In this document: positions 1 to 64,000 of the stretch, piece after piece
Layout of the letters: each line of letters opens with the position of its first letter
Position numbering within the stretch: the first letter of the stretch is position 1
Assembly (NCBI GenBank): GCA_965644265.1
Contig: OZ286459.1
Coordinates: 59,210,001 to 59,274,000, forward strand
DNA length: 64,000 bases
Direction: 5' to 3'
Source of the DNA: Glycera tridactyla
Lineage: Eukaryota
The notes under the pieces: model-generated
Told to the model about the DNA's origin: nothing
The model's input: the letters and a program-made list of their open reading frames with translations, nothing else
Databases searched by the model: none
Program-made: the position numbers and the translations under genes

Positions 1-13018: not shown

Positions 13019-13149
13019 TGTTTGGAGTAATTTCATGGTCCATTCCTGGATTTCAATCTGCATGAAATCCTCGACAGCCCCTTTCACATTTCGGAAAACT
13101 CGGTATAATGAGGCAGGTTTACATTATGACGACACTACCGGCATCTCAA

Positions 13150-13320
13150 AGTCATCGGAGTTGAGTCGCTGTGTACAAAGGCTTGCCCACATGTCAAGGT
13201 CATGTAGCAATGGTCCAAGCGAGTTATTGTGCTTACGGGGGAATCCTCACGATCTTGCTTGCCCAGTGGTTATCATCGGTATGAGCATGCAACACCAATG
13301 TAGTCTCAAAAGCGCATTAA
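13150..13320 (-). mobile_element. Degenerate L2/CR1-type LINE ORF2 C-terminal remnant
   Basis: Minus-strand translation fragments HWASKIVRI and GPLLHDLDMWASLCTQRL resemble the post-RT 'LL.DLNW.SL..RR' segment. Stops and frameshifts present. Confidence 0.35.
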
Positions 13321-14309
13321 TCCTATTCCACGCTGGTTATTCGACAATTATTTTGCTTTTGATTGTTAACTCTGCCCATGGATAATAACCCACTGACCCA
13401 TAGAGGAAGTTGAACGATGGATAATACATGTCCCGCCCGGTCACCTTCGCACAGGTGTATCTTAGTGTTCAAGCCTTAATACAGTTGATGCCCACACAAT
13501 GGGATTATGTTGTATTTAAAAAAATAAAGTACCAGATCTTCGAATAATAGAGTATGTCTTCTTTCTTCAACAAGTTACATCTGCGCTCACCCCAGCTTAG
13601 TCTCGTTGAGGACCCAGGAGGATGAGTCTCCAATGTGCTCACCAGTACCATCGCATAAGCGTCTCAATAAAGCCTAGATGGTGCTCAACGGGTTGGAAAG
13701 AAACATCCGACCAACCAACCTCACCCATAGACGCCAGACTACACAATCGTTGTCAGTATTCTTTCAATAAATAAGACTGATGAATTATATTGCCACAATG
13801 ATCAGATAAGGCTTCCAGGTCCCATCTCTTGGCTGATAGGGTCCGCGGCCAAAATGGCGGTGAGAAAACAGGGGATTTAGGCCATCATCAGTGGTATGAG
13901 CATTGAGTGGTATGATCCATTCAATCTCTGAAAAGAACTGCTGCAGTTTATATCTTATTGAGACTTGGCAGGGAGTTGAGGGGTCCGACATGATGGACAT
14001 AAAAAAGGACATTGAACTTCAGAAAAAAAAGGCGGGCCTCGGTGAAAGTGGGAAAATCCAGTGGATTCGGGACACGCATGTAACCAGTATGATATCATCA
14101 ACAGACACAGTCAGCGATGAATATCTGTCTTCAACGGATATGATAATGCAAACTCCTACTACACGCATGTACGATTGAGAACTTGTACGGGTGATTGCCC
14201 GGAAAAGTTGGCTTAAGTCACTCCCCACAAAAGAGCCTGATGATTTCGCCCTAGTCGAGATGTTGAGGCAGGGCTATCAGGAGTCCATCGCAGCAAACCT
14301 GATGAATCT

Positions 14310-14810
14310 CAGTGAGAACTGTTTGGAAGTATGGGATTTGTGTCAGTTCGCGAACTAGAAAGCTCAATGACACACTGGAGAGGCTGTGCGGGTTTACCCG
14401 CAACTTGGTTTTCTTCAGAGTGACGGTGTTTCCTCATGATGCCAAGGGTAGGAAGTTAAAATTCAGTGACTGGTCAAAAGGTACCCTGAGTTAAGAAGCA
14501 GGTACTTCTCTGCGATACCCGCAAGGCAAATACTCTGCTCGAAGTTTACAAGGCATGCATTGCAGAAGACGCTCAACGAGCACCACTCAATTTCATGTTT
14601 CACCCAGCAATTGCCAGGCAACAGGGACTGCGTACCAGGCGTTCATCCTCTCTGGTAAACTCAAATCTCCTTGAGATAGGTAGGACACATTTGCACTTTG
14701 GTGACAGGAGTTTACGTGCCAGGGGCGCTATCTATTGGAACCACACTGATCAAACCACTCGCCACACTGAGTCGCTAGGTGCCCTTATGGCGATACTTCG
14801 CAAGTGATAA
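14310..14810 (+). mobile_element. Degenerate L2/CR1-type LINE 3' fragment
   Basis: ENCLEVWDLCQ (cf. EYC..VWD) and GLRTRRSSSLVNSNLLEIGRTHLHFGDRSLRARGAIYWN (cf. TR...L..PRT.T.FG.RSF..RGA.LWN), typical of the L2/CR1 ORF2 end. Frameshifted. Confidence 0.55.
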
Positions 14811-15448
14811 GTTTTCTGCACTGCCCGTATTGTCATTTTAGAACAGCCCAATTTGTCGGGCGTGTAATGGCAGAATGTTAACATCTTCTTTTCCATTGTT
14901 CACACACTTTCCGACCAAACAGTATTTCTGATATCATAGTCATTTGTGTCTATATATATTATTATCATTATTAGTATGTGTGCGCGTGGGAGAAAGTGGG
15001 AGTGCGTGAGTGTGTGACTGTGCATGTGGAAAGTGCATGTGCAAGTATTTGCAGCTGTACGTGTGGAATTGAACGAGCGCCTTATTATGCAATGTCCTTA
15101 GTTACTTGACCCTTTATTTCCTAATTGGTTGACTTATGACCACATAGTATAGGACTCATCACAGCTGGTCTCTTGGGCTTCAGTTTTGATGGGCCTATTG
15201 GAGGTCTGAAGGTGACTGATTCTGCATCAGATATATCTGAAACTTTTCTTTTATTTTTTTGCACTGATGAACAATCTTCCTGTTCTGTATTGTCATATCA
15301 GGATCAATGCCTAACTACTTTTGTTAGATCAGCAATTACGTATCACATATCTTATATATTTGTTGCATGTGGACATAATATGACCAATTGGTCTCGAGTA
15401 TATATGTTTGTTCATATGCAATAAAAAGTTTTTGAATCTTGAATCTTG

Positions 15449-15518
<70 letters not shown>

Positions 15519-17589
15519 GCTGAGAACAAAAGAAATGGCAGGGGGTATGTCAGGTACTGGGATAGAGCTAATTATTTTGAGTCAAGGCAGCGTGGCTTAT
15601 CTAACTAGATGCAGTGCAAGTGCATAGCCATGCTGCCAATGAGGGGGGGGGGGCAAAGGGGCAGGGGTTATATTACCAACACCATGCTGCATAGTTGGAA
15701 TTTCAGATGCATCCGGAAAAAAGGTGAATAAGATTTGAGGAACCAAGCTTTGAAAAAAACAAGCTGTGTCAAGGGCAGGTAAGTGATGCACCAGATTTTG
15801 AGCCTACCATTGGTGGAACAGCACTGCAATCTAAGATGCAGCCATCAAGTCAAACGGGGGGAATTTAAAGTCTGTCAAGCTCTGTCGGGGCGGGTACGTT
15901 TTTCGCCATTGCATCGCGAATTCGCATCCGATTTGAATGAAACTTGCAGACAGAGACTGTGTACATGTCCGGCGACTGAAAATGTGATCTCGGCGAAGTT
16001 TCCTTGTATATTTCACCTTAGAACGCAAAATATGATGACTTCACGCTGGTTTCGCGGCAGGTGCGGCGGCCGTATCTACGTTGTAATCATGGGGAAGACC
16101 GGGCGATAATACCTGAGCATTCTCCAAATAAATAAGATGAAATGATGGCATAATCCTCTTCAAAAGCATACACGGTCCCTGGAACCCAATTCGATAATTG
16201 TCGGAACACCTCCTCAATACATTCGTGCCATTAAATCTCAAATCAGACGAGAAATGTCGACGGGAGTGCTTGAAACGTACCCGTCAGATTTGGATTTGAC
16301 AGACTTCAGCTATCTGAGCGATCAACAAAATGGAGCACAGGGTTTTTCTCAGCCACTCATGACGCAAGGCCAATTGGTTCAAGAACGTGTATGGAACCTT
16401 ATTACAGTCTGCAAATGGACAGAATATGAGATATCTTATAATGGCTGGATTGCCCATCTTGTTGATGGCAAAACAGGACAATTCGTACCGTAAATAAAAT
16501 GGGCAATCGGTTCAATCAAGAATTAAGCCAAAGCTTCCTGCACGGTTTCAATGATCTATGACGTGCATCCTTTCTGACCAGTGAATCTGATGAAGACAGA
16601 AATGATGGTTACCAGGCCAGAGACAGCTTACATGGAATTCCTCTATCAAGGAAACACACTGCATGTAGCATTGTGTCATCATAGCGCAAGATCAGAAATA
16701 TATCCAAATAAATCAGGGGCTGGTCAGGAAAATTGTCTAATCCGATGGTGTACTTACAAAAACGCATGCCTGCATTGTGGTGCGAGACATCACTGGTCAA
16801 GTGTAGACCATTATTGATACGTGTATTTTGACACAAATCAAGTGTAGCTTGTCAACAATAAACACAGTGTTCGGAAAGTTAATGTGGGTGGCAATCTTAG
16901 TGCTATTTTCTGAGTCATTTCTCAGAAGCTCTATTGATAGCACCAAGGATATAACCAATCCGGCAAATCTAGTGGAATTTTCAGATTCGATCAGAAACGA
17001 TCTCGAAATGTCGTTTGAATTTCTTGATGAATTCAGTGTAGAATGGCATCTGATCGATATAGTACACCTTTATCCAACGGCGGGAATGGTTTTTTTTTCA
17101 TTCTTACAATTTGGTGAAAGTGGAAAATCTAAAAGCTAAGATTTGTAAAAGCCAGCATTATGATGAGAATACTGAGGAAAGTGCTCCGCAGGCTTTGTTT
17201 AATTATTTCAGATTGGTGTGTGTGCATGCTGCTCGGGTTCAAGATGTGGTGGCAGATAAGTTCATCGAGATTTTCTGCTCACTGGAGTTCTTGGAGGCAA
17301 AATGCTTGACGATGCCTTTGTCCATGTCTTCGCTGGTGAGTGGAATATATGAGATGGTGAGTGGAATATATGAGATGGCTTGTCTGTTGCTTCCAGGAAA
17401 TCATACATCGAAATGTGGAAGGATTTCTGTAAGTTTTGGGAAGCTTTCCACCTCGACAGGGGGCAAGATAATGATCACTTTCTACATTGTTCACAAATAT
17501 GGACATTGACTGAAGCCTTCCACAAGCTCAGTGCTGTCGAATTCGAGCTCAGAGTGCCGATCGACAAATATCTGTTGACGCTATTGTTA

Positions 17590-17720
17590 TGTGGCCTTGC
17601 GGGAAATGGGCGTACCTGAGAATGTGGGAATTAAAACTTACGAAAATTTGCTCAACTCAAATATCTACACAATTGCAAACTATGCTGCTTGTGTCTGGGG
17701 ATTCCTAGATCATGATCAAG
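17590..17720 (+). mobile_element. Possible degenerate LINE RT-tail remnant
   Basis: KTYENLLNSNIYTIANYAACVWG resembles the conserved 'Y..LV.S...YG..VWG' motif after LINE RT. Confidence 0.35.
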
Positions 17721-17748
17721 CACAGGTGCTACTGAAAATTGCTAGATA

Positions 17749-17908
17749 CAGTCGAACCTATCTATGAAGACCGCCTTCGGTAGCATAAAAAGTGGGCTCC
17801 ATGGACAGGTGGTCTTTATAGAGAGGTTGTTTACTGTTGAAAATACTACCACGATCGCAGCTCAGGTTGGTCTTTATAGAGAGGTGGTCTTTAGAGCAGG
17901 TTCGACTG
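17749..17908. mobile_element. 160-bp MITE, pogo/Tc1-mariner type
   Basis: TIR CAGTCGAACCT...AGGTTCGACTG with TA on both sides and internal GGTGGTCTTTATAGAGAGG subrepeats. Confidence 0.85.
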
Positions 17909-18214
17909 TATTATCTAGCTACCCATCGCTTCACATCCATCGATGCCATCTTTACTGAGTTGGATTAGCTAGTTATTAGAAGTTCAAGATCTTTGCATAT
18001 GATTCGACTCCTAAACAACCATAACACTATGGAAGAGCCAAGGTCTCCCAGTGAAGATTCTATAACTTTTGGCAGTTTGGAAGAGGGAGAAATCTTTTGA
18101 CCGAGAGTGTTGGAAATCGGATTTTTCCATATACTTGCCTATATGGGAGACGAACATCAAGCTGGTGGCTGTACACTTGATCTTATGCAGTGTGGAGACA
18201 TGTTGAGAGAAAGA

Positions 18215-18757
18215 TGGCAATGACGTGGGAATCTGCATTGGCAATGATGAGGGAATCTGCATTGGTGATGACGTGGGAATCTGTATTGGCATTGATGTGG
18301 GAATCTGCATTGTCATTGATGTGGGAATCTGTATTTGCAATGATGTGAGAATCTGTATTTGCTATGATGTGAGAATCTGTATTTGCTATGATGTGAGAAT
18401 CTGTATTGTCATTGATGTGAGAATCTGTATTTGCTATGATGTGAGAATCTGCATTGGCAATGATGTGGGAATCTGTATTGTCATTGATGTGGGAGTCTGT
18501 ATTGGCATTGATGTGAGAATCTGTATTGGCATTGATGTGAGAATCTGTATTGGCAATGATGTGAGAATCTGTATTGTCATTGATGTGGGAATTTGTATTG
18601 TCATTGATGTGGGAATCTGCATTGGCAATGATGTGGGAATCTGCATTGTCATTGATGTGGGAATCTGTATTTGTTATGATGTGAGAATCTGTATTTGCTA
18701 TGATGTGAGAATCTGTATTTGCTATGATGTGAGAATCTTCATTGTAATTGATGTGTG
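18215..18757. repeat. 24-bp minisatellite (~22 copies; GATGTGAGAATCTGTATTTGCTAT variants)
   Basis: Direct tandem periodicity of 24 nt visible throughout. Confidence 0.92.
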
Positions 18758-21413
18758 AGTCCCCATCGCCAATTATGTGGTGGTGATTCAGAGTGGTGGT
18801 GGTGATGGTTGGTTGGTGGTGCGTGTGGCAGGTGATGCTGGGAGGATGATGCTTGGGCGAGCGGTGGTGGTATGGGTGGGTGGTGGTGGGCGGGTGGCGA
18901 TGAGAGGGTGGTTTTTGGTTGGTTTGGGGGTGGTGGTTGGATGGGTGTTGCAGGTGTGGGTGGGTGTGGTTGTGGGTGTGGGTGGTGGCTGCCATGACCA
19001 ATGACCAGGGCATGACTCACACGATGAATCATGGGACTCTATGAGAGTCAAATGGGGTACCCAGGATGCATCATCACTTTGGTGAAAATACATCGCAGCA
19101 ATCTCAATCTAAAACTAGCACGTGGATTCATTCAACTATGCCAGGCTAGTGCGCAGAGCTATTACCAACCATTCTGGCTATAGCTCTCTTCTTGGAAAAT
19201 CTCTCCGACCTGCATATCTTTTTTATCTCCCCAGTATTGTTCTCTATATTCCATCCTTTTACTATACGTGCATGTACACATGTACACTCACCCCTCGGGC
19301 TCGTGTCTCGTGTCATCCGTACCGGATCCATGTCGACCTCGTGTAACAACATCACTTCAACATCACACCTGCCGTTTGTTGTTTGCTGGGGCCCAATTCA
19401 GTGAAATAATTTTCAATGAAATTCCCACCAATTCGCAGCAGGTCCAAACAAAAAGCTAAGCTCCAGGCATTCATACACGCAGCCATTACGAATATACCAT
19501 ACTGTAGTAGCAGGGAGCTTCCAACAAGATACTGGGTGGCTGCAAATCATCATGAAATGTATATATGGAACAAGTAAACGTTCTGCACTCAGTCACCTCA
19601 TGTCAACCAACATGGCGATCGGGATCAGCCTCACAGAACGTCCTTGAAAAAGCGAGTTTTGTCAGGCGCTTCTGGGCACCAGCATCACATATTTCAGAAC
19701 GATGACCACTGGATATTTATTAACTCATATTGCCCCTGTATTACTTTGTTTACTAGATGCCCTCTTCAGGGTAATCATCAGAATGAAAGATTGTCGATTT
19801 AGGTCAATTTGGGACGATTCGGTCAATTCAGTGAATTAGGCAAAGTGGTGAAACGCTGGAATCGGCCCACCTGCCGCTCTTCTTCCAGCATCACGTCCAA
19901 CCCCCTAATACGTAATGGCCTGGAATGTACTCGATTAAACCACCCGTTGTACAACACACATTTTTTTAGTGATAGAAATCGTGTCAGAGACGTATTTCCA
20001 GATTGTACTGGCAACAGGTCCATGAAATGTGTTCCAAACGCCCAAATCATTTTTGGCTTGTATGGGATTTGAACCATCAACCTTCCAGTTTGGCACCCTC
20101 GCCAGCAACAAACTGCCAGCGCTCTTGTCCTCTACACCACGGTGGATCCACTTAAATGGATTCACTATGGATATAGGGAGGTAGTCTTTATAGAGAGGTG
20201 GTCTTTAGAGGAGGTTCGACTGTATATTTCTCTCTTCACTGCATGTCCACAACAGTATAAGATGATGATATTCAATGATTATATCGAAATTCAATGTTGG
20301 TTGATATTCTTCTGCTGGTTGATTGGTTGGTTGATCGTCGTTTTTCGACTTGTCAGCACTACCTATGATATATTGAGGTGGCCATGGAATAAACATGGGT
20401 TGAATCACCCGCGTATCATTCACGGTAACAACCTATTGTGAACATTTGCAAAACTGGCCGACACTCACAGTGTCATTCAATCTTTATGGAGTAAGAAACC
20501 AGTATTTGTATTTGAGCGATTTTCAAAGATGTTCTGTATGTGAAATGGCTAACCCCTGATAGCATCCGTTCTCCATAGTCACAGCAACACCATATTCATC
20601 AAAAAGATCCTGGTCGTGCTCGGTGCCCTAATGACCGATATCTCTCCAGCTGCTCTCTGTCCCATTCCTTCGACGAAAAAATGGAACAACATGAGATGTC
20701 CCGCGTTTCAGGGTTGCGGAGAATGCGGTCGTTGACCGTGAACAGTTTTCAAGACAGAGATACAGTATCAGCCATGTCGATCAGGACCCCCTGGCAGATT
20801 TGGGATGCTCTGACAAATAAGTGGAATCTATCTACAATGGTAACTATTTGGTTATGAGGAGAGACTCTCTGTCCGCAGGTGGTTTAATTGAGACATCTCT
20901 TTTGTAGTCATCTCTTGAGTGTGGTCCTTATGGGCATGTCGCCTTCACAAAGAGGTGATCTTCTGAGCAGGTCAGATTGTATATCGCCGACTCCCTCCTT
21001 CTCTGCCATTCCCACACCCCCTCTTTCTTTCCAATGTGGTTTCCGACTTCATGGGCATTTTCCAATCAAGCGTCTTACCTCGTTGAATTCATACGCAATT
21101 ACCACCTCCTCCTCGTCAGTCAAGTCAGTCTGTCTATCTATATGTCTGTTCGTCTGTTTGTCTGCCGGTCTGTCTGACTTCCTGTCTCTGTCCGTCCTCT
21201 CTTACTCCCTGTCTCTGTCTGTCTCTGGCTGTGATTGCCAACCAGCGGGAAATGTGAGTATTTTGACCCCATGTAGGGTATGTTTTATAGATCAAAGATA
21301 CAGTGCTTGATTCAAGTCAAAAATGGTGGTTGCTATTTCATCAGTATACTGAAAAACAGCAACATAGAAGTAGAAATTGTTGACTTTTGTGGGCTGTCTC
21401 AAGCTGATATGGA

Positions 21414-21507
<94 letters not shown>

Positions 21508-21938
21508 GAACTATCCACCACCTCATCATGAGACGGTGATCATGTGATCATAGAGAAGAAATATGGGATTATAACACAGGATTCAAGGCTTCCATTGGCA
21601 CTCTTTGCCTTCGTTTACTACCTCCATAGTGCCGTCAATAGCCATGCGTGCATGCGAGTGTAGGTCAGCCAGCAAGCTGCTTTGTCTTTTGCCGAGGGGG
21701 CTTTGTCAATTTCAGTCGGTAGTGCCTGTGAGCTCACAACCCAGTTGGGTTACCACACGTTTATGCATTGCTGTCCTCTAACTGGCCTATCTTCACACCC
21801 AGCCACCTACCTACCTACCTACCTACCTACCTACCTACCTACCTACCTAGCGTATCTACACTGTCGACAAGCATGTGGAATATCAGCCATCACTCGAAGT
21901 ATTCCTGTCTGCTATATGTTCACGCTATTGCCTCTGAC

Positions 21939-23929
21939 CAAGAGCTGGGGGTCATTTATTTGCTCAGAATGACCATATGTCTGGTTGTTATTTTCCTAAA
22001 GGACTATCACTAAGGTGTTTGGAACATGCAGTCTTGAGTGTTCCTAGTGGTGGATTAGTATTTCCGAGCCCATCGTTGATTTGAAGACGGGCATAAAAAT
22101 GCAATACTGGAAAAAGCTGTTCTTGATCTCATATGACTTTCTGATGGCCCAATATGGTCATATTTGGTATCAAAATGTAGGTCCTGATAAGACACACTGA
22201 CTTAAAACACTAAAATTGATGTAAAGAGAGATTGGAAGGTGTTGCCTGCTAAGAAGATAGTATTTTTCTGTGATTTTTGGGATCAGACTTCATAAGGTTC
22301 ATCCAAAAAGTTAAGAATAGCAGTGGCCAGATGTCTGGTTGTTGTATTCAGATAGTACTATTCCTCAGGTGTTCAGAACATGCAGTCTTGAGCGTTCCTA
22401 CTGGTGGATTAGTATTTGAGAGCTCATTGCTGATTTGACGACGGCATAAAGATGCAATACTGGAAGAAGGCTGTTCTTGACCTCATATGACCTTCTGATG
22501 ACCCAACATGGTGATATTTGGTATCAAAATGTAGGTCTTGATAAGACACATTGATTTAGAGCACTTAGGTTATACAGGGAGATGGAAAGGTGTTGTCTGC
22601 TAATAAATGGTATTTTCTGTTGATTTTTAGGATCAGGCTTCATAAAAGCTCAACCAAAAAGTAAAGAATCACAGTGACCAGATGTTTGGTTGTAATATTC
22701 AGAAGGGACTATGACTCAGGTGTTTAGAACATGCAGTCTCAAGTGTTCCTAGTGGTGAAATAGTATTTCAGAACACAATAATGATTTTTAGATGGGTATA
22801 AAGGTGCAAAACTGAAGAGAGGACATCATTGACCTCATATGACCTTCCCATGGCATAATGTGGCCATATGTGGTATAAAAATGTAGGTCTTGAAGGGATA
22901 CATTGCCACTATAGTTGATGTACAGAAGGGTTGCAAGGTGTGGTTTGCTTATAAATGGCTATCTTATATATTTTCTTTGGGTCAGACTTCATGAAAGTTC
23001 ATCCACGGAGTGAAGTATAGCTTCATAATGTGTCAAATCCTCAGAAAGCTCTTCCTAAATGATGGCTTTGTTTATTTTATCGAGAGATTCTCTATTTCAT
23101 TATATCAAGTTGATGCTATGACAACCAAAACTGAATCATTTTCAAACAGTATTTTTCATTTTTATTCACAGATGATCTCTATTCTATTTCTATAATGTTT
23201 GAAACATGTTGTAAACATCTTAGTGATAGTCCCTTCTGAATATAACAACCAGACAGTTTGTCACTGCTATTCTTGACTTTTTGGATGAGGTTTTATGGAG
23301 CCTGATCCCAAAAGATAACGAATAAAATTACCCTTTATTAGGAGTCCACACCTCTCAATCTCTCTGTGCATCAAATTTAGTGCTCTAAGGCAATGTGTCT
23401 TATCAAGACCTACATTTTGATACCAAATATGACCATATTGGATCATCGAAAAGCCATATGAAATCAAGAAGAGCCTTTTTCCAGTATTGCGTTTTTATGC
23501 TATCGTCAAATCAACAATGGGCTCTCAAATACTAATTCACCACTGGGAACGCTCAAGACTGTATGTTCTAAACACCTGAGCAATTGTAATTTCTGAATAT
23601 AGCAACCAGACATCTGGTCACTACTATTCTTAACTTTTGAGATGAACTTTATGAAGCCTGATAAAAAAAACCCACAAAAATACCATTTCTTTTTAGCAGG
23701 CAACACCTTCCAATCTCTCTGTACATCAGTTTAAGTGCTTTAAGTCAATGTGTCTTTTCAAGACCTACATTTTGATACCAAATATGTCCATATTGGGCCA
23801 TCGGAAACTCACATGAGATCAAGAACAGCTTTTTTCCAGCATGTTTCAAACACCTTAGTGATAGACCTTTTTGAAAATAACAAACAGACATCTGGTCATT
23901 CCGAGCAAATAAATGACCTCCAGCTCTTG
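21939..23929. mobile_element. Foldback-type element: long inverted arms built of ~353-bp tandem modules around an AT-rich spacer
   Basis: Left end CAAGAGCTGGGGGTCATTTATTTGCTCAGAATGACC is the near reverse complement of right end GGTCATTCCGAGCAAATAAATGACCTCCAGCTCTTG. Marker GGTATCAAAATGTAGG on + at 22166, 22520, 22872; its reverse complement at 23409 and 23764. Confidence 0.8.
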
Positions 23930-25183
23930 AACTAATAGGCCTAGTTTCTCATCCTGAATAGTTGATTGAATATATCGGATTTCTGCGTAAGAGCAGGTAT
24001 GACAGAAAGCAGGTTTGACATGTGTTGTTGCTACAGGTAATTCCATTGCTGTTGTGATCGCCGCTCGCTGTTAGGTACTGGCAGCGACGACGACATAAAC
24101 GACGACAATAACAACAACGGCAACAACAACAACAACAACAACAATGACGACGACGACGACGACAAGTATAGCAACGAAGACGACGACGACGACAACAACA
24201 ATAACGACGACGGCGGCATTGGCGACGACGACGATGACGTTGGGCACCAACAAACTAGGTCACAGGTTCCATCCAAGGTGGGGGCTGGCTCTCCATGGGA
24301 TGTTCCGAAATACCCCACAGGGTACAGGGTGCTTCGGAGCGCTTTGAATAATTCCCGAACTTGGGACACGTCCCCGTATATAGATGGCCCGGTGAGATGC
24401 CTTAACAGCTGTTTTCGGCCAACTTTGTGTCACCAGTCAACTTCATTCGATTATGTCTTTCCCACTGACTTTAAGTCATGAGACTCACAAAGAATGATAC
24501 TCCAAACAAGAATTCATCATGATGACTGTGTTTCACCGCTCTTATAGTATCATCCTCCATACTTTCATTCCGCTCTGGTGTCAAATCAATTCAAATCCTG
24601 TATCGAGAAAAGGGCCAGTTCAGTGGCAGTGATTGCGGCATCAGGGCCGAGAATATGAACTGTGAAACAATAGTTTTTCCAGTGAAATCTGTGGCATCCT
24701 GCTTCAAGTTTGGTTTGGGTTGCCATTCAGTCAATTCTCTGCGAATATCCCCGTAGACTGTCTCAGGCATCCAAATCGCAGGAGCTTTTGGCGATTGCCT
24801 AACCTATGTACCCATGTACTGACAAAGCAGCTGCCTTCGTACGCCAGGTGAACACGGCACGGTTTACGTCGACGGATATCCGATTCGACAAGAGCACGAA
24901 CTCTTTTTGAAATCAGTGAAAGTTGGTAGAATACACTTAAACCTGCTCTAGAGACCACCTCTCTATAACGGCCACCATGTCCTGCGACCTGGATGGTATT
25001 TGCGACGGTGAATAACCTCTCTATAAAGGCCAATTGCCTATAATGGACACTTTCTGATGCGACCAAAGGTGGCCTTTATAAACAGGTTTTAAATGAACAA
25101 ATTTCTTTGCGATGTAATTGGGTCCAGTCAAGTTGAAAAACGACAAAAAACGCATTTAGCTATTGGTCCGGAACTGAAGAAAG

Positions 25184-25295
25184 GCGTGCGTGATTTACAC
25201 ATAATGATAGTCTTTCTGATACGGTCCCTCGTATGTTGGAGTGCGCCTGCGCGGCTTGACGTCGTATGACCGTCCGGCAGTCACTCCAATAAATA
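25184..25295 (+). promoter_or_regulatory. Candidate globin proximal promoter (TATA-like ATAAATA 25289-25295; TGACGTC 25257-25263; tandem GCGTG 25184-25192)
   Basis: Motif matches 85-200 bp upstream of the globin ATG. Short motifs only, with no expression data. Confidence 0.4.
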
Positions 25296-25379
25296 GCAGA
25301 CACAACCACCAGGCTCCTCATCTCTGTGGATCGAGAGCATCTTAGTCGTTTCGAATCGGGTTTTGCCTTCCAAGTCACC

Positions 25380-25480
25380 ATGGGTCTGTCTGAGCAGCAA
25401 GTTGCCATCGTGAAGAATTCCTGGCCTGAGATCATCTCTGGCGATGATGGCGTCCAGCTTGGCCACGACATGTTCGCCAG
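25380..25480 (+). CDS. Globin exon 1
   Basis: caagtcaccATGG start, 101 nt, ends AG|GTGGGT within codon B12 (phase 2). Confidence 0.93.
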
Positions 25481-28400
25481 GTGGGTGGAATATTCATTTA
25501 AAGCTTGGTCGTAATATCACCCACATCCTTTCACCCTGTGACAAACATATTTGAATTGTAGCATATGGTTACGACTCTATTGAATGATGAACTTTAGGTC
25601 CGCAGTCTGAAGGAGTGTCATGGCGTTTTGGTTTAAGGAGTTTTTCCTCACCACTCGACGCAGTCATTAACAATGAACCTCCAATATATGGTGGAAACCG
25701 GGCAGTTTGGACGGTCTTCTGGAAAAAAAAGCTGACAGTTTAGGTCACTGGCGTCATTTTGGATGTATTTACACCTTGGTGAAAAGAGGCAAATGGCGTC
25801 ATTCCTGTCCAGAGAATATACCCGCTCAGATGTCTTCGGATATTGTAAGGTTGAAATGACGAGAAAACATTCTACACCCAGTCATATCTCCGAAGTGAAA
25901 TTCCTCTGCCACAAGCAGGACAAGACGCTTACCCTAAGTTGATTGGAAACAACTACACACTTTCAGCTTCCCCATCATCTCGTGCTAAGAGATGGTGGGA
26001 GTGATACCAGCAGGGGACAGAGTATCCAATTTTCATATACCAGGAGCACATGACATACCATACCCTTTTGGTTGGCACATGACGCTAAATTGTGACCTAT
26101 TACAACTCTCACGACTATACCCCCTCCCCTTCATAGTGCAGAATATGCTCAATTAACGAATAGAGTATACAGTCGAACATGGTCTAAAGACCACCTCTCT
26201 ATAAAGACCACCTGTCTATAAAGACCACCCTGAGCTGCGACCGTGATAGTATGTTCAATAGTAAATGACCTCTCTATAAAGACCACCTGCCTATAAAGAC
26301 CGCTTTTTGATGCGACCGAAGGCGGTCTNNNNNNNNNNNNNNNNNNNNNNNNNNNNNNNNNNNNNNNNNNNNNNNNNNNNNNNNNNNNNNNNNNNNNNNN
26401 NNNNNNNNNNNNNNNNNNNNNNNNNNNNNNNNNNNNNNNNNNNNNNNNNNNNNNNNNNNNNNNNNNNNNNNNNNNNNNNNNNNNNNNNNNNNNNNCCTTA
26501 GAAATCATTGACCTTGGGTTAGTCTTCTAGGCTCCAGGTTGGTCCACGCGAGCCCTCTTGTTTTAGAATTCCGACAATGGCAGCCGCTGAGATGCCGATT
26601 GATTTGACGTGTAAGCTGAGGCAAATGAAAACATTGAAAGACTTCATAGGATCTGCGGCATTATCTGAAACTGTGATTTAACCCCCCTCCCCCCCCCCCA
26701 CCCCCTCCTGTGCGAAGAGTGGTTTAGTTTATCTCTGATAGCTCAGCAGCCAGCTTGACCAGCAGCGCAAAACGCTAGGGTGGAGGATTCAAATAGGATC
26801 AGTGAGACCAGATTGGATCTCGGAAGTTTCGTTAATATTCTTGAACCGCATTTGATGGTCGATCCCTCGGTGCCGTTGAAAACCATCTGCATCTTCTTTT
26901 TTGCACCATGTGTGAAGATCAACCACATATGAGAATGCATCCACTCTTTCGCGATCTCCCGCAGTTTTGTGCCAAAAGCGGCTGGCTATTTGGTACTCCG
27001 AACACTATTTGGAGGTGCCAGTGACAATGCCAGAATATAAATTAAATTTGAATTCATCGATTCGCTGTGGATGATGATAATAATGAACATTATTATTGAC
27101 ATTATCATTACCAGTATCATGACCCCCAAACTGCTTCATTTCAGGTACTTCAATGACAACCCGGAGATGACTCATGTCTTTGGGTACACTGGAAAGCCCG
27201 AACTTTTGCGTCACAATGCTAAACTTCGGGAACACGGCAAGAAGATCGTTGACCAGGTGAGAGTTCATGTATTCTATATATACTGTGAAGCCTGTGACGA
27301 GATGGGATTCTCGTCGGAGGTATATTTCACTATCTCAACAGGATGTCTTTAGTCGTCGGTTCCACTGCGAAGGTGTGCTTCAAAACACTCCAAACCCGCC
27401 ACTCACCTAGTATACTCTCATCTGCATGCAGATGAAATATACGACAGATATACACTGCGTGCAGATATCTGCGAATGATAATATCAATATTTTTGGGAGA
27501 AGGATGACCCTCTCGATACATCAAGTGGGTGTGACCAAGTTTGAAGGACGCTCTACGATGATAATAATAATGATAATAATAACAATAATAATGATGATAG
27601 TAGTGGTGGTGGTGGTAGTAGTAGTAGTAGTGGTAGTAGTAGTTCGATAATCGTTTAGTGACGCATCAATCATTTCCTCTTACTGTATATGTGTCTTGAA
27701 AACCAAATATTGTCAGCACTCCGTTAAGATGTTCGGATTTCTCGAGCACTACTCGGGTGTGTGAAATATATCAAATTCATTCAGTGTGCTAATCTATGAA
27801 TTGCTTTTTGTGTCTCGGAAATCAGTAATGGGGGGGGGGGGCGGCTTTCAAGTTCGAAAATCATGCCCCAAATCATAATTACAGAGGTGTGAGATTCTGG
27901 AATATCTGAAGGAAGGTTCAGAAGGCCATCTCTGCTTCAACACTTATTTTAGACATTTTAGACTAACGTTGACTGTTGATAAACCAAGCGTTTGAGCCAG
28001 AATTTGACAATGATTGCTTGTTCGTCTTTTAGATTGGAAAGGCCGTAGCAGAATGCCATGATCAGGCGAAGATGAAGGCCACCCTTAGAGAGCTGGGCAA
28101 CCGCCACAAGGGATTCGGCCCCATCAAGGCCGAGCACTTCCCGGTTAGTATTTTACTCTGCAACAGTTCTGCATTGGTAAGCCATTCCGGGATTGACTGG
28201 ACAGTGCGGGGTTCATGGATACTCTGAGATGGGTTGGAACGCTCTTGTGCTAATCAACAAACGTGAAAACTAACCAAACATCCAACCAACCGTCTATATT
28301 ATCTGGGTATTGTTGGTGGGTGATTTTGGTGGTGGTGATGGTGGTGGTGGTGGTGGTGGTGGTGATGGTGGTTCTGATTGGTTTGGAGGGTTGTCAGCTC

Positions 28401-28828
28401 CCAAAGTGGTCGATTGTGACATGCATGGATAGGATTAACTGAAACGCCAACTTGCAGGAGGCGAAATGACATAAACCCATTGTGTCCAACAANNNNNNNN
28501 NNNNNNNNNNNNNNNNNNNNNNNNNNNNNNNNNNNNNNNNNNNNNNNNNNNNNNNNNNNNNNNNNNNNNNNNNNNNNNNNNNNNNNNNNNNNNNNNNNNN
28601 NNNNNNNNNNNNNNNNNNNNNNNNNNNNNNNNNNNNNNNNNGCGGTGGCGACGGCGGCTACGTCTCAAAACCATGGTTCGTACTATAATCCCTAATTTTG
28701 TTGTGCAGGCACTTGGGGATGCCTTCGTCGATGCCGTGAAGGCCAAGTGCAGGGGCGTGGACTCAACCACCTGGTATTTCGCCTACCGGGCAATCGCCGA
28801 CGCTATGGTCGAGGGCCTCAGGTCATAG
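25380..28828 (+). CDS. Single-domain intracellular globin, 147 aa, 4 exons / 3 introns (B12.2, E15.0, G7.0)
   Basis: Spliced protein MGLSEQQVAIVKNSWPEIISGDDGVQLGHDMFARYFNDNPEMTHVFGYTGKPELLRHNAKLREHGKKIVDQIGKAVAECHDQAKMKATLRELGNRHKGFGPIKAEHFPALGDAFVDAVKAKCRGVDSTTWYFAYRAIADAMVEGLRS. Globin landmarks: Trp A12, Phe B10, Pro C2, Phe CD1, His E7, Ile E11, His F8, Phe G5, Trp in helix H. All introns GT-AG. No signal peptide. AATAAA at 29013-29018. Confidence 0.95.
26170..26328. mobile_element. MITE copy (CAGTCGAAC family) in globin intron 1, right end lost in an N block
   Basis: TA-CAGTCGAAC start; interior is the reverse orientation of the 17749 copy. Confidence 0.8.
27145..27256 (+). CDS. Globin exon 2
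   Basis: Acceptor gcttcatttcag, 112 nt, ends ...HGKKIVDQ|GTGAGA (phase 0, before E15). Confidence 0.93.
28033..28143 (+). CDS. Globin exon 3
   Basis: Acceptor ttcgtcttttag, 111 nt IGKAV...LGNRH...EHFP, donor GTTAGT (phase 0, G7.0). Confidence 0.93.
28709..28828 (+). CDS. Globin exon 4
   Basis: Acceptor aattttgttgtgcag, ALGDAF...EGLRS, TAG at 28826-28828. Confidence 0.93.
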   Translation, partial: ALGDAFVDAVKAKCRGVDSTTWYFAYRAIADAMVEGLRS

Positions 28829-29408
28829 GATGGGACTATAGCCCGGATGCCAGCCAGGCACGCCACCTGTCGGACTTCAGGAGCATCTACATCGCTTGTT
28901 TCAAGATGTTTGAATTTCTGCACGTTTCTCCTCGAACTACCTCAGATGAACAGTGAGCCGACAGTCCTATTCGCTCCGATTTCTTGTTGATGATTGTGTC
29001 ATGTACTTCGATAATAAAAATATACAGTATAGTTTGTATCGGAGTAGTTTTGCACTGAGCATACTCGGTTGAAGAACGTGCCAAATTCATGCTTTGAACA
29101 CGAACCACAAATNNNNNNNNNNNNNNNNNNNNNNNNNNNNNNNNNNNNNNNNNNNNNNNNNNNNNNNNNNNNNNNNNNNNNNNNNNNNNNNNNNNNNNNN
29201 NNNNNNNNNNNNNNNNNNNNNNNNNNNNNNNNNNNNNNNNNNNNNNNNNNNNNNNNNNNNNNNNNNNTTACTTATATACAATGATGGGGTAACATGGACT
29301 TGGACAAAGATGGCCAGTTGCTCTGCATGCTGAACAACCCTGAGAACAAGTACCAACACTGTCTTGGTACAGGGGTGATGATCTGGGGATTATCTCATAT
29401 TACATATA

Positions 29409-29569
29409 CAGTCGAACCTCTCTATAAAGACCGCCTGCGGTCGAATCAGAAAGTGGCCTTTATAGGGAGGTGGTTTTCATAGAGATGTAATTTACTGTTG
29501 AAAATACTATAACGGTCGCAGCTTATGGTGGTCATTATAGGGAGGTGGTCTTTAGAGGAGGTTCGACTG
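29409..29569. mobile_element. 161-bp MITE (CAGTCGAAC family)
   Basis: TA-CAGTCGAACCT...AGGTTCGACTG-TA. Confidence 0.88.
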
Positions 29570-31600
29570 TANNNNNNNNNNNNNNNNNNNNNNNNNNNNN
29601 NNNNNNNNNNNNNNNNNNNNNNNNNNNNNNNNNNNNNNNNNNNNNNNNNNNNNNNNNNNNNNNNNNNNNNNNNNNNNNNNNNNNNNNNNNNNNNNNNNNN
29701 NNNNNNNNNNNNNNNNNNNNNNNNNNNNNNNNNNNNNNNNNNNNNNNNNNNNNNNNNNNNNNNNNNNTGCTGTGTGGTCCTGCAGGCCAGCCTTTCAGAG
29801 TCAACCCATGATACGCATAGAACCCTGAAATTGTCTTCCCTCAATGACAGACGAGATGACCATCGCTATTTACCGCTATTTACCCCTTAAAGACAATCGC
29901 TACGGTTCACTACTGACGTTCAGAATCCTCAGACATTTCACAGATAGCTCGGCACTGATACATTCTCAAGATGAATGTCGAGACAAGAAGGACTCACAGA
30001 TGAAACCAGGCCAGCAGGGCATGCCCACTGGCGGCATGAAAGTGCCATTTCCGGGTTTTGGCAGTGATAAATAAACAATATCTTGGGTATATCATTCACT
30101 ATTAGGACACAGGGATGGATAAACCATGCTTGGCAGGAAACTAGGGATAGGTGGTCATATAGATGAACATAACAAATAAATAATATGAGATGTTAACCCC
30201 TCTGATTACCATGTTTATTTTCCTGGGAACAACAGGCAAATTTAGATTTTTCCACACAGAAGAAATTCTGACCTTCAAAATAGCACAGAATTCACCTATT
30301 ATGTGCACAATTATCCCACGAATCAAAGGAAATGAAGATTATGTGGGGCCAAGGACCAGACTTTTCCATGACAGCCATATTTTTGAACCACATTCTACCA
30401 CAAATGATGGTTCTCATGAGGACTAAGTGGTCAAAGTGGTATATTCCTCTAGTACACATAATTTCCAGTCACAAACAAGAACATCCCATAATATCTAATT
30501 ATTATTATAAACATATCCACCTATTCAACCACTCACATCACATGATTATGCAAATTTAACCATTTGCCATACAGAGGTAAATTCTGAAAAAAAGACTCCT
30601 CCGCTTCATGAAACCAAGCCCTAGCTGCATGGCAAAAATGCTAGCCACCACATATATCAACAGGAATAAAATTTGTACTACTCAAAATCACATGGATAAG
30701 TAGCCAAAAAGACAGANNNNNNNNNNNNNNNNNNNNNNNNNNNNNNNNNNNNNNNNNNNNNNNNNNNNNNNNNNNNNNNNNNNNNNNNNNNNNNNNNNNN
30801 NNNNNNNNNNNNNNNNNNNNNNNNNNNNNNNNNNNNNNNNNNNNNNNNNNNNNNNNNNNNNNNNNNNNNNNNNNNNNNNNNNNNNNNNNNNNNNNNNNNN
30901 NNNNNNNNNNNNNNNNNNNNNNNNNNNNNNNNNNNNNNNNNNNNNNNNNNNNNNNNNNNNNNNNNNNNNNNNNNNNNNNNNNNNNNNNNNNNNNNNTGTT
31001 CATGATGANNNNNNNNNNNNNNNNNNNNNNNNNNNNNNNNNNNNNNNNNNNNNNNNNNNNNNNNNNNNNNNNNNNNNNNNNNNNNNNNNNNNNNNNNNNN
31101 NNNNNNNNNNNNNNNNNNNNNNNNNNNNNNNNNNNNNNNNNNNNNNNNNNNNNNNNNNNNNNNNNNNNNNNNNNNNNNNNNNNNNNNNNNNNNNNNNNNN
31201 NNNNNNNNNNNNNNNNNNNNNNNNNNNNNNNNNNNNNNNNNNNNNNNNNNNNNNNNNNNNNNNNNNNNNNNNNNNNNNNNNNNNNNNNNNNNNNNNNNAC
31301 CCAGATTATGCAATCGAATTCATAACTGAGGATATGATTGATTTTCATTACTGTTATGCACACATTTTAGTTTGGTGGTGAGAGTGTCAGTATGACATGC
31401 ATTGCACATGTAGGTGGTTGTCTGGGTAGTTGTGGAGGCAGCGAGTGGTCTGGGAGGGGTGAGATGACCAATCCACTCCAAACTCCGACGGAAAAACCTG
31501 TTACCCACGTGTTTACATAGCTGTCTCAGCTATCACAGATCGGTCCCTTCTTGAAACTGCAGAGCTGCCACCACACCACGTACTTGTGGGTATTGAGAGA

Positions 31601-31672
<72 letters not shown>

Positions 31673-31966
31673 CACTTTGGGATTCCCACTCAATCTAGAC
31701 ATTACTATCGCCCATTTTACGGGCTGATTCGCCATGATTTGACAATGTTTCTCACACATGTTCAGTGGGCTACCATTTTTAAACGATCACTATTGAATCA
31801 TCAGAATTGTAACGAAACTGCTTGAAAAAGGTGTGAAATGTGTGAGAAACAGTAATTTCCGCGTGAAACATAGCTACATCCGGATATAGTAGACTACTGA
31901 CCGTGTGAGAACGTTTGATACGAAAAAAATCTTCTCAGAAGCGACACATGTCGGGGAAACCCCTCC

Positions 31967-33098
31967 GAATACAGAATACAGAATACAGAAATCTTTATTG
32001 TCAGCCGTAATCAAACACATGACCATAGGTACTATTGGACAATAAAGCTACATCTACACAAATAACGACAGTAATCCGGATGGACAATTAAACACAATCT
32101 AAAATCACACATACACCTCAAAACATCTGTCAAGCTGCTGACATGGCTGTGCCCACACCAATGTCTGCTTGTTTCACTCGACAGCCCTTCCGTTTCATCT
32201 CAAATGCCTTGTACATGAACAAAGCGGCTGACCTCGCCAGGAGGCCCTCCGCACACAAAATATAGATAAACTTGTCGCACATGCTGAGTTGGCCAAAGTT
32301 AGGGCATGCATGCAGGAAATCTTCTAGCATCCGCTGCCTAGGAGTTTCAAAACTCTCACACTCCATCAGAAAATGGTACTCATCCCCCACAGCCTCCTTG
32401 GCAGTCCCTGAACATGTACTGCACAACCTCGCCTCCCTAGGCACCACTGGTCTGGCATACCTGCCCCGCTCAATTTCTAGGGAATGGGCACTGATTCTTA
32501 GAGCCGTAAAAGCCCTTCTGTGATTATTTTCAAAGATATCTTTGAGATAACCTTCTGGCATAAAGCAAACCTTGAGTTGCTTGTACAGGGTCAACTTGCC
32601 CTTACCATCCTCCCCAGTACTGTCAAGGCAGGATCGCCAGAATCTGTCATAACTTTTGCGAAGAATGTCCATAACCTCACAGATTTCTGTTTTTGAGGGT
32701 GGGCATCCCTTCCACTCAATACCAAAAAGCTCAAACAACTTCCGCAACATTCCAAAAAAACTACGACCGTCACGAATCGACTTGGCCTCCTGAACTGCAG
32801 CCAACAAGAGTGAATTTTTATAACTCGGGTCCTCTAAATGCGACCAGTACCTAAGCATGGCAACTGTCACAGATAGGAAAAGTGGGTATCTACCCAATTC
32901 CCCACGTACAGCAACATTTGTTGCTTTCATGTTAACACCAAGGACATTTTTGCAGAATTTCAAATGGAGCTTTTCCATAGGGAGATTTTCCACTTTATTC
33001 CAGAATTGCTCGATGGTACAACCCCTCTGCAGCATGTTGCCCAACAAACAGCCTTGCATTTCAGCACCATAGCACAGTATTGGTTGCACCATCGAATC
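31967..33098 (-). mobile_element. 5'-truncated non-LTR retrotransposon 3' end (post-RT region plus C-terminal Cys/His finger; L2/CR1/RTEX-type)
   Basis: Uninterrupted ORF 32130-33092 with LCYGAE, EKLHLKFCKNVLGV, AVRGELGRYPL, LRISAHSLEIERGRY and RLC..C...DEYHFLMEC. 3' end is AATAAA (31994-31999 on -) followed by a (TTCTGTA)3 tail. No clear TSD; the clade needs a phylogeny. Confidence 0.88.
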
Positions 33099-33389
33099 AT
33101 CCGTGACATCATAACAGCGTATGCAAATGAGCCGAGCACTAGCCGAGCACTAGCTGAACGATCCCGAACACTAGCTGAGCATTGCCGAATCGACTGTTTA
33201 CGATTTCTTGGGCGGTTGGGGTCATCTCTGAAAGTTTCGATAGCAATCGATAGTTCACTGTTCCTTGCGAGTATACGACAGACTCACAGTTGGTGGAGAC
33301 GGAATAGCATGTGAAATTTGACGAGTGTGTGGCGAGTGACGCATCGACGGGCAGATATATACCTGCAAAAAAATCGGCGAATTTGCGTT

Positions 33390-33472
33390 GCCCCGGTGGC
33401 TCAGTCGGTAGGGTGCTCGCCTTGTGTATAGCCCATCTCGGGTTCGAATCCTAATGCTGTCGCTGATTTTTT
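33390..33472 (+). ncRNA. tRNA-like Pol III unit (A-box, B-box, T6 run); not a canonical tRNA
   Basis: A-box TGGCTCAGTCGG (33397), B-box GGTTCGAATCC (33441-33451), TTTTTT at 33467-33472. Acceptor and anticodon stems do not pair, so this is a pseudo-tRNA, SINE head or other Pol III RNA. Confidence 0.5.
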
Positions 33473-36400
33473 GGTGTTTTTGACTCATTTTGAAGTGTTT
33501 TATGTTGATTAATGGGAAAGGTATCTTTATTTGTCATATATATGCCCTGCAGGTTGTATTTATTGAGAAAAACATCTGTTTTGCGATGCAAATGATCTCC
33601 GAGCCGGTGGCGATGTTTAGTCCACATTCTGTCCACCATAGTCGCGTAGTGTAGTAAATGGCACCACTAGTCTTCCGTTCCCGGTTTTTACCTCATTAAC
33701 ATAATTTATTACAGGCGCTGAAAGACTAGAAGTTCCAACGATCACGTAATCGAGATGCTGCGGAGGCCGATCATGTAGGGTGCTCGACTTTCATACCAGC
33801 TAGGTCACTGTTTTATGCATTTTCCCCTCTAAACTTACCACCTCTCCGCTGTAAATCGACGACCATTCTTCTTTTTGAAGAAATTTCTTGTTCATTATTA
33901 TATGTGTAATTATCTGAGTGTATATAATATGTGAGTATCTTGGCTTTTGAATTATTGTATTACGTTCTGTATCGTGTATTTGGAATGGGAATGAGGAAAA
34001 CTCCTCATCTCTGAAATAAANNNNNNNNNNNNNNNNNNNNNNNNNNNNNNNNNNNNNNNNNNNNNNNNNNNNNNNNNNNNNNNNNNNNNNNNNNNNNNNN
34101 NNNNNNNNNNNNNNNNNNNNNNNNNNNNNNNNNNNNNNNNNNNNNNNNNNNNNNNNNNNNNNNNNNNNNNNNNNNNNNNNNNNNNNNNNNNNNNNNNNNN
34201 NNNNNGCCTGAGTGGGGACATTTGTCCCATCTACTTTCAGAATTGAGGACAACACCACTGTAATAGAGGACACTGACTTCGGATGCCTATGATTAATAGC
34301 ATATACCACAGCAGCATTTTCTCATTAAATAAATGCATTGAAGGTCATATCTGGGAACTCAATCTAGAGAAGGGAATAGCAGAAATATAAGGTGTTATGA
34401 AACAGGGCCAATGCTATGAGTACTCGGGGGCCTTTACCGAGGTCCAGAGTCAACATCCCACTAGCCTGGCTGGGTGTCTCGATTGTGCGCACCAGTAGAT
34501 ACATGAGGGGTCATTTGATGCAGGGGCACATCTCAGAGGAAACACTGTACCTACCTGGATTATCTGATACACTGAATCAAGTGTTCTCCCTATCTCTCTG
34601 ATGGTGTCCCCCTAACACCATATTGCTAGTGTTGGGTTACCCACAGGGCTGAAGTTATTATTGAAAACAAGCAACACTGACGATAGTGTCCAGTCAACAC
34701 CTATCCCGTTTTCATTGCACAACTAGGCCTGTAGGCCCCAAAGGAATGGCAGCAATACCACAGCATGACTTCTGTCTTTGGAATATAAGAGTAGCAGAGG
34801 TGTGTCAGGTGGGCACACTGCCATCGACCTTCAATATGATTGTTGAGGGGAAATATCCTTTAGAAATTGTTCGTTTCAAACAAGAACGAAATGACATGAA
34901 AAATAAGACCAAATGTAATACACCTAACGGCAGCCGTTGATGTTGAGAAAGCCTTATTTATGGAACTAGAATCACCATGCTGACATCCTCATGGCTACCC
35001 GACAGGGAAGAGGGAAGTGCCAACCGCCCGTATGGTAGTGATGTCTATAGATAGACAAGCATTTTTCAACTGAAGAATATTTATCTATGATGGGATAATA
35101 ATGACGGAGGCATAAATATGATGACTATACAATATTTATCAAATATTCATATTCCCCGAAAGGAGCTATATCTATAGCTAAACGAAATTTCATTAAATGT
35201 GCGTATTCACACATATTAAGTCGGGCATAAATTTACAGCACAAATATCCAAATGTTCAGCATGCAAAAAAAAGCATGAATAGTGGTACATGCACTTTGTA
35301 TTGTTCATTAGGAGAGGTAATTGACCACCAGCGAAATTTATTGTATATGGGCCAGGTTGAATTTCAGAGTCACGTGTGTTAACATCACCCATGCATCCAA
35401 ACTTTAACTGGGGACGAATGCTACGACGTGTTTTCTGTGGCAAGCTATTAGCAAAGAAAATTAATTTTTGCCTATGTTGGCTAAGAGTCAAGAATATTTT
35501 CGGGAATGCCACTGAATTGAAATGCAACTGATGAGTCAGTGGTGGACAAGGTGACTGCCATGCGCATGGTGCCATACACAATTGTTTCTGTTGTGATTGT
35601 TGGGCATATTATCACCCGATCAGCAGAAACTCCCGATTTTTCTTACATACATCAAAAACTGATTTGTGATTGTTTTTGATCTTGAAGAAGAACATTCATA
35701 CAAGTAGGACTTGTCGATATATGTGGTTCTGTGTATGATTCTCATTTTGATTGATGAATTAAGTAGCTGTGGTTACTGGTTGCTCCAGAAAATATGTTTA
35801 GACTGTTCTGGCTGGCAGGGTCAAAATATTTTTAAGGATGGTTTTCTGCAATGAAGGCACACAAAACAGACAAAAGTAGTCAGCATTGCGGTGCTTCAGC
35901 AAAGCTTGGATTTCCACAATCCAAGAAGATTGTCCTATTTCAAAATAAACTCAAAACATCAACCAGACTGTGGAAATTCCCTGATTTTTGGGAAGAGCCA
36001 AAAATAACTTTTGCTGAATCTCATATCGAAGATGATATTTCATACTGACAGAATGTATCCATGTGTTTGGTGCTATGATCATTCTTCAAATTGCTTCATG
36101 AATGAAGTTTCCGTGATTTCTGCTTGCAACGATATTGCTAAATAACTGAATTTCACCTATTCTATGGGACAAGGTGTGAAAATGACCAAAATGTCCAAAC
36201 ATGCTCATTTGACATAAGAAGCACTTTTTGGACATGCACGAAATGTCACAAAATTATTCGGTGTCATATTTCACTATGATTTTATAGAATATACTGGGCT
36301 AAGAAAATACATGCCTAGAAGTGATAGGTTGCCCAGAAATTGTATTTGAAAATGGGACTTTGGCAAAGAAATTCTACTCAGGATGACTGCATCAACCAGT

Positions 36401-36589
36401 TCACAGGGAAACCCAAATATTGGATTCAAAGAATTTCAATATCTTGAGATCTACTGATCCGATTTAGTTCATCTTTTCAATTATTTCTTAGTTGGGGGGA
36501 GGTCTCCACAACGCACTCATAAAATCAGCTAGTTAAACAAGATGATTTTTTTTTTGGCCAGGACAGACTAACTTCGTGGACGCAATCAA

Positions 36590-36680
36590 ACATCTCGCGC
36601 GAATTTCGCGCCCTCTGGTGGCGCTGTTCAGAAACTCGGTTCACGGACCGAAACATTTCTGTGGATTGGCCGGCGCGGCT
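36590..36680. promoter_or_regulatory. CpG-rich TADA2A promoter with E2F-like, CTCF-like and inverted CCAAT motifs
   Basis: TTTCGCGC 36604-36611; reverse-strand CCACCAGAGGGCGC within 36608-36624; GATTGG 36664-36669. Local CpG enrichment against CpG-poor flanks. Confidence 0.55.
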
Positions 36681-36810
36681 GTCAGCTGGTGAGCCAGCCC
36701 AAACATCGCTCGCTTCTGTAGCAGAACTCATGAACCGAGTTTGTGAGGATTGATGCGCTCGTTGCTTGCAATCAGTCGAGCTAGTGCCTGCGTTCGACTG
36801 TCATCATTGA

Positions 36811-38121
36811 ATGGAGATGGAGATTGCAGAAGACGAGTGTTCACGGTGTGTTGTGTGTTGTGCCGAACTGAGCGTGCCATACATCGTGTGTGTTGAATGT
36901 GGACCACCAAAAGTCAACACATGTCTGCGTTGTTTTGCTAGGGGACAAGAAGTGGGTACACATGAAAACAACCACCGGTATCAAGTTGTGAAAGATGACT
37001 TCGTGATAATCGAACCGGGTTGGACTGCTACTGAAGAACGCCAACTGTTGTCTGCCATAATTGAATGTGGCATTGGAAATTGGACTGACATTGCAAATCA
37101 ATTGCCTTCCAAAACAAGACAGCAGTGTGAATCACACTATATCCGTTGTTATATTGATAACCCTAAACTACCACTGCCATGTTTGAAAGAGGCAGATGCA
37201 GTATACGCTCCAGTTCCAGTGATTTTCCGCCCTAATGAAGATCCTCCTCGGCCTGCAGATGGCTCTGTTGTTCAGCAAGAGATGGCTGGCTACATGCCAG
37301 CGCGTGGGGACTTCATCACTGAATATGATAATTATGCAGAAATGGATCTCCGTGAGATTTATTTTGATACAGATGAGTCTTCACCATTGGATCAAGACTT
37401 GAAATTAGCTGTATTGGATGTATTTTACAATCGCCTGAGGGAGAGACATCGGCGTAAGAAGATAATCCGGGATCATGGTCTAATACATGTGAAGAAATTG
37501 CCACTAATGCTGGGCCAGTATGAAAAAACACTCAGTTCTAAAGCTGAAGCTCTGCGTGTATTTGCTCGATTAACAAACCCAACAGAATTCCACAAGTACC
37601 TCGAGTCATTACATTTTGAATGTGAACTCAAGCAAGATATCAAACAGCTGCAGGAATATCATGCTGCTGGACTGGTGAAATTACGAACTGGTGCCATCTA
37701 TGAACGTCTCAAAGCAAGGAGAGAAGAAGAGAAGTCAAGACGAACTTTACTCAGTGATATCATATCTCATATGCAGGATGAATCTGCATGCTCTCAGTGG
37801 CTACAAAGGCAGGCTGCACTTGATAAGATAGCTAATGGCATCCCAGTCACACTACCTTCAGTGCCAAGAAAAAGTGCACCCCCTCTTGATATCGGCACAT
37901 TACCCGGACATGAGAAATTGACTGAAAAGGAAAAAGAACTATGTTCACAAGTCCGTCTGGTTCCTGAAGCTTATCTTGAGTTCAGAACTTTGCTTGTTAA
38001 TGAATGTAATAAGCTGGGCTACATCAAACTGGCTCAGGCACGCATACTCATCAAAATCGATGTCAACAAGACACGCAAAATATATGATTTTTTGATAACT
38101 GAAGGTATCATAAAGAATTGA
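36811..38121 (+). CDS. TADA2A: Transcriptional adapter 2-alpha (ADA2a, ATAC complex subunit), 436 aa, single exon
   Basis: ZZ finger (CVVC...CVECGPP...CLRCF...HENNHRY), SANT (WTATEERQLL...GIGNWTDIA...CESHY), DPPRP...MAGYMPARGDF..EYDNYAE, RRKKIIRDHGL, and C-terminal SWIRM (LAQARILIKIDVNKTRKIYDFL). Colinear with human TADA2A as remembered, with no frameshift or stop. Confidence 0.96.
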   Translation: MEMEIAEDECSRCVVCCAELSVPYIVCVECGPPKVNTCLRCFARGQEVGTHENNHRYQVVKDDFVIIEPGWTATEERQLLSAIIECGIGNWTDIANQLPSKTRQQCESHYIRCYIDNPKLPLPCLKEADAVYAPVPVIFRPNEDPPRPADGSVVQQEMAGYMPARGDFITEYDNYAEMDLREIYFDTDESSPLDQDLKLAVLDVFYNRLRERHRRKKIIRDHGLIHVKKLPLMLGQYEKTLSSKAEALRVFARLTNPTEFHKYLESLHFECELKQDIKQLQEYHAAGLVKLRTGAIYERLKARREEEKSRRTLLSDIISHMQDESACSQWLQRQAALDKIANGIPVTLPSVPRKSAPPLDIGTLPGHEKLTEKEKELCSQVRLVPEAYLEFRTLLVNECNKLGYIKLAQARILIKIDVNKTRKIYDFLITEGIIKN

Positions 38122-41100
38122 TCTCATAGAGCTGCTCAACTGCTCCTTCTTTTGTATATCCTATTTCATTGTGTTATCACTGACATCATCGTGCAGCTAT
38201 GTGAAAATTGTAGCTAATATTACTTGATAGATACAGTGGAATCTGATATGAGGGATAATATCAGATGGTAATCTTTTATGTGAGGTGGTCACTCATCAGG
38301 GGTTTATCCAACAATGTTTGTTGGAATTCATGCCCGATGATATGGTCTCTCCTTTGAGATCTTTCTTTTTTTTTTGCGGGGGGGGGGGGGGGGGGGGGGT
38401 CAATATATCAAAATTCTGCAGAACCATAGAAGGGATTATAAACTGTATAAGCAAGTCCAGTTGGAGATGGGCCTAACTGAACTGAATGTCCTATTGCGTC
38501 AACTTCAGAATGTACGTAAAATCTGCTGATAGGGCCTAACTGATCATCTACAAGTGATACAATTGGCCAGCTAAGTAGGGGAGACATATTTGTGACGGGG
38601 CCATGTCTATTGGGGAGATATGGGACCATTTTTCACATAGAACCTAATGTGCAATTTGATTGAAGGCTGTCAGCAGCCATCAATCAGGTAGCAACTGTAA
38701 TTTATTGCAACTTTGTCACTGTCCCATCCCGTCTGAATGTCATCATCAATCACCCATGTGAATGCCTCCGGATAACTCGAAATGTAGAAACATTTGCAAG
38801 CTTTTGAGGTTTGGATAAGATTTGGCATGTGATCCACTTGTTATTGATTGACTGCATCTCTCAATCACGAGTACAGCGGCCTCCAACATCATANNNNNNN
38901 NNNNNNNNNNNNNNNNNNNNNNNNNNNNNNNNNNNNNNNNNNNNNNNNNNNNNNNNNNNNNNNNNNNNNNNNNNNNNNNNNNNNNNNNNNNNNNNNNNNN
39001 NNNNNNNNNNNNNNNNNNNNNNNNNNNNNNNNNNNNNNNNNNNNNNNNNNNATTTAGGCATTTGGAACACATTTCATGGAGCTAATGCCAGTACAATCTC
39101 TGACATGATTTCTATCACTAAAAAAATGTGCATGTACATCCATGTGGATCCATATGAATTTGGTTAGTGATGCGATGATTGATCAAATTGTGTTTAAATT
39201 CTACAAAATTGATTTTAGTTTTCAAATCAATTCACTGCATGAGATTTTCTGCGAGACCTGAGTCATCATCAGCTGTATTTTATTCTTTCAAACATGTTCC
39301 CGTCATCATTGTTTTCATCATATTTGTCTATCTTTAACTCTATCATATATTTGACTCATTTCACAATTTGTCAGGCATTATCAAATGTGCTGTTTTTTTA
39401 AGTTGACTGATACCATCTATAAACTGTCAAATGAGATAAATTCTGATTGATTGATGTCCGACAGAGGTACTGATTCCTAACAACAAGTGTGGTGGTAGAT
39501 TACGTTGTACACATAAGCCTCCTCTATACAGAGGCCACTAGTTTACAATGTTAGTGACAGGTTTGACCATATGAGTGGGTGGACATGTACAAGATTGTAG
39601 ACTTCCCCAAGTGGTGACTGTACTGCACAAAAGCCTGGTCTGCCAATAACTGGTGCTGGGATACCAGAGATGCCAACTGCTATGAAGTACTATGTAGTTA
39701 CTACTGCCTTTAGGCCTAAATTCTTGCATTTCAAGATTGATGCTACTCTACAAGATCCATTTTTTCATAGCAATAACTGACACTGCTACTCTTTGGAATT
39801 ATATGTTTCTGTCCAATCAGAGGTTGGCATCCCAGGGATAGTATATATAGGGATATTTACTAGGGAGAATCTCCTTTCAAATTCTCAAATGTCTTATTTG
39901 TCTGGGTGTACTTGGTTGAATTTCATTTACTTCAAGCAAATTTCATGTGTACTTCAGAACTGTCACTTACACTTTTGTTTGTTCACTGTAAGAAAACCTC
40001 AATTGGAGGTTTTTCTTTCAGTATGCAGACTGCAGTATAAAACATTCAGCATTGTCTCATTATGCCCCCCAAATGAAGGTAGGGGGGCATACTGGATTCA
40101 GTCTGTCTTCCGTCTGTCCGTAAACACTTTTTTGCGGAACGCACTGTGTCCACTGTGTTGATGCTACACCGCCCATTCCTGGTATGTGCACTACCAATGA
40201 GGGGTAGGTGTGCATAGGCATATTTGTTTGACCCTGTGACTAGATTTTCTGTCATTTGATGGTTTTTACATGCAATTTTTGACATATTTTGAGACAGCCA
40301 AACTCTACCTGGCTCAGTTGCTCTCTCCCACTGTCTATTGTGTTAAACTGAAATGAACCATGAATGAACACACACTTCTTCTGGCTTTGACCTCATTCTT
40401 ATGTAAGACTCTCGGTAATTGATGCGGGGTTTTGGTGTTCTTCCCTGCATTATGTAATGCCTGGTTGATTTCATCATGGAGCAATAGCTCACTTCTACTT
40501 CAATAACCAGCTGTGAAAGGGCTGANNNNNNNNNNNNNNNNNNNNNNNNNNNNNNNNNNNNNNNNNNNNNNNNNNNNNNNNNNNNNNNNNNNNNNNNNNN
40601 NNNNNNNNNNNNNNNNNNNNNNNNNNNNNNNNNNNNNNNNNNNNNNNNNNNNNNNNNNNNNNNNNNNNNNNNNNNNNNNNNNNNNNNGGTATGTGTGTGC
40701 GTCCATGCATGCTTGCACTCTACATTGCTAACTGTTGGTACGCTATGGCTGCAGTACCCAAATCTGAGGCTGTCATCTTCAATGTTAATTTGTGGTGCTC
40801 ATAAGTTATCATTGGCTGGAGTGAGTGAGGGGGGGGGGGGGGGGGGCATTAGTCATTCTCTGGATTACAGTTCTAGTTGGATTTGCTTCTCAGGAATTTC
40901 CCTGGATAATGTTAAACTTGTGACCAGAGGCTGCCCTGAATGTCAACAAAAAAGTGGTCTTACAGATAAAGTGGTCTCTGCACAGTTAGATTTGACACTG
41001 TCAATCGATATAGCAGTCTCTTGCATGAAGTGGTCTCTCGTCAGGGGTTTCTTGTTGCCGGTCTCAAGAAAAGTGAATGAACCAGCTTATCGATGAACTG

Positions 41101-41197
41101 AATTTGCCCCTAGCTGATGGCTATGCACTAAAACCTGCAATGAGAGACCATCTCTTTTGAGAGTGCCTCCTCTATTTGATACACATGTAATCAAATT

Positions 41198-41357
41198 CAG
41201 TCGAACCTGTCTATAAAGACCGCCTTCGGTCGCATCAAATAGCAGTCTTTATAGGCAGGTGGTCTTTATAGAGAGGTAATTTACTGTTGAAAATACTACC
41301 ACGGTCGCAGCTCAGGTGGTCTTTATAGAGAGGTGGTCTTTAGAGCAGGTTCGACTG
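41198..41357. mobile_element. 160-bp MITE (CAGTCGAAC family)
   Basis: CAGTCGAACCT...AGGTTCGACTG-TA. The left flank is TT rather than TA. Confidence 0.85.
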
Positions 41358-41924
41358 TATTATCTAGCTACCCATCGCTTCACATCCATAGAGCAGGTTC
41401 CAAGAGACCAACCATTTTGTGATACTGCCTTTGGGGGCAGTCTTTCTTATCTAGTTTTTCTGTGAACACCCTTCAGTTGAATCATGCATTACTTCATCAA
41501 TAGACTCATTAGAGTGAATCAAAATACCCCCTCCCCCCTGTATAAAGCTTCACACAGGGATGTGAGTTTCCAAGAATTTTCGAGTTGAATACTCAGCAAA
41601 TGAGTGATTGCAGAGTTTTCCTTCTATGATCAATTACATCCCTGTTCTCTTCTGTCTAACAAATCCGTGTCTTAAATGACACTCAAAGGATCTTTGATTC
41701 CATTTTGGACTTGGGAACAGAAGGGGTCATGGATGAATATACCATGCCTATTACATGAACATCTCGATATAGCCCAGTTGGTACTTATTAAATGTCAAAC
41801 AGACCAATAACCTACCAGCCTACTAAAGCTATTAGGCTTGAGTGTTAGCTTCCAGCCAGTTACATAGTTAGATATGCCATCATCAGGTTCAAAAAGTCCT
41901 CTTTGTGTACCGGTAGTTAGAGAT

Positions 41925-42105
41925 GTGTCTGAACCTTCAGCTACTTGCACTTGACGACCTTTCAGGTCCCCCATCATCTTGTGTTCAGGGTTTGTGAGAT
42001 TGATTTCTGCAGGGGAGAGAACATCTAGCTTTCATTGACCAGGAACATATGGCATACATAATCCCGTGGGTTGGTACATGCCGTTAAACCTAAAACAAAC
42101 AAACT
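41925..42105 (+). mobile_element. SINE-like dispersed repeat, family 2 (GTGATGYCTGCAGGGGAGAGAACATC...ACATGCCGTTAAACC(AAAC)n)
   Basis: Related copies at ~8880-8945, ~12385-12455, ~26005-26090, ~44770-44880, ~45621-45800 and ~51275-51395, with a common 3' end and (AAAC)n tail. Confidence 0.65.
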
Positions 42106-43169
42106 ATAGTAAAACCTTTCTTGGAAGACTGCCCCTAATGCCAACCAAAAGCGGCCTCTCAAAAGAGGTGGTCTCTCATTGGAGATATATTTGACTGTGC
42201 CAAATAGAAATTAACTGATGAAAAACGGTCTTGCAAAAGAGGGCGGTCTCCCAGGTGAGGGGCCTTTCAAAAGAGGTTTCACTGTACTACTGTTGGGAAG
42301 TGGTTGCATTTTTGCAGCTGGTGATTATTTATGCCAAACAAAATGATATGGAATGAAAAGATATGTTCTCAAGTTCAACCCATTGGTAACCATAAGGTAA
42401 TCTCATTTCTAAAGTTCTGCTCCTATGCACTGTGTTTTAATCAATTTCAACCAATCATCAAATACCTGTAGTCAATCGGGCAGATCCTTGTGACAAGTAC
42501 ATATAACTCTGGTGGGATCATCAGGAACATTGTTTTAATATAGCTTGTTGGAAAGGATTGTCTTCAGACTTGGATATGACAGCTTCCAGTGAATCACACG
42601 ATCAAATAATCTGGGCATAGATTGATCATATTATGTGTAGATGGAGTTATATTTGAAGTGGGAGTTATCTCAACTTGAAATTCTTTCTGGCACTCTGCCA
42701 TCTGTGTTTAGGGTCTGTGACAGTGAGGCTTAAAAGGGACTGGGTGTTCAACTCCTGTGAATGTTGTAAACATGCCACACATAATGTGACATACTGTCAA
42801 ATCCTATCCAACCAATTAGCCACCCTACAATTAATGGACCAACCCATAAATCCTTTCTTCAAATCCCATCTTATAACTGTCTGCCAACAGTATGGTGGAT
42901 CTATGGATATAGAACCTTGATCCTCACTGTTTGTTTCTAGGGGTTGCTGTAACTGTTTACTTCTCCAACTTTGTATTTACTGTACCAAAACTTCAGCGGA
43001 CTCAGGTGCAGAGTAAGGCAGCAGCCCGATAAAACATGTTATGATTTGATAATAAATTATTGTTGATGATGTTGTGTTACATTTTTGTTTGCACCATAGC
43101 AGGATGAGAAGAGATAGCTGCCCCCCCCCCCCCCCATCCTAAATATTCCACAGAAACTGAAAGCAAATA

Positions 43170-43271
43170 CAGTAAAACCAGCTATAGTGAAATCCTGTCC
43201 ACAGTGAAATCCTGTCTAGAGTGAAAAGAAAAATCTGGCCCGTGACTTTTCACTGTAGACAGGTTTTACTG
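43170..43271. mobile_element. 102-bp MITE, pogo/Tc1 type
   Basis: TA-CAGTAAAACC...GGTTTTACTG-TA. Confidence 0.8.
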
Positions 43272-46200
43272 TACTTGCATTGCAATCATTGGGTGTTGGT
43301 GTGGGTGGCAGCTAAGGTTTTGCCCCAATGCATACCTGATGTCTTGTGATGCATGCATCAAATAAGGGTGTGTATACTGTTCTCCCCTATGCTAGACCAG
43401 AAATGACATCTTGAGTGCGTGAATTTCATGAAGTTTCACCCCCATTGAGGATCCAGGAGGAGGAGGAGTCTTGAATGATCCAATAGACACTCACAGAACT
43501 CCATGCTAAAGCCTGCCTCACATGCACAAGTAGGCAGATTCAATGATTTTATCAATCCACCTGCCTGATTGACAGGTACATAATTATTCAGTGTATGATT
43601 ATATGCAGGAAGGTAGGTGAAAGTGTTTGGGAGGGCAAGTGAATCCACTTTCCCCTACCCATAAGACAGGTGAAGAAAGAAGTTGATGCCGAGCCCTGGC
43701 TCATTGCATGGGCATCGCAATATAGCACATATGGCGATGACATGGCATTAAATCAGAATCAACCACTTATTCTAGTTTTACTGCCATAACGATAATAATA
43801 ATATTAATGAAAGAAATGACACCTTGGGTGTCTGTGAATTTCATTAATTTTCGTGTTCTGTTTGGGACCCAGAAGGGGGAGTCTTGAATGATCCCATCCA
43901 TGCCCATTGCATGGCCATCACAATATAACACAATTGGAGCTGACGTGATGTTAAACCACAACCAACCAACCATTGCTTTCATCCGTATTTACTGATTGTG
44001 AACTAGTGCGGATTTTTACCTTACATTTTCGCCTTCTGTTGGGGACCCAGACGGAGGAGCTTTGAATGATCCCGCCCATGCAATGGCATCACAATATAGC
44101 ACAAATGCAGCTGACGTGACGTCAAACCAGAACCAACCAACCAACCTTCCATTTGAAACCTAGAAGTAGGTTGTTGGTTAGTTGTTTTACTTAATGTGAG
44201 TACCATCTGGGTCATTTACATGGGATCATTCAATACTCTCCGGTCTCCAAAAGAAGGTAAACATTTGTGAATTTTTTATGAATTTGGCAGACACTCGAGG
44301 TGTTCTGGCCAGTGAATTGATCCTATGTTTGCTGCGTAACAAAGTGGCCAAAATAACTGACCCCGTGGAAGCTATGTGAATCAATCTCATGTTCACATGG
44401 TAACACCTGTTCAACATTTTCAATAACAGAAATGACACCTCGAGTGTCTGTGAATATAATGTTCGCCTTCTGTCAGGGACACATAAGGAGGAGTCTTGAG
44501 TGATCCCCTCCATGCCCATTGTATGGGCGTCACAATATAGCACAGATGGAGCTGACGTGATGTTATACCCCAAACAAAACAAACAAAAACAAACTCAAGG
44601 TGTTTTTGATATGAATGCTGACCATAATGTCAACCTGTGAACATGGAATTTATTCACATGCCCTCCACAGGCAGGTCAGAAAGTTCGGTCACTGTTCTAC
44701 TGGGAACATGGGATTAGTTCACTGAGCCTCCATTGATGATTGTCCAACCAACCTGTTCATAAATTGTATAAGTGATACCTGCAGGGGACAGAACATCCAT
44801 CTTCCCTTGACAAGGAGCACACTGCCTACATACTGTAAACCTCTGGGTTGATACATGCCATTAAACCACTCACAGACAAACCAGAGAAGCCTGCGACGAG
44901 AGACCGCCCTAAATGTTGCCAGAAAGTGGTCTGGCCTCGTGTCGCAGGCATATTTGACTACATCAAATAGAGAAGTTGCCCTGCACAAGTGGTCTCTAAT
45001 CAGCGGATCTCTCCATCCCCACTGCCCCAGCGTCTCAATACTTTGTGCATGGAACAAACAGGAGAAGATTGTTGTAAAGCTGGTTTTAAAGTTCATCAGT
45101 CAATACTGGTTGTGTAATCTTCAAACCAGATAAACTCCCCTGTATCAGTTATTGAGTTGAGAATGATACCCTTGAAAAGTTGATGTTTTGTTGGAAGACA
45201 GTGCAAAAAGGTCACCAGTGATGACACTGAGTATCTGTGAATTTCCTGAATTTTCACCGTAGGTTTGGAACAAAAGAGGAGGAGTCTATCCTGCCCGTAC
45301 CGTGCTTGGGACGTAAAAAAAAAATGAACCAACCTTCTGTCACTGAGACCCTGGTCTGTGTAGAATGAAATCACATAGTTGCTGGTTCAAGTCCTTGTAT
45401 CTTAGAATGTGGCACCCACTATCATGCTATTTTTATGCCCCCGCCGTAGTATATATGGCGGGGGGTNNNNNNNNNNNNNNNNNNNNNNNNNNNNNNNNNN
45501 NNNNNNNNNNNNNNNNNNNNNNNNNNNNNNNNNNNNNNNNNNNNNNNNNNNNNNNNNNNNNNNNNNNNNNNNNNNNNNNNNNNNNNNNNNNNNNNNNNNN
45601 NNNNNNNNNNNNNNNNNNNNTGTGTCTGAACTATCAGCTTCTTCAACCTGACGACCTTTCAGGCTCCCGTCATCTTGTGTTCAGGGTCTGTGAGAGTGAT
45701 GTCTGCAGGGGAGAGAACATCTCGCTTCCATTAACCAGGATCACACGGCATACATAACACTAGTGTTGATACATGCCGTCAAACCTCAAACAAACAATAA
45801 AATACGTGTCCGGCCATCATATCCACCCTATATCAGGAGTGAGGACTCATCCAAGTGACCCTCACACGTGAAAAGCATATATACCATCATGTTTGAGTGA
45901 TTTCCCGCCAAATGATGGCCTCCGATTGTATGATTCATGCCAGACCCATGTCCATACTGTGAACTCCTCCATGTGACCCTCACAAGTGACTAGTGTACAG
46001 TCACGCATGGTTGATTTCCTGCCAAAGGGTGGCTTCTGAGTGGTCGATTCGTGTCCAGCCCACAAATCCATTTTCCATGCCTGGATTTTGAAATGAATTT
46101 GTACAAATGATCAGCATATGAATTGAATTGAATAGGGTTTTATTTAATCTCGCAAAACAAATATATACAATCTACACTCAGCTCCAGAGAGGCTTTTCAG

Positions 46201-47639
46201 GTACACGACTGAGCAACAATCAGGTAACAGATGAACAAGCAATGAAGATGATTTGCTGCATGCAAAAACTCACTATCGAGCAATTTCCTGCCAAATCGTT
46301 GCCAATGATTGGTCAAGAGGTTTCCATTCATTATCTCCTGATCTATGTATCCCTTCCATATCACAACTTATCCAAGTGACCCCTAGGAGTGATTAGCGCA
46401 CTGTCACAGTCGAGTGATTTCCTGCCAAATGGTGGCCTCTGATTGGTTGAGAGGATTCCGCTCATCATCCCATGATGGTCTTAGAAACATGGGATGACCG
46501 AGCAACCGAGCTGGTTTGTTGATGGGTTGTTTCACACCCCATCAGGACCATCTGTACTATATCGAGACGCCCATGCAATGGACTTGGTGGGATAATTTAA
46601 TTCCCATGCTGAGTACCCAATCGGTGAAAAATCGAGAAATCCACAGACACTGAACATGTCATGTCTGGTAACGAGAATGTTGACTACAGTACTACATTGT
46701 GAACATGGGAATGGTTCGCATGGTCTGCACTAGGTCAGATATTGTGTTACGCTGAACATGCATGGATTCAGTTCACTGGCCCTCCGCTCGACGCTCAGTA
46801 ACTAAGCCTTCCTAGACAAGCGCGGCTAGCTGTCAGCGGGTATGGATGAGCATTTGGAACTCTCCACCCCAACATCCACCCACCGATTAATCTATCGTTC
46901 CATCCACCCAGCATGCTTACCAGGAAAGTACTGACTACTTAACAATCCCAACATAGCCCTTCGCCACAGAGGTCTACAAAATATGTGAGAAGAATGCAGG
47001 GATTTTTTTGCTCGGGAATATGTATGGGTCGGTCGGGCACATTGATGCAGATTCCATGTGCCATTTCAGATTTGTGTGTGCCTCAAACATGTAATCATAT
47101 CAAAGTATGGAAAATTCCATGTGCCTTCTGGGCACGAGATATATGGTTTAATGTGCCCTCTCACAACTTTATGTGCCATTTGCCACAGGGCACAGCGTAA
47201 AATTATCCCTGAGAATGAACGCAATTCCACCAGATTCACATCAAAAATACAACGTACTTTGGTCGGTTGATTGTTTCAAGAACCGTGAGTAATGTCATGT
47301 CTCTCTCTTGGTCATCGAATTTATGAACTAGAAAGGTGTCCATGCCCCTCCTGAGACCTTGACTTTCGAGTGAGTGACTCAGTTTTTGCACAGAACATGT
47401 CTATACATAAGATGATCATTTCTAACAATATATTTCAAAACCCAATCATGGAAGACGAAGTTATGGGCCGGACAGAAAAATGCCCACACGGAAACCTCTC
47501 GACTTATCAGAGGCCACCATTTTGTGGCAGATCATTCAAGTGCGATGATAAGCTAATCACTTGTGTGGGCCACTTGGATGGGTCCACAATTCTGCTAAGG
47601 TAGGGATACAATTGAGAGAAGAGAGCTAATTCAACATTA

Positions 47640-48280
47640 GGCTTTCTTTGCGAAACCTCAAACTTCCTTTTTGGCTTCTTAACCGAATTTCTTGGCTGCT
47701 TAACTATAACTTCCTTCGTGGCTTCTTGACCTATTTCCTTCTTGGCTACATGGCCTTCTCCTTTCATGGCTTCTTGATAAACTCGACACTTGGCCCTTTG
47801 ACCAACTTCAATCTTGGCCTCTTCATCCTCCTCCTCCTACACCTTAATCAAAGTCCCCATGGCCTTTTGACTAACCCTCTTTCTTGTCATCTTGGTCTCT
47901 TGACCAACTTACTTCATGGCATCTTGGCCTCTCAACGAACATCCCTCTTGGCATCTTGGCATCTTTCACATCTTCCTTCCAGGTTTCTTGGTCAATTTAG
48001 CAATATTTCTGGCATGTTCCTACTTGGCATCTTGACCATGTTCTTCCTTGGCTTCTTGACAAACTTCCCTTTAGCCTCCTGACCAAACCCCTACTTGGCC
48101 TCTTGATAAATTTCCCCCGTGGCCTCGTGCCCAACTTTCTTCTTGACCTCTAGGCCATTTTCTCATCTTCCTTCTGGGCCTTTTGGCCTCTTGACCAACT
48201 TCCTTCTTGGCTTCTAGATCAACGTCCTTCTTGGCTTCTAGATCAACTTCCACCTTGACCTTTTGACCAACTCTCTTGCT
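47640..48280 (-). repeat. Decayed 24-bp tandem repeat (minus-strand consensus ~GAAGTTGGTCAAGAGGCCAAGAAG = EVGQEAKK)
   Basis: Best-preserved units at 48200-48250 (EVDLEAKKDVDLEAKKEVGQEAK) and 47700-47760. Indels and stops lie between them. Confidence 0.6.
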
Positions 48281-49682
48281 GCCGTATATCGGACATCGCA
48301 GATGCTACTGGATGGGCAAAAACCGACCGTTCAAGTAGGAGTCTTGGAATATCCCACCCATGCTCGGTGCTGACGTTAGTTTGCTGTCATTTTTATCATC
48401 AGATAATTTGGAGAGGCATGGATGCACATAGACACAGACACAGAATGATGTCTGCACACCCCCCCCCCCCCCTCACCCCCACACACACACCACCGCCACC
48501 ACCACCACCACCCACCTCGATACTCATTTCATATGAAAATATTTTTCATCAATCAGGCATTGTGTGGACAAGGCAATACAGGTAGGTAGACTATGTAGAC
48601 AGACATGTACAGTCGAACCTGCTCGAAAGACCGTGTCATACAACTCTCACCAGCGCTCTACGTTGCTACCTGTGGTAGCCAATGGCTACCATATCTTATA
48701 AGTTAGGAGCCACATTTTGAGAGGTTGTAATTGGCAATGTATTGACTGGCTGCCGAAATTTTGCACTTGGTACAAAAAATTCAACTTAGGAGCCAGCTGG
48801 CTCCTAAATATTCCGGCCAACGTAGAGCCCTGCCCACCTATATGTACAAATGGTACCCCGAGTTGCGACCGTGACGGAGCTTTCTACCTTTCACAAGCTC
48901 TCTACAAAGACCACCTGTCCACAAAAACATATCAACCCAAACGATTGTGTATGCCATTTTTTGCAGGTCTATGCAAGCTGCGTGGTACCTCATATGGACT
49001 CTTTACAGGGTATGCAAAACATCATGGGTAGAAAAAAGTATGACGTTCAATACCTTCCTCTTGATTGAATGATTGATGTGATTCAAAACAAGAAATGTCT
49101 TCAAAAAGAAGACTGGTCGTCGATTTACAGTGGGGAGGGGGTGATTTAACTAGGTATGTAGGCCTGGTAACACATATATAGTCGGACCTGTCTGTAAAGA
49201 CCATGTTCGGTCACATTAGAAAGTGTGGAGGGGAAGGGCAGGATGAGGGGGAGAGAGAGAGATGCGATGACGACGACGAGGGGGAGTGGGGGCAGGGGCA
49301 GGGGAGGGACACGGAGAGGGAGNNNNNNNNNNNNNNNNNNNNNNNNNNNNNNNNNNNNNNNNNNNNNNNNNNNNNNNNNNNNNNNNNNNNNNNNNNNNNN
49401 NNNNNNNNNNNNNNNNNNNNNNNNNNNNNNNNNNNNNNNNNNNNNNNNNNNNNNNNNNNNNNNNCGACATCCACCTGCCGCTTACCATTTCATGCCTAGT
49501 TTGAATTTCCTGCCACTTTTCGAGAACGTGTGGTTCCCCATCGGCGCCGCTAGGGGACACTATGCACGCATCTCATTGGCAAATGATCACGCTCACGCGT
49601 TAAGTCTACGATCGCTGGTTGAGCAAGGTTTACAGCGAATAATCGACGGATTCTCATGATTTATGTACAGATATATCACGAA

Positions 49683-50000
49683 TATCCAGTTGTGTATAAT
49701 CAATGTATGAATAACATGAATCCGTTGTATACTCGCCAGAAACATTGAACTATACAATCGAATGCCAACTTCTTCCCGGACGGTGTTCGCTCACACGTTA
49801 GATGTCAAGTAGTGAGAAACTTCATCATCGCTAGTACTGAGCGACTTACCGGCGAATACATGCATTGTAACTCGCCTAGATGAAATGATGTCTTTCATAT
49901 CCAGCTGTGTATAACCCATGTATAAATTGCGCGAATCCGTCGTATACTCGCCAAAAACAGTGAACTATTGAGTGAAAGGCAGCTTCTTCCCTGCGCGCCA
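49683..50000. repeat. Diverged direct duplication, period ~215 bp
   Basis: TATCCAG.TGTGTATAA...GAATCCGT.GTATACTCGCCA.AAACA.TGAACTA occurs at 49683 and 49898. Confidence 0.6.
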
Positions 50001-50816
50001 TGTTTGCTGGCTGTAATGACGTCACGGAGGGGTTTCCCCAGTAATTGCGCAGTCTTTGACCACTGTGTCGCTTTACAAAAAAATATTTTTCTTTCTCAAC
50101 GTTCTAAGGCAGTTATTCATTTGCAATATCCAAGTTTAGCATTATTAGATGGAATCGCTAATATTTTCAACACAAATCGCTTATTTTTCATGCAGTTTTG
50201 GTTTAATTCTGAAGGTTCTATAGCAGCCGTTTACAAATGGTTGCCTACTTACTGTGTGAGGTGAACCTTGTCAAACCACTCCATAATATAGACGATAGTA
50301 TCGTCTATAATGAGAGGGAGTCCCAAACCGAAAACAGTACCGTCTCCGACGGAAAAATATTGTAATGAGATTGTTCTGAAGAATCGTGCCATAAGACCCG
50401 AGGATATATACAAAATATACGCAACAATGTAGCATACAACTATGACAGATCGGAGCTCTTAAGGTCGAGTGGTTCAAAACAGAAGATAGGGCCTATGGCA
50501 TGCCCAACCACCACCCACTGTATCTTTCTGCATGCTCTTAATACTTCATTAGACTGGCTACTTAATGCAAACTGTATTACTTATTCGTAAACCCCGTGTC
50601 CCAAGTGGCCAAGTCCATTCAGGGGTCGGATAATGAATGATGCATGTGTAGGACGACGTGTGGCAAACTCAATGTGTCCATACGGGCTTCCATAATATAA
50701 GTGGATTGATGATGTGGACTCCGGCCCGGCGTCAGCTGTGCCCCACTGCCCTCGAGTGATTACGACGATCGGTTGCCAGCGCGCCGTATACTGGTATATA
50801 CAAAACACATCCAAGA

Positions 50817-50993
50817 ATGCCGCTCGAATTCGCCGCAAATATTACTTGGCTATTCACTGAGGTGGAGAAGCTCGAAGATCGATATGAGGCTGCCAAGAAA
50901 GCCGGATTTCAGGCGGTGGAGTGTGCCTACCCCGGCGACGTTCAGGCCGAGGTCCTCGCACAAGCCCGGGAGGCATCGGGTCATGGGGCTGAC
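50817..50993 (+). CDS. HYI: Hydroxypyruvate isomerase (HYI) first coding exon; 3' boundary uncertain, remainder not found in window
   Basis: MPLEFAANITWLFTEVEKLEDRYEAAKKAGFQAVECAYPGDVQAEVLAQAREASG matches the HYI N-terminus (F.AN.S.LF.E...R..AA..AGF.AVE..P). Similarity stops at ~50981. Candidate donors: G|GTCATG (50980, weak) or GAC|GTGAGC (50994). Confidence 0.75.
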
Positions 50994-51395
50994 GTGAGCA
51001 GACAATACGGATATCGGGTCGGGCACGCACGTAACGTGCGGCCCGCACAAACCGCATCCTACGACTATCCATGTTGCTAGGCAACCCTAGAGCGGTGAAC
51101 GAACCGCACATTCNNNNNNNNNNNNNNNNNNNNNNNNNNNNNNNNNNNNNNNNNNNNNNNNNNNNNNNNNNNNNNNNNNNNNNNNNNNNNNNNNNNNNNN
51201 NNNNNNNNNNNNNNNNNNNNNNNNNNNNNNNNNNNNNNNNNNNNNNNNNNNNNNNNNNNNNNNNNNNNNNNNNNTGTGAGAGTGATGTCTGCAGGGGAGA
51301 GACCATCTAGCTTTCATTAACCAGGAACACACGGAATACATAATCCTGTGGGTTGATACATGCCGTTAAGCCTCAAACAAACAAACAAACAAACA

Positions 51396-51458
<63 letters not shown>

Positions 51459-51683
51459 ATAATAGTGAGTGCTTCTCTTTCTCTTGGTCTCTCTCACACA
51501 CACATACACACGAACACACACACACGCACATACACTTTTAGTGGGTGGGTCTCTCTCCCTCCCCTCTTTCTCTCTAATCACATCGTTTCTCACTGTCATC
51601 TCCTCTGTCCCTCTCCCTTTATATATATAGCCCTCTCTCAGCATGTTTTTCCCCATTTCTCTCTACATGAACCTGCCTGGCTG

Positions 51684-51756
51684 TCTGACTGACTGACTGA
51701 CTGACTGACTGACTGACTGACTGACTGACTGACTGACTGACTGACTGACTGACTGA
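51684..51756. repeat. (GACT)n microsatellite forming the left boundary of the satellite array
   Basis: About 18 perfect units abutting the first satellite base. Confidence 0.9.
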
Positions 51757-54700
51757 AGGTCGTTTTCATGAAAAATGGCCAATTTCAGACTTCCAACATT
51801 TCTGGCAGCCAAAAGCTGAGACAGATTCTGCCTAAATGGTGATGGAAGACACTCTAGGGTCCAAGGATGTGGGTTCAGTTGAGAAATGGGCAGCGGAACC
51901 CCATTTTAATACATGGGGTAAGTAACCGAGGTGGGTAGTGGCATTTTGATGGAACACGGCCATTTTCAGAGTTTAGATGATTCTGGCAGCCAAAAGCTGA
52001 GACAGATCCTGCCAAAATGGTGATGGAAGGCACTCTAGGGAGCAGGGATGCAGTATCAGTTGAGAAATGGGCAGCGGAACCCCATTTGATCCCTTGAGGT
52101 CTGTGAACCTGAGATGGCGCTAAGGTCTTTTTCATCAAAAATGGCCAATTTCAGACTTTCCACATTTCTGGCAGCCAAAAGCTGAGACAGATTCTGCCCG
52201 TACCCGGATGGAAGACACTCCAGGGTCCAAGAATGCAGGATCAGTTGAGAAATGAGCAGCGGAACCCCATTTTAATACATGGGGTAAGTAACCCAGGTGG
52301 GTAGTGGCCTTTTGATGAAAGATGGCCATTTTCAGAGTTTGAACGATTCTGGCAGCCAAAGCTGAGACAGATTCTGCCTAAATGGTGATGGAAGACACTC
52401 TAGGGTCCAAGGATGCGGGTCCAATTGAGAACTAGGCAGCGGAACCCCATTTGAACCCGTGGGGTCTGTGAACCAAGGGTGGTGGTAGGGTCGTTTTCAT
52501 GAAAAATGGCCGATTTCAGACTTTCAACATTTCTGGCAGCCAAAAGCTGAGACAGATTCTGCCTAAATGGTGATGGAAGACACTCTAGGGTCCAAGGATG
52601 AGGGTTCAGTTGTGAAATGGGCAGCGGAACCCCATTTTAATACATGGGGTAAAAAAAAAACCAGGTGGGCAGTGGCATTTTGATGGAAGATGGCCATTTT
52701 CAGATTTTGAACGATTCTTGCAGCCAAAAGCTAAGACAGATTCTGCCTAAATGGTGATGGAAGACACTCTAGGGTCCAAGGATGCAGGATCAGTTGAAAA
52801 TTGGGCAGCGGAACCCCATTTGAACCCGTGGGGTCTGTGAACCTGAGATGGTGCTAGGGTCGTTTTCATGAAAAATGGCCAATTTCAGACTATCAACATC
52901 TCTGGCAGCCAAAAGCTGAAAGAGATTTCGCCGGTACGCTGATGGAAGACACTCCATGGTCCAAGGATGCAGGATCAGTTGAGAAATGAGCAGCGGATCC
53001 CCATTTTAATAGATGGGGTAAGTAACCCAGGTGGGTAGTGGCATTTTGATGGAAGTTGGCCATTTTCAGAGTTTGAACGATTCTGGCAGCCAAAAGCTGA
53101 GACAGATTCTGCCTAAATGGTGATGGAAGACACTCTAGGGTCCAAGGATGCGAGTTCAGTTGAGAAATGGGCAGCGGAACCCCATTTCAACACATGGGGT
53201 AAGTAACCGAGGTGGGTGGTGACATTTTGATGGAAGATGGCCCTTTTCAGAGTTTAGATGATTCTGGCAGCCAAAAGCTGAGACAGATTCTGCCTAAATG
53301 GTGATGGAAGACACTCTAGGGTGCAAGGATGCAGGATCAGTTGAGAAATGAGCAGCGGAACCCCATTTGGACCTGTGGGGGTCTGTGAACCTAGGGTGGT
53401 GGTAGGGTCGTTTTCATGAAAAAATGGCCAATTTCAGACTTTCAACATTTCTGCCAGCCAAAGGCTGAGACAGATTCTGCCCATATGCTGATGTAAGACA
53501 CTCCAGGGTCCAAGGATGCAGGATCAGTTAAGAAATGGGCAGCGGAACCCCATTTGAACCTGTGGGGTCTTCGAACCTAGGGTGGTGGTAGGGAGGTTTT
53601 CATGAAAAATGGCCAATTTCGGACTTTCAACATTTCTGGCAGCCAAAAGCTAAGACAGATTCTGCCTAAATGGTGATGGAAGACACTCTAGGGTGCAAGG
53701 ATGCAGGATCAGTTGAGAAATGGGCAGCGGAACCCCATTTGAACCCGTGGGGTCTGTGAACCTGAGATAGTGCTAGGGTCGTTTTCATGAAAAATTGCTA
53801 GTTTCAGACTTTCAACATTTCTGGCAGCCGAAAGCTGAGACAGATTCTGCCCGTACGCTGATGGGAGACACTCGAGGGTCCAAGGACGCAGTATCAGTTG
53901 AAAAATGAGCAGCGGAACCCCATTTTAATACATGGGTAAGCAACCCAGGTGGGTAGTGGCATTTTGATGGAAGTTGGCCATTTTCAGAGTTTGAACGATT
54001 CTTGCAGCCAAAAGCTAAGACAGATTCTGCCTAAATGGTGATGGAAGACACTCTAGGGTCCAAGGATGAGGGTTCAGTTGTGAAATGGGCAGCGGAACCC
54101 CATTTTAATACATGGGGTAAGAAACCCAGGTGGGCAGTGGCATTTTGATGGAAGATGGCCATTTTCAGATTTTGAACGATTCTTGCAGCCAAAAGCTGAG
54201 ACAGATTCTGCCTGAATGGTGATGGAAGACACTCTAGGGTCCAAGGATGAGGGTTCAGTTGTGAAATGGGCAGCGGAACCCCATTTCAATACATGGGGTA
54301 AGAAACCCAGGTGGGCAGTGGCATTTTGATGGAAGATGGCCATTTTCAGATTTTGAACGATTCTGGCAGCCAAAAGCTAAGACAGATTCTGCCTAAATGG
54401 TGATGGAAGACACTCTAGGGTGCAAGGATGCAGGATCAGTTGAAAATTGGGCAGCAGAACCCCATTTGAACCCGTGGGGTCTGTGAACCTGAGATGGTGC
54501 TAGGGTCGTTTTCATGAAAAATGGCCAATTTCAGACTTTCAACATTTATGGCAGCCAAAAGCTGAGAGAGATTTTGCCGGTACGCTGATGGAAGACACTC
54601 CATGGTCCAAGGATGCAGGATCAGTTGAGAAATGAGCAGCTGATCCCCATTTTAATACATGGGGTAAGTAACCCAGGTGGGTAGTGGCATTTTGATGGAA

Positions 54701-57700
54701 GTTGGCCATTTTCAGAGTTTGAACGATTCTGGCAGCCAAAAGCTGAGACAGATTCTGCCTAAATGGTGATGGAAGACACTCTAGGGTCCAAGGATGCGGG
54801 TTCAGTTGAGAAATGAGCAGCGGAACCCCATTTCAACACATGGGGTAAGTAACCGAGGTGGTTATGGCATTTTGATGGAAGATGGCTCTTCAGAGTTTGG
54901 ATGATTCTGGCAGCCAAAAGCTGAGACAGATTCTGCCTAAATGGTGATGGAAGACACTCTAGGGTCCAAGGATGCGGGTTCAGTTGAGAAATGAGCAGCG
55001 GAACCCCATTTCAACACATGGGGTAAGTTATCGAGGTGGGTAGTGGCATTTTGATGGAAGTTGGCCATTTTCAGAGTTTGAACAATTCCAGCAGCCAAAA
55101 GCTGAGACAGATTCTGCCTAAATGGTGATGGAAGACACTCTAGGGTGCAAGGATGCAGGATCAGTTGAGAAATGAGCAGCGGATCCCCATTTGAACCTGT
55201 TGGGGTCTGTGAACCTAGGGTGATGGTAAGGTCGTTTTCATGAAAAAAATGGCCAATTTCAGACTTTCAACATTTCTGCCAGCCAAAAGCTGAGACAGAT
55301 TCTGCCCATATGCTGATGTAAGACACTCCAGGGTCCAAGGATGCAGGATCAGTTGAGAAATGGGCAGCGGAACCCCATTTGAACCCGTGGGGTCTGTGAA
55401 CCTAGGGTGGTGATAGGGTCGTTTTCATGGAAAATGGCCAATTTCGGACTTTCAACATTTCTGGCAGCCAAAAGCTGAGACAGATTCTGCCTAAATGGTG
55501 ATGGAAGACACTCTAGGGTGCAAGGATGCAGGATCAGTTGAGAAATGAGCAGCGGAACCCCATTTGAACCTGTGGGGGTCTGTGAACCTAGGGTGGTGGT
55601 AGGGTCGTTTTCATGAAAAAATGGCCAATTTCAGACTTTCAACATTTCTGCCAGCCAAAGGCTGAGACATATTCTGCCCATATGCCGATGTAAGACACTC
55701 CAGGGTCCAAGGATGCAGGATCAGTTGAGAAATGGGCAGCGGAACCCCATTTGAACCCGTGGGGTCTTCGAACCTAGGGTGGTGGTAGGGAGGTTTTCAT
55801 GAAAAATGGCCAATTTCGGACTTTCAACATTTCTTGCAGCCAAAAGCTAAGACAGATTCTGCCTAAATGGTAGTGGAAGACACTCTAGGGTCCAAGGATG
55901 CTGGATCAGTTTCGAAATGGGCAGCGGAACCCCATTTTGATACATGGGGTGAGAAACCCAGGTGGGCAGTGGCATTTTGATGGAAGATGGCCATTTTCAG
56001 ATTTTGAACGATTCTTGCAGCCAAAAGCTGAGACAGATTCTGCCAAAATGGTGATGGGAGACACTCTAGGGTCCAAGGATGCAGGATCAGTTGAAAATTG
56101 GGCAGCGGAACCCCATTTGAACCCTTGGGGTCTGTGAACCTGAGATGGTGCTAGGGTCGTTTTCATGAAAAATGGCCAATTTCAGACTTTCAACATTTCT
56201 GGCAGCCAAAAGCTGAGACAGATTCTGCCCGTACGCTGATGGAAGACACTTGAGGGTCCAAAGATGCAGTATCAGTTGAGAAATGAGCAGCGGAACCCCA
56301 TTTTAATACATGGGGTAAGTAACCCAGGTGGGTAGTGGCATTTTGATGGAAGTTGGCCATTTTCAGAGTTTGAACGATTCTTGCAGCCAAAAGCTGAGAC
56401 AGATTCTGCCAAAATGGTGATGGAAGACACTCTAGGGTCTAAGGATGAGGGTTCAGTTGTGAAATGGGCAGCGGAACCCCATTTCAACACATGGGGTAAG
56501 TAACCGAGGTGGGTGTAAGATGTAAGATGTAAGATACTTTATTTTTCAACGAATGTCAGATACAATTGCCTGTAATAAGCACAGACTTTTCCAGCATATC
56601 GTTGTAAATAAATTGTTAGTAGCAACACAAAAATGGTGTTATTTTACATATAAAGTCACATAACAAGTAACCTATAGGAAAACAAAAATTGTTTGCTTTA
56701 TGGATCAGATAACAATGATCGATTTCAGTATACATGTAATATAGAGTATTATATAAAAATAGAAGCATGTATTAAAATTTTATATTTTATTTTTAGGGGC
56801 ATCAGAATGCATATGAGGTATAAGATATTCATCAGATATGTAAGAATGATTTCAATCTGGTCTTAAATTCTGGAACTGGTAAAACTTCAAGATTATCAAA
56901 TTTCCTTGCATATTTATTCCATGTTTGTGGTGATCTGAAAGTAAAATTCTTTTCACAGAATTTCGTGTTTGTTTTCCTTATTGTAAGTTTGGTTTCCAAT
57001 TGGTATCTTGTTGAATATCCATGAGTGATTGATTCCACCCGGCAAAAAGCTTTGAAATCTTCAGGTGCATCATGTTGAAGAAATTTGTTTGTTTGAGTCA
57101 AAACATGTTCGTCTCTACGTATGTCAAGTGGGAGTACATCCAATTCTTTATGAATCTCAATTGTACCGTAACGCTTAGGTTTACCGGCAATAGATTTCAA
57201 GGCAAAATTTTGTATTCTTTGCAAGATTTGTTGATTTCTCATATTTGTTCCCCCATATATTACATCACAATAGTCCACTATTGGCAAGATCAGGCTCTTG
57301 TAAAGCATTAAAGATGTATTTTTGTCAAGAATCGGCCGAAGCCTATTCAAAAACCTGATCTTACCAATTGTCTTCCTGCGTACATATTCTATATGTTCAT
57401 TGTAATTCAGGTGACTGTCTAGAATCACACCAAGATACTTGAATTTTGGCACCACTTCTACTTCTGTATTTTCCAGGTATATTCTTAAGGCTGTAAATTT
57501 CTTCACCATGGGGATTGTGCCAAAAATCATGATTTTAGTCTTTTTTATATTCAGTGATAATTTGTTTGCCGCTAACCATTTTGCAATATCTTTGAGACTC
57601 TTTCCCAGCTTATGACTTAGTTCCAAGATATTATTACTAGTTTCTGTGATAGCAGTATCATCTGCATATAAGTTTAATTTGGATGATGTTAAAAATGATG

Positions 57701-60700
57701 GTAGATCATTTACGTATACCGAAAATAGAAGTGGTCCCAAGATTGAACCTTGCGGAACTCCACAGTTAATAACAGCCAGATCAGAAATTTCCGAATCAAC
57801 CTTGGTATAACATTCTCTGTCAGACAAATAACTCTTCACCCATGACACAGCATTATCATTGAAACCATACCTTTTCAATTTTCCCAGAAGGATGGTGTGG
57901 TCCACCGTGTCGAAAGCTTTTTTCAGGTCCAGGAAGATCACTCCACTCTGACATCCCTTATCAATACCTTTATAGATATTATCAAGAAAATCTATTAAAC
58001 AAGTTGTTGTGGAGCGACCCTTCCTGAAACCTGATTGTTCTCGACACAGTAGACCAAACCTCTCAAAATAAGACATGAATTGAATTTGGATGATTTTTTC
58101 TAGTAATTTACTAACTGGAATGAGCAGACTTATGGGTCTATAATTATTGGCATCTGAGAGAGATCCTTCCTTGTGTAAAGGCGAAATTGTTGCCTTTTTC
58201 CAACATTCAGGAAATTTCCCAGTTTTAATACTTAAATTGATGATAAAAGTCAAGGCTTCACAGATTACTGGTGCAATCTGTTTGACAAATTTGTTTGATA
58301 ACAAATCCTCCATACCTGCCTTACTAGGCTGTACCACCTCTAAGAGCGGTTGAAGGTCATTAGAGCTGATTTCAGAGAGAGAGAAGGCATCTAACAAGTT
58401 ACATGTAATAGAATCCAGTGGGTCAATTTCACTACTTGGGATAGTTTTAGAGAGATTCGAGCCAATTTCACTGAAAAACATGTTCATTTCATTTGCAATT
58501 TCCTTACTGTCAGTTTTACCATTTATATTTTTGATCTTTGTATTGGATTTATTAGAAGGCCAGAAATGTCGGATAGTTTTCCATAAACCTTTAGGATTGA
58601 ATTGATTTTCATTCAATTTATTTTTGATATAATTACGCATTAACGACAATGGTGACATTTTGATGGAAGATGGCCCTTTTCAGAGTTTAGATGATTCTGG
58701 CAGCCAAAAGCTGAGACAGATTCTGCCTAAATGGTGATGGAAGACACTCTAGGGTGCAAGGATGCAGGATCAGTTGAGAAATGAGCAGCGGAACCCCATT
58801 TGAACCTGTGGGGGTCTGTGAACCTAGGGTGGTGGTAGGGTCGTTTTCATGAAAAAATGGCCAATTTCAGACTTTCAACATTTCTGCCAGCCAAAGGCTG
58901 AGACAGATTCTGCCCATATGCTGATGTAAGACACTCCAGGGTCCAAGGATGCAGGATCAGTTAAGAAATGGGCAGCGGAACCCCATTTGAACCCGTGGGG
59001 TCTTCGAACCTAGGGTGGTGGTAGGGAGGTTTTCATGAAAAATGGCCAATTTCAGACTTTCAACATTTCTGCCAGCCAAAGGCTGAGACAGATTCTGCCC
59101 ATATGCTGATGTAAGACACTCCAGGGTCCAAGGATGCAGGATCAGTTAAGAAATGGGCAGCGGAACCCCATTTGAACCCGTGGGGTCTGTGAACCTGAGA
59201 TAGTGCTAGGGTCGTTTTCATGAAAAATTGCTAGTTTCAGACTTTCAACATTTCTGGCAGCCGAAAGCTGAGACAGATTCTGCCCGTACGCTGATGGGAG
59301 ACACTCGAGGGTCCAAGGACGCAGTATCAGTTGAAAAATGAGCAGCGGAACCCCATTTTAATACATGGGTAAGCAACCCAGGTGGGTAGTGGCATTTTGA
59401 TGGAAGTTGGCCATTTTCAGAGTTTGAACGATTCTTGCAGCCAAAAGCTAAGACAGATTCTGCCTAAATGGTGATGGAAGACACTCTAGGGTCCAAGGAT
59501 GAGGGTTCAGTTGTGAAATGGGCAGCGGAACCCTATTTCAATACATGGGGTAAGAAACCCAGGTGGGCAGTGGCATTTTGATGGAAGATGGCCATTTTCA
59601 GATTTTGAACGATTCTTGCAGCCAAAAGCTGAGACAGATTCTGCCTGAATGGTGATGGAAGACACTCTAGGGTCCAAGGATGAGGGTTCAGTTGTGAAAT
59701 GGGCAGCGGAACCCCATTTCAATACATGGGGTAAGAAACCCAGGTGGGCAGTGGCATTTTGATGGAAGATGGCCATTTTCAGATTTTGAACGATTCTGGC
59801 AGCCAAAAGCTAAGACAGATTCTGCCTAAATGGTGATGGAAGACACTCTAGGGTGCAAGGATGCAGGATCAGTTGAAAATTGGGCAGCAGAACCCCATTT
59901 GAACCCGTGGGGTCTGTGAACCTGAGATGGTGCTAGGGTCGTTTTCATGAAAAATGGCCAATTTCAGACTTTCAACATTTCTGGCAGCCAAAAGCTGAGA
60001 GAGATTTTGCCGGTACGCTGATGGAAGACACTCCATGGTCCAAGGATGCAGGATCAGTTGGGAAATGAGCAGCTGATCCCCATTTTAATACATGGGGTAA
60101 GTAACCCAGGTGGGTAGTGGCATTTTGATGGAAGTTGGCCATTTTCAGAGTTTGAACGATTCTGGCAGCCAAAAGCTGAGACAGATTCTGCCTAAATGGT
60201 GATGGAAGACACTCTAGGGTCCAAGGATGCGGGTTCAGTTGAGAAATGAGCAGCGGAACCCCATTTCAACACATGGGGTAAGTAACCGAGGTGGTTATGG
60301 CATTTTGATGGAAGATGGCTCTTTTCAGAGTTTGGATGATTCTGGCAGCCAAAAGCTGAGACAGATTCTGCCTAAATGGTGATGGAAGACACTCCATGGT
60401 CCAAGGATGCGGGTTCAGTTGAGAAATGAGCAGCGGAACCCCATTTCAACACATGGGGTAAGTTATCGAGGTGGGTAGTGGCATTTTGATGGAAGTTGGC
60501 CATTTTCAGAGTTTGAACAATTCCAGCAGCCAAAAGCTGAGACAGATTCTGCCTAAATGGTGATGGAAGACACTCTAGGGTGCAAGGATGCAGGATCAGT
60601 TGAGAAATGAGCAGCGGATCCCCATTTGAACCTGTTGGGGTCTGTGAACCTAGGGTGATGGTAAGGTCGTTTTCATGAAAAAAATGGCCAATTTCAGACT

Positions 60701-63700
60701 TTCAACATTTCTGCCAGCCAAAAGCTGAGACAGATTCTGCCCATATGCTGATGTAAGACACTCCAGGGTCCAAGGATGCAGGATCAGTTGAGAAATGGGC
60801 AGCGGAACCCCATTTGAACCCGTGGGGTCTGTGAACCTAGGGTGGTGATAGGGTCGTTTTCATGGAAAATGGCCAATTTCGGACTTTCAACATTTCTGGC
60901 AGCCAAAAGCTGAGACAGATTCTGCCTAAATGGTGATGGAAGACACTCTAGGGTGCAAGGATGCAGGATCAGTTGAGAAATGAGCAGCGGAACCCCATTT
61001 GAACCTGTGGGGGTCTGTGAACCTAGGGTGGTGGTAGGGTCGTTTTCATGAAAAAATGGCCAATTTCAGACTTTCAACATTTCTGCCAGCCAAAGGCTGA
61101 GACATATTCTGCCCATATGCTGATGTAAGACACTCCAGGGTCCAAGGATGCAGGATCAGTTGAGAAATGGGCAGCGGAACCCCATTTGAACCCGTGGGGT
61201 CTTCGAACCTAGGGTGGTGGTAGGGAGGTTTTCATGAAAAATGGCCAATTTCGGACTTTCAACATTTCTTGCAGCCAAAAGCTAAGACAGATTCTGCCTA
61301 AATGGTAGTGGAAGACACTCTAGGGTCCAAGGATGCTGGATCAGTTTCGAAATGGGCAGCGGAACCCCATTTTGATACATGGGGTGAGAAACCCAGGTGG
61401 GCAGTGGCATTTTGATGGAAGATGGCCATTTTCAGATTTTGAACGATTCTTGCAGCCAAAAGCTGAGACAGATTCTGCCAAAATGGTGATGGGAGACACT
61501 CTAGGGTCCAAGGATGCAGGATCAGTTGAAAATTGGGCAGCGGAACCCCATTTGAACCCTTGGGGTCTGTGAACCTGAGATGGTGCTAGGGTCGTTTTCA
61601 TGAAAAATGGCCAATTTCAGACTTTCAACATTTCTGGCAGCCAAAAGCTGAGACAGATTCTGCCCGTACGCTGATGGAAGACACTTGAGGGTCCAAAGAT
61701 GCAGTATCAGTTGAGAAATGAGCAGCGGAACCCCATTTTAATACATGGGGTAAGTAACCCAGGTGGGTAGTGGCATTTTGATGGAAGTTGGCCATTTTCA
61801 GAGTTTGAACGATTCTTGCAGCCAAAAGCTGAGACAGATTCTGCCAAAATGGTGATGGAAGACACTCTAGGGTCTAAGGATGAGGGTTCAGTTGTGAAAT
61901 GGGCAGCGGAACCCCATTTCAACACATGGGGTAAGTAACCGAGGTGGGTGGTGACATTTTGATGGAAGATGGCCCTTTTCAGAGTTTAGATGATTCTGGC
62001 AGCCAAAAGCTGAGACAGATTCTGCCTAAATGGTGATGGAAGACACTCTAGGGTGCAAGGATGCAGGATCAGTTGAGAAATGAGCAGCGGAACCCCATTT
62101 GAACCTGTGGGGGTCTGTGAACCTAGGGTGGTGGTAGGGTCGTTTTCATGAAAAAATGGCCAATTTCAGACTTTCAACATTTCTGCCAGCCAAAGGCTGA
62201 GACAGATTCTGCCCATATGCTGATGTAAGACACTCCAGGGTCCAAGGATGCAGGATCAGTTAAGAAATGGGCAGCGGAACCCCATTTGAACCCGTGGGGT
62301 CTTCGAACCTAGGGTGGTGGTAGGGAGGTTTTCATGAAAAATGGCCAATTTCAGACTTTCAACATTTCTGCCAGCCAAAGGCTGAGACAGATTCTGCCCA
62401 TGTGCTGATGTAAGACACTCCAGGGTCCAAGGATGCAGGATCAGTTAAGAAATGGGCAGCGGAACCCCATTTGAACCCGTGGGGTCTGTGAACCTGAGAT
62501 AGTGCTAGGGTCGTTTTCATGAAAAATTGCTAGTTTCAGACTTTCAACATTTCTGGCAGCCGAAAGCTGAGACAGATTCTGCCCGTACGCTGATGGGAGA
62601 CACTCGAGGGTCCAAGGACGCAGTATCAGTTGAAAAATGAGCAGCGGAACCCCATTCTAATACATGGGTAAGCAACCCAGGTGGGTAGTGGCATTTTGAT
62701 GGAAGTTGGCCATTTTCAGAGTTTGAACGATTCTTGCAGCCAAAAGCTAAGACAGATTCTGCCTAAATGGTGATGGAAGACACTCTAGGGTCCAAGGATG
62801 AGGGTTCAGTTGTGAAATGGGCAGCGGAACCCCATTTTAATACATGGGGTAAGAAACCCAGGTGGGCAGTGGCATTTTGATGGAAGATGGCCATTTTCAG
62901 ATTTTGAACGATTCTTGCAGCCAAAAGCTGAGACAGATTCTGCCTGAATGGTGATGGAAGACACTCTAGGGTCCAAGGATGAGGGTTCAGTTGTGAAATG
63001 GGCAGCGGAACCCCATTTCAATACATGGGGTAAGAAACCCAGGTGGGCAGTGGCATTTTGATGGAAGATGGCCATTTTCAGATTTTGAACGATTCTGGCA
63101 GCCAAAAGCTAAGACAGATTCTGCCTAAATGGTGATGGAAGACACTCTAGGGTGCAAGGATGCAGGATCAGTTGAAAATTGGGCAGCAGAACCCCATTTG
63201 AACCCGTGGGGTCTGTGAACCTGAGATGGTGCTAGGGTCGTTTTCATGAAAAATGGCCAATTTCAGACTTTCAACATTTCTGGCAGCCAAAAGCTGAGAG
63301 AGATTTTGCCGGTACGCTGATGGAAGACACTCCATGGTCCAAGGATGCAGGATCAGTTGGGAAATGAGCAGCTGATCCCCATTTTAATACATGGGGTAAG
63401 TAACCCAGGTGGGTAGTGGCATTTTGATGGAAGTTGGCCATTTTCAGAGTTTGAACGATTCTGGCAGCCAAAAGCTGAGACAGATTCTGCCTAAATGGTG
63501 ATGGAAGACACTCTAGGGTCCAAGGATGCGGGTTCAGTTGAGAAATGAGCAGCGGAACCCCATTTCAACACATGGGGTAAGTAACCGAGGTGGTTATGGC
63601 ATTTTGATGGAAGATGGCTCTTTTCAGAGTTTGGATGATTCTGGCAGCCAAAAGCTGAGACAGATTCTGCCTAAATGGTGATGGAAGACACTCCATGGTC

Positions 63701-64000
63701 CAAGGATGCGGGTTCAGTTGAGAAATGAGCAGCGGAACCCCATTTCAACACATGGGGTAAGTTATCGAGGTGGGTAGTGGCATTTTGATGGAAGTTGGCC
63801 ATTTTCAGAGTTTGAACAATTCCAGCAGCCAAAAGCTGAGACAGATTCTGCCTAAATGGTGATGGAAGACACTCTAGGGTGCAAGGATGCAGGATCAGTT
63901 GAGAAATGAGCAGCGGATCCCCATTTGAACCTGTTGGGGTCTGTGAACCTAGGGTGATGGTAAGGTCGTTTTCATGAAAAAAATGGCCAATTTCAGACTT
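51757..64000. repeat. Satellite DNA array of ~181-bp (A) and ~185-188-bp (B) monomers with an 18-mer, 3,299-bp higher-order repeat; continues past the window end
   Basis: Marker CAGCC at 58701, 58888, 59073, 59258, 59438, 59619, 59800, 59985, 60166, 60346, 60527, 60715, 60900, 61087, 61272, 61453, 61638, 61819, 62000 gives 18 intervals summing to 3,299. The pattern restarts at 62000 and also at 53268. Confidence 0.95.
56516..58651 (-). mobile_element. 5'-truncated L2/CR1-group LINE (complete RT domain, no endonuclease) inserted in the satellite
   Basis: Uninterrupted ORF 56832-58658 with NYRPISLL, QSGFRKGRST, IFLDLKKAFDTVDH, GVPQGSILGPLLF, LYADDT and KFKYLGV. 3' AATAAA (56538-56543 on -) plus (ATCTTAC)3 tail. 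The empty site GAGGTGGGTG|GTGACATTTT is visible at ~61942-61961. Net insertion 2,136 bp, junctions ambiguous by 2 nt (TG). Confidence 0.93.

What the first reader, a model, noticed from the sequence alone, without database searches (positions are those of the whole stretch)
25380..28828. Animal globin with a central intron at the plant haemoglobin position E15.0
Besides the ancient B12.2 and G7.0 introns, intron 2 (27257-28032) falls in phase 0 after H(E7)-G-K-K-I(E11)-V-D-Q(E14), which is E15.0 by myoglobin numbering. E15.0 is the central intron of plant haemoglobins. Among animals, central introns usually sit elsewhere (neuroglobin E11.0, globin X E10.2, nematode E8.1), with E15.0 reported in Chironomus as a presumed independent gain. 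An intact intracellular globin (F B10, H E7, I E11) from what appears to be a different invertebrate lineage, with the exact plant-type three-intron pattern, bears on parallel intron gain versus ancestral retention.
Basis: partly seen in the sequence, partly recalled or inferred. Interest (0 to 1): 0.72.

Follow-up and report, generated by a model that had tools for sequence, protein, structure and literature searches.

The report
Worm haemoglobin gene with plant-position intron
This is a real, expressed red-cell-type haemoglobin gene of a probable annelid worm. Its extra middle intron sits at the same spot as in plant haemoglobin genes, but the whole worm gene family shares it, so it is most likely a gain in that lineage and not an ancient relic.

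Summary
Window 25380-28828 (+) is a four-exon gene for a 147-aa globin. Its introns lie at B12.2 (phase 2, in Arg34), between Gln71 and Ile72 (phase 0, E14|E15, "E15.0") and at G7.0. Spliced transcript contigs from four public runs (two studies) join the exons at exactly these GT..AG sites. Both N gaps lie inside introns 1 and 3, and those contigs skip them.

An AlphaFold model (pLDDT 90) and ungapped alignments fix His64 as E7 and Ile72 as E15. The only close relatives in a 1.8-billion-protein library are the Glycera dibranchiata polymeric (54%) and monomeric haemoglobins.

The same genome holds at least nine more paralogues, on seven other chromosome-size pieces, with the same three introns. 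These form one supported clade with the Glycera globins. Four other globins in the genome, and a sea-star relative, have an unbroken central exon.

The central intron is therefore a trait of this annelid red-cell globin clade, and one lineage-specific gain explains it best. Published work puts E15.0 in plants, Chironomus and a cryptomonad. I found no report for annelids.

This is a solid new instance of a known phenomenon, of modest interest. Earlier scan notes on other DNA of this genome also call it annelid.

The parts
25286..25296 (+). CCAAT/TATA-like motif (CCAATAAATAG) about 40-50 nt upstream of where the transcript contigs begin; a putative core promoter
   Evidence: Sequence read directly. 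Contigs start at 25337-25359. Promoter function is inferred only.
25337..25379 (+). 5' UTR (the minimum extent covered by transcript contigs)
   Evidence: table 8: records start at 25337 (X2), 25345 (X1, X4) and 25359 (X5).
25380..25480 (+). Coding exon 1 (Met1 to the first two bases of Arg34; helices A and B up to B12)
   Evidence: the splice joint 25480|27145 is present in 4 runs.
25481..27144 (+). Intron 1, phase 2, position B12.2. It holds the assembly gap 26329-26495 and an abundant interspersed repeat at about 26168-26328.
   Evidence: GT..AG; skipped by the spliced contigs. Its length is only an estimate because of the gap.
27145..27256 (+). Coding exon 2 (third base of Arg34 to Gln71; B12 to E14; contains CD1 Phe46 and distal His64)
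27257..28032 (+). Intron 2, phase 0, between Gln71 (E14) and Ile72 (E15), i.e. E15.0. It is 776 nt, has no gap, and contains a trinucleotide microsatellite at about 27552-27648.
   Evidence: Donor CAG|GTGAGA and acceptor TTTTAG|ATT. The joint 27256|28033 is present in 4 runs from 2 studies.
28033..28143 (+). Coding exon 3 (Ile72 to Pro108; E15 to G6; contains proximal His96)
28144..28708 (+). Intron 3, phase 0, position G7.0. It holds the assembly gap 28493-28641.
   Evidence: Donor GTTAGT and acceptor GTGCAG. The joint 28143|28709 is present in 4 runs.
28709..28828 (+). Coding exon 4 (Ala109 to Ser147 plus the TAG stop; helices G and H)
28829..29031 (+). 3' UTR with an AATAAA signal at 29013-29018
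   Evidence: Contigs reach 28974-29031. The motif was found.

Best explanation
The locus is a functional, transcribed gene for an intracellular haemoglobin subunit of the Glycera polymeric red-cell type, in a probable annelid genome. It has the two ancient globin introns (B12.2 and G7.0) and a third ordinary U2-type GT-AG intron in phase 0 between codons E14 (Gln) and E15 (Ile/Val). That third intron is shared by the whole clade of Glycera-type globins in this genome, both the His-E7 'polymeric-like' and the Leu-E7 'monomeric-like' branches. It was therefore already present before those branches split. Most likely it was gained once on the stem of this annelid clade, at a site that now reads CAG|RT in every intron-bearing gene, which fits the consensus protosplice site. 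On this reading it is independent of the plant, Chironomus and cryptomonad introns at the same position. The intron has no known function of its own. The exon structure, the junctions, transcription, the fold, the family-wide presence and the absence from outgroup genes are shown here. The single gain and its timing are inferred.
For: Gene model and junctions.

Globin identity and key residues: (Foldseek TM 0.90-0.91 to Glycera Hb 1jf3/1hbg).

Closest relatives: G. dibranchiata P1/P2 at 54% identity over the same 147 aa, and monomeric Hbs at 32-35%. Everything else in 1.84 billion representative proteins is at or below about 36%.

Paralogues: genes on C28, C39, C32, C26 (two), C18 (two) and C17 (two) all have exon 2 ending ...Q|gt and exon 3 starting ag|(I/V)(G/S), in phase 0, plus B12.2 and G7.0. 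C1, C28 and C39 have identical exon sizes of 101/112/111/120 nt.

Tree: all genes with E15.0 plus the Glycera P and M globins form one clade (UFBoot 97 / SH-aLRT 98). Glycera P nests with C39/C1/C28 (100/99). Glycera M is sister to the Leu-E7 gene C26b (84/74).

Outgroups: four other globin genes of the same genome (C7, two on C17, C4) have one uninterrupted exon from B12 to G6. So do the domains of the Patiria miniata multidomain globin.

Literature: cnidarian, placozoan and echinoderm globins and amphioxus Gb4 lack central introns, and the authors favour convergent gain of central introns (PMC3485006, PMC3087553).

Gene integrity: the differences between runs inside the CDS are three synonymous changes (two of them at one site) and two conservative replacements (G2S, V142A).
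Against: No genome of a second species carrying this clade could be examined, so the age of the intron is bounded only by paralogue relationships within one genome plus the placement of the Glycera proteins. Gene structures of the Glycera dibranchiata globins and of other annelid sister globins (for example Aphrodita nerve myoglobin and the Platynereis intracellular globins) were not available here. The gain could therefore be older than the clade. The transcript evidence comes from assembled contigs of runs whose library type is not on record, not from raw reads. The species is not identified. 'Annelid' rests on the Glycera-type globins and on earlier unchecked scan notes. The match to the plant position rests on published helix numbering, which I did not re-derive from a plant gene.
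Confidence: 0.8

Rival explanations
1. Ancestral retention: E15.0 is the original central intron of the eukaryotic globin gene, kept in plants and in this annelid clade and lost everywhere else in animals.
For: The position and phase are identical to the published plant central intron, in a gene that also keeps B12.2 and G7.0 (PMC2228317, PMC4732748).
Against: Four other globins of the same genome lack it. So do the sea-star relative and, according to the literature, cnidarian, placozoan, echinoderm, most arthropod and vertebrate globins (PMC3485006, PMC7457136). The clade that carries it is nested among lineages without it. Retention would need many independent losses against one gain. E-helix introns occur at well over a dozen different positions in animal globins, so a chance coincidence is plausible (PMC2576238, PMC3087553).
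Confidence: 0.04
2. Older or broader gain: the E15.0 intron arose earlier than this clade, for example in an ancestor of many annelid or lophotrochozoan intracellular globins, and is simply under-reported because gene structures are rarely described.
For: The Platynereis globin paper shows 'additional intron positions' only in a figure and does not name them. No gene structure was available for the nearest outgroup, Aphrodita nerve myoglobin. Only 7 papers in the searchable library mention E15.0 together with globin and intron.
Against: Three annelid-genome globins that fall just outside the clade (C7, C17c, C17d) lack it. No protein outside Glycera comes close to the clade in the large library.
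Confidence: 0.13
3. Intron sliding: an older central intron at a nearby E-helix position shifted to E15.0 in this lineage.
For: Nearby positions exist in other animals, such as E14.1 in sandflies and E16.1 in mosquitoes (PMC7457136).
Against: No globin in this genome has an intron at a neighbouring E-helix position. The authors read consider sliding able to explain only very small shifts (PMC3087553). All ten genes share exactly the same site and phase.
Confidence: 0.02
4. Artefact: a wrong gene model, a misassembly across the N gaps, or a pseudogene.
For: There are two assembly gaps inside the gene span.
Against: Spliced contigs from four runs in two studies reproduce all three joints, and the gaps are intronic. 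The frame is intact with all key haem-pocket residues. Nine paralogues have the same structure. The own-genome search listed no unspliced, retrocopy-like match of this gene.
Confidence: 0.01

Closest known systems
Glycera dibranchiata polymeric haemoglobin components P1/P2 (UniProt P23216, P21659)
   Same: Same length (147 aa) and collinear end to end. Identity is 54% to this gene and 61% to the paralogues on C28 and C39. Both have His at E7, and they fall in the same tree clade with 100/99 support.
   Different: This is a different species, and the divergence is deep. This gene has Cys79 and Cys122 at positions other than the P1 cysteines. As far as I could find, the gene structure of the Glycera proteins has not been published.
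Glycera dibranchiata monomeric haemoglobins (PDB 1jf3, 1hbg, 1jf4)
   Same: They are the best solved-structure matches (E 7.5e-21; Foldseek TM 0.90-0.91, rmsd 1.5-1.6 A). The genome also holds Leu-E7 paralogues (C26b, C42) like the Glycera monomers.
   Different: This gene has His, not Leu, at E7. It has five more residues than the monomers between helices C and E, and it lacks their two-residue FG and four-residue GH insertions.
Plant haemoglobin / leghaemoglobin genes (three introns: B12.2, E15.0, G7.0)
   Same: The nominal positions and phases of all three introns are the same, according to PMC2228317 and PMC4732748.
   Different: The proteins are only distantly related (lupin leghaemoglobin E 8e-7). 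The distribution in animals argues that the central intron is not inherited from a common ancestor. The plant position was taken from the literature and not re-derived here.
Chironomus haemoglobin genes with a single E-helix intron at E9.1 or E15.0 (Hankeln et al. 1997, as cited in PMC7457136)
   Same: An animal globin lineage with an intron at E15.0 that is interpreted as a recent gain.
   Different: The Chironomus genes are mostly intronless or have only the E-helix intron. The genes here keep B12.2 and G7.0 as well, which gives the full plant-like pattern. The phylum also differs (Annelida versus Arthropoda).
Vertebrate neuroglobin (E11.0) and globin X (E10.2) genes
   Same: Four-exon globin genes with B12.2, a central E-helix intron and G7.0.
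   Different: The central intron lies 4 to 5 codons upstream and, for globin X, in another phase. These proteins are not close relatives (22-23% identity in the structural matches).

Membership tests
Globin superfamily (Pfam PF00042, 3-on-3 fold) | Significant match to the family profile | tested here: met
   PF00042, E 1.6e-19, 71 bits against a cut-off of 22, residues 30-141.
Globin superfamily (Pfam PF00042, 3-on-3 fold) | Proximal His F8, Phe CD1 and the eight-helix A-H fold | tested here: met
   His96, Phe46 and helices A-H in the AF2 model (pLDDT 90.3). At least 500 Foldseek matches in the PDB at E <= 0.001, and all 50 listed are globins.
Glycera-type annelid red-cell haemoglobins | Sequence clade membership with the Glycera P and M globins | tested here: met
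   54% identity to P1/P2 over the full length. Clade support is 97/98, and 100/99 for the P subgroup.
Glycera-type annelid red-cell haemoglobins | Expression in coelomic red cells and self-association into polymers | not testable with these tools
   Only anonymous transcript contigs are available. There is no tissue or protein information.
Plant-type three-intron globin gene structure (B12.2 / E15.0 / G7.0) | Introns at these three codon positions and phases | tested here: met
   Phase 2 in Arg34 (B12), phase 0 before Ile72 (E15) and phase 0 before Ala109 (G7). Junctions come from transcripts and the register from alignment and model.
Plant-type three-intron globin gene structure (B12.2 / E15.0 / G7.0) | Common descent of the central intron with the plant intron | tested here: inconclusive
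   Common descent cannot be tested directly. The intron is absent from four other globins of this genome and from a sea-star relative, and the carrier clade is nested. Both argue against it.
Neuroglobin / globin X gene type | Central intron at E11.0 (neuroglobin) or E10.2 (globin X) | tested here: not met
   The intron follows E14, not E10.

The most novel reading that the evidence does not exclude
The E15.0 intron of this annelid clade is the same intron as the plant central intron. On this reading it is a relic of a three-intron ancestral eukaryotic globin gene, lost in nearly all other animals. A weaker form of the idea is that E14|E15 is a true hotspot where introns were inserted independently at least four times: in plants, Chironomus, Guillardia and these annelids.
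Probability: 0.04. Interest if true: 0.7.

Novelty: new member of a known kind. Interest (0 to 1): 0.3.

Why it matters
Globin genes are the classic test case in the debate over whether introns are ancient or were gained later. The plant central intron, predicted from protein structure before it was found, was long read as evidence for an ancestral four-exon gene. This locus shows that a whole annelid haemoglobin family carries the complete plant-like pattern. The distribution within the same genome points to a gain, which adds a clean case of independent arrival at the same codon boundary in a third animal or plant lineage. It also gives the first gene structures I could find for the much-studied Glycera-type haemoglobins. 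It predicts that the Glycera P and M genes have the same three introns. It does not reopen the debate.

Tried and rejected
- The word-based protein search found no relative at E <= 0.001. The exhaustive HMMER search was needed to find the Glycera globins.
- The first run search, with a 2-kb stretch that was mostly intron, listed nothing. Exon 4 plus the 3' UTR found the runs.
- The scan's notes contained nothing under 'globin'.
- The chiton neuroglobin-like gene (P0029) was not on record for a gene-structure check.
- I found no genome paper for Glycera and no open paper on Glycera globin gene structure. The word-start searches for 'Glycera' mostly matched 'glyceraldehyde'. No open paper gave the gene structure of Aphrodita nerve myoglobin either.
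- Exons 3 and 4 of the C42 paralogue were not found within about 15 kb downstream. It is counted only as a partial gene, because only its E14 donor side is seen.
- Rfam found nothing in the window.
- I considered and rejected three readings: a retrocopy, since the own-genome search listed no unspliced match of this gene; an exon hidden in a gap, since the transcripts have no extra letters at the joints; and a pseudogene, since the frame is intact and the polymorphism is mostly silent.
- My first trial model ended exon 3 at 28146 (AG|T, adding a Val). I corrected it to the GT donor after 28143, which the transcripts confirm.
Full report
**1. What is at the coordinates**

Reading 25200-29000 and splicing at the obvious GT..AG sites gives four coding exons: 25380-25480, 27145-27256, 28033-28143 and 28709-28828. 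Together they make 444 nt, which encodes 147 aa plus a TAG stop.

My first trial ended exon 3 three bases too far, at an AG|T that adds a Val. The true donor is CCG|GTTAGT.

- Intron 1 splits the Arg34 codon after its second base (AG|G).
- Introns 2 and 3 are in phase 0, after Gln71 and after Pro108.

**2. The gaps**

The two runs of N (26329-26495 and 28493-28641) lie inside intron 1 and intron 3. I did not fill them.

Continuity was tested with public reads. Four runs from two studies (labelled organism A and organism B) each hold one 533-626 nt contig. Each contig covers about 25337-25359 to 25480, then 27145-27256, then 28033-28143, then 28709 onward to between 28882 and 28974. The joints are reported as 25477>27142 (cut +3), 27254>28031 (cut +2) and 28142>28708 (cut +1), all GT..AG.

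Depth over the introns is zero except for an abundant interspersed repeat at about 26168-26328, so these runs behave as RNA. The own-genome search listed no unspliced match of this gene, so the joined form is mRNA and not a retrocopy. The gaps therefore affect only the stated lengths of introns 1 and 3.

The transcript has these flanking features:
- a CCAATAAATAG motif upstream at 25286-25296
- an AATAAA signal at 29013-29018, just before the contigs end at about 29031

Differences between the runs and the assembly inside the CDS are three synonymous changes and two mild replacements, G2S and V142A.

**3. Helix numbering**

The protein matches Pfam Globin at E 1.6e-19.

- HMMER alignments to Glycera haemoglobins and to lamprey Hb V are ungapped from the E7 position through the E helix.
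- A nine-sequence alignment with Glycera, Aphrodita, chiton and Nematostella globins has no gap between E7 and E20.
- An AlphaFold2 model (pLDDT 90.3, pTM 0.85) has helices A 5-18, B 25-38, C 41-45, D 52-57, E 59-77, F 82-99, G 106-121 and H 127-146.

With the standard helix lengths (B16, E20, G19, from established myoglobin numbering), this gives B12=Arg34, E7=His64, E11=Ile68, E15=Ile72, F8=His96 and G7=Ala109. Foldseek's best matches are the Glycera monomeric haemoglobins (TM 0.90-0.91).

**4. What gene it is**

The word-based search found nothing. The exhaustive HMMER search of 1.84 billion representatives found only 251 proteins at E <= 0.001.

- The only close single-domain hit is Glycera dibranchiata polymeric globin P1/P2: 147 aa, 53-54% identity, E 9e-46.
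- Next come the Glycera monomeric globins, at 32-35% identity.
- Everything else is at or below about 36%: echinoderm multidomain globins and 'neuroglobin-like' proteins of a chiton, a rotifer, a thrips and Nematostella, plus Aphrodita nerve myoglobin.

The gene is thus a Glycera-polymeric-type intracellular haemoglobin. The best identity of any paralogue to the Glycera dibranchiata proteins is 61%, so the genome is not that species. Earlier, unchecked scan notes on other parts of this genome also call it annelid.

**5. The intron is a family trait**

A six-frame search of the 2.04-Gb genome found many exon-wise matches whose boundaries fall at residues 34, 71 and 109 of the query. I fetched the loci and built models.

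Genes on C28, C39, C32, C26 (two), C18 (two) and C17 (two) all end exon 2 with ...HG(K/R)K..Q|gt, or ...LG(K/N)..Q|gt in the Leu-E7 genes. All start exon 3 with ag|(I/V)(G/S), in phase 0. All also have B12.2 and G7.0. C1, C28 and C39 share exon sizes of 101/112/111/120 nt. An eleventh gene, on C42, shows the same donor, but its downstream exons were not found.

Every junction reads CAG|RT, which fits the usual protosplice consensus.

Four other globin genes (C7, two on C17, C4) have one open exon from B12 to G6. It is continuous across E14|E15, for example AAG ACG GTG GGT.

**6. Phylogeny**

A maximum-likelihood tree of 27 sequences gave these results:
- All E15.0 genes plus the Glycera P and M globins fall in one clade (UFBoot 97 / SH-aLRT 98).
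- Glycera P1/P2 nest with C39, C1 and C28 (100/99).
- The Glycera monomers are sister to the Leu-E7 gene C26b (84/74).
- The genes without the intron, and all non-Glycera proteins, fall outside.

The intron therefore predates the split between the polymeric and monomeric types. This predicts the same structure for the Glycera genes.

The closest non-annelid relative that could be checked at the DNA level is the Patiria miniata multidomain globin. It has uninterrupted 77-78-residue central exons. This agrees with the published statement that cnidarian, placozoan and echinoderm globins lack central introns (PMC3485006).

**7. Comparison with what is known**

| Lineage | Published central intron position(s) | Source |
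|---|---|---|
| Plants | E15.0 | PMC2228317, PMC4732748 |
| Chironomus | E9.1 or E15.0 | PMC7457136, citing Hankeln 1997 |
| Guillardia (a cryptomonad) | E15.0 in one globin | PMC4101818 |
| Neuroglobin | E11.0 | PMC3485006 |
| Globin X | E10.2 | PMC3485006 |
| Amphioxus | E8.1, E11.0, E18.0, E20.1 | PMC3087553 |
| Sandflies | E14.1 | PMC7457136 |
| Mosquitoes | E16.1 | PMC7457136 |
| Nematodes | E2.0, E3.2, E5.2, E6.0, E9.1, E10.0, E10.1, E13.2, E16.0, E17.0, E18.0 | PMC2576238 |

With so many E-helix sites already used in animals, one more lineage landing on E15.0 is not very surprising. The authors of these papers already favour convergent gain.

I found no open paper reporting E15.0 in annelids or any other lophotrochozoan, and none on Glycera globin gene structure. 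The Platynereis paper marks extra introns only in a figure.

**8. Verdict**

- The plant-like pattern is real.
- It belongs to a whole clade of at least ten genes, not to one gene.
- One lineage-specific gain explains it best (about 0.8).
- An older annelid or lophotrochozoan origin is possible (about 0.13).
- True ancestral retention is unlikely (about 0.04).

The result is a sound but modest addition: a new lineage for a known kind of feature, plus the first gene models for a classic haemoglobin family.

Noticed in passing
L031:5168-5430 (-), i.e. G000:C26 about 99101167-99101429: The Leu-E7 paralogue C26b has about 3.5 tandem copies of a roughly 70-nt unit. The unit spans the 3' end of intron 1 and the first 15 codons of exon 2 (RHLKDHPDMITVFGY). 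This resembles the 'mirage' minisatellites described at the B12.2 boundary of amphioxus globin genes (PMC3087553).
   Followed up: partly
window:26168-26328: An interspersed repeat in intron 1, next to the assembly gap, carries the internal motif TATAAAGACCACC several times. It is matched by many transcript contigs at very high summed depth in all four runs. It is probably an abundant SINE-like element.
   Followed up: no
window:28033-28144 (exon 3): Other contigs, with 20 to 60 times higher summed depth, match exon 3 at 90% or more and then continue with GTCTGGGAGATGCTC... This fits exon 4 of the C39 paralogue (GLGDALLEAM). A sister globin therefore seems to be much more highly represented in the transcript contigs.
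   Followed up: partly
window:36811-38121 (+): A single 436-aa open reading frame encodes a complete ADA2/TADA2A-like transcriptional adapter, with ZZ, Myb/SANT, TADA2A-like and SWIRM domains. Having no intron is unusual for an animal gene, so it may be a retrogene.
   Followed up: no
window:56832-58658 (-): A 608-aa ORF with a reverse-transcriptase domain (RVT_1, E 1.4e-35). It is a retroelement lying in the stretch that another reader of this window noted as satellite-like.
   Followed up: no
window:28826: Runs X1 and X2 (organism A) carry a one-base insertion inside the stop codon. This changes TAG to TAA-G or TGA-G, so the protein end is unchanged.
   Followed up: partly
L032 (G000:C42:20320000-20329900): A Leu-E7 globin gene is present with only exons 1 and 2. 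No exon 3 or 4 was found within about 15 kb downstream. It may have a very long intron, or it may be a truncated gene.
   Followed up: partly
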